A stretch of 64,000 nucleotides of DNA, from NCBI GenBank assembly GCA_951406725.2, contig OX597824.1, positions 9,300,001 to 9,364,000 of the forward strand, given 5' to 3'. The translations under genes were made by a program, and so were the position numbers. Source of the DNA: Octopus vulgaris (taxonomy: Eukaryota). A model generated the notes under the pieces. The model was not told where the DNA came from, made no database searches, and saw only the letters and a program-made list of their open reading frames with translations. Shown piece by piece: positions 1-64,000 of this stretch (position 1 is its first letter; every line of letters begins with the position of its first letter).

Positions 1-339
1 GCTTTTGTTACTGTAATGGAATATTTAAATATGGTTTCTCTATAATATTGATTGTTTGTGTAAAATTTTTGATTATATTTAATGCGTAATGTTCGTCGCA
101 AATCTGCGTGATGCCGTTAACCAGAGTAGATATCGGAGGTGTCCAGGTAAAAATTGTGTTTGTTCATTTAACACTGATTTAATACATATATTTCCAAACG
201 TAATTTTATGAGCGGAAGCAGTATTAAGTCTTCGGGCAGAAAGAAATATTTTTTACGACGCATAAAAACACAAACACACACACTCACACACATAAGTGTA
301 TACGTATGTATTTATATATGTTGTTTATGTATATAAGTG

Positions 340-730
340 AGGGAGTAGCTGTGTGGTATGAAGGTTCCGGGTTCAATTCCACTGCCAGGCACCTTGGGCG
401 AGTGTGTTCTATTATAAACTCGGACCGACCAAAGCCTTGTGAGTGGATTTTGAAGACGGAAACTGAAAGAAGCCATTTTTTTATATATGTGTATGTATGT
501 GTATGTAAGAGTGTGTATATGTATTTGCGTGCGTGTCTGATCTTGTCCCCCCACCATCACTTGACAACCGATATTCGTCTGATTACGTCCCCGTAACTTA
601 GCAGTTCGGCAAAAGTGACGATAGTATAAGTACTAGGTTTACAGAGAATAAGCTCTGGGTTCGATGTTTTCGACTAAAAGCGGTGCTCCAGCATGGCCAC
701 AGTCATATGACTGAAACAAGTAAATAAATA
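340..730 (+). mobile_element. SINE family A (tRNA-derived, CORE-like block, internal microsatellite)
   Basis: tRNA-like head (gctgtgtggta...gggttcaattcc), block caccttgggcgagtg, tail ggtgctccagcatggcc..cagtcatatgactgaaacaagt; same sequence recurs more than 10 times in the window. Confidence 0.85.
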
Positions 731-1057
731 AATGAATATACATATATACGCATATGTATATTTAATATAGTATGTGTAATTATTACACATACTATTACAC
801 TGTAATAACTTAATAACGTATACTTCAAAGCTTCTCTTCCGTTATCGGCTACCACATGTTACTCTACAGCAAGATATTTTCCAAGGTTTGATAAATGTGT
901 GGAACTCCAATGCTGTATAGAATTAATATATCAATTATAGAACACGAAGAGGTAAATTAACATGCTTTAATAAGAAATCACAACATATATTTCTGCACCG
1001 GACACCAGCTTTAAAATGCTCAGTTTACATTTATAAATCATTATATGAGATTAGTTA

Positions 1058-1450
1058 AGGCGCCGATCTGGCAGAATTGTTAGCACGCTGCACGAGATGC
1101 TCAGCGATATTTCGCCCGTTGCTACGTTCTGAGTTCAAATTCCGCCGACGTCGACTTTGCCTTTCATCCTTTCAGGGTCGATTAGATAAGTACCAGTTAC
1201 GCACTAGGGTCGATGTAATCGACTTAGTCCCTTTGTCTGTCCTTGCTTGTCTCCTCTGTGTTTAGCCCCTTGTGAGTAGTAAACAAATAGGTATTTCGCC
1301 CGTTGCTAGGTTCTGATTCAAATCTCACCGAGATTGACTTTACCTTTGATCGTTACGGGGTCGATAAGTACCAGTTAAATACTGGGGTTGATGTAATCGA
1401 CTATCCCTCTCTCCCACATTTCAGACCTTATGCCTATAATACGAAGGGAT
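1058..1450 (+). mobile_element. SINE family B, dimer ending in alternative tail
   Basis: Head ggcgccgatctggcagaa, B-box gagttcaaattcc, body gcctttcatcctttcagggtcgat; second unit starts at ggtatttcg after the tail. Confidence 0.85.
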
Positions 1451-2187
1451 ATATAAGATTATTCTTTAGAATTCCTGTATGATTACGTATTTTCCAGGAA
1501 CACCTCTTGGTGCGTCCTCCGGTGGAAGGCGATCAAACTGTGTCTGTCTTCTTTGAGTTTCTTCGGATATACCATTTCTATTGCTCTTCGCCAATCATTT
1601 CATTAGATTCCAGACGTCACATATTGTTGTCGTGACACAAAAACAAATACAAAATTAATATCACAATAGTATCAACAACAACAACATTTACAGAATAAGG
1701 GCGACCTTAATGAGACAGTAATAAAAATAATAACAAAACTAAATCTATTTAAGTTATAGTAATAAAAAAAAATTGAAATAAAACTGAAGTTAGTTTTTAC
1801 TAAGCATAAGACGAAGTGTGTCAATGGGGTTGAAATAAAACGAACGAATATATTTACAAGGGACTCATTTTATTGCTATACTATCTTTTTTTCAGCCCTA
1901 GACATCTACTTGGAATTATTTATATTCTTTATGCTTTCCGAGCTTTTGGCTTCAAGTGACCTCAATAAGCTCCACTGACCATTACCTGATAAATTGTTTT
2001 GTTTGTTATATTTTGTATATATTTTTATTTACTTTGCTTTCTAAACACACTTGCCCTGTTAGTGAGAGTGGTTGTACGGTGCTTTGGACAACTCATTACA
2101 GTTAACGGGGAAAGAGATTGGAACATGGTGTTTTGAAGTAGTTCTTAGCATTTGGAACTGGGTTCAGCTCAGCATGTAAATATATAT

Positions 2188-2420
2188 ATTTCTTTACAAC
2201 ACACAAGGGGCTAAACATAGAGGGGACAAACAAGGACAGACAAAGTGATTAAGTCAATTACATCGACACCAGTGCGAAATTGGTACTTAATTTATCGACC
2301 CCGAAAGGATGAATGGTAAAGTCGACCTCGGCGGAATTTGAACTCAGAACGTAACCGCAGACGAAATACGACTACGCATTTCGCCCGGCGTGCTAACGTT
2401 TCTGCCAGCTCGCCGCCTTA
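2188..2420 (-). mobile_element. SINE family B, full length
   Basis: Matches other copies; flanked by direct repeat cagcatgtaaatatata (TSD). Confidence 0.9.
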
Positions 2421-3379
2421 CAGCATGTAAATATATAAGCCAGGCCACCCCGCATTGGTATTTGATTTGGTTATTAGTTCAGAATACAGAATACATCTCA
2501 CACAGGGCATCTTCTGGCACTACTAAGCAATGGCGAATTTTCTCTGAGTTAATCTTTAGCTTTTTTTAACTACCGATATGTATTTATTAAGTCTATTTCT
2601 AAAATATATACTTATTTTAGCTACGCTTTCTAGCCTAAACCTAAATGTTTCTTTATATTGCGTGGCATCACATGATTTTACTCTGTGTTTTCAAATTTTT
2701 ACGATCGTTTCAATTCACACATAAACGGCAATTCTGCTATCTAGATGCATCAGTTTCTCTTACATTATACTTTTGATATATTAAAATATCACATTGCATA
2801 TGTCCATACGAACGCTATATATCTTTCCACGTTTCAGATACATATATTCTTCATAACTATACTTGATATTGGATTCTGTATAAGCATCTGTGATTAATGA
2901 TACTACCTTCTAGCTATTATAACTATAATATTAATTTGATTGTCTCTGAAAATTCTCTATTTTGATGAGTATACTGACTTCTTATACTCAGACTCCACAC
3001 ATTGCAGCTTTTAGTTTTGAGAAAATAAATTTAACTATCTTTCTGAGAATTTATAACTATTTCCTAGATTTTGGGGATAAACGCTTTCCTTTAACCTTCC
3101 TTCGAACATCTTATTACCGTTATTTGATTAACGTTGAAGCTTTCATATTGTTGCAATTATCGCAGGATTATAATCGTCATGAACAAATTTTTCATAATCA
3201 TTTCGACAATCATTCAAACAGCAATTTTAACACGTCATTGCAGGTCATCCGCTTAGTTGATCATAATCGACTTATACAAATTATATTTAAGCTTTAACAT
3301 TTGCTACATATAGCAATTTCCATAATCATTTTGATGCACATGCAAACAAAAATAATATTAACTCGTTATTTCGAGTCAT

Positions 3380-3615
3380 ACCTATTTCTTTACTACCCAC
3401 AAGGAGCTAAACACAGAGAGGGCAAACAAGGACAGACAAAAGGATTAAGTCGATTATATGGACCCTAGTGCGTAACTGGTACTTAATTTATCGACCCCGA
3501 AAGGATGAAAGGCAAAGTCGACTTCGGCGGAATTTGAGCTTAGAGCGTAACGGCAGACGAAGTACCGCTAAGCATTTCGCCCGGTGTGCTAATGATTCTG
3601 CCAGCACGCCGCCTT
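3380..3615 (-). mobile_element. SINE family B, full length
   Basis: Matches other copies; TSD ttatttcg(a/t)gtcatacc on both sides. Confidence 0.9.
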
Positions 3616-3714
3616 ATTTCGTGTCATACCGTTAGGTGATTGCACGGTGTCACATGATTTCTATCCGGGGTACCAAGTGTTATTTCCTATTTGTTTGATA
3701 AATAATCTTACTCG

Positions 3715-4078
3715 TTTACTCTTTCAATTGTTTCAGTCATTTGACTGTGGCCATGCTGGAGCACCGCCTTTCGTCGATCAAATCGCCCCCAGGACTTATT
3801 CTTTGTAAACCTAGTACTTATTCTATCGGTCTCTTTTGCCGAACCGCTAAGTTACAGTGACGTAAACACAGACACACAAACATATACACGCACACACACA
3901 TATATATATATATATATATGTACATATATACGACGGGCTTCTTTTAGTTTCCGTCTACCAAATCCACTCACAAGGCTTTGGTCGGTCCGAGGCTATAGTA
4001 GAAGACAGCTGCCCAAGGTACCATGCAGTGGGACTGAACTCGGAACCATGTGGTTGGTAAGCAAGCTACTTACCGCAC
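3715..4078 (-). mobile_element. SINE family A
   Basis: Reverse complement of family A head, core and tail. Confidence 0.88.
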
Positions 4079-4763
4079 CTAATATTTCTTTCAAACTTTG
4101 ATTTTATTACATTTATTCAAACCCCAATGATCCTCTCTCAACAAATGGCTATGATGTTCCCCCATTACTCCTGCTCATGATCAGATATACAAATATTGTC
4201 AGCCACTAAGGGACATGCTGAAGTGGTTAACGTCAAACAGCTGACAAATAAATCTGTGGCGTTGAGCAGAAGATTTACTACAATGATATTTTCGCTTCTG
4301 TAATATAGGTCAGTTTGAAAACATTGATGCACAGGTCACAAAAGCAGTTTGGAAGGAATTGTAGTCAGTTCCTAAGACTGTTACATGGAAACAAAACAAA
4401 AATAATAACGTTTATTGCTCGAAGAATAAAAAAGAATAAAATTTTGTTACAAAATGTTATAATCGCCAATAATTATTATAACTATTTTTTTCCATATACG
4501 AAGCTTTTACAGTGACTTTGCTAAACATGCAATCAACAATGTCAACTCGTTGCTACTGGTTAACAGGCGACTTGTACAACTTGTTACGATTCCTTTAACA
4601 GACATGCAAGCAACAATTCTAACCTGTCATTAGAAATCTTCCGCTCAGGAGGTTTTGATATAAATAGATTCAATGCTAACTAGGATTTCTTATGTTATTT
4701 TATATATTTTATTTTTCAAATGCTAGAAAAGAACCTTTTTAGTTAAACGGTTAGATGCATATG

Positions 4764-4833
<70 letters not shown>

Positions 4834-4839
<6 letters not shown>

Positions 4840-5038
4840 CAAAATAAGCAACAAGGATATCCAAGGTAGTGTAGTACAATCTTTTCATGCTACTTATGAA
4901 GTAGCATGAAACGATTGTACTACACTACCTTTGGATATCCTTGTTGCTTATTTTGATTATAATCACCCCATTTGATTTATATGGATAATACCATACCAAA
5001 TTCTGGTGCCTTTAACTTAAGTACCATATTCATCTGAA

Positions 5039-5040
<2 letters not shown>
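4834..5040 (+). mobile_element. Fold-back element between two (TA)n tracts (Penelope-like terminal fragment)
   Basis: About 62-bp near-perfect inverted arms 4834-4961 with a 3-nt loop; right arm carries gaaacgattgta (hammerhead 3' half-like); flanked by (TA)n. Confidence 0.6.
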
Positions 5041-5103
<63 letters not shown>

Positions 5104-5164
5104 GTATGTATGTATGTGTGTGTGTGTATACACATGTAGATATGCATGTATATGTGCATGTGTA

Positions 5165-5960
5165 TATTAGGTACCTACAAGTATTATATTTTGAAGTAGA
5201 TACAATTAAAGAGGATTCTAGTCAAATTATCAGGAAATTATATCGGAGGTTTCATTAACCTCAGTTCACTGTGAATACCATATGAAGCAGATTGGGAAAT
5301 CAGGTAGGTATCTCATGAACCATGCATCTAGACTGAAGATGGACTTTCAACAATTCTCTAATCAGGAATAAACAAACAACTTTTGTTAATCCAATTCTGA
5401 CAGCCTCTTACACGCGGATAATCTATGCCAACAATACATGTAAGAAGCGGTGGCTATCGGCAAAAGAATGATTTAGCTACAACACCCAAGTTCGATCTAT
5501 ATTCAAAGTTGTTTTTATTTTTGGAGGGTGAGGGAGAATACACTAGGTATCGTTCTCTTCGAATTACTGGAACAATGGAAAACATCATCGGTGAAATTTA
5601 TGGTCAAAAACGTGACTGTGTCAGTCAAGCATTGCTCAAAAACAAACAGCTGTGGTAAAGAAGTCGTTACGCAATATAATGCGAGGTCCTACTTCATCGT
5701 CCCTGCTCACCAGAATTAACACCAACAGATTTTCACTTATTCAGATCACTTGAAGAATTTACCAGAAGAAAACAACGGAGAATCAAGTATGCGGTCGACA
5801 CTCCAAACATTTTTTCTAAAGATTTTGATTTTTTTTTTTTTTTGACGGAGGTATCAGAAAAGTTGTATCAAGGTGAGAAAATGTTATCGCTAACGATGGT
5901 GATTATATTTTGAGTGAATGAAAATATTTAAGTAACGTTTTAATCCGATTTGAACTCATT
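5165..5960 (+). pseudogene. Decayed mariner (DD34D-type) transposase
   Basis: Fragments TPKFDLYSK, GIVLFELL, HRPCSPELTPTDFHLFRSL (cf. mariner YSPDLAPSD) and ENVIANDGDYI; frameshifts and stops. Confidence 0.8.
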
Positions 5961-6308
5961 ACATCATATGACATAAATTTTTGTTATCATGGATGTGCGT
6001 CTTTGTGCGAGTGTCTCTGTGCGTGTGTGTCTCTATGTGAGTGTGTCTGTATGCGAGCGTGTCTCTGCGACTGTGTCTGTATGCGAGTGTGTCTATGTTC
6101 GCTCAGATCTTTAAATGTTGGGTATATGTCATGCGACTTAATTTTAAATCTGACGATATACACATACACATAAATATCTTTATCTACATCCACATCTATG
6201 TACTCGTGTGTGCGTGTGTTTGTGCAAAGGCTGTACAACTGACATTCATCGCAACAAAAGAACCAAGAATGCCAGTTCAGGTAAGTAAATAACTAGAGAT
6301 ACTAATGC

Positions 6309-6345
<37 letters not shown>

Positions 6346-6668
6346 TATATGTTGATGTGTTTACCATAGAAACATCTTTTAATCATTCAGTTGCTACATA
6401 ACCTATACAAAACTTTTCAGACATCAATATCCTCGTGAACAAAGAATATAACATCTTGTACTGTCAAGAATTGTAAACATATTTATATTGTAGATGTGAC
6501 ACTAAAGCCTAAACAATAATTCTACCAATATATTGATGTATCTCTCTCCTTCGCATATCCTCTCTCACCTTCTGCCACTCTCTCTTTCTCACTCTCCTCC
6601 TGTCTACCTATCTATATATATATATGTGTGTGTATATGAATACAAACAGACATACACACAACACATAT

Positions 6669-6715
<47 letters not shown>

Positions 6716-6720
<5 letters not shown>

Positions 6721-6930
6721 TTTACGGAAAAAAACAAAAGACGAAGGCAGGTGGTGTATAAAACAAAGAGATGTATTAGTATAACGCTCAGGAATATAAA
6801 AAATATTTTACGTTTCGAGCCTACGCTCTTCTACAGAAAGTGACAGAAAAAAACAAGGAGAGTAACAAGGAGAGAAAAAAATGTGTGTAGTGTCTAACGA
6901 TCTATCATGGCGACTGCTAGACAGAAGGAT

Positions 6931-6935
<5 letters not shown>
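6716..6935 (-). mobile_element. Short TA-associated element P1 with hammerhead-like motif
   Basis: Homologous to 11822-12013 and 60965-61100; 3' end abuts a microsatellite. Confidence 0.7.
6806..6840 (-). ncRNA. Minimal type-I hammerhead-like motif, variant core CUGUAGA
   Basis: Minus strand cttt CTGTAGA A gagc gtag gctc GAAA cg TA aaa: stem I, 4-bp stem II, palindromic stem III acgt, GUA triplet. Confidence 0.55.
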
Positions 6936-6985
<50 letters not shown>

Positions 6986-7526
6986 ATAACATCCTGGTGT
7001 GTCGCTCCTATATGTCTTTTATAATTGTTTCTTCTTCACTCACAAAGCCAGCAATTTTGTGAGAGGGCTAAATCGTTACCACCGACGCCAGGACTTGGTG
7101 GTTAGATACTTTCCCGTCCCAGAAAGAATAAAATTCAAGGGTGAATACAGCAGTATGGGAACTCATAACCTAAAGAGTTGTAAGAAATTCCGTAAGGTTT
7201 GGCCTGAAACTCTAACCACTCTGTCAGTTCACCGAACTGTCTTTCACAATAACATTAAATGCTTAAAATTAGATTACTGGTGTTGTTTAGTCCAACTTAA
7301 CCCTGATTGAGTACATCTGTATTCACCATTTGCCTTCCTAATTTTTCTTGTTTTTTTTTTTGTTTTTTTTTTGTTTTTTTGTTAACGGTTGTATTTGACA
7401 GAGATGTCCATCGAGTTTCCCAGACGATGAAATATAGAAGATTCTCTATTTGATCGCTTCTGGTTAAAACACTTTAGGATTATTTGCAGTTTATTATATA
7501 CACCCTCTCTTAGACACTTACGCACA

Positions 7527-7567
<41 letters not shown>

Positions 7568-8076
7568 TTGTGTATTTACGAGTTAGATTTCACCAAAGAC
7601 TTTGATATTCAGATTCAGCAATTCTAAATTGTATAATTAGTCATCGAGATTAGTTTATGAATAAAGCGAATTTGACGTAAGGCTTCTTTGAAAATATAGA
7701 GCGATTGCTTTAGTACTATTGAAAGAAACCATGTTTTGTATATTCCATTTCGAAGATTAGTCATTTCTTGAAATTGTATAATTAGTCATCGAGATGGAAG
7801 CTAGTTTCACTTAATGTAATTTTAAGCTTGTCATTATCAGGCTTTCCAAGTTATTATTTAGTGTGTAGTTTTGTAGGGAGGTTGTTGACCGCACAAAAAC
7901 GCTTATTGGGATTAAGTATACCTTATCAAAGGTGTACGTAGGTAGGAGTCTTGCCAACACATATCGCAGTTGAGTGTTTTGTTAGCAAACTGCCAACTCA
8001 GGAAACGAAGCACATATTTGATTGTGTACATACTTACACACTTATACACACAGACACACACACGCATATACATATA

Positions 8077-8900
8077 CAGGGGGCTTCAAACAAATTGATA
8101 TAATTTCAGACGTAAATATCACAGAAACTACATAGCCAAAACAAATGAAACTAAACAGACTTGATTGTCAGCAACATAAGATTTATTCCTGTGAATGTGA
8201 ATGAGAAATTCAAAGGTATGTGAATTCTATGAACGATTTCGCATCACCGGTCACATTTCCCTCAAAGAAAAACGGACCATGAAGATCCTTCTTGGAGATG
8301 GCGCAGAACGCATTCACTTTTGGTGACTTCCTCTCATGCTTAACTGTGGCATGAATATTTTTCTTTACCCCAAATGCGAACATTGGGCTTATTGACTTTG
8401 CCATTCGTATGAAATGTAGCCTCATCATTGAAAACAAGACGTTCCTTGAACTGGGCTTCTTCAAGTTTCTCTTGCATGTCAACACAGAATTCCTTGCGCT
8501 TTCGTTTGTCATCTGCTGTTATGGCCTGGACGAGCTGCAGCTTGTAGGATTTCATTAGTAGGCGTTTCCTGAGGACGCGCCAATCCGTTGTTGGAGCAAT
8601 CTAGGTTTCCAGACTTGTCCTTCTTATCCGATATTAGTGGTCATCCAGATCTTTTTGCCCTGCTAAGACAGCATTCCTCTTTGAATTTTTTTGTGCCATG
8701 TACAAATCCGCATTGCCATTGGTTAATTTTTAGGGAACTCTTTCACAAATGCACGCTGCAAAGTCTTGCTTGACTGTTCAAGCATACTCCAACACCCAAA
8801 ACGTCTTTTCTCTTCCAGTGAATGCCATTTCTATACCTGAAAAAGATAAACATATCAAACATTAAACGTAAACTTTCGACCCGTTTCAACACATGCTGTT
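8077..8900 (-). pseudogene. Decayed Tc1/mariner-superfamily transposon (DD37D/maT-like)
   Basis: YKLQLVQAITADDKRKRKEFC...LVFNDEATFHTNGKVNKPNVRIWG and SPKVNAFCAIS..GPFFFEGNVTG; TA+caggggg TIR-like end at 8075; frameshifted with internal deletion. Confidence 0.85.
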
Positions 8901-9194
8901 AAAATTCGAAGTCATTTCGTTGAAGTAAGCTCTCTTTTAGTACTCTTGTTTTTCGCTCGAACGGACTTTAGTGCGGTTTTTTAACTCCAAAACATCCCTT
9001 CTAGGTACTTAACACTGCACAGCTGCATCCGATATATTGTGAGTCGGGAATCGAACCCTTACCCCATTCTAGCAATGGCACCAACACACAGTAACTCGAA
9101 CAACTACCATTACGGTATCTTACAGGTTCGGTGAGAATTCAAAGCGGAACTAACACACCGTCTCTTACGAACCTCTCAAGGACCCTTACCCTTT

Positions 9195-9500
9195 TCTTTA
9201 TTAGCCACAAGGGTTCAAAATAGAGGGAGACAAACAAGGACAGACAACACAAAACGTGGGGTACATAAAATATATAATGAAAATGTATGTGACAATAAAT
9301 CGAATGAAAAGAAAAGCAATGGCTTACGAGCCTCAACGACCCTTACTGATCTGTCTCAACCAATACGATACTTTTTATAAGAGTTCGCCTAGTCCATCCT
9401 TCCAATCCCAGAGGGGTGTCAATGAGTCTCGCCACAACAATTTGCCAAATATTACAAGTTGTAGGAAACGTATACTCTTAAAGTCGCCCATCACATGACA
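9195..9500 (-). mobile_element. Probable LINE 3' remnant sharing its tail with SINE B
   Basis: Minus-strand tgtctgtccttgtttgtctccctct...cccttgtggctaataagaaaa resembles the SINE B tail, but upstream sequence is unrelated to the SINE body. Confidence 0.5.
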
Positions 9501-11614
9501 GGTAAAACTCTAGTGTATGCGTGTGTGTGTACGTGTGTGCGTGCGTGCGTGCTTGCGTGTGTGTGCATTACGTAATTAATATATAACACAAGGATGGACA
9601 TTTACATCCAGCACTCTGTCTCCTGACTGCAACGGATATAGTTTAATCCGATTAACAGCCACCATTAGTCAGCCATCGTACGTATCCATCTTACACACGA
9701 AACGTCTGTATGTGTCTGTAATACGATTCGCTATGTATCACAAAATTTGTTAAGTACGTAATTACTATTTTGGTATGGAATTCAATCATTATCTCATAAT
9801 GAGTTCGTAAGTTAATGTAATATACTTAGATAAAGTTCTTATTGTTTCTGCCTTAAAACCATCAAGTAATTTTTAATTGCAACTAATATATTAATCTTCG
9901 GTTATTCTATGTAATCCTGGCATAGACTATTAGTCTTGTATAAAGACGTTCGCGCGGTTGTTCCAGACGCCATTTGACTTCAACATTTATTTATATTCCA
10001 ATCCAAAAAGAACAATCTATGAACGTTATCTAGAATAAGGACGGCGTTGCTATTATTTTCGGCGTTTTGGTTTTGTCGAATGAAAAATGAATTCCTTAAA
10101 ATAACGATGCAAGGCATTAATTAATCTAAAATCAAGAAGAGCATAATTAAAACAAATAAATATTCTTCATCATGACAACGAGACTGAATTAGACGGTCAG
10201 ATCGTACCATTTAGAGTGGACAGGAGAAGTTTCCAAATTATTTCTGAAAAGAGAGAAAAAAGGATATGCAAATTCGACAATATACATAATGCAAATGGCA
10301 TGAAGTATTCATAATATTCTAAATATTTCAAATCGTTAAAATTTGGAATATGTAGTTTTCAAACGTTATGTCTTTATGCAAGCGCTATAAAGGAAAAATA
10401 ATCAATTTTATTTTAATATTGGTTGGGAATATAAAAGTAATCTAATTGGAAAATAAAACAAATACAGAACAATAATAGGTTTTACTCAGATTAATATTGC
10501 ACATGAAATTATAAAGATCAATTGAAACATGAAATATTAATACGGTCGATTTTATTCAGTGATATGAAAAACATTAGCTTTTAATTTCATTGAATATTCA
10601 TTTAACTAAGCATTACCTGAACTTTCTAAATTTGAATTATAACTATTTTCGAAATGAATTCCCAAATTGTTAGCTCTGCTTAATTTTTTTTCCCCCCTCT
10701 AACAACGTATGAGTGCCTCACCTAACTATTACGTGCAGCACCGTTGAAAATTTCGTGAGAAAACTTTCATTACGATATTGATATTTTCGTTAGATTTGTA
10801 TCTCACATAAAATGTCGTCCGTTATTGCGTACCGTTCGTCGTATTCAACATTATTAACGTACACATAGAGAAAAGCTTGGTCTCAGCTATATCAATTCAT
10901 ATTCATTTATTCACGTCTATTTCCATACAATGATTGAGTACAATTCAAAAATAGAAATGAAAGCAACTAATAGCGACATGACAAGTATTTCTACTTATAT
11001 CATGATCACTCATATGATTCATACTTTCACCTACTGTAATAGCGTATTTCACTAAATTTATCACTTTTTATATAATTTCATAGTATTCACCAAATTGAAA
11101 TGTTGTGCTGCTGTAGATATAACAGTTATTAAGAGGGGCAGAACATTTATGATTTAAATCGATTATCGTAATGTTTATAGTCATTTCCCTATCTAACTTT
11201 CCAAATATTTCATAGCCTTCGTTGGTCGTACTGGAATGATTTCAATTCTAAGCATAATATAGCATTGAAAATAATCATAAGTGTCTCAGAAATATAAATA
11301 CATTCAAGAAAACACCGAAAATATTTAATTTATTTTGTAAATATTTCCATCAGAAAATTTGCGTAAGAGAATCTAAATCTCTAATAAAAGCCATTTTTAT
11401 TCCAATTAAATACTAGACTGGTTTTCAAGAGGTCGTTTTGTGGCCTTCGTCGGTCGAGGTAGATGCATCGAAACATGTATGTGGAGAATTAAATAAGAAT
11501 TTTGGAGAAAATTGGCAGTTAATCTATGCATGCCAATCTTATATCTCCACATCGCCAAAATTTATCCAAGACAAAATCCTCCAAATTGAGCGGGAATACA
11601 AACATAGAAGAAAT

Positions 11615-11812
11615 ACCCTTTTCTGCTTTAGGCACAAGGCCAGAAACTTTGGGGGAGGGGCACCAGTCGATTACATCGATCCCAGTGCGTCACTGGTACC
11701 TAATTTATCGACCCCGAAAGGATGAAAGGCAAAGACGACTTCGGCGGAATTTGAAAACAGAACGTAAAGACAGACGAAATATCGCTAAACGTTTCGCCCG
11801 GCAGGCTAACGT
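11615..11812 (-). mobile_element. SINE family B with alternative tail
   Basis: Body atcgaccccgaaaggatgaaaggcaaag; tail ggcacaaggccagaaactttgggggag. Confidence 0.85.
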
Positions 11813-11821
11813 TTATATATA

Positions 11822-12010
11822 TATTAGATCGTTAGCCACTACACACATCTTTTCTCTCCTTGTTTCTCTCCTTGTTTTCTGTGTCCCTTTCTATAGAAGA
11901 GCGTAGACTCGAAACGTAAAATACATTTTCTATTCCTGAGCGTTATACTAATACATCTGTTTGTTTTGTACATCACCTGTCTTCGTCTTTTGCTTTTTTC
12001 CGTAAACTCT

Positions 12011-12013
<3 letters not shown>
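11822..12013 (+). mobile_element. Element P1 with hammerhead-like motif (11887-11921)
   Basis: ctttctatagaagagcgtagactcgaaacgtaaaa; 3' end runs directly into (TA)n at 12014. Confidence 0.7.
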
Positions 12014-12046
<33 letters not shown>

Positions 12047-12115
12047 CATATATATATATATATATACATATATATATGTATATATGTATATATATATGTA
12101 TATATGTATATATAA

Positions 12116-12218
<103 letters not shown>

Positions 12219-12662
12219 TATGTGTGTTTGTGTGTGTGTGTGTATCAGGAGTTTAAGAATGAAATATCTGATTTTAAACTGAAAGTTTATTTTGCTGTAT
12301 CTCGACAGAATACAATGAGAGTTAATCAAAGTACGCACCTAAATTATCAACAACATTTTGCCATTTTATCGGTAGTTTTTTTTATGCCGGTAGCGAAGAA
12401 TTCTGGAGAGCAAGAGGTGAGGAAATCATGAAAGGATGTTTTTGTATCTTCAGATTTGAAGTTTTTCCTTGCAAAAAGTTGTCTAATCCTGGAAAACGTG
12501 ACAGTCAGTTGGTGCAAAGTCTGGTGAATATGGTGGATGGCAGTTTACTTCTAAATTCAGTTCCTGTAACTTGAGTAGCGTTCTTTGTGGAAAATGTGAT
12601 CGAGCATTGTCTAGAAAGAGAATCGGCCAGACTCTATATGTATGCATATATACATACGTATA

Positions 12663-12751
<89 letters not shown>

Positions 12752-12785
12752 GTGTATGTAAATATATATATATATATATACATAT

Positions 12786-13008
12786 ATGGTGTTAGGACGT
12801 CACAAAACGTAAACATCATGAAATAGGAAAACATGAAAAACGAAGACAAAATCTGTATGGAAACAACGAGAGAAACAAATGGGAAAACAAGACAAGTAAC
12901 ATAAAACACACTTCTTCAGTTGTCTGCTGTCCATCTGCTTCTCATTTTGAGCAATTAACAACAATATTGTCGTCATATTGGAAATAGATGCGTGACGTTC
13001 AATCATAT
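12786..13008 (-). mobile_element. TA-embedded short element (Penelope-like terminal fragment?) nested in mariner
   Basis: Non-mariner sequence bounded by (TA)n; contains gacaaCTGAAGA...ttgtc on the minus strand. Confidence 0.4.
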
Positions 13009-13050
13009 AATAATATAATATAATATATATATATATATATATATATAAAT

Positions 13051-13170
13051 AGGTGAATGAATTATCCTATGTTTATCGTCAGAATGGAAAATTCATTTAA
13101 CCGAAACATATGTCGAGAGTAAAGGAATTTTGTTAACATCTTCGTTCGACTCCATTCTTTGATTTATTCA
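13051..13170 (+). mobile_element. TA-embedded fragment with 5'-truncated hammerhead-like motif
   Basis: Long stem ggtgaatgaatt...aattcatttaacc followed by GAAA catatg TC; the CUGANGA half is missing, replaced by (TA)n. Confidence 0.45.
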
Positions 13171-13210
13171 TATATATATATATACATATATATATATATC
13201 TATATATATC

Positions 13211-13311
<101 letters not shown>

Positions 13312-14203
13312 ATACATATATGTAAATAAATCGCGGTTGTTTAATTGAAAGTTCCCTCATCATTTCATTCATTTGGATGATGTATACATCAGCTGTAATT
13401 CACTTAACATGTCTCATGCAGAGGTAGTTGGTGACACCAACGCTAGACCATCAAACAGACACTATTAGCTTTTGGGGGCGGGGTGAATATTTCTTTGAAT
13501 TGTGTTTTAGCACTTCGACTCTATCCAACCATCGTGCAGAACGCTTGCTATTCTTCAAAAGAATCCATTTTTTTTTAAAACTCACGTGCAAAAGCTGTTA
13601 TGCGGTGACAGCAAAGATCAGTAAATTTCAAAACGTCGTGTCATATGATGCTCGTTCAGTTCGTGTGAAACCCATTTGTCCAGATTCTTTAGCTTCCCGA
13701 TTCACTTCCGATGGTCCAGTACAGATGGAATCGAAACATCAAATCTTGATGCTAACTCACGCGTAGTTTGAGATGTATCCACTCCCACTACAGTTTCCAG
13801 CTCATCATTATCCACCTTGGACGCAGGTCTACCACGGGGCTGATTTTTAAGAGTAAATTAACCCGACCGGAACTTCTCAGACCATCAACCTACAGTGCGC
13901 TCATTCGCCACATCTTTATCAAACACCTCCTTGATGCTTCGAGTTTTCTGGGATGCATTGGTTCCACGACGAAACTCATATTTATACACAACACGAACTT
14001 TCGATCTATCAACTGGTTCAGAAAAATTGACTTACAAGAGAAAACACAGAATATAATCAGACACCACGAATTGCATTGCGAAAAGTGATGACGTAATTCT
14101 TCAATGTTGTAAAAGAAAGAATTGTCAAGATACGACATTAGAGTTAACGACTGTCAAACTTGATGCATTAGAAAATCGGACATTTCATTCTTGATGGACT
14201 CAT

Positions 14204-14680
<477 letters not shown>

Positions 14681-15413
14681 GTTTGTATATGAATATGACA
14701 TATCACGTATAAGGAGAAGAACCATTTTATCAATTGGCGATCATAGACAATCTATCATATTGACAGTTTCTTTATTTCTTAAATTGTCAAAATTTTCATC
14801 TTATTTCTGAAATTGTGCTAATGGTAATGTTTCACTCTATATCTCCAGAGAACCAGTTTCTTACGAGTCTTTCTAAGCTTACAGTTTTTATTAACCTATC
14901 ATATACTTTAAAGTTACTTTTCCTCAATTTTCCCTCATTTCTTTCTTCCATTTCCAAAGCTTTGAGCCTGTTGGTCTTCATTTTTGCTGCATGAATGTAT
15001 TATTCTTTATATGACAAGGGCTGGTTATAAGTTACATCGGCCAATTTTAGATTGAATTCTTCTATATTTTGCTCCTATTTCAATTTGTTGAATCTCTTAT
15101 CGTTCATATAGACTAAAACCAAATATACATAAATTTGGAGACTCTTAAATTTGAAATATTGGAGCATAAGATTCTAGAAAGTTTGAGTATTGATCGTTGA
15201 TCTGTATAGTAATATGCAGTATGTTGTACAGTATTACAAATCATATAAATATGTATAATTGTGTCTGTGTGTATGTGTGTCTGTGCTCAGTATGTCTATA
15301 TGATATATATGAAGATTATGTGTACATGTATAGAGGTTGTATAATTTATATAAATATATACACATACATACTTTCATATAAACATATATATACAAATGTA
15401 TATATGCATGACA

Positions 15414-15468
<55 letters not shown>

Positions 15469-15471
<3 letters not shown>

Positions 15472-16830
15472 TCGCCAAAAATAGTTTCAGAAAAGTTGAT
15501 GACAGTTCTATTCCTTCATTAATTTACTTTTAACAAAATTGTATAAAATTATCTTACTTTTTACAGCTTATGTAGAATTATTTTCTCTTTCGAAACATGT
15601 AGGCGTTATATATCTTTCTACAATTTGAATAATTTTAATACGCAATTTATACAAATTATTAAACATTGTCGGTAAAATAAGTTTAAGAGCGTACCAACAT
15701 TATTCTGTTTAAATTGAAAATTTACGGCACAAATGATCAAAGAACCAAAGTTCATTATTAGTATTTAGTTCCATAACCATTATTTTCAATTATAGCTTTA
15801 AAACGATTGGAGATGGAGTTTGACAGATGAGCACAAAAATCACTTGGAATGTTCTGCCATATTTCTTCAATAAAATAACATAATTAGTACAAATTTGTTG
15901 GGTTTTTTTAGCATGAATTGTTTTAGAAACATAATTTCGTAAATTGTCGATCGGGTTCAAATCCGGGCTTTGCGGAGGCCACTCAATAACCACCATATTA
16001 TTGCGCTCAAAATGTTGAAAACCTTTCCTAACATTATGAACGGGGCGATTTTCCTGCTGAAAAATGGATCCCGTGGCATCTGATTACTTGAATATGGCAG
16101 CTCATTTTCATTTACTAATTGCAGATAACCTACACTGTTCAGTCCGCCATTAACCTTGACAACTGGACCAACACCTAAGCTGCCGAACGCGACCAACACC
16201 ATTACCTCACCACCTCCATCTTGCGCCGTTTTCTTGACACACTTAGGATGGAATTCTTCAGTTGGACGGCGTCTAACATAAGTCTTTCCGTCTGATCCAA
16301 AGCTGCAGAAGCGAGATTCGTCCCTCCAAAGAACTTTTTACCTGTCTTCATCCGTCCATTCAATATGGCTCTTAACAAATAAAATCCGCTTTCGTCGGTT
16401 CATCTCAGAAATTATCGCCTTCTTTCGAGCGATCCGGTCGAACTGTCCAAATTGTTTCAGGCGGTTTCTGACAGTTTGTGGTGTAAAGCCGGTCAGTTTC
16501 ATCAGGTAATTGCTTGTAAATGTTCACTACGGTTAGTATTCGGTTACCTTCAAAGAGCCTGTGAGTTCGCCGATCTATTTGTATTGTTGATTTTCTCGGA
16601 GCAACCATTCTTTGTTGAACTTTGTATTGGCCAGTGACTTGGTAAAGCTTTCCCATAGCGAATTAATGCTCGATTATTAAACAAAAAAGCGCAGTAGGAC
16701 CAGTCATACGATCACCCATTTGGTTTATTAAATTCCATAATCTTGGTACGGTCTTAAACAAAATAATGTTGGTACAGTTTTAAAATTATTTTGCCGACAA
16801 TTTTTAATCAGTTGAACACTTTTTAATCAG
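15469..16830 (-). mobile_element. Decayed Tc1 (DD34E-type) transposon
   Basis: KVLWRDESRF, GGGEVMVLVAF, WPPQSPDLNPIDNL motifs; TA+cactc end; inverted repeats 15661-15712 versus 16754-16805. Confidence 0.88.
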
Positions 16831-19106
16831 AGAACCCCTTTAATGCCAGGATGAATAATCGTAATCGAGTGAGATGCAATATTGCAACGTTAGTCAGCGA
16901 TATATACAGTGATCATTCAAAAAAATTCACACGATCTGTGGTTTTTTTCTGAATTCTAGTAGCAAAATACCTGGATGCTTTCCTCATTAGCGAAAATGTA
17001 GCCATTTTAGAAAAGCGAACGACATGGTTGGACACACACACAAGCGATACGATTTAACAGTGGCTGAGATCAATCCATGGGAAGTAAGTCTTCTTTTACT
17101 CCCTGAAAATCTTATAATTATTTATTGTTTGATTCTAGTATTTTAACTAAAACCGAGCCAAGCAAGGTTTATATATACCTCCCCATAAAAGAGAATGTGT
17201 GCTTCCGGCGTCCATATGTTATAACTCGTGACTATCTCTAAGTGCAAGGTCGATACAAAACCGACGGTAACCTTCCTGTTCTGATATATACCCTAACCTG
17301 TAACAGCTCGACGATATAACAAAAAACGTGAACGCGCAATTTCTCCTACTGAGTGTGACGTTTTCTGTATTATAGTCTGCTAACTAATAACGTATGTGTG
17401 TTATTAGTTAGCACAGCCACCTACATGTATCCATGTATCTATAAATCCACACACACTATCATTTATAAATGTATAATATAGATGCGTGGATTAATGGACA
17501 TATATATTAATGTATCTACGTGTAGGTGTACTAAAACTATGTATTTCTTTATTAATAAATACATCTTTCATTTTATAATGAGAAGCTCTTTCAAAAATAA
17601 ATATGATGTATTCTTGCCTATAAATTATGTATGTATTTATTCTCTTCATTTTTCCATACATATTATTAAGTATAATTTTCCATGACATTATTTTCTTCCT
17701 TACTTTCTGTATATTTCGATTTTTTTCCTCCAGCAGATATTGTTTCCCTTCTGAAATATTCCTATCTTATCTCAAAAAGAAACAGCGAGTGATCTCAGGA
17801 AATAACATTTTATAGAATGGTATTATCTAAGAGAAAACCAGAGCTATGTATTTAAATTATCCAACAGATTAGAAGAACACTGTCTTCTTGTATTTTAAAT
17901 TAATGAGATGAACGGGATTTAAATATAATTGCAGCAGCACTGTTCGTTGAGAATTGAGAATATTTCAGATAACGACTGAATAATTTGAGGGAGTGAAAAG
18001 TAGAAGGGAAGTAAGTGAAAAAAATGCAAATAAAGAAAATATAATTATTGATTTTTTTTTTGTTTCGTCGAATAGATACAAAGCAGAATTTTGTTGGAAA
18101 GGGTTCACAGTCGACTGAATTTATAGCTTCAATGTTAGCCATTTTATCGAACAAAGTACAAAAATATAAAAATTCAACGGCTGTCAGTTGCAGCAACGAA
18201 AACAACGAATGTTGAAGTTAAAGCCTTATTTCATTTGACAAGTAGAACAGAGTTTTTGCACTCGACGAAGTATAACCGAATTTAAAATATGCTATTATTG
18301 TATTGATTCTTGTAAATTTCACTCCGGGGGGATTTGTACTTAGAACGAATAAATTTAAACAGACAATAGTTAGATATTTAGCATCTGCCGACCAAAGATT
18401 CCGTCATTTCTACAATTCCAAATTATTTAATTTTCAAATATTGAAATAATATAATAAGGATCTTACATATAGGGAGACAGAAAGAGATGGAGATACTCAG
18501 AGTCAGCGATAGGAGTAGAGAAACAGACAGGCCAGGAGAGCGAACAGGCGACGGAAGAGATAAATTGAGAGGAAGAAATAGAGGCTAGGTGGGGGACATT
18601 TATATGAAATTGTATTTGTCATAAAATACTAAAGGAGAAAATAAGATATCATTAATATCCCGAGCTATTTAACTTCCGATAACTAAAGATACTCGGCTCA
18701 GTGGTTAGGACTGTTTCTCGCAATATCGCGAGTTAGTCCCTTCCGAACCGGAACGATGTCTCTTCATTTCACATTCTTTCAATCGACTGTCCGAATAATG
18801 CAGCGGTCCCCTACAATCCGCTGCTTGTCAATTATTAACAAAGAACATTGAGTGAGCAACAGGTTTTATTCCATAACCATGCATGTAATATTCTGTGGAA
18901 TGATGGTCCGTTCCCAGTATCACTGGAATAAAAATAATATTAATCGCTGGAAAAATACTAATGTATTGTTTCATATATATATTAAAAAATATAATAGTAT
19001 TTTAGCGATTATCCTCCGGCAAAAATGTTGATGAAACAATTGTAGTATTACACAATAAAACGTGTTGCTCATTCCATCTGCTTTGCTTACATATATTATG
19101 TATGTA

Positions 19107-19182
<76 letters not shown>

Positions 19183-19211
19183 TGTATGTATGTATATATA
19201 TACATATATAT

Positions 19212-19550
19212 GCCGAATGCTTTTCATCACCAGTGCCTTAGAGATATCCTGAAGATCATGTGGCGTGACAACATCTAAAACAATTGAATCATGATAAAGA
19301 TTTAGCGTAAGTAAACTTCAAGAAACCATGACAGCTGGACGAAGGAACTGCTTGAACCTGTATCGCGCTTAACATTAGAGAGAATGACAAAGACAACCGA
19401 GTTGATGAAAGATTAGGGTGAAGATTACGGAAAAGACTGTCTGGGAAGACTTGACAGAAATGGATGCTACCTTAGAAGAAATGGATGCTACCTTTGACTC
19501 TGAATGATACCAGTTGGAGAATTCTCATCGTTTGATGCTCTTTGAGTAAA
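19212..19550 (+). pseudogene. RTE-type LINE reverse transcriptase C-terminal remnant
   Basis: NAFHHQCLRDILKIMWRDNI resembles the RTE ORF C-terminal motif; stops and frameshifts. Confidence 0.65.
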
Positions 19551-20024
19551 TGGAGATAGCATACTATAGCATGCCAAGATATAATAATTACAGCATGGTT
19601 ATGATAAACAATAATAGTTAGTAATAGATAACATAAATCTTTAGGTTTCTATATATTTGCGTTCACAAATTTCTTTGCATCGAGTGCAAGGTAACACACG
19701 ATTGAATCCGTGTACAACAAATAATTATGATGTTGTGCAGTTTATCAGAAACATAAGTGCGGCAAATTTAATTCGTGTTCTGTCAAGTTGACAGAGAACA
19801 GCGATTAAGATAATTATTAATATCTGAAAATATTTCAGCTTTCAACAAGCAGCGGAGTTCATCCGGTGATACTCGCATATTTTGTGATGCTAGAATTTAA
19901 GGGGAATAAAACATGATGACTGAATACGTGTGTGTGTGTGTGTGTGTGTGTGTCTGTGCAGAAGGATGTTTCCAGGTACAGCCATGTGAGAGAAGTTGGT
20001 CCACAGAAACTGAAAGAAGCCCTT

Positions 20025-20080
<56 letters not shown>

Positions 20081-20190
20081 AAGGGATTCTTTATATATGT
20101 ATGTATATAAATATATGTATATATGTATATATATATATACATATATACGTGCATATATATATATACATATATATATGTATATATGTATAT

Positions 20191-20238
<48 letters not shown>

Positions 20239-21393
20239 GCATATATACATACATATATACGTATATATATACACACATACATATATATATATACACATAT
20301 ATACATATATATACATACATATATATATGTATATATATACACATACATATATATATGTGTGTGTGAGTGAGTGCACTGACATGCACATATACATATACGT
20401 ACATACATACGAACATACAGCCATACATGCATAGCCATTTTCGTTGAAACCAGCAACTTATTAATCTCTCTTTTCGCGGTTTTCTCTCTCTAACACTAGA
20501 GAGGAATACAATTACATGCTCTTCACTGGCAACTTTCCATGTTCTAATTCTGTAAACTCGCTCTCCAAATTAGATAGCACTTGAGAATGTATATGATTGG
20601 CGCCGTATTATATTGAATATAAAATTGGTTTTGAGGCCCACGCTCTACTATTTCTCTTTTGAGGGTAATTTATTTTATTCCATAATGCTACGCAGAGAAG
20701 TTGTTTCTTTATAAAACACAAAATAAAGCATATTCACTTAGGAGGAACAAGATGCAGCTGGTTTTTTTTTCCTTTGTAATTTTCTTTTTTGTGTGTGTTT
20801 TCGTGTTGTGTTTACGAAGTTATTGGTGTTGTCGTGTGTGGATTTACCTAAATTTTATTGTTATATTTATGTGAATAATATTATTGGTTTTTCTTGAGAA
20901 TACTATTTTTAGCATTTTGATGTACCGCAAGAAGGAAAAAGAGAAAGAGAGAGAGAGAGGGGGGTAATTACTACTGAAGAAATACAAGACTTTAATAAAA
21001 AAAAAAAATGTACTCGTATTGAAAGACCGCCGACGATGAGTGATCCTCGCTAAATCGCAAATAATCAATTGTTATAAGGAAGAAAAAAACGACAACACTT
21101 CATGTAACAAAACAGACATATTGTCTGCAAACGAAAATAATTTTACCGAGAACTAGTTATAAGTAAAGTAAAGTCAATGCAACGTCAATAATAAGAAAAT
21201 GGTAGATTTTGTAAGGGAGTATATCAGCGGGGAAGAAGTGTGTTAAAAGAATGAGCACGAAAGCCGACTAGTGCAGGGCGAACCAAGAACCCAAGAATAG
21301 TACAGATACTACAAGAGGGAACGGGTATAAAGTACTCCGAGATATACCCCAAAATTTATTGCCAAAATGATATATTAATATATATATATATAT

Positions 21394-21895
<502 letters not shown>

Positions 21896-21926
21896 TATAT
21901 GTATATATATACATATATATATATAT

Positions 21927-22145
21927 ATATGGGGTTTTGAAAACATCACGACTATGGATAAAAGAAAATACAGGAGGTTCAGTTAATTATGATCTTATTC
22001 AACATATTCTCCTCCCAGACTCATAAATTTATTGCATCGGTCCTTCAGTTTTTCAAAGCCCTCTAAAAGAACTCGAACGGTTGGACCTCCAACTAGACCT
22101 TTCGCGATGCCCGTGAAGCGAAGAACTTTTCAGCATCCTCACGTC
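21927..22145 (-). mobile_element. Mariner-derived internally deleted element (MITE-like)
   Basis: Minus strand FEKLKDRCNKFMSLGGEYVE* (mariner C-terminus); degenerate TIRs ggggttttgaaaac / acttttcagcatcct. Confidence 0.6.
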
Positions 22146-22854
22146 TATATAAATAAATACATTTATACACATAGACACAAAGACTAAACTAGGGTTTAAT
22201 ATTAACCCACCAATTATACATGATTCGTTGTAACATTAATATCAAGAATAATTACAAAGCGGCGAGTTGGAAGAATCGTTAGAAAGTATGGTAAAACACA
22301 TAACAGCATTCCATCCTTCTTTACGCTCTGATTTCAAAATATCACAGAGGTCAACTTTGCCTTCCATTTCACAGGATCGATAAAATAATTATCGGTTGAG
22401 TACTGGAGTTGATGTAATCGACTAGCCCCCTCTCACAAAATTGCTGGCTTTCTGCCAAAAAGTGAAACCAATATTAATAATAATTATTAGTTTGCTATTG
22501 ATAATAAATAATATTCCATATTTAATATTACTAATATTAGTTTCTCCGAGACTATGTTTGAAGATTTATACATGGGAAAATATTTAAATGTAAGTATATT
22601 TATTATATTTATATTATTATTAATATAAAGATTTCTGTACATAAAATGTATTTCTTATGTTTTAATAAACATTTACTCTTTGAAGAATGTATTTGATCAA
22701 GGGTTTTTACTTGTATCTATGAATTCTTCATTTAAAATAAAATATCTGCATTCAATTGATATCAGAAATATGATGTGCCTCATTATAATACCTCTTATAT
22801 ACTATTTCTAAACATCTCTCTTTCTTTTAATGTATATATATATATATATATATA

Positions 22855-23085
22855 GGCGCAGGAGTGGCTATGTGGTAAGTAGATTTTTTACCAACCACAT
22901 GGTTCCGGGTTTAGTCCCACTGCGTGGCACCTTGGGCAAGTGTCTTCTACTATAGCCTCGGGCCGACCAAAGCCTTGTGAGTGGATTTGGTGGACGGAAA
23001 CTGAAAGAAGCCCGTCGTATATATATATGTGTGTGTGTATGTGTGTATGTGTGTGTATGTGTATGTGTGTGTGTGTGTGTGTGTC
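22855..23085 (+). mobile_element. SINE family A, 5' half
   Basis: ggcgcaggagtggct...gaagcccgtcg then (TG)n. Confidence 0.88.
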
Positions 23086-23394
23086 CCATTCCTACGCCTA
23101 ATATTTGAGAAGAATAAAAAAAAAATAGGCCCCAAATGCTCATGTAGGTAACTGCTCAGTTACCATTAAGTGACTTCCTCAATGGAAGCTAAGTGGAAAA
23201 ACGAAGTGTCTATACTCGCCAACGTCTTTTCAAAACGTTTCTTAGTCGTGTCATTGAATAACGGTACACATTAGAACGGTAACAAAGATAACAATTATAT
23301 ACTAAATGTATAATGAATGCTATGATTAAGAAACTTTACGTGTCGAAATATCAAATGGAATAAATTTAAACTGCTCAAAATTTAACAAAGTGGA

Positions 23395-23492
23395 GGTGCC
23401 TGGCTTAGTGGTTAGGGTGTCAGCATCATGATCGTAAGATTGTGGTTTCGATTCCTGGACCGGGCGACGCGTTGTGTTCTTGAGCAAAACAC
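23395..23492 (+). mobile_element. Third tRNA-derived SINE head (family C)
   Basis: A-box tggcttagtgg, B-box ggtttcgattcc, CORE-like tgtgttcttgagcaaaacac. Confidence 0.7.
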
Positions 23493-23570
23493 CCCCAGCT
23501 CTCCACCACCCCTTGCTCTCCACCACCCCCTGTTCTCCAACCACCCCCTGTTCTCCAACCACCCCCTGCT
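23493..23570 (+). repeat. C-rich minisatellite, about 18-bp unit x4
   Basis: ttctccaaccaccccctg repeated. Confidence 0.85.
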
Positions 23571-23571
23571 C

Positions 23572-23950
23572 AATAAAGAAATAAGAAACGTTAGCACACC
23601 GGGCGAAATGCTCAGCGGTATTTCGCTTGTGTTTGTGTTCAAATTTCGCCGAAGTCGACTTTGTCTTTATTCCTTTCGGGTTCGATTAAATACGTACCAG
23701 TTACGCACTTGGGTCGATATTATCGACTTAATCCGTTTGTCTGTTCTTGTTTGTCCTCTCTGTGTTTAGCCCCTTGTGGGTAGGAAAGAAATAGGTATTT
23801 CGCTTGTCTTTACGTTCTGAGTTCAAATTCCACCGAGTTCGACTTTATCTTTCATCCTTTCGGTATCGATAAATTCCAGTTGCGTACTGGAATCAATCGA
23901 CTGGCCCCCTCTCCCAAAATTTCGGGCCATGTGCTTAGAGCAGAAAAGAT
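23572..23950 (+). mobile_element. SINE family B multimer ending in alternative tail
   Basis: Junctions aaagaaata|agaaacgttagc and aagaaata|ggtatttcg. Confidence 0.85.
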
Positions 23951-24594
23951 TATTGGTAGCTAAAAATCAGTCATCGTTTGGTCTCATTAGCGAAATACGG
24001 TTAACAGGAAATTTCGAGACCATAGGTTGACTAGAAGAGATCCAAGTAATTTCAAATAATGGCATTGGAAGATTTCTCAAGTATGCCGTTTGCATAAAAG
24101 AATATGGAGTTATTGAAAGTTGCACTACCTAATGTATTAAGGCGAAAATAACATAAATATGAATTTTTGTTATAAGGCGGTGAGCACGTTGGGTAAAATG
24201 CTTACGTTGTGAGTTCAAATTCCGCCGAGGAAGACCTTGTTTTTATCCTATCGGAGTCGATTTAATATGAACACTGAGCCGATGTAATCGATTTCTCCCT
24301 CCCGCCAAAATTGCTCGCTCGGTGCCAAACACTAAAATCAATATTAACAGTTGTTATATACGGAATAAGGAGTCAGTGAAACAAAAATTGGCTTCCAAAA
24401 AAGTTATTGGGGAAAATTTGATAAACACTGGTAACATATTGTTATGTAATAAACGAGATATAAGACACAGCTAGGACAGATTTGCATACGCTTAAGAATT
24501 AATGAACTAAACACAGCACAAAATATATCGAATAGAAAGTAAAAAAAGAATATCATAAACGCATTATTACTATTTTTTTTCATTATCATTATTA

Positions 24595-24651
<57 letters not shown>

Positions 24652-24653
<2 letters not shown>

Positions 24654-24863
24654 TATGTTTGACTTTTGCTTTATGTTTGTACAAGTTGGCTCCAAGTCTC
24701 ACCCAGAGACCTCAAGAGACAACAGGTTGGAAGTTCACGTTGTTGTTATTGCCTAGTGTGCCATATATTTGGGGTTTTTTTTGGTGTTGTACTAGTGAAT
24801 GTCTAATAAATAAATTAAAAAAAAGTTTGGTTTAAACCTTGGGATTACATAGAGAGTATTTTG

Positions 24864-24866
<3 letters not shown>
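24652..24866 (-). mobile_element. 3' end of a non-LTR retrotransposon inside (TAA)n (Dong/R4-like)
   Basis: Flanked both sides by (TTA)n; minus strand begins KILSM-stop then a 3'UTR ending gtcaaacatagaataataa. Confidence 0.55.
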
Positions 24867-24931
<65 letters not shown>

Positions 24932-24934
<3 letters not shown>

Positions 24935-25197
24935 CGGCGAGATGGCAGAATCGTTAGCGCGCCGGGCAAAATGCTTATCGGTATTTCGTCTGCCGCTACG
25001 TTCTGAGTTCAAATTCCGCCGAGGTCGACTTTGCCTTTCATCCTTTCGGGGTCGATTAAATAAGTACCAGTTACGTACTGGGGTCGATATAATCGACTTG
25101 ATCTGTTTGTCTGTCCTTGTTTGTCCCCTCTGTGTTTAGCCCCTTATGGGTAGTAATGAAATAGGTATTTCGTCAGTCTTTACCTTCTGAGTTCAAA
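24932..25197 (+). mobile_element. SINE family B plus partial second unit
   Basis: Near-consensus copy, junction gaaata|ggtatttcg. Confidence 0.9.
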
Positions 25198-25352
25198 TGT
25201 AAAGCAAAAGTCAAACATAAAATAATAATAATGATGATGATGTGACAGACTCTTCCGTCGTTGGTGACGTATGCGTCTTCAAATTTTGTTTATAGTGATC
25301 AAAATATGTGTGCTGTACGTTAACTCACTCCCTAGCCACTAAACCATGGACA

Positions 25353-25749
25353 TCTTTATATATAAAAGTCAAGTTGTGTGTCTGTCTCCTTCGATTTAGA
25401 TTCCTAACTACTCCCACATTTTGCGGTGCAGTTTAACTAAAACCGGGTATATTATAGTCGTGATTCTTATCGAGCCCTTCTGTGTATTAGCGCGCGTCTA
25501 CGATGAGTCTACGATTTTAAAAAAAAATTACCATCATTTGTTTCCATTTTAATGCATTTTTTTCGCTATTATATAAGGGAAGTAACTCTCTAAAAATGTC
25601 TACGATGAGTCAACGATTTAAAAAAAAATTACCATCATTTTTTTCCATTTTTAATGCATTTTTTTGCTATTTTTTTGCTATAACTCTCTAAAAATGCTTA
25701 TATAGTTATTTTCCTTACAAACCCGAGCAACGCCGGGCGATACTGCTAG
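25353..25749 (+). mobile_element. Non-autonomous Helitron
   Basis: 5' TC(tttatatataaa), 3' hairpin cccgagcaacgccggg then CTAG, inserted between A and T, no TSD; internal tandem duplication. Confidence 0.8.
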
Positions 25750-26539
25750 TTCATAATAATTCCAAATGTTGGTGAAGCGGTCGATGGCACCGACTCCAGT
25801 GCTTCATTGGTGCTTATTTTATCGACCTCGAAATGACGCAAGGCAAAGGTGCCCGCGGTGGAATTTGAACTCGCAATGTCAAACCCGAAGAAATATTCCA
25901 ATGATTCTGCCAGTCCAGAGCCCTTCCCAAGACATGGCATTCGCTTTAAATTATTTCGTCGATAACTTAGATGTCTTGCAAACAACTTGCAAATGCAAGT
26001 GCTACCAGTTAAAAGCTCCGTATACCGGAAGCTAGCAAGTGTATGGGGTCATCAGGAGAGAATGCACGCCATTTCGGGCCCTACCTCTCGACGGCATCAA
26101 TGCGCACCGGACCCCTCACTGATATGAGGCCCCGCTTGCTAGATCAGCTGGTTATGAAGAACTCAATATACTTCTAGCCATCGCTCATCCACTCTTTTTA
26201 ACCAAATCCAGTGGCTAGCCTTCATAACATGATCCACTGGACATTATACGTAATCTCTTGTGTAACTTAATCTCACAATGTACAAGAACCGTTGTATATT
26301 GCCAAAACCGTTGGTCTGTCACCCAACCAATTCTGCTGTTCGCCGTCAGAATGGTATCAGCTATGACTTTTAGAGCAGGCACGATGCCATGGATTAGAGA
26401 GGCTGAGTATATCCAATAAAATATTCCATCAGTTCTCGGCTGAACATGTAACTAAGAACGCAGTTTACATAGTCACGCTTTATATTCGGAGCTCTAATAA
26501 TTCTACCTAAAAATAGGAAGACAACACGCAACTAGTAAT

Positions 26540-26586
<47 letters not shown>

Positions 26587-27757
26587 ATGGTGGGGGTGAT
26601 GGCATGAAGCTAGGTGGTGGATTTATTGGCTTTATTCGTTAATAAAGGAAAGTGATGTGTATGATTCTTATGGTAAAGCTTAGAGAGGAAAGTTAATTAA
26701 ATATTGATCACCGAAGCAATTATGTAATAATTAATTAACTAATAGAGAAATAAACTCCTGAATTAGTGGAAGTGGTTGCGACAGGGGGCGAGAATTAAAA
26801 GAGGCGGAGAACAGGAAATAGGGGGTGGGGGCTAGATGGGGAGACGGCGAGGTGTAAAAACAAAATATAGAAAACTTGGACACGAATTCCTGGACAATTT
26901 AAAAGACGATGTAAAAACTGAAATTGGAATTCCACGAAGTCTCTTTCTATCGAATCCACTTTGCATTCAGTTAAATTTCGTAAAGCCATTCCACTCACCA
27001 TTGTACATCACAAGGGCAGAAGAATTGCATGTACCTTGCTATCTGGCGACCGGCAGGATTTTCCGTAAGTAGAGCAAATTGCTCTGCGGTATTCGTTTTA
27101 ATTACTGCACACTGGTTCAAATCTCACTTGGTCAAATTTGTCTTTCACCCTTTCGGGCTCTATAAAAAACAGAGCAGTAATGAATGAAGGTGTATTGTTA
27201 ATTCAATTTCTATATAGTTGGATTAGATGTCTTACGGTTCTTTCGGCTATTTCTGCATTCTGAGTTTTCGATTGATAAACATAATCCGTCCTCTGGTTTA
27301 CCACCCACCACTTTATCTTTAGTTGCCTTTCGTGGAAAGCAACTCTGTTACAAGCATGCGCACCTAGTCACAGATTTAGAATAACTTCTTATCTCCTTCC
27401 TTCCTTTCATCCTAACAGTATCAGCGGCCTTTTAAATCAGCAGGGTTCAGAGCGCTGTATTTCCTTCTTTGATTAATCGGTAAATCCTGTAATGTCAGTG
27501 AAGTCTCTCTGCTCCATTTATTGAGTACCATGTTGGGTCTTCTAGCCAAAGTTCTCAGTTGATTAAAAGTATCACCATTCTGCCCAGATTCAATTGCAGC
27601 AGTTGTTGGTTCAACACTTACTACCGTTCTAATTCTTGAGTCTATGAGATATCTCTCCTGAGAGGAAGTCACTCTTTTCTTTCTCTCTGACTGTCTGTCT
27701 CTCTCTCTCACTCAGTCACTCTCTCTCTCTCTCTCACTCCCTCTCTCTCTCTCTCAA

Positions 27758-27945
27758 TACCCATTTCTTTACTACCCACAAAGGGCTAAACACAGAGGAC
27801 AAACAAGGACAGACAAACGGATTAAGTCGATTATATCAACCCCAGTACATAACTGGTACTTAATTTATCGACTCCGAAAGATGAAAGGCAAATTCGACCT
27901 CGGCGGAATTTGAACTCAGAACGTAATGGCAGACGAAATACGACT
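27758..27945 (-). mobile_element. SINE family B, 5'-truncated
   Basis: Tail and body match other copies. Confidence 0.85.
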
Positions 27946-28499
27946 CAATACCCGCTCGCTAAAGGCAGCGAGATGTACTGTATTAATATATTCATAGCAA
28001 ACTGCCCCCAGACTTTAGCTGCTCTCATAGATGCTATACAATAATTGTTCCCTCTATATAAATAAACACCCGCAAAGGTATAGAGGTGTTTCATTTCTGA
28101 ATTCTTGGTTCCATGGCAATGTAGCACCGTCCATATCGATGAAACTGCTATTATTACAATAAATGTTATTATTATATCAGATATTCAAATAATGCTGCAT
28201 ACTAAATCGAAAATGAAATATTCCAAAGAATATCCGAAGGCTAAATGTATGTTTTAAGACTAATTATAAATATTAAAATTGCAAATATATATATCCCGCT
28301 TCGAAATAATACAGGAGTGCGGAGATGGGCACATAAGCTATTTGCATAATGGATAGCAAAGATTGCTTAATTAATTTTCCTGTATGATTTCAGCCTCACC
28401 AATCATTATGGCAATATGGCTGAAGAACAAATATGCCATATTTCAGAATACATCTACAGATATGCTAACACACACACACACACATACACACAAACATAC

Positions 28500-28507
28500 A
28501 TAGATAA

Positions 28508-28596
<89 letters not shown>

Positions 28597-28599
28597 TAA

Positions 28600-28670
<71 letters not shown>

Positions 28671-28676
28671 TGTAGG

Positions 28677-28712
<36 letters not shown>

Positions 28713-28713
28713 G

Positions 28714-28772
<59 letters not shown>
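28500..28772. repeat. (GATA)n microsatellite
   Basis: Directly visible. Confidence 0.95.
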
Positions 28773-28773
<1 letters not shown>

Positions 28774-29571
28774 TGAAACAGAGAGAGAGATACATAAATA
28801 AACATTATATATATATATATATATATATGTTGTATATACATACACACATACATATATATATATATTTATATACAAACATTTATACATACATGTGTGCGTG
28901 TATGCACGTATGCACACACATATATATGCATGTTTGTATGTATGTTTGTGCAATGTGCGCTCTTCGCAGAAACGTTTAATAGCATTTCTTGTTACCTAAT
29001 CTACAGCAGCCATTTTTATCATTGCAGGTATAAATCTTGAGGCGGTTCTAATTGAGCAACCGTTTAAATGATACCTTAAAAATGAAACTATAATTTACAC
29101 AGTTAATGCACCAAATAAATGAAACATAAATTATGGTCAAATTTTCAAAAAAAAAAAGAAATAATATCGCATATATTCTATATAGAAATTTACTTATCTG
29201 CACTGATTATTGTTATTAGCGAAACCGTATGATTGAACACAGGGTCTTTTAAAATTATGTGTGCGCGAATATTCTGTTTAGTTGGTAACTCCTCCAAAGT
29301 GCTCAGTGGATTTTTGGCTGAGAAGTGGCGCAAAATAGTTTTGTTTCTACATTCCTGCCTGTCATAAAATATGGAGGATATGCTACGTTGCAATCGAGTG
29401 AATAAACCATGTTCTAATTTATATTACCCGAATTCTTTCATTGTTTCACTTGTTATAGTCACTGGACTGCGGCAATGCTGAAGGACTACCTTAATGGCTT
29501 AGCTGAGGCAATCGACGTTTCAAACGTTTCTCGTGCAGAACCGCCAAGTTATTGATACGTAAACTAATCTG

Positions 29572-29800
29572 TTTCTTTATTACCCACAAGGGGCTAAACA
29601 TAGAGGGGACAAACAAGGACAGACAAACGGATTAAATCGATTACATCGACCTCAGTGCGCAAATGGTACTTTATTTATCGACCCCGAAAGGATGAAAGGC
29701 AAAGTCGACCTCGGCGGAATTTGAACTCAGAATGTAAGGGCAGACGAAATACGGCTACGCATTTTCCAAGCGTGCTAACGTTTCTGCCAGCTCGTCGCCT
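29572..29800 (-). mobile_element. SINE family B inserted into a decayed SINE A
   Basis: TSD tattgat(a/t)cgtaaactaatc; flanks resemble family A minus strand. Confidence 0.85.
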
Positions 29801-30244
29801 ATTGATTCGTAAACTAATCACTGCTTGTTGGTAAGTGGTTGGTTTTTCAAACAGAAGCACAAACACACGCATACATACACCCCCACATACACTCATAACA
29901 TATTTCATATGTATTCGAATGCTGTCGTACTTATGTAAGTGTATATATATCCAGATACAGTTATATATTTAAAAAAATTAATATAGAGAGCCGTGTGCAA
30001 TGTGTTACGAAACAGGAAAACAATAATTGTTATTAAATGTGACTAGAATGTTAGAATACCTACTTTGCTAAAGCTAACAGCTAAAAGGGTCTAATACAGT
30101 AGGTAAAGTACATAATTGTATACATATCTACTGACTGGACTGTAATCGTCCAAAAACACTGGTCGAAAATTACAAAACTGATCGGTCAGTTTCGGCGAAT
30201 TCTGTATCCGATCAATAGGGACCGCTCGATTCGGCTGATTACAC

Positions 30245-30329
<85 letters not shown>

Positions 30330-30340
30330 TAGTTGCAGGT

Positions 30341-30872
30341 ATAGTTGAAGTTCCATTAATCAAGGAAAGTGATGTGTAGAAGTGGTAGAAATGCTTCCTG
30401 TCCATGTTACGTAAATTCCGATAAGAGTTCATATTTTGTCATTACAAACGGAATGTGCGGAAACCCCTTTGAATGAACAGAACCACGGAATCTACGTCAC
30501 CACACTTTCCATGTGTAATATCAAAATATGAATTCCTATCGAAAGTTACCTACCTATGGATAAGAAGCATTTCTACCCCTCCCGCACACCACTTTCCTTG
30601 GATAATGGAACTTCAACTATAACATCCTACATATATTTTTATATTTACGTTTATTCTCTTATTTCCCTTTATACTTCTTATTTCCATCCTTTTCCAAAAT
30701 AACTCCTTATATTGAACTCTACTATTTCCCTGTAATTAACTCTCTCATATTGTCTCTGATGAAAGCATACCCCTAATATCACAGAAACAGCTGTATGACT
30801 AACTTTCTCTTTATAAGTGTCCTGAAAATTCCACACAGCCTTGGCTTTGTTCTCTCATTTTATTTAAAATAT
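30341..30872 (+). mobile_element. Penelope-like fragment: 5' inverted arm plus hammerhead-bearing tail
   Basis: Imperfect inverted repeat 30341-30460 versus 30500-30621; ctgatga...gaaacagctgta at 30751-30800. Confidence 0.6.
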
Positions 30873-31004
30873 ACAGGCTCACACAAGACCCACATTAGAC
30901 TCCTCACTCGTATCATTATAGAACCGAGAGATTGACTACGGTCCTTCCATAGCTCTAACATAGCCTTACCTGCCACCTTAGGTCTTCTGGACACTAATAC
31001 CTCT

Positions 31005-31096
<92 letters not shown>

Positions 31097-31100
<4 letters not shown>

Positions 31101-31303
31101 ATCCAAACAAGAAAACAAAAAAACACAACCACGCAAGGACGTGGAACAAATAAAGTATTATTGGACGCTCAGGAAAGAAGGGAAGAAGGAGGGTTTAACG
31201 TTTCGAGCGGAGCTCTTCGTCGGAAACATATTAGAAGGAAAGATCCCGAGAAGGGAAGACAGAGGAAAAAAATCGCCGGTGGTACTCACGAGGTCACATA
31301 CTG
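31097..31303 (-). mobile_element. P1-related TA-embedded element with hammerhead-like motif (31193-31227)
   Basis: Minus strand gttt CCGACGA A gagc tcc gctc GAAA cg TT aaac; shares ttcctgagcgt with P1; 3' end abuts (TA)n. Confidence 0.65.
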
Positions 31304-31355
<52 letters not shown>

Positions 31356-31384
31356 TTGTATATACGTGTTTGTGTGTGTGTGAG

Positions 31385-31585
31385 ACTGTGTTTTCCCCCA
31401 TTCCCCGGCAATGCTTGACAACAGATTTTGGTGTGTATACGTATGCGTAACTTAGCGGTCCGGCAAAAGAAACAGATAGAATAAGTACTACGTTCACAAA
31501 GAACACGTCCTGAGATTGAATTGTTCACATAAAGATGTTGCTCCTACATGGCCGCAGTCAAATGACTGAAACAAATAAAAGAAAA
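31385..31585 (+). mobile_element. SINE family A, 3' half
   Basis: aacttagcggtccggcaaaaga...cagtcaaatgactgaaac. Confidence 0.8.
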
Positions 31586-31739
31586 CACACACATACACAC
31601 ATACATTTAAATTTTGATATTGAAGTCAAAGAATATATTGACATTTTAAAGCATTTAATACGCATGTTACCTAATACACCCATTATGTAAACCTTCCTCA
31701 TTTGAAGCATATATATATATATATATATATATGTACACT

Positions 31740-32310
<571 letters not shown>

Positions 32311-33398
32311 ATATTCTTATATATATATATATATGTATATATATACATATATATATGCATGCATATATATGCAAAAACATACACATGTATGTACATATAT
32401 ATGCATTTTTGTATGTGCGTATGAATTAATGTATATGCATATACCCGTTGTATACGTGACTGTGTGCATTCATACAAAGACATTTTAATACATATATCTA
32501 TATGTATATATGTATGTATCTGTCTATCTATATGATACACACGATAATACATACGTGTATATAAATGTACACTATATCTATATTTGGAAATGTGGTTAAT
32601 TGTTTCATCAATAGTGTCGAATAGACGGATAAACGAATTCGTTGGTGATTTTAAAAATAATTTCCTATACAAAACTTTGTACATTATGAAAGTTTTTGCC
32701 ATTTATCTTGTTTTTATGTTTCTCTTATTCTATGTACTTTTACAATATTCTGGCGGAAGCGAATCTATTTTTATATGTGTCCAGTCATATGAAAACATAT
32801 CCTGAAAATGTTATCAAAATCTACTTGGTCAGCATAATATGTCTGCTACAGCTCTTATTACACAAATCACTCTTTCAGTATTATCATTAAAGATATTTCA
32901 CTATCAGGAACATAAAAATATAAGTGCTTATGTATCTGCTCCTAATCGGTTTTCCATCTAACATTGTTTCTTATCCATTATTCTCTGGAGAGTTATCCAA
33001 TTAAACTCATATATTTCGCAACCGCTTTTCATGTTGTATACACTATGTAAAGTTTCTAACCGAAAGATGCACTTATTTCTCGTTCGCTTTTCTTCAGCCA
33101 TTCATGTGTCTGTATATACACCTTCATCTACAATTCTGTACATATGTGCACGCAGACATACACGCATTATATATACAGGTATATACACACAGACACACGC
33201 CGCATACATGTATATATATATACACGCACGGATATGCGGAGAAATATGCGTCTCTCGATGTATTCGTTACTATCGATTTTTCATATGAATATATGTAGTT
33301 TGATAACACGAATCTCTGTTCAAGTCTTGGTGGAATACGACACGCATTGATTCATATAAACAATGTAAATGTGTGTGTGTGTTGGTGTATTATGTGCT

Positions 33399-33399
<1 letters not shown>

Positions 33400-33482
<83 letters not shown>

Positions 33483-33908
33483 TAAACATAAACTTGTATA
33501 TGTATACATATATACATGTATATATGCATATATATATCTACATATATATACATATATATATATATATACATATACATACATATATACATATACATACATA
33601 TATACATACATATGTACATATACATACATATATGCATATATATATATATATACATATATATATAGATACATATACATACATATATATATACATAGATGTA
33701 TATATATAAATACACATATACATACATATATATACATATATATAATATGTATACATGTATATATATATACATACATACGTATATACATATAAATATATAC
33801 GTATATATATATACATACATGCATACGTATATGCATATATATACATATAAATATACATACATATACATATATATACATACACATATGTATACATACATAC
33901 ATACACAC

Positions 33909-33965
<57 letters not shown>

Positions 33966-33985
33966 TATGTATGTATATATATATG
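33400..33985. repeat. Long compound (TA)n/(TACA)n microsatellite
   Basis: Directly visible. Confidence 0.95.
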
Positions 33986-35602
33986 TGTTGGAATTAGATG
34001 CAATAAAGAATATGACCATTGTCTGCTAATGACGTACAAAGTTTATCAGTGTTTTTTTTCTCGTATCTGATGATTTGCAAGTTTTACCACAACTATTATA
34101 TAAGTATTTCTCGCAATTAACCGCAATTTTATAATGTAATGATTGGTACTCTGTACAGCCGTGTGTCTGTCTTCTCACCAACGACAGAAAACAGAGCTGA
34201 ATGCAGCATCTATGTTAACACGAAACACAGGTGCACAGATAAGAGTCAATATCTTAGTAACAAAATGAAGTTAAACGTAGAACAAAGTAAGACTGCCTTG
34301 CCTTACTCATACATTTAATTACCAAATACAAAACAAAAGATTCGATTGGGATTTTCTCAATGGTTACAGGTCAAAATAGGTTATATTGGTTCTATCATCT
34401 TGTTTAATCAAAAATTATATTCATACAAAAGTTGTCCTTCACTGCCGCTCACGCCACTTAATTTTCATCCTATATATCGACAGGATCCGTCATATTTGTC
34501 GGCACCGGGTTTACATATAGCCCATGAAAGATCGTGCCATTCATACGGCCAGTCGTTCGGAGCAAACCGCAAAAATGGAACTCGCAACGCCAGGTGAAAA
34601 ATATCACCGTAAATTTAGCGGAATAAATCATTTTACACGACTATTTATTCTCGACACCGGTAGGCATGTTCAGGTGCAAAATATGCTGGTCAGTGTAGAT
34701 CATAAGAAAAAATCTTTTCCTTTTTACGAGGGCAGCGTGCTCAACGCACCTTGCTCATGGGAGTACGGCATTCTGGCATTCTGCAACACTGGTGTTTCGA
34801 TGAATAATATATATATATATACACGGCATGATATGAATCAGAAATGAAATAAATTAAATAAGTTGGAGTATTATGAACTTCACCGCGGGTTAAATAGAAA
34901 TATTTCTTATTAAGTAAAAATATTCCTTTTTACTAGGCCGCAAAATAAAAAGAAAGTCATGGAAAGGGGTGTTTCACTCTCTTTTTTCTGCAGCACAATA
35001 GTATAGAAAAACGTACTTAACACACACATATTCGCTCATATACATACATACATATATCTATATATACATAGGGACAGATATAATTGGCGAATACGAGAGG
35101 CGGTAATGATCAAGAAAGATAATGGTGCGGAATATGAGAGTGGACTGGATGGAAGTTAGTGTGTCTTGGACGATATAATAAATCAATATTTAAATGTGGT
35201 TAGTATTTGAAGTAACGCAATCAAGAGGTGCCTCAGTATTTATATAAACACTTAAAACACACATTCTCATATAAGATGTACACAACTATATTAGCACATA
35301 TAAAGATACACACACATACATAAGGAATATATACAAATTTATAATTTATAATTTGCACGTAATATACACTCACACATATATATATGTATTGATACAATAC
35401 GTATATGTATATATGTATATATATATAATATATATATACGTATACGTATATGTAGATAGATATATATATATATGTACATGTATAGATATATATATATATA
35501 TATATATTTGTATGTATATATATATATATACGTGTATATATGTATATATGTGTATATATATATGTGTATGTGTGTGTGTGTATGTTTGTATGTATGTAAT
35601 AC

Positions 35603-35642
<40 letters not shown>

Positions 35643-35963
35643 TAATGTAAGCATAAACATATTTGTTTATGTATAAGCACTTACAAAGCTTGATATCATA
35701 CATGCTGATATTTGCTTGAATAGATATATGTCTTTAGTGATACAGATCTAAATAGAAGTCTCTCTATAAGGACATGTACAATCGCATATGTTCAAGCTTA
35801 CACATATGCCGCCATTCGTCATGCATACTAACACATCTGTATATACAGAATATACGCTGAAAGGCATGTAAAGAGATATACATATATACATATATACATA
35901 TAGCGACACCACGTTGCAATGTATGTATATATATATACATATATGTGTGTGTGTGTCTGTACA

Positions 35964-36142
35964 CAGTGGCGGACTGGCCAGGTTGTGGGCCCCTGGGCCA
36001 TTAGAATCCATAAATGGTGGGGGGTGTCTCTGTTAGTATCTAAGGGGTCCATCCCTTCAAGTTTGAGAATTTTTGATTCACTCTTGGAATACATTAAATG
36101 TTTTAGCCTGGCTGTGTTTGTAGACAGTTGGAAAGAATACTT

Positions 36143-36175
<33 letters not shown>

Positions 36176-36288
36176 TATTTCTTTAATAAATGATAGCATT
36201 GTAGTTGCGAGTGCCCTCACCCCTTGTAGTTGGGGTCGGCTCCTTTAGTCTCCTGGCAACCAATAGTTTTGGACCCAGTCCGCCACTG
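35964..36288. mobile_element. MITE with cagtggcggactgg TIRs (hAT-like)
   Basis: 14-bp perfect TIR cagtggcggactgg / ccagtccgccactg; flanking 8-mers tctgtaca / tgtgtgca match 6 of 8. Confidence 0.75.
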
Positions 36289-36298
36289 TGTGTGCATA

Positions 36299-36373
<75 letters not shown>

Positions 36374-36395
36374 CATATATGTATATATATGTATA

Positions 36396-36451
<56 letters not shown>

Positions 36452-36626
36452 TACATATATATATATACAGATGTATACATATATAAATATATATATATGT
36501 ATATACACATAAATGTATATTATATAGATAACGATTAAATAAATAAATAAATATTTATCGATGTGCATATCTATCTATCCGTCCGTATATATACAGACAC
36601 AGACATACACACACACACATACACAT

Positions 36627-36699
<73 letters not shown>

Positions 36700-36704
<5 letters not shown>

Positions 36705-37100
36705 ATATTTCGGAATGGTCATATTGCCAGTTTAGCCAATAAAAACACACGCAATATATATTTGGTGTTATTTTGCTTCAGTGATATTTATTTTTTACAT
36801 TAATCTTAATCTTATTTCGGCCAAAGTTCTTTCGTCACACTCCTGTGACCGCATCAGTGGTCCTTTGTTTTCTTCTCACTTACTTGTGTCTCTCCTTACT
36901 AACCGTCAGCCATTTTGTATTTCTATTGTATGTCTTCATTGCGCATGCTTATATCTCTATGTGCGTCTATGTTTATTTAGTGTGTGTGTGGGGGGATGCC
37001 TGTAATATTTGTATCTTCTGGTTATATAACACCAAATATATAGTGCGTGTGTTTTTATTGGCTAAACTGGCAATATGACCATTCCGAAATATAACAATAT
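36700..37100 (-). mobile_element. Penelope-like fragment with about 70-bp terminal inverted copies and hammerhead-like motif
   Basis: 36700-36770 is inverted at 37027-37098; minus strand ggacca CTGATGC g gtcac..gtgac GAAA gaactt tggcc at 36819-36863. Confidence 0.6.
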
Positions 37101-37182
37101 CTGTTTCAACACACGACTTCACATAAAAAATATAAAATAAAATTATTATATATATATATACTTGCACAACAAATATTTAAAC

Positions 37183-37247
<65 letters not shown>

Positions 37248-37321
37248 CGTGCCTACATCTTGTTATACATCTATATACATAATGTACATATACATATGTA
37301 TGTGTGTATTCATATATATAT

Positions 37322-37359
<38 letters not shown>

Positions 37360-37913
37360 ATATATGTATGTTTATAGAGAGTGGAAGATGGAAGGCGAGA
37401 GAGAGACTAAGGGAGGCAGAGAAAGACTTATACAAACTCCACGCAGCACAAATACACATAATATAATCAAGAGACTGATGTAATGATCTACTTCAAATGA
37501 GAGTTAAAAGAAGTGAATACATACATAGACATATATATATATATATATATTTATGTGTGTGTCCATCATTGATTGCCGGCGCCAAAGTAAATATTTAAGA
37601 AGATTCAAAAGCATTAATGAAAATAGAGAAATACCGAAAACCAATCAACTATTATGAAGAACTAACACATATCGATATGATCTTCAGAGAAACGGTGAAC
37701 AGATTGAGATAATATGTATCGGTAATGCAACTAAATACACGTTATTGCCGATTCCTGTAGAGATACATGAGGAATATGTGGAACGTGTACAGCTACCTTA
37801 ATGGCATTCTCTGCTTCTGTCGGAAAGAAATCATCTGAGTGCACTTTAATTACATCGACATTCTTCTGCAAATACATCATACGATGCATCTTCAATAATA
37901 TATATATATATGA

Positions 37914-37947
<34 letters not shown>

Positions 37948-37977
37948 GTAGATATAGATATATATATATATATGTAA

Positions 37978-38027
<50 letters not shown>

Positions 38028-38148
38028 ATGTATATATATATACGTGTGTATATATATACTTATATATATATAAATATGTGTGTGTGTATGTTTGTAAGTA
38101 TGTATATACGTATATAAATATATATGTGTGTGTATGTATGTAAGTATG

Positions 38149-38230
<82 letters not shown>

Positions 38231-38403
38231 AGTATGTATATATGTATAACTGAACTTGACAGAAAAACAAATGACGAAGACAAGTCTATATATATATATA
38301 TATATATGTGTGTGTGCATATATATATGTATGTGTATATATATATATATATGTATGTGTGTATATATGTATATATATATGTATATTTATATACATATATA
38401 TGC

Positions 38404-38444
<41 letters not shown>

Positions 38445-39329
38445 CGCATATATGTTCGTCTGTGTGTCTGTGTTTGAACGTATGTCCATGTGAAGATGTA
38501 TATATATGTATGTATGTGCGTGTATGGCTGTATATACATTTACACACACACATTGAGAAACAATTATAAATATTTTTCCCTGTGCAGTAATACATATCCA
38601 TATATATATATATATGTGTGTATGTGCAAGCGTGTGTGTGTAAGCATGTGTATACCTGCGCGCGTCTGTGCATGTGTGTGTCTGTGTGTATATATAAAAA
38701 TAATATTAATAATAACAATATCTATTATCCTCATGATAGGTATGTTCCTCCGCCTCCTCATCAACATCTTCATCATATCTTCATTATTATATTCGTTTGT
38801 TACACGTTGCTTCTGTGCCACCATCTTGTACCTCCTATATATATATATATATATCTTTTTTTTTAGTCCTTACATTTTTTCCGATTTTATATCGAAAGCT
38901 TATGAGATCTTGCTTCCTTAATCTCCTAAACATATTTCTACATTGTATTTCGTTCAAATTCATATCAAGTTAGTCGAGGTTTGTTCTCAAATCCTTTGTC
39001 ATAGTTTTGAAAAGCAAGCGCAATAACAATCTGCAGTTTATGAATTTGGCATTTTCTGCTTCAGCATTTGAGGATTTCATACTTCACGTGGGTAAATACA
39101 CTACTTTCCTTTCTGTCTTTTGATTTTGATATCAGACACACATGTGACGTCCATTACAATTCATAGTGTTCTCTGTTCCTCAAGTACCTATCGTCTCTTA
39201 GCTTCTTTTCGGCTTGTGTATGAAAGACCATGATTTCAATGGGCTGCATGACTATTCCCACAAAATGGTTAAAGCATTTTTCTGTGCATCCATCCGTCTA
39301 CCTTCTCTTTCCACCATCCCAGCGAGCTT

Positions 39330-40400
39330 CCTGGTGGCACAGTCCACAGGTAACTCTTTCATAGAGTCTTATTAGAAGAAGCCGTCATTATACTTTACGG
39401 TTGGATATCTAAGCGTGACCATCACACACTATGGAGGTTGTCCAACTACCGTAAATCTTCGAGTATAATCCGCATATTCCCCAAAAATTTAACGGTTAAA
39501 ATCCCTAGTGCGTACTATAATTGAAGTTAAAAGTAAAAATTATTTTCTAAGAAATCTCCAAGTCTCTATTTGCTGTCTGGCAATGTTTATCAGACGCATT
39601 TTGTGATGTCGGGAACGAAAATACCTTAAGCTAAGCCTGAAAGCAATGAAGTCATAAAAAATCATCCATAACTTGCAGTAAACAACATTTATTAAACGTT
39701 ATTACTGTTATTTCTTTTATTTTCTGCAAACAAAATGCACAAAAAGCTACACGTTTGCATTATGTTATATATACAATAATAATAAAGGACGTTACCGTAT
39801 ACATTTTTACAAACCAAGGACGTTATATAGACCTTCTTGACTCAAGTTAGAGAAGGGGTGCGTATTATACACAAGGTTTAGGTTTTTCAGAAGTACAGCC
39901 CCCTAAAAATCCCCTGCATATTATACTCAAGGGCGAACTATACTCGAGGATTTACGGTATTTCGATTTCGGTTTGCCCATAGGTCTCCTCCCAGTTGGCT
40001 CGGCTTGAAGAATCTCTCTTGATTCATTCCTCAATATTCTAATTACATTCCTGTAGTACTGGAGCTATGTCCTTTTAGTTCAGAGAAGTGGTGGCTCGAT
40101 TTTGTGCGAGTCTAAAATCCGAGCTACACACCGAGCTAACATTACTCCAAAGGCCATTTGGAGAAGCCCCATTTGGGTCCCTTGTACTCCCGAACATACT
40201 TTTTTCGGTCATTACTTAACAGTTTCTGTGCACGCAAAACCAAATTCCAGTTAACATTTGCAGCAGTTTTATTCCGACTGAGTTAAGCGTAGACATCCAA
40301 ATGTGAACTATGATCTCGTCTGAATCATTCTACACTATGGTCAGCAGTCTTCTTGATCCAATTTACCCAAATGGTCTGTTCTTCTGTGCTAAGACTACAC
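39330..40400 (-). pseudogene. RTE-like LINE remnant split by a MITE
   Basis: Minus strand NVIRILRNESREILQAEPTGRRPMGKPKS resembles the RT C-terminal G.RP.GRP motif; outer boundaries uncertain. Confidence 0.55.
39449..39957. mobile_element. Tc1/mariner-superfamily MITE (pogo/Tigger-like)
   Basis: TIR ccgtaaatc(t/c)tcgagtata at both ends, TA duplication, subterminal repeats gcgtattatac. Confidence 0.85.
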
Positions 40401-41061
40401 CTTTGGTCTTATTCTTCAACACTGCTTCCTTTGGCTATAGTAAATATGAACATTAGCAAGGCTGCGTATAATGGTGACAAGAAATCACAAGGAATTAAAA
40501 CTAATTTGTGTTTCCGGTTCTCGGAACCTCAACGTCACGCTTAGCGCCATACTTATCGGCAAGAATTTACGACAGTTTAAGATTTTGAGGGCGATGAATT
40601 GGCATAATTTTCAGGTCATCAGGCATGCGCAATACTGTATTTAGGTATGGAGTTTTACGTTCTAAATACACATTCCATGTTGGTCAACTTTGTCGTACAT
40701 CGTTTCAAGTGCTAGAAAATGGAATACTTGCCGTATATTGGTATCGATTCCTTCATCCGAAATGTGTGTATGGAGTCCTTGTTCTCATGTTACGAATGAT
40801 TATTTGTAATTTCTGAATGTAGACTGGGACGTAAGTTGCCAGACTCTTTATAGAATCAGACGAATTACCTTGTGGTACAGTTCATAGTTTCTTTTCTCTC
40901 TAAGTTCAAATCCCGCCGAAGTAAACAATAACACTCATGGCACTCAATGTCGATAAAATCAAGTAAGATTCTAATAGAGGGAGTGATGCTAGCGACTTAC
41001 CGTTCGCTTCAAAATTGCTAGCGTTGTGCTTAAGTTAGGAATAATGAAATGCGGTTGAATG

Positions 41062-41478
41062 CGGCGAGCTGGTAGAAACGTTAGCACGCCGGGCGAAATG
41101 CTGAGCAGTATTTCGTCTGCCGCTACGTTCTGAGTTCAAATTCCGCCGAGGTCGACTTTGCCTTTCATCCTTTCGGGGTCGATTAAATAAGTACCAGTTA
41201 CGCACTGGGGTCGATATAATTGACTTCATCCAATGTCTGTCCTTGTTTGTCCACTCTTTGTTTAGCCCCTTGTGGGTAGTAAAGAAATAGGTATTTCGTC
41301 TGTCTCTACGTTCTGAGTTCAAATTCCGCCGAGGTCGACTTTGCCTTTCATCCTTTCGGGGTCAATAAATTAAGTACCACTTATGCACTGGGGTCGATAT
41401 AATCGACTTAATCCCTCTGTCTGTCCGTGTTTGTCCCCTCTATGTTTAGCCCCTCGTGGGCAATAAAGAAATAAGAAA
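41062..41478 (+). mobile_element. SINE family B head-to-tail dimer
   Basis: Two near-identical units joined at aaagaaata|ggtatttcgtctg. Confidence 0.92.
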
Positions 41479-42490
41479 CAAGGAAATTCGGTGAGCTACC
41501 AAAATATTCAGAGCGTCGACGAAATGCCTTGTGTTATTTGTTCTAGATATTTAGGTTCCGATGTTCTGAGCTCAATTCTCACTGAAGTCAATTTTACTTT
41601 TTAATCCTCCGGGGCAGATAAAGCAGTACCAAAATTGAGGGTCTTGTTCCTGATCAGAAAGAATTGTCAGTAAAATAAGAAGAAATTTTGTGATCCGTTT
41701 TCGTTTCCTTCTTTCATCTCGTTCATATACACTCTCTCCCCGGAGCCTTTGACAACGAAAAATATATTCGCCCTACTGTCTTTTATATTCAACCAAGAAA
41801 AACATCTACCATTGTTCTTTCTTTACAATCACTGCCTCGAAGTGAATTTCCATTTGTAATGAAACACAATAAGCTTTATACAATACTCATTAGATTCAAT
41901 TGTGATTTTTTTCGAGTGTCTAACGTAAATAATTAAATATAATCATCAATGACAATTGTAATTAGAGAAGAATAATGTTTATTCTTAGTCATTGCTTAAT
42001 TAATTGGGGAAAAATATTTGTTTTCATATAAAGTGGATGCATACATTGTTATTTGTCATGTTGCTTTATTTTCTCATTAATAAGTAAAAGGAAAAAACAA
42101 ATTTAAATCTAAGAAAGTTAATGGTACTTACCACGGAAATAATTCAGAGTCGATGGTAATATATGCATAGTAAATTGACTGCAAGTGACCCCTGGCTGAT
42201 TGCTTCAGTCTATTCGTAACGATACTACGTAAAGGCACTAAACGGATATACATACACGAAACTATGAACACTACATACATACACATATATATATAATATG
42301 CGTTTTGTGAGTATGTGTGCCTGACTCTCATTGCAATCAATCAGGATTTTCTTATGTATATATGTATATATATATATGTATGTATGTATGAATGCATGTA
42401 TGAATGTATGTATGTATGTATCTATCTATCTATCTATATATATATATATGTATGTATCTCTCTCTATATATATATGTATGTATCTATCTA

Positions 42491-42547
<57 letters not shown>

Positions 42548-42562
42548 TTATATGTATTTATC

Positions 42563-42595
<33 letters not shown>

Positions 42596-42633
42596 ATATA
42601 TCTATCTATCTATATATAGAGAGAGATAGATAG

Positions 42634-42666
<33 letters not shown>

Positions 42667-43341
42667 TGTATGTATGTATGTATGTATGTATGTATGTATG
42701 TATGTATGTATGCATGTATGTATGTATATATGTATGTATGCATGCATGTATGTGTGTTTGTATATATAGGTATATATGTGAAGGTGAGTGTACATATACT
42801 CGTGCACAGGAACATATACACATATACATAGAAGGATTCATTCTTTACTTGCATCGATTATGTTATTTAACTTTCATTAATGAGAGAAAAATAATTGAGA
42901 TAATGTTTGGAGCAGCTTTATTTCTTTTTTTTATATCTTTGTTTTTCATGCAATTTTTCATTTTTATTCAATTTTTTTCTCTATTGCTTGATATTTTGGA
43001 GACTCTGTGACTTACACACGAGGCACACTCGTTAGCTATAATATATATATTTAATGTATTTCGATGTTATTTTATGATTCTAAGTAGGAGTACTTTATAG
43101 ATAACAACCTAATCATTGAATTCTTATATGTATACATTAGATTTTATTTATTACTAATTCTCATTCCTTACTGAAATCTTGGACGTTGAATTTATCAGTG
43201 TTGAGTTTCTAGAAATAAAGTTTATTCATTGTTTATTAATTATACCAAAAGATTTCTTTTACACTGTTCGTTAGAATAAAAGCAGCGATTTTGGCCTGAA
43301 TCGGAAACATGTACTACAAGAATGTAACTGTGTAAAGTGAT

Positions 43342-43762
43342 TCTTTTACTTGTTTCAGTCATTTGAATGCGGCCATGTTGGAGCACTGCTTTTTTAGTCG
43401 AGCAAATCGATCCATGACTTATTCTTTGTAAGCCTAGTACTTATTCTGTCGGTCTCTTTTTCCAAACCGCTAAGTTACGGGGACGTGAACACACCAGCAT
43501 CGGTTGTCAAGCGATGTTGGGGGGACAACGATAGACAGACACACACACACACACATGTGTATATATGTATGTATATATATATATATATACATATGCATAT
43601 ATACGACGGGCTTCTTTCAGTTTCCGTCTACCAAATCCACTCACAATGCTTTGGTCGGCCCGAGGCTAAAGTAGAAGACACTTGCCCAAGATGCCATGCA
43701 GTGGGACTAAACCCAGAACCATGTGGTTGGTAAGCAAGTTACTTACCACACAGCCACTCCTG
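43342..43762 (-). mobile_element. SINE family A, full length
   Basis: Complete reverse-complement copy. Confidence 0.9.
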
Positions 43763-43913
43763 CTGTCAACTTAATGTGACAGTCCCATGAAAGGGAAGAA
43801 TTCTATTGTTATTTAGCCCTGGGAAACACCGTATCCTGTTGGACTTGACACATTTCCTGTGTCCTTATGTTTTCAAAGTGAAGACAAGAACCTCCACCCA
43901 ACAAAGCCAGCAT

Positions 43914-43954
43914 CCAGAGACTAGTTTCAGACTCATTGCTCATCATCAGTCTGG
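43914..43954 (-). ncRNA. Type-I hammerhead-like motif with canonical core and GUC triplet
   Basis: Minus strand ccaga CTGATGA tgagcaatgagtct GAAA ctag TC tctgg; perfect 5-bp stem I, palindromic stem III actagt, weak stem II. Confidence 0.6.
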
Positions 43955-44201
43955 GGTAGCATGGCTTGCTGGCTGACGAGGCCTGTCCGCCTGTGAAAAC
44001 ATATATATTTCAAGTGAAATACATTCACTGATTTTTGAAAGTAGAAATAATATATTTCTAAATCTCTCAGAGAGATTTATACAGTAGCTGCAGGATAAAG
44101 TACTGCTAATGTATAATGTGACAGTCCCATTACGTTGACAAATTACTATCACTTTATCGTGCTGCTACTACATAAATCTCTCCGAGAGATTTATAAATAT
44201 G

Positions 44202-44576
44202 CTAGCGGTATCGCCCGGTGTTGCTCGGGTTTGTTTCGACCCTTTAGAATTGGAATTTCTGAAAAGTAAAAATGTTGCATTATGTAGCTTGTTATTCTCT
44301 TTAAGTGAACATTTTTTCTGGTTGAAATACACCGAAAAATAGCGATACAGCAATCAAAAAATCGTAAAACATAAGGATTTTCATAGAAAAAAAGCACCTT
44401 TTTGATGTAAATAATCTTTGATGTTAACATCGTCCGATTTGAAATCTTTTTTCTACGGAATGAAGAGCAATACTCTCAATTTTGGTCAACTTGCGCCGCA
44501 GGGTCTCGGAGGAGATAGTGTTAGTTGAAGGCTACCAAACCTGCCACGCACAGACAACTTCAGCTTTATATAGAGA
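44202..44576 (-). mobile_element. Non-autonomous Helitron
   Basis: Minus strand 5' TCtctatataaag...3' cccgagcaacaccggg..CTAG; termini shared with 25353-25749. Confidence 0.8.
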
Positions 44577-44825
44577 TTATTTCTATGTAATAGTGTAGTC
44601 TGAAACAGCCCTCGATGGAAGTTAATATCGAAAATGTTAAAGACCGTATATTTATATGAGCCAGAGTCCATCTAAGATGATTGGAACGGGTTGATACCAG
44701 CTAACTTGCAGCATCATAAAAAGAAGCCGACAAGGATTTGCAATCACAGACATCCAACGCGGAAATCGTCAACCATTTCGCGATTCCATCGATGCAAAAC
44801 GACAAGCTGTCGATTCAAGATCTTG

Positions 44826-44983
44826 CGTAGCGGCTGTGTGGTAAGTAGCTTCCTTACCAACCACATAATTCCGGGTTCAGTCCCACTGCGTAGCAACTTG
44901 GGCGAGTGTCTTCTACTTTAGCCTCGGGCCGACCAAAGCCTTGTGAGTGGATTTGGTAGACGGAAACTGAAAGAAACCCGTCG

Positions 44984-45067
<84 letters not shown>

Positions 45068-45265
45068 TGTGTCTGTGTTCGTTCCCCCAACTTCGCTTGA
45101 CAACCGATGCTGGTGTGTTTACGTCATCGTAACTTAGCAGTTCGGCAAAAGGGACCGATAGAATAAGTAATAGGCTTACAAAGAATAAGTTCTGGGGTCG
45201 ATTTGCTGGTCTAAAGGTGGTGCTCCAGCATGGTCGCAGTCAAATGACTGAAACAAGTAAAAGAC
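44826..45265 (+). mobile_element. SINE family A, full length
   Basis: Complete copy with internal (TG)n. Confidence 0.9.
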
Positions 45266-46788
45266 TACAAAGAGTATATATGTATATATATCTGTTCGTC
45301 TCGCAGTTACACCATTTCAGGAGTGATCCTGGTGCGACTGCAGCGTGGATGAATTCACTTCAAGCAGGACGAAGTGTGGGATCAAGTGAACAGAGACCTC
45401 TTTTCAGCAGGAATTGATTGGAGAGGATTAGGTAGGTAACAATGACAAACAACAGTGTTTCCCACAAATATCAAAGCGCAAATATTAGAAGAAAAGACTA
45501 AGATAACAACGGTCAAGTGTTACCTTGACAAAATTAATTGTTTTTTGGTCGTCATTTGCTCCTGTTGAAATATTCGTTGTAAAATGACAGTAAGTAGTAC
45601 GAGAATAATCGAGTCCCTTCAAGAGGGCCACGAGAGACAAACGAGCATGTTCGGGGTTCCTGATGCAAATAAATCCCTTTAGAGAAACAATAACCCTCGA
45701 CCAAATTGAAATATTTATAATTTAATCTATGATGAAAATTTGACGAAAAGATCGACATAATCGTATTGAATTCTCTTTCGAGCTTCCAGTCGACGTGATG
45801 GTCTTTTCTTTGCTCTTCAACTTCTTCTGTTTGAGTTCCTGAAATATAAAACTTAAATTTCCCATTTCCGAATTTGAAATTGTTTGTATCACTCCTGGGA
45901 ATTTGAAATAAAACGAATATTGAAAGAAAAGGATGGTTGTAGAAAATGTCAAATTTGGGGAAAAGCAGAAGAAAGGCGGTGAAGACAATACAGGTAATAA
46001 AGCAAAAATTAATCAGTGTCACGTATGTAATGTAAAATGGCAATTGAAAAAAATTTGGTATTTATATTGTATTTTTCTGAAAACATTTCTACAGCAAATG
46101 TCATATATTTCAGAAGCGAGAAGGCATATTCGTAAACATATTCTTTTATAAACAAGGAAATTAATTCATGCATTAATGCAGTAGGGTTCGCGTTGCAGAA
46201 AAGGAAAAGGTTACTTTAAATAACCCATGACATTAATGATAAAAATGTCAGAAAGCTAAATTATATTTTTTTAAAAGACACGTATAATCTTGACAATTTC
46301 TTAATGAATTCTTTTAAAACAACAAAACACAACAAAACAAAACAAAAATTATTGTAACGCAAAGATATTTTTCATTTACGAATCATCTCAACCAGAATTC
46401 TAAGAAAAATAATTTATTTGTATAATTTTTGTTCGATGCCTCGTCCAACAATGATACCTGCGGCGTCTATTTCCGCTATATTACGTTCTGAGTTCAAATT
46501 CCGACGATGTCAGGTACGCTTTTGATTCGTTCATTCTGAGGTCGCAAAAATAATAATTCAGTCACGTAGTTGGAGCTACACTTTAAAGGCTGATACAGGT
46601 ATCCTATAGGTTTCTTTCGGCAAGAAACCACCATTGAGAATCTCGAATGCCATTCCCTTGGAACCGCTGGAGCAATAAAGGCGGATGAAGGCGTGGACAC
46701 ACAACAGAACCCACATTATCCTTGAAGACTAGTGATTCCAAACCACCATCAGCACCACCACCAGATATTACATTTCAGAAACATAATA

Positions 46789-47025
46789 AGGCGGCGAGCT
46801 GGCAGAAACGTTAGCACGCCGGGCGAAATGCTTTGTGGTATTTCGTCCGCCGTTACGTTCTGAGTTCAAATTCCGCCGAGGTCGACTTTGCCTTTTATCC
46901 TTTCGGGGTCGATAAATTAAGTACCAGTGACGCACTAGTGTCAATATAATCGACTTAATCCGTTTGTCTGTCCTTGTTTGTCCCTTCTGTGTTTAGCCCC
47001 TTGTGGGTAGTAAAGAAATAAGAAA
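46789..47025 (+). mobile_element. SINE family B
   Basis: Near-consensus copy. Confidence 0.9.
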
Positions 47026-47223
47026 CATAGTGATGGAATAATGACACATAAAGAGTATTGACTGAATACTGTGGTCATGGATGATTGCAAGCTGTAGTTA
47101 TTTGATAGAAGATAACGATGGTGTGGAAGAGGAGTAGGATGTCAATGATGACGACAACGACGATGACGATGATCATTATCATCATCGTGAAGATAACGAC
47201 TATGAAGATATATGTATGTGTAT

Positions 47224-47394
47224 GCGTAGGAGTGGCAATGTGGTAAGTAGCTTGCTTACCAATCACATAGTTCCGGGTTCAGTCCCACTGCGTGGCACCT
47301 TGGGCAGGTGTCTTCTACTATTGACTCGGGCCGACCAAAGCCTTGTTAGAGGATTAGGTAGACGAAGACTGAAAGAAGCCCATCCTATATATAC

Positions 47395-47449
<55 letters not shown>

Positions 47450-47670
47450 TGTGTGTATGTTTGTGTGCGTGTGTTTTTCCCCCCAACATCGCTTGACAAC
47501 CGATGCTGGTGTGTTTACGTCCACGTAACTTAGCTGTTTGGAAAAGAGACCGATAGATAGAATGAGTACTAGGCTTACAAAGAATAAGTTCTGGGGTCGA
47601 TTTGTTCGACTAAAGACGGTGCTCCAGCATGGACACAGTCAAAATGACTGAAACAAGTAAAAGGGTAAAA
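47224..47670 (+). mobile_element. SINE family A, full length
   Basis: Complete copy. Confidence 0.9.
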
Positions 47671-47700
47671 GAGATAGAGATCTATTAGACAGACAGACAC

Positions 47701-47800
<100 letters not shown>

Positions 47801-48683
47801 GGATAAATAGATACATATATATACATGCATACATACATACATACATACATACATACATACATACATACATACATACACACATACATACATATGCAAAACA
47901 TCACCAAGAACAATGAAGTGGTTTTCTAATCATAACAAAAGGTGGTTTCTTTTATAGATATCATTTTCCGTCAAATCTGATAACATTCAAATTAAATACA
48001 AAGAAATCATTGATGTAAAGCTAAAACTGATATATTTTGCCAAATATTTCAGGATTCTCTTTAGAATTCATTTGGAATTTACCACCAAACTTAATAGAAT
48101 AGAAATGGTTTTTGTGTGTTGTAGCGACAGATATTTATCAAATAACATCGAATATTCATGCAATTTATATTCTGTAATGGATTTTGGTTGGCAGTGTTTC
48201 TTTTGTGACGGGGTGAATGCCATGCTGTATAGGTATGCCCAGTTAAAATCTCCTAAGTTTAAAACATATAAATCCGAATTGTCAAGCGGTTGCGTTGGGA
48301 TAAACACAGCCAGAAAGACACACACAAACACACACGTAAATGTACACACATGTATATTACATACATACATACATACATACATACATTATGGTTGCCCCCT
48401 CGTTATTGAGTATGGCCATTGCACAAAGCTTAACTGTTACTGGTGCTGTGATCGAATGTGACTTTTTAGCCCAGCTAAAGATCTACAATGTTTTGTACAA
48501 AATTGGCAACTAAGACCTTTACTGGTAATAGCCGGTTGTAGTTGTAACTGGGCTTCATGTACCTTTGCATGTCGTTTAAGTCCTCCTGCCGAATTACACT
48601 CTCTTCATACATACATACATACATACATGCATGCATACATACATATATACATACATACATACATACATACATACATACATACA

Positions 48684-48714
<31 letters not shown>

Positions 48715-48859
48715 GTATGTATGCATATGGTACCCAAGCATGGCCGCAGTCCTCGGACTGAAACTAAAGGAGGAAGAAGAATATATATATACACGACGTG
48801 ATAGCCATAAGTTTTCCATCTACGAAATTCACTCGGAATTCATTTGACAACTATACTCG

Positions 48860-49430
48860 GTTTCTTTATTAGCCACAAGGGCCCAAACATACAGGGGGAC
48901 AAACAAGGAGAGACAGGACACCACAGAGGAGAAATTACATAGAATGAATACGATGATATAATTATACAATAATGGGGTTCTGAATTGTTTCATGCGCCCC
49001 TCATCACATGCATTGCCATTAATCTTTTTAAACTGTCCGTTTTTATCATATATTTAACTAACAATTAATTATCGTCTACCATTACAATTATTTGAACCAT
49101 TTATACGTTCTCTAAAATTGTTCTTCTATTTTCCGATATGATTAATCATAACATAAAACACTTACTCTTTCTTTTTCCTCTTGTTTTTCTCCTTTTTCAT
49201 TTTTCCTGTCGCTTTGGCATACTTATTTACCTTTTAGTAATATTTCATTAGTGGTTCGATTTCTACTAAATCCACATCTGGTGGCAATTCTTTGAATTCC
49301 ACACTTATTCTTGTGTCAATATTATCTCCACACATTTCTTGCAGTCTCTTATAACTTTCCTCTTCAATTGCTATCGCCTTCATATCCTCTGCATATATGT
49401 ATACTGGTATCTTTACTCTTACTATTTCGT
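48860..49430 (-). mobile_element. Possible LINE remnant with SINE-B-like tail and coding-like fragment
   Basis: Tail ttctttattagccacaagggcccaaac..gggggacaaacaagg; minus-strand ORF segment RVKIPVYIYAEDMKAIAIEEESYKRLQEMCG..ELPPDVDLVEIEPLMKYY has non-repetitive protein-like composition. Confidence 0.4.
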
Positions 49431-50276
49431 TGAAGTGGAATACCATGCGGTAGAATTGAACCCGAAACCACGTATTTGCGAAGCAAACTTCTGAACTGTA
49501 CAATAATACCAGCTCTGCTGAATGCGTACAAATTGCGACAGAAATGTTGATCATTGTTTAATTATTTTAAAATGTCGTTTTTTGTTTGTCTGTTATTTGC
49601 TATATTTAGAGACTCGTATCATTTTATCCTCCCCCCCCCCTTGTTATTTAGCTATTTAAACTTTTTTTATCTCAATCTTTATCTCTATATTTCAACGAAT
49701 AAACTTTGTGTTACTAAAGTTAGAAGTATTGTCTAATGTTAAGTTGGAGACTGCTCTCACCCTGCTGTTATTTACTGCCAGATAATAAATTGCTTCTGAA
49801 GTAAAGAAATTTGCCCTTTAAACTTAGCAAATATTTCGATTTTACTGATGTCTTTTTATCAAAGAAACTGCAAAGAAAGATCATTTAAAATCACTGACCT
49901 GCATATGTTCTGAAATTTTTCAGCGTATATATATTTGTAGTAAGCTAAGAAATAAAAGTTATTATCAAGGATCTATTTTTATTTCAGAGTTTCTCTAACC
50001 AACCTAACGTTGTACAGTAAAGCTTACTTACAGCTATAAATTCATAAAGATTTTTCATTATAGCTTTGCAATATTGAATACCAATGTTATGAAGTATCAT
50101 ATATATTTTCGTATTATATCATAACATTGTTATATCTACAGGGAACCAATGTTTCCATAATAAAATAAACCAATATTATTATAAAAAGTCTCATAATTAT
50201 ACTTGAGCCATATTTAAAACTTAGGGGTATACGATATTCTTATTTTTAGTGAACAAATAAATATTCAATATTTATA

Positions 50277-50697
50277 TACCTATTTCTTTACTACCCACAA
50301 GGGGCTAAACACAGAGGGGACAAACAAGGACAGACAAACGGATAAAGTCGGTTACATCGACTCCAGTGCGTAACTGGTACTTAATTTATCGACCCCGAAA
50401 GGATGAAAGGCAAAGTCGACCTCGGTGGAATTTGAACTCACAACGTAACGGCAGATGAAATACCTATTTCTTTACTACCCACAAGGGGCTAAACACAGAG
50501 AGGACAAACAAGGACAGACAAACTGATTAAGTCAAATATATCGACTCCAGTGCGTAACTGGTACTTATTTAATCGACCCCGAAAGGATGAAAGGCAAAGT
50601 CGACCTCGGCGGATTTGAACTCAGATCTTAACGGCAGACGAAATACGGCTACGCATTTTACCCGGCGTGCTAACGTTTCTGCCAGCTCACCGCCTTA
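50277..50697 (-). mobile_element. SINE family B dimer flanked by about 170-bp direct repeats
   Basis: Two units; flanks 50108-50277 and 50700-50884 are homologous. Confidence 0.9.
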
Positions 50698-51064
50698 TAT
50701 TTTCTTGTTATATCATAACATTATTATATTTGTTATATTTGTTATACAGGGAACCAATGTTTCTATAATAAAATAAACCAATATTATTATATAAAGTTTC
50801 ATAATTAAACTTGAGCCATATTTAAAACTTAGGGGTATACAATATTCTTATTTTTAGGCAACAAATAAATATTCAATATTTATATTTGTCATAGATTCTG
50901 TCTGGTTTGATGTAACACTCGAATACGCAAAATCCACATAGTTTTGTGGGCGCAGCTTTCCAACAAGTGTGTGCGTGTGTGTGTTTGTGCATGTACGTGT
51001 ACGTGTGTGTATGTGTGTGTGTGTGTGTGTATGTGTGTGTGTGTTTATGTATGTAGGTGTAGTA

Positions 51065-51188
51065 TGTGGCTGTGCGGTAAGTAGCTTGCTTACCAACCAC
51101 ATGGTTCTGGGAGCAGTGCTACTGTGTGGCACCTTGGGCGAGTGTCTTCTACTATAGCCTCGGGCCGACCAAAGACTTATGAGTGGAT
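51065..51188 (+). mobile_element. SINE family A, 5' part
   Basis: Head and core only. Confidence 0.8.
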
Positions 51189-51446
51189 AATTGATTATTA
51201 ATTAATTAATTTAATTGATAAATTTTACCCTTTTATTATTAATTTAAAATTATAATTTACTCCACGATAGAAAACTGCAGTTTTCTGTGGTACTGCTCGT
51301 AGCATAAGCGTGGGTATAGGGGTTGAATAGTGCATTCACATTCGGCTCTGTAAATTTTGGAAGTGTTGGTTACATATCTGTTACATGATGTCGTTGGATC
51401 GTGTGCATATTTAAACTTAGCACTTTCAAATTTTATAATTGGAAAT

Positions 51447-51651
51447 ACTATACAGAATAGAGAAGTCAATTTTAAAACTCTTTAATCTCGAAACGCGTAT
51501 ATAGTTAATCATAGTCGTGTTGATTCATTGTTTTTCTCTTTGCCTTCGTAAAAAAGAATGTTACCGTCATGGAGATTCTTATAGTAGTAGAAAAGCTGGC
51601 CCCTAATTATAATTATGTTTATAATTATAAAATATTTGTGTATATGTATAC

Positions 51652-51719
<68 letters not shown>

Positions 51720-51900
51720 ATATATGTATACATATACACAAATATTTTATAATTATAAACATAATTATAATTAGGGGCCAGCTACCGAATTTAGAAATGA
51801 GAGTTAAAACTCCTTTTCTACTACTATAAGAATCTCCATGACGGTAACATACTTTTTTACGAAGGCAAAGAGAAAAACAATGAATCAACACGACCATGAT
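51447..51900 (+). mobile_element. Tail-to-tail inverted Penelope-like termini around (TA)n with hammerhead-like motif
   Basis: 51508-51650 inverted at 51725-51900; actata CAGAATA gaga..tctc GAAA cgcg TA tatagt at 51447-51505. Confidence 0.62.
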
Positions 51901-51943
51901 ATACATATATATATATACATATATATACATATATGTATATATA

Positions 51944-52015
<72 letters not shown>

Positions 52016-52086
52016 TATACATACATATATATACATATATATACATATATATACATATATATACATATATATATACATATATATAC

Positions 52087-52117
<31 letters not shown>

Positions 52118-52248
52118 CATATATATACATACATATATATACATATATATACACATATATACACATATATATACATACATATATATACATATATATACAT
52201 ACATATATATATATACATATATACATACATATATACATATATATATAT

Positions 52249-52330
<82 letters not shown>

Positions 52331-52923
52331 CCAGATGAATATGGTAGTCAAGTTGAGGCACCAGAATTTAGTCGCCTTTTCTCGGAGAACATGCATTTTA
52401 GTCATTTCAATCCTTCCCAACGGCTCTTCTGCTGTCATCTATCACATTGACACAATTGCACTGGTATCGCAATGTCGAATTTGCTTTTGAGTTCCGCTGT
52501 CAGTTTATAGATATTAAGCACTACTGAAATAAACACGCAAATGATTGGCATTACAGAAGCAAAGATATCGTGGCCATGTCTTTTGCGGTTAAGAAGTTTG
52601 CTCGGAGATTACCATATTCCGGATTTGATTTCTCTGTTTGGCAGCTTCGACTATTGCTATCAATTGTAGTCACGTGCTGGCCAATTCCTTGTGAGTAAAA
52701 TTTCTTTGACAGAAACTTCAGAGGTCTCTCGTTTCTATCTATCCATCAATCTATATGTCTGTCTATCTGTCTCTCTCTCTCTCTATCTAGCTATCTATCT
52801 ATCTTTATCTATCTGTCTATCTATATCTATCTATCTATATATATATCTATATCTATCTATCTATTTACTTATGTACGTCTCAATCTATCAATATCCCTCT
52901 CGTTCTCTGCCTGTCTTTCTCAT

Positions 52924-53019
<96 letters not shown>

Positions 53020-53022
<3 letters not shown>

Positions 53023-53410
53023 ATATATATATAAAACTGAGAATGTGTGTCTGTCTGTGTGTTTCCCTAAAACTTGAGAACTACACAACCAATTTCATTC
53101 AAATTTTACACATGCCTTACTTAGGGTCCATGTGGTGCCACGGGCAAAAAAAACTTGTAACTTCTTGCCTAGGACGAGCCTACAACAATATCATATCTTC
53201 TCCACTATTTCAGTATTACGTGTTAAAAGTGAAACAAAAACATCTCTCTATTGTAATGTCAGATACTTTCACTTTAATACTGAAACTATTAAAGTCAAAC
53301 TATTATATAAAGGGGATGAACCATTAACAGTGGACATCCATTTTGCTAAAAGAAGATCAGCTATGGTCTTGTATGCTACACCACTGGTTTTCAATTCATA
53401 TCAATCAAAT
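53020..53410 (+). mobile_element. Helitron-like 5' fragment
   Basis: TCtatatatatataaaactgagaatgtgtgtctgtctg start resembles the other Helitron 5' ends; no 3' CTAG hairpin seen. Confidence 0.5.
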
Positions 53411-53618
53411 TAATATTCAATTTCTCACCCCTATTATTTTAAATTTAAATTTAAACCCAGAACCACGTGTTTAGGAACGAAGTTTGTTACCACACACCCA
53501 CACCTGCACCTATGTATATGTATATGTGTATAGCTGTGTATGTGTGTATAGCTGTATATGTATACATTTATTTCTATACATAAAGATGTATATGTATACA
53601 TGTATATGAGTAGATGTG

Positions 53619-53649
<31 letters not shown>

Positions 53650-53715
53650 GTATATATATATATTCACATATATACATGCATATATATATACACCCATACA
53701 GACATACACACACAC

Positions 53716-54087
53716 AGGTGCAGGTGTAGCTGTGTGGTAACAAACTTCGTTCCAAAACACATGATCCTCAGTTCAGTCCCACACTTTAGTGACTTGGCAC
53801 GTGTCTTCTGCTATAACCTCAGACCAACCAAAACCTTGTCAGTGGATTTTGTAGACAGAAACTGAAAGGAATTAATCGTATATATATGTATGTATATATG
53901 TAAGTCTGTGTGTGTGTCTTTGTGTTTCTCCCAAATCACTGACTCACAACTGGTGTTCGTTTATTTACATCCCCATAACTGACTGGTTTCACAAGAAGAA
54001 ACTGATAGAATAAGTACCAGGCTTATCAAAATTAAAAAACACACTAGGCAGTATCTCATAATTTTGTTTGCCCGCACAATTTATCTT

Positions 54088-54155
<68 letters not shown>

Positions 54156-54440
54156 TGCATACACACACACACACATATATATATATATAAAGAGAGAGAT
54201 TTCGTAGACAGAAACTTAAAGAAATCAATCGTATATATATGTATGTATATATTTAAGTGTATGTATGTGACTTTGTTTCTGTGTTTCACCCTCATCACTG
54301 CTTCACAACTGCTCTTCGTTTTTTTACATCCCCATAACTTACTGGTTTCAAAAAGAAGAAACTAACAGAATAAGTACCAGGCTTATCAACATAAAAAAAC
54401 CACTACGCTGTGTCTCATATTTATGTTTGCCCACTCAGTT
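53716..54440 (+). mobile_element. Diverged SINE A with tandem duplication of its 3' part
   Basis: 53845-54090 repeated at 54198-54460. Confidence 0.75.
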
Positions 54441-54525
54441 GTATCTATCAATTTATCTTTGTGTGTGTGTATATATATATATATATAATACACACACACG
54501 CACGCACACACACGCACGTACGCAT

Positions 54526-54559
<34 letters not shown>

Positions 54560-54574
54560 ATATGTGTACATTAA

Positions 54575-56198
54575 TATATATTTTATCAAAGGCAATGTCT
54601 TTGAGTGTTCGTGTATTACTTATACATTCGAAAATTGCTGCACCGAACATAATGAAATTTGGAACACAAAATCCAAGCCTAGGGAGAATGGTAATGCTGT
54701 GTGTTTAATACGTCATGGACCAAAATTACTGAATGGATCCCTATGATATTTGAAACTTAGATTCAATGCATAAGGGCGGGTATAATGCAATATGTTTGGT
54801 TTGAATTTCAGATGGCTTAAAGGGGGCAGAACCCCCCCAAGGAAATTCATAAATTTTAACCATGGGTTATTGACTCACATCAAGAAGTATTCTCAAAGTT
54901 TCCACTTCACATGAGGATTCTAAGACACCCAAATGGGGGCCTTAACTCCCAAATTTTAGTCATTTCTTTTATGATCCAAAACTAAGTCAAAAGAACTGAA
55001 TGGATCTTTACGAAATTTGGAAATTATATACTATGCATAAGGGCCACAACCTCCATGACAATGCATATATTTTTGCTGTTGATGAAATTTTAACCATAGA
55101 TATTAGAGACAAATGAAGTAATATTTATATGATTTCATCTTCTTACAAGTTATAAAGACCCCTCCATGGGGACTTAACACCCACAAGTTTGTCATTTTAG
55201 CTGTAGGGTTACCCGAGCATAAAAGGTGAGCATTATTTCTAATTCAATGGTACAACAATGTAACAGTTTGCTTTGACATACACATACATTGTGATTTTCT
55301 GCAATGTGCTGCATAAATTGTCAAGTAAATGAGAGGCATCTTTGCCTCCACTGATTCAGTTGCAAAGTGTTGAGTAAAGTTATTTGATTGCAGACGTCCT
55401 TTCAGTCATTTTATTATCACTCGGTCACACATAGTCCCCAGATGGCAACATTGATTTCAAGGCCTTCCCAGATGAGTGACTGGTTATTCAAAGACATTTA
55501 TAGATTGTAAATTTATTCTGTCCAGTTACATATCAGTATAGTGGTCATTTGCAAACTGCAACTTTCATTTCTCCTTAGCCCTCACGTCACACAGTTGTTA
55601 ATGTTTATTTCAGTTGGGTCACGCCCTTCCAATTGCTATAAATTCGTAATGCATCTTACTGCTGTGCCTGTCACCTGGATGGTGAGGAATCCTACATTGG
55701 GAGTGGTAACGTCTAGGGTACTGTAACTGACTGCTTATTGTGATCATTCGTCTTTTGGTTTCCTGTAGCTTTGCTCTCTTTTACAAACCCAGTGAACATA
55801 TATTTCCTATTTCAAAGAAATTCAAACAATAGATATAAGACCCAAGTAAAAAGATTCTCAACAATTCAACTTCTGTGGTTGATATTAAGATGCCCACCCC
55901 CAACAGGGGCCTTAACTCTCACATTTTAGAGCTCTATAACCTTCATTTTTCAGGAGCAAAATCTTTTTAACAGGTTCAATAAACTAGAATTTTGGAATAT
56001 GCGCATAAGAATCAGTAATATGGGATACATGTGGCACGATTACAATTTTTGGGAGGTCTGTAAAGAGGGAAATAACCCTCATCTGCAATTTTGATGAAAT
56101 TCGAAACGTAGATATTCCAGTTCATTAGAGAAAATATAACAGAAAAGTCTAATTCTTCAATTGTATGTAACACGGGCAACGCCGGGTATCTCTGCTAG
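54575..56198 (+). mobile_element. Larger non-autonomous Helitron-like element
   Basis: 3' end cacgggcaacgccgggtatctctgCTAG; repeated internal motifs (gaaatttgg, ggggccttaactc); 5' boundary uncertain. Confidence 0.6.
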
Positions 56199-56474
56199 CA
56201 TGTAATATATGTGTGTCTGTGTCTGGCTGTATCAACTGAAGTTTGTATTAACTGTACGTATGTTTGTCAGTTAATTTGTGTACAGACGTTTAATAAAACT
56301 ACATTTAGTATCATTGCGCCAGAAAGACCCTGGGTCTCCCTCAGCAAAATGTGCTAAACAACAACGTGACTAATTTTGCCCGCCATCATCACTTCCACAA
56401 AACGTTTACTTTATACCGTTATTTAGAGAGGAAGAGAGACGAAAGATAGCTTGGAGTTATTTATGAAAACCACA

Positions 56475-56545
56475 AAATAATAATAATAATAATAATAACA
56501 ACAACAACAACAATAATAATAATAATGATAATAATAATAATAATG

Positions 56546-56594
<49 letters not shown>

Positions 56595-56646
56595 TGATAA
56601 TGATAATAATAATAATAATAATAATGATAATAATAATAATAATAAC

Positions 56647-56684
<38 letters not shown>
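56475..56684. repeat. (AAT)n trinucleotide tract
   Basis: Directly visible. Confidence 0.95.
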
Positions 56685-56685
<1 letters not shown>

Positions 56686-57130
56686 CAGTTTCTGTTGTTT
56701 GGATATCAGTACAGATTCCTCCATTCTAAACAGAAAGATTAAGGGACAGAAAGACAGAGAGACAGAGAGAGAGGAAGAAGAGAACAGGAACGCAGCTTTC
56801 AACAGATTAACTAACTATTCATGACGAGCTTGTAAGCATAGGCTGAAGTATCTGAGTTCTTTACTCAAAGCTTTCTGGCTTAACCATGAGATTTATTGTT
56901 ATAACGGAGATGAACTTCGTGCTTATTGAAAGTCGCCATGTAAATATATTTGCAGCGTTATTCACGTAGCCGCGCTGTTACAGTGCCTTAGTTAATTAAT
57001 ACGTGACGCCAACGAAACGCATTGAGACACAAATTAACAAAAGCATTGTGTGTTTTTCATGCGATATGTCATAGGTCTATCGCTCCATGTTTGTCTGAAT
57101 GGAAAGATTGCTTCATATCTCTCTCTAACT

Positions 57131-57164
<34 letters not shown>

Positions 57165-57249
57165 CCTGTCTCTCTCTCATTCTCTGTCTCTCTTTCTCTT
57201 CTCTGATAAAAAATGAATTCATAGAACATATACACACATATATTGATTT

Positions 57250-57445
57250 TAAATTTTGGCACAGAGCCAGCTGTTCTTGGGAGAAGGGACTAATCGATTA
57301 CATCGACCTCCAGTGCTCAACTGGTACTTCATTTAGCAGCCCTGAGAGGATGAAAGGCAAAGTCGACTCCGACGGAATTTGAACTCAGAACGTAAAGCCG
57401 GACGAAATGACATTAAGTAATTTGTACGGTATTCTAATGTTTCTG
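57250..57445 (-). mobile_element. Diverged SINE family B
   Basis: ggatgaaaggcaaagtcgac..ggaatttgaactcagaacg. Confidence 0.75.
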
Positions 57446-57679
57446 CTTTTCTTTTTTAATTGTTCAATTCATGGGTCTGCGGTCATGCTGAGATGATAAT
57501 TTGAGAGGTTCAGTCGGAGGAATTGAACTCACTATAACGTTTTTGAAGTCGGGTACTTATGCTATCGGACTCTTTGGCAGAAACGCTCATTTAGCAGGAC
57601 GTAAACCAAAGAACACCTGTTGTCAAGTGGTATGAGTAGACGCACTATGACACACACAAACAAATACACCCATACACAT

Positions 57680-57741
<62 letters not shown>

Positions 57742-57823
57742 TATTTATACATATATATATATATGCATATATATACATATATATATATGCATATATATAT
57801 ATACATATATATACATATATATG

Positions 57824-57919
<96 letters not shown>

Positions 57920-58227
57920 GAGACAGACAGACAGACAGACAGAGTTATAGTTGTCTTACAAAATACACAGACTGCATAAAAGTGCTCAAGTTGAACCTGT
58001 GAATTTTAGACAACTATAATAAATGGAACAGAGAAAGTTAAAACCGGGCAACCTACAATTAACACGTATGTGTACGGATTGAATTGAGATAAAAATCTGT
58101 TTGTATTTTTATATGTATTTTTAATATATCCATATATGTTTTTATGTTTTGGGGAAAATTTTTATTTTAATTATATCCGTATACCTGTGTTCATTGTAGT
58201 TTGCATGACTTTAACTTTCTCCATTCC

Positions 58228-58254
58228 ATTTATTATCATTATTGTTATTATTAA

Positions 58255-58339
<85 letters not shown>

Positions 58340-58560
58340 GTTGTTATTGTTGTTATTATTTTTATTATTATTATTATTATTGTTATTAGTGTTATTGTTG
58401 TTATTATTATTATCATTATTATTATTACTATTATTATTATTGTTATTATTGCTATTGTTATTTTCATTATTATTATTATTATTATTATTATTAATATTAT
58501 TATTATTATTATTATTATCATTATTATTATTATTATTAATATTAATATTATTATTAATAT

Positions 58561-58591
<31 letters not shown>

Positions 58592-58691
58592 ATTATTATT
58601 ATTATTAATATTATTATTATTATTATCATTAGTGTTATTATTATCATTATTATTATTAATATTATTATTATTATTATTATCATTATTATCA

Positions 58692-58765
<74 letters not shown>
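58228..58765. repeat. About 530-bp degenerate (ATT)n tract
   Basis: Directly visible; source of the poly-I/poly-L ORFs. Confidence 0.95.
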
Positions 58766-59165
58766 TATAAAGTGGCCTAAGGCATTTGCCTACACACACG
58801 CTGAGATGCTTTCTACGTATTGTATTTCATCCCGGAGGAAAAACATACGTTTTACAAATCGACAAACTAATACAAAATATATTGGGAATTTTATAGAATT
58901 ATATAGAAAATAAAATACGTAATTTGATAAGCTTAATTTCTTATTTGAATACCGTCATATTTTACCGTATATATCCTTTTATTTTAAATATCTGCATATT
59001 TAAAAAGCAACCTCAGATACAACTAACTTAATAGACACGCACACATATACACACATATGCACTGACATCTATACACACAAAGAAACTGACTTAACTACAT
59101 TCATGTACTCACAAAGGAACTAAGAGCCTTAAGCACATAACCGAATTAAAAATTTGCAAAGTATT

Positions 59166-59629
59166 CTTTTCTGCTCCAGGCACAAGGCCCGAAATTTTGG
59201 GGGAGGTGGCCAATCGATTAGATCTCAGTACCCAATTGGTACTCAATTTATCGACCCCGAAAGGATAAAAAGCAAAGTCGACCTCGGCGGAATTTAAACT
59301 CAGAACGTAAAGACAAACGAGATACCTATTTCTATTTCTTTACTACCCACAAGGGGTCGACCTCGGCGGAATTTGAACTCAGAACGCAGTGGCAGACGAA
59401 ATACCTATTTCTTTACTACCCACAAGGGGCTAAACACAGAGGAGACAAACAAGGACAGACAGACGGATTAAGTCGATTATATCGACCTCAGTGCGTAACT
59501 GGTACTTAATTTATCGACCCCGAAAGGATGAAAGGCAAAGTCGACCTCAGCGAAATTTGAACTCAGAACGTAACGCAAACGCTAAGAATTTCGCCCAGCA
59601 TGCTAACGTTTCTGCCAGCTCGCCGCCTT
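59166..59629 (-). mobile_element. SINE family B trimer with deleted middle unit
   Basis: TSD aaaatttgcaaa(g/a)tatt encloses all three units. Confidence 0.88.
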
Positions 59630-60179
59630 AAAATTTGCAAAATATTACAGATTGTACTGGTATGAGACGATCAGTTTAAATTTCTTTTCACTGTCAGACG
59701 TTTTTCAGATTCCCCAGTCTGACGTTGTTTTGCATGATGATAACAGAAATGACATTTTTTGTAGAAATTTAAAATAAAAGAAAGATTCAAGCCTTCAAAT
59801 CAATCACCGGCAAATTGCTGCCTGCTGTTCTTTCTAAATTGCACACCTAAAAAATATTTCACTGAAAATGTTGTATGAGTGCAGCACGCTTATTGATGAC
59901 CTACGTCTCATGCGGTCCACTTCTCAAAGAAGATTTTACCTGCTGTAAGTCTAAATTTAGCCAACCGGAAGCCTCCATTTCCAAGATATGATACAAAAAA
60001 TAACTACTTCTTTTTTTCATACATTTAATTCACCATATTAAACTTATATTTTCCAAAACACGAAGAGAAACATTAAAAAATAACCTAAATCTCAAATGCA
60101 CATAGGGGCGGGAATATACCCACTGAGCCATATACACTCGTACAGACACAAACATAGACACAAACCTACACAAATATAT

Positions 60180-60238
<59 letters not shown>

Positions 60239-60765
60239 AACTAAAACGCTTCTACAAACATACATAGGTATAAATATAGGCTACACCGAACTGACTACAA
60301 CAACGATTCCCCTCTGCATTCCTGACCTCAGTAAATTCAATAGAGATTAATACCCAAGTGATTCCACTGTTCAGCTGGCCATCTCTGACCTTCTCTCGCC
60401 ATCAATTACCTTACATACTTTCCCTAACGCCATTAACCTTTTAAACTTATTTTCAATGAATTTTACTTAATACTCGCCAAACAATTTTTTTCTGTTTTTT
60501 TTTACATCCCCATAGAATTCTCCACGAAATTATAAATTATCGCTTTAACACACTTGTCTTAAATGAACCTGTCGAAATTGTTCTCTATATAAACATTAAA
60601 TAGAACAGTTTCACTGCTCGTTGAACAGGCTGTTAGGTACATTACGCACGCACAAAGACTGACACACAAAGGCAAAGACACACACACACACACACATAAT
60701 CGAGAGGGAGAGATTCAGCCAGCAATTAATCTTATACATATATACATACACACACACAAACACAC

Positions 60766-60822
<57 letters not shown>

Positions 60823-60964
60823 GAAACATATACACACTTGCGTATAATTTATCTAGTTTCAAACGTTACCTTTCTTATAAGTGTGTGTGTGCGTGCGTAC
60901 ACACAACATCACTCACTCACACACACACACACACACACACGCATATATGTATATGTGTAAATAT

Positions 60965-61100
60965 GTTTCTCTCCTTTTTTCTCTCCTTTTTTCTCTCCGT
61001 TTTATTCTCTCCTTGTTTGTTTTTGTATCCCTTCCTGTAGAAGAGCGTAGGCTCGAAACGTAAAAGACTCTTTCTATTCCTGAGCGTTATACTAATACAT
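60965..61100 (+). mobile_element. Element P1 with hammerhead-like motif (61031-61066)
   Basis: cttc CTGTAGA A gagc gtag gctc GAAA cg TA aaag, then ttcctgagcgttatactaatac. Confidence 0.7.
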
Positions 61101-61110
61101 ATTCGTCGTA

Positions 61111-61148
<38 letters not shown>

Positions 61149-61149
61149 T

Positions 61150-61275
61150 GGCAAAAGGGACCGATAGACTTAGTACCAGACTATAAAAATAAGTACTGGG
61201 GTCGATTGATCCGACTAAAAAGACAAGGCGGTGCGCCAGCATGGCCGCAGTCTGATGATTGAAACAGTTAAAATG
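61150..61275 (+). mobile_element. SINE family A, 3' part
   Basis: ggcaaaagggaccgatag...ccagcatggccgcagtc. Confidence 0.75.
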
Positions 61276-61307
61276 ATATGGATATAGGAACATGATAGAT
61301 AGATAGT

Positions 61308-61387
<80 letters not shown>

Positions 61388-63511
61388 CCGAAGAAGGCAC
61401 GTATGATCGGTCTGAGACGCCCGCCATTTTTGTATACAACAAGAAACAGATGATATATGATGTGCATCTTTGGAACACACTAAATTTGGCGACAAACTTT
61501 GTTTGCGGTTTTGGTAAGTGGCTTTCTGTGTGTCTGCGAATTCATGTAACTGTTTATTTATATATTCAACCTCAGATACAATGTATAAACCGGTCACTTT
61601 CGAATGCTTGCGATTTAGTTTCTTTGTGTTTAAACATATGTTTAAACACGATTCCACAGTGGCCACCTAATTTCTGTTCTCATCCATACACTGTGTAGCA
61701 ATGCCATTTTCCCAAATTAATTCAAGTATGTCATGAAAGCGAGCGTAAACTCTTTTACTCTTTGGTTCGATTCTCGACTCTTCCACTTATAAGCTTTACA
61801 ATTCAGACACCACCATTTGCAGAATATTAGCAGCTTACTAAAACGAACTTACGTTTCTTAAAGTCGATCATCAGACGATCACCTCTCCTCATCAATAAAA
61901 TCCATGCATCAATTATAAACTATCGATTACGAGTAAATGTTTATATTTTCTGTTAATGTGTAGCAATGAGAAATTTCCAAGCCATTTTATATTTTATTAA
62001 AACTTACATTGCGGTATTTTTGGTATTCAACGAAAAGTGTTTTCTTTTGTTTTATTTGTGAAGTTAAAATAAAAACTAATGACGCCTTATCAAAAGAAAT
62101 TTGCATTTGAACATCTCAGATAGTAAAAACATTTAAAATTACTATGATCAATAAAAGCAAGTCATTTAATACGGCTTGAATTACACCGTCTTAACAAATC
62201 AACCGTGGTGTTTCTTAATTTATGCTTTTTATTTCATAAATTATTCATTCATTATGAATTGCTTATATAGAAATGTATGAGTATCTTTTTTTAATGAATT
62301 ACAGGAGAAATGGTACAACGAAAATTCGGAAACTGGTGCAATGAAGAAGAGAAGAATACTATATTGAAACCGGAGTCCTGAATATTTACAACAGAATAAA
62401 CTCCTAAAATGGTAACCAATGGCCTGCTGACGGTATTAAATTGAGAGCCACTTTATGTATGCCATCCAATAATATTAGCTTGAAATTTTGGCACAAGGCC
62501 AGCAATTTCGGGGCTGTGCGAAGTCGATTAATTAAGCCTTATTGTTCAACTGGTACTTATTTTAACGTCCTCGAAAGAATAAAAGATAAAGTCAACCTCG
62601 GAACGTAACGCCGAAAGAAATGCCGCTAAGCATTTTTACCAACCAAATAATGATCGTGCCAGTTCGAAGCACAATAATATTGATCTCAAATTTTGCTATA
62701 AGGTCAGCAGTTTCGAAGGATGTGTGTCAGTCGATCACATCGACTCCAGTACGCAACTGGTACTTATTTTGTCGATCCCGCTGACTGACAGGGTTTACAA
62801 TACAAGTGGCGGTATTATTCAAGCTTCTTTGCCCTTTGGAATCTGATTCTGAAGGAATGTTTTTGGGAACTAGCATATGTCCAGATATTGTCTTACAAGT
62901 TTTCTGACATATGACACAAGTCGTAAGAGGTTGTTGGTGTCCAAGATCATTACCTATCTGGGCATTTCGATTTTCATGTGACTTCAGGATTCATATGTCC
63001 TGCATCCATGTATCCATCTTGGCTATAAATTCAATTTATTTCATGGTTTTTAAAGTGGTTAATCTCACGAAAATTAAATAAAACCTAACACAGGATTGGA
63101 CGTAAACCGCTCGATCATTCGTTTCATACCTACGTAAGTTAGAACTGCTACCCTTCGTCATCGCTAGAATATTTAGTACAGTGCAACTTTGAAACATTAT
63201 ACTGTTTAACCACCACCAACACATACATACATACATGTATGAATGATGTGTGGATATGTGTGCGTCTGTGTGCGTGGGTTATTCATTTCCTTTAGCCATT
63301 TCATCTTACCTTTATTTTGCCAGACAGTATTTGTCATTATAATTTTTTTTTATTTGACAAATGTTTCGTATAAATACGCAGAAAAACACGTTTCTTCTTT
63401 CCGCTTAAAGGCACACAGACAGACTGTCTCACACGTATGAAAACACAAACACACACATATGTACACGCACACATACATAATATACACTTTTATAATACAC
63501 ATTTATAGATG

Positions 63512-63585
<74 letters not shown>

Positions 63586-64000
63586 TACCTGTGGCCTGTG
63601 GCGTGAGAGGAAGTGTATTAACGTCGATGTGTGTTTGCATACATATTGTCGTCTGTATTTACTGCTGACTTGTTAAATGGACCGGCAATATATCTTTTCA
63701 AAGGCAACCGAATCAAATTAGCTCTTTGAATAATTCATCTGTGATAGTTATATGATAAACTGTCTATTTATAACGGATTGTTATCAAATTACATTACTAA
63801 TGGGATTATGTGAGTTCTCCGTTTCATACAATAAAATAATAACAGCAAAAACGACAACAACAATGATAATAATAATGATAATAATAAACTAGAGAAAACG
63901 AAAAATACATCGGATGAAAGGAAACAAAAGGAGATGCTATTTTGGCATGATGTCGTGTATGTTGTGTAGCCAGAAAAACAATACTGCAAAAGATGCTGAT

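What the first reader, a model, noticed from the sequence alone, without database searches (positions are those of the whole stretch)
31097..31303. Sister family with a second variant hammerhead core (CCGACGA) and altered stems
Seen: minus strand gttt-CCGACGA-A-gagc-tcc-gctc-GAAA-cg-TT-aaac. Relative to P1, stem I changes from cttt/aaag to gttt/aaac (a compensatory pair), loop II differs, and the triplet is GUU, still of NUH type. The downstream ttcctgagcgt motif and the (TA)n-abutting 3' end are retained. Inference: structure is conserved while sequence diverges, which supports a functional RNA fold in both families.
Basis: partly seen in the sequence, partly recalled or inferred. Interest (0 to 1): 0.72.

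Follow-up and report, generated by a model that had tools for sequence, protein, structure and literature searches.

The report
Penelope-type minimal hammerhead with C4 core
This 207-base piece of an abundant animal repeat, likely the tail of a Penelope-like jumping gene, carries a small hammerhead-ribozyme motif whose normally fixed U4 is a C in most copies, a change also carried by an intact Penelope-like element in coral-type DNA, so the ribozyme is likely weakened but tolerated, and its cutting is untested.

Summary
The motif is there as described: a minimal type I hammerhead (31193-31227, minus strand) with core CCGACGA. C4 is not private. In three sequencing runs holding the family, C4 carries about 76-80% of contig depth and canonical U4 20-24%, 5-14 times the decay at neighbouring CpGs, so both are subfamily states. 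A scan that left positions 3-7 free found the same core in an unrelated coral-type family. There C4 marks one subfamily and sits about 105 nt behind an intact 775-aa RT-GIY-YIG (Neptune-type) frame. The window copy is therefore most likely a 5'-truncated Penelope-like tail inserted in (TA)n, though no ORF links it directly. Stem I does covary across families. Folding gives no support for the active form, and cleavage is untested. The class is known (Cervera 2014) and U4C is known from a viroid. C4 fixed in amplifying Penelope elements was not found in my searches, though Lünse 2017 could not be read. New variant of a known kind; interest 0.42.

The parts
31097..31303 (-). Whole repeat copy, likely a 5'-truncated 3' terminal repeat (pLTR) of a Penelope-like element
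   Evidence: Bounded by (TA)n on both sides; 11,927, 3,958 and 3,718 contigs laid in three runs; no ORF remnant found in the window
31224..31227 (-). Stem I, 5' strand (GUUU)
   Evidence: no variant row at 2% or more
31217..31223 (-). Core C3-C4-G5-A6-C7-G8-A9; C4 at 31222 replaces U4
   Evidence: U4 in 23.9, 19.7 and 22.7% of depth, the rest essentially C4
31205..31216 (-). Unpaired A after A9, then stem II GAGC/GCUC with loop UCC and a G10.1-C11.1 pair
   Evidence: matches the min-HHR hallmarks in PMC4209133
31197..31204 (-). GAAA, palindromic C15.2-G16.2 (helix III only possible in a dimer), U16.1 and U17; predicted cut between 31197 and 31196
   Evidence: H17 varies U>C and U>A, no U>G row
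31193..31196 (-). Stem I, 3' strand (AAAC)
   Evidence: C>U in 8-13% of depth keeps a G-U pair
31165..31175 (-). TTCCTGAGCGT motif shared with P1, role unknown
31044..31096 (.). (TA)n tract abutting the 3' end, the likely target site
31304..31319 (.). (TA)8 tract abutting the 5' end
6715..6933 (-). Sister family P1 copy (approximate ends), core CUGUAGA (A6U), stem I cttt/aaat
11812..12013 (+). Sister family P1 copy (approximate ends), core CUAUAGA, stem I cttt/aaat
60962..61105 (+). Sister family P1 copy (approximate ends, 3'-truncated), core CUGUAGA, stem I cttc/aaag

Best explanation
The element is one copy of a high-copy repeat carrying a minimal type I hammerhead motif with C at position 4, likely the 5'-truncated terminal repeat of a Neptune-type Penelope-like retrotransposon that was likely reverse-transcribed into a (TA)n tract, and the C4 ribozyme is predicted to cut slowly, only as a dimer and with help from the element's protein. 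Shown: the motif, its family-wide C4 majority with a U4 minority, and the same core behind an intact RT-GIY-YIG frame in another animal's DNA. Inferred: (1) the window copy is a Penelope tail; (2) two copies pair through the ACGU palindrome to build helix III; (3) C4 is tolerated because cleavage is not rate-limiting for transposition, and possibly because a protonated C can take over U4's contact with the A6-N7 phosphate; (4) C4 arose separately in this lineage and in the coral-type lineage. This lone, roughly 5% diverged copy is probably an inert relic; selection acted on the source elements.
For: All descriptor features of the Penelope min-HHR are met except U4. C4 is about 76-80% of depth in three runs; U4 is 5.5, 10.6 and 13.6 times the mean of nine other CpG changes in the ribozyme. 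Non-CpG variants in the ribozyme are a G-U wobble, H17 U>C and U>A, and one pair-breaking A1.2>U at 1-5%. The metagenome scan left positions 3-7 free: 31 of 119 loci read CCGACGA and 37 CTGACGA. In 77 non-redundant coral-type copies, subfamily A is 34 C4 and 0 U4 of 36, and B plus C are 1 C4 and 34 U4 of 37. With position 4 masked, the tree needs 2 changes against about 24.5 for shuffled labels. L189 holds a 775-aa open frame with RT, a CxxxxCxxC linker and GIY-YIG, then the C4 motif about 105 nt after the stop. With an anchor outside the ribozyme, 32 of 41 alignable copies in G001 have C4. Stem I pair 1.2/2.2 covaries across 12 families (G-C 5, U-A 3, C-G 2, A-U 1, unpaired 1; covariation score reached by 0 of 500 shuffles). 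Literature passages: a natural viroid U4C is weaker in vitro yet infectious (PMC3088659); the PAc hammerhead cuts only with protein (PMC11167929); C+ can replace U in a U-turn (PMC4105743, PMC6061696); Neptune has a microsatellite bias (PMC8557442).
Against: No ORF links the window family to a Penelope element: tblastn of the window found nothing, no genome is held, and similarity to the fetched loci is confined to the ribozyme for the C4 copy. The ribozyme fold is not the predicted minimum (z -1.24 and 0.07); stem I probability is 0.04-0.11, and the double-hammerhead dimer scores -5.7 against -22.5 kcal/mol for the best co-fold. In G001, 21 of 40 short copies begin just upstream of the core, so they came from uncut RNA; only 4 begin within one base of the cut site. 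P1 carries a different core change (U6 in 3 of 3 copies), which also fits loss of catalysis. Both Pfam hits on L189 are just under the curated cut-offs (28.2 of 29.6; 21.7 of 22.6). Contig depth is not copy number, and the raw-read run X23 gave only 3 reads. Stem II was fixed by my search pattern, so its invariance in the fetched loci is no evidence. No Rfam hammerhead model hit the region.
Confidence: 0.55

Rival explanations
1. Still a Penelope tail, but the C4 motif (like the U6 motif of P1) no longer cuts. The fold is kept as a protein-binding or promoter-proximal structure, or simply has not yet decayed.
For: Two sister families in one genome carry different core changes. Ribozyme-dead mutants still inserted in vitro (PMC11167929), and Naiads thrive without canonical hammerheads (PMC8557442). 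Most short C4 copies in G001 start upstream of the core. Folding is unfavourable.
Against: H17 changes stay within the NUH rule, and no other core base varies above CpG decay. U4C is active enough in a viroid. 4 of 17 junctions inside or behind the ribozyme fall at the cut site plus or minus one base (nominal P 0.04, post hoc and weak).
Confidence: 0.25
2. A short non-autonomous element (SINE-like or retrozyme-like) of about 210 bp that borrows Penelope enzymes, rather than a truncated tail of an autonomous element.
For: Very many contigs are laid and there is no ORF in the window. Animal retrozymes are described as non-autonomous Penelope derivatives (bioRxiv 2026.07.22.740005).
Against: There is no tandem arrangement here and helix III is minimal rather than canonical. 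P1 copies begin at different points, as 5'-truncated copies would.
Confidence: 0.12
3. C4 copies act mainly as substrates, cut in mixed dimers by the U4 minority of the same family.
For: In a double hammerhead the core and the cut site come from different molecules (PMC4209133, plus inference). A U4 state of 20-24% coexists in the family.
Against: In G001 the family is C4 throughout: T4 is 3 of 41, no higher than other CpG sites, so no U4 partner of that family is evident there.
Confidence: 0.06
4. C4 is a private mutation or the motif is a chance look-alike.
For: No Rfam hit and unremarkable folding energy.
Against: Majority state in three runs; 3 motifs in the window against 1 in 60 shuffles; the same core behind an intact Penelope frame.
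Confidence: 0.02

Closest known systems
Minimal type I hammerheads (min-HHR) of metazoan Penelope-like element terminal repeats (Cervera and De la Pena 2014, PMC4209133)
   Same: Short stem I, unpaired base after A9, G10.1-C11.1, palindromic 15.2-16.2 with no helix III, NUH site, mostly solo copies. The coral-type family found here matches their Acropora digitifera Neptune row.
   Different: C at position 4. Their descriptor fixes cuganga, and every row of Fig. S3 that I read has U4; their reported core variant is U3-A8. No cephalopod is listed.
Neptune clade of Penelope-like elements (PMC8557442)
   Same: Microsatellite insertion bias. L189 has RT, the CX2-5CxxC linker, a C-terminal GIY-YIG and a 3' hammerhead.
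   Different: Clade membership is supported only for the coral-type family; the window family has no ORF in reach.
Natural U4C viroid hammerhead variant (cited in Perreault et al. 2011, PMC3088659)
   Same: Same substitution; much lower activity in vitro, yet infectious.
   Different: A rare variant of a viroid ribozyme, not the majority state of amplifying retroelement subfamilies.
PAc (Anolis Poseidon) protein-assisted hammerhead (PMC11167929)
   Same: Penelope terminal-repeat hammerhead; uncut RNA is the main insertion template, as the junction pattern in G001 suggests.
   Different: No C4 is mentioned in the passages read; Poseidon clade; activity tested.
Lünse, Weinberg and Breaker 2017, small Penelope-associated hammerhead variants that cleave as dimers
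   Same: Same class by title.
   Different: Text not held; whether it lists C4 is unknown.

Membership tests
Penelope min-HHR (Cervera 2014) | Core CUGANGA | tested here: not met
   CCGACGA; about a fifth of family depth has U4
Penelope min-HHR (Cervera 2014) | Stem I of 3-7 bp and stem II of 3-7 bp with a loop of 3-10 nt | tested here: met
   4 bp, 4 bp, 3 nt
Penelope min-HHR (Cervera 2014) | Extra base after A9, G10.1-C11.1, palindromic 15.2-16.2, GAAANNUH | tested here: met
   A, G-C, CG, GAAACGUU
Penelope min-HHR (Cervera 2014) | Large family, mostly solo copies | tested here: met
   11,927, 3,958 and 3,718 contigs laid; one copy in the window
Penelope min-HHR (Cervera 2014) | Self-cleavage as a dimer | not testable with these tools
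   Folding gives no support; no assay
Penelope-like element terminal repeat (window family) | Lies downstream of an RT plus GIY-YIG frame | tested here: inconclusive
   No ORF remnant in the window, but the copy extends only 80 nt upstream of the core and no genome is held
Neptune clade (coral-type C4 family, L189) | RT, CX2-5CxxC linker, C-terminal GIY-YIG, hammerhead near the 3' end | tested here: met
   Pfam scores just under cut-off; no tree against named clades was built
Neptune clade (window family) | Insertion in (TA)n microsatellites | tested here: met
   Both ends abut (TA)n; the window is microsatellite-rich (74 tracts), so this is weak
Non-LTR retrozyme | Tandem units each with a type I hammerhead | tested here: not met
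   Solo copy, no tandem array at this place
Rfam hammerhead families | Score at or above gathering threshold | tested here: not met
   0 hits; none of 8 weak hits is a hammerhead

The most novel reading that the evidence does not exclude
C4 is a recurrently selected tuning change in Penelope hammerheads: a protonated cytidine replaces U4, making cleavage slow and dependent on pH or on the element's own protein, so that uncut RNA survives as the insertion template. It would define an overlooked, very abundant class of C4 ribozymes that cuganga-based searches cannot see, gained separately in a cephalopod-like and a coral-type lineage.
Probability: 0.17. Interest if true: 0.7.

Novelty: new variant of a known kind. 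Interest (0 to 1): 0.42.

Why it matters
Why Penelope elements keep hammerheads is an open question (PMC8557442, PMC11167929). Near-identical U4 and C4 subfamilies, one with an intact frame, give a natural matched pair for testing whether cleavage rate matters for transposition. They also show that a standard descriptor misses whole high-copy families. If C4 and U6 are simply dead, it is an ordinary case of ribozyme decay in a retroelement.

Tried and rejected
No whole genome is held. Rfam: nothing at gathering, no hammerhead among 8 weak hits. Self-comparison found no second C4 copy in the window. Pattern scans with no hit: viral contigs and the two-family pattern in genome contigs. The look-up of sequencing runs: no RNA holder listed; X6 is only guessed to be RNA. 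Raw-read run X23: 3 of 12,895,792 records laid, uninformative and unexplained. Folding gave no support for the monomer or dimer. Pfam missed the GIY-YIG parts of L007 and L043. Enrichment of 5' junctions at the cut site: 4 of 17, nominal P 0.04, post hoc, with 4 also at another position, so not accepted as evidence of cleavage. A C4-C7 dependence was considered, but U4 sisters also have C7 (32 of 36), and a search for a U4-U7 contact gave nothing useful. Pairing of the downstream GAGC with stem II cannot be tested because the pattern fixed stem II. CpG decay as the source of U4 in the window family was rejected (G5>A on the same CpG is 0.6-2.2%). Earlier-findings look-ups by sequence, place and first word set were empty.

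Full report
Setting. The window is AT-rich, microsatellite-laden animal DNA. I take it for an octopus from the recalled look of its repeats; no call tested this. No genome is held.

Observation. The 207-bp copy has (TA)n on both sides. P1 is present three times (6.8, 11.9 and 61.0 kb), with cores CTGTAGA, CTATAGA and CTGTAGA. None of the three has both cttt and aaag, so the compensatory pair is seen in 0 of 3 copies. A relaxed descriptor finds 3 motifs in the window and 1 in 60 shuffled windows; I wrote it after seeing the motif. In register, the C4 motif shares 25 and 26 of 32 non-loop positions with two P1 copies. The longer flanks share 38-51%, apart from the 11-base motif.

Is C4 private? 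No. 22 of 24 listed runs, from 10 studies, hold the stretch or part of it; I laid 4 of them. Three contig sets gave 11,927, 3,958 and 3,718 laid contigs. The raw-read run gave 3 reads, which I cannot explain. At position 4, U carries 23.9, 19.7 and 22.7% of depth. Nine other CpG changes in the ribozyme average 4.3, 1.9 and 1.7%, and G5>A on the same CpG is 2.2, 0.9 and 0.6%. So C4 is the majority state and U4 a real minority subfamily. The other non-CpG changes in the ribozyme are C1.4>U (8-13%, keeps G-U), U17>C (2.6-9%), U17>A (1.5-4.4%) and a pair-breaking A1.2>U (1-5%). No two-sided stem change reaches 2%. Depth is not copy number, and laying on a C4 reference may favour C4 copies. The window copy departs from the majority at about 10 places by my count from tables 3 and 7, none in the ribozyme; that is not significant by itself.

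Class. Apart from U4, the motif meets the min-HHR descriptor and hallmarks of Penelope terminal repeats (PMC4209133; I read main-text parts 1-2 of 4 and the supplement text). That descriptor fixes cuganga, so it could not find C4.

Relatives elsewhere. 88 belong to one family that matches the Acropora Neptune row of Cervera's Fig. S3; 11 duplicates were dropped, leaving 77. Subfamily A has 34 C4 and 0 U4 of 36; B and C have 1 C4 and 34 U4 of 37; 4 copies were unclassified. With position 4 masked the tree needs 2 changes, though support is rough. Protein relatives of the frame upstream of L007 include RT plus GIY-YIG proteins and two named from corals. A genome scan gave 39 loci, mostly from one assembly (G001), with 25 CCGACGA and 3 CTGACGA of 44 matches, several being chance bacterial hits. 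L189 has a 775-aa stop-free frame with RT, a CxxxxCxxC linker and GIY-YIG, then the C4 motif about 105 nt after the stop. With an anchor downstream of the ribozyme (58 places, 55 distinct copies read, 14 set aside as junctions or indels), 41 copies give C 32, T 3, G 3, A 3 at position 4. So source elements with C4 amplified. The window's C4 copy resembles the metagenome loci only within the ribozyme and both lineages have U4 sisters, so separate origins are likely but not proven.

Covariation. On 12 sequences I picked to represent families, stem I pair 1.2/2.2 takes four pair types; the covariation score was reached by 0 of 500 shuffles and beats the slid controls. Stem II was fixed by my pattern. 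Neighbouring copies outside the pattern show GGGC as well as GAGC against GCUC, a one-sided change.

Against activity. Folding z-scores are -1.24 and 0.07, and the dimer form is far from the best co-fold. In G001, 21 of 40 short copies start in the 10 bases before the core, about 25-30 nt behind a TATA-like box, which suggests a transcript start and uncut templates; 4 of 17 later junctions lie at the cut site plus or minus one. This fits PMC11167929 (passages), where the hammerhead needed protein to cut and was dispensable for insertion.

Mechanism. Most likely a Penelope tail inserted in (TA)n, whose C4 ribozyme cuts slowly as a protein-assisted dimer (0.55). The main rival is a fold that no longer cuts (0.25). 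Perreault 2011 (section 8 and passages) reports that U4 contacts the A6-N7 phosphate and that a viroid U4C is weak but viable. Protonated C replaces U in another U-turn (PMC4105743, PMC6061696; passages). Applying this to C4 is my inference, and the hammerhead core rearranges in the full-length form (PMC6155905, passages).

Novelty. The class and the substitution are each known, and one survey uses CYGANGA as its descriptor (PMC13481778, passages). Nine searches found no report of C4 in Penelope hammerheads or of octopus hammerheads. Lünse 2017 is not held and may list it, and the Octopus vulgaris repeat paper's supplement was listed but not read (PMC13282606, passages). Other papers seen: PMC8557442, PMC6765202, PMC11014351 and PMC10886601 (passages); bioRxiv 2026.07.22.740005 (part 1 of 5). 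Earlier AI notes report U4C in phage hammerheads and a C4-bearing core in a Euglena repeat; I did not test them.

Verdict. Real motif, known class, new variant; activity untested. Interest 0.42.

Noticed in passing
window 43914-43954 (-): Another type I hammerhead motif with canonical CUGAUGA, 5-bp stem I, palindromic CUAG helix III and a mispaired stem II; probably a decayed Penelope tail of another family. A CTGACGA...GAAA string lies beside it on the plus strand at 43973-43998.
   Followed up: partly
window 31568, 43344, 45250, 47650, 61261: An abundant repeat family ends in a hairpin followed by GAAAC-N1-3-TA-AAA, like the 3' half of a hammerhead, with no CUGANGA upstream.
   Followed up: no
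window 31165-31175 and L048, L053, L076, L086, L095, L109, L110: A GAGC lies 19-40 nt behind the cut site in both window families and in 7 of 13 other loci checked. It could pair with the GCUC strand of stem II as an off-switch, or be a shared repeat motif; my pattern fixed GCUC, so this is untested.
   Followed up: partly
L204 1570-1610 (-) and other G001 copies: 5' ends of short copies cluster just upstream of the core, about 25-30 nt behind a TATA-like box, suggesting the ribozyme sits at the very start of the transcript.
   Followed up: partly
G001 (L120-L258): An assembly titled as a bacterium holds 147 matches to a Penelope protein and over 50 copies of the repeat, so much of it looks like animal host DNA.
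   Followed up: partly
L198, L254-L258: Other Penelope-like families in G001 carry U4 cores, and L198 has two copies with the known U3-A8 core.
   Followed up: no
window 23584-23897, 24929-25198, 41055-41473, 50276-50703 and others: Many copies of a SINE-like family with a 184-bp internal tandem unit; the P1 copy at 11.9 kb adjoins one.
   Followed up: no
run X23 on window 31097-31303: A run with the same species label as a strong holder gave only 3 reads in 1,934 million letters; unexplained.
   Followed up: no
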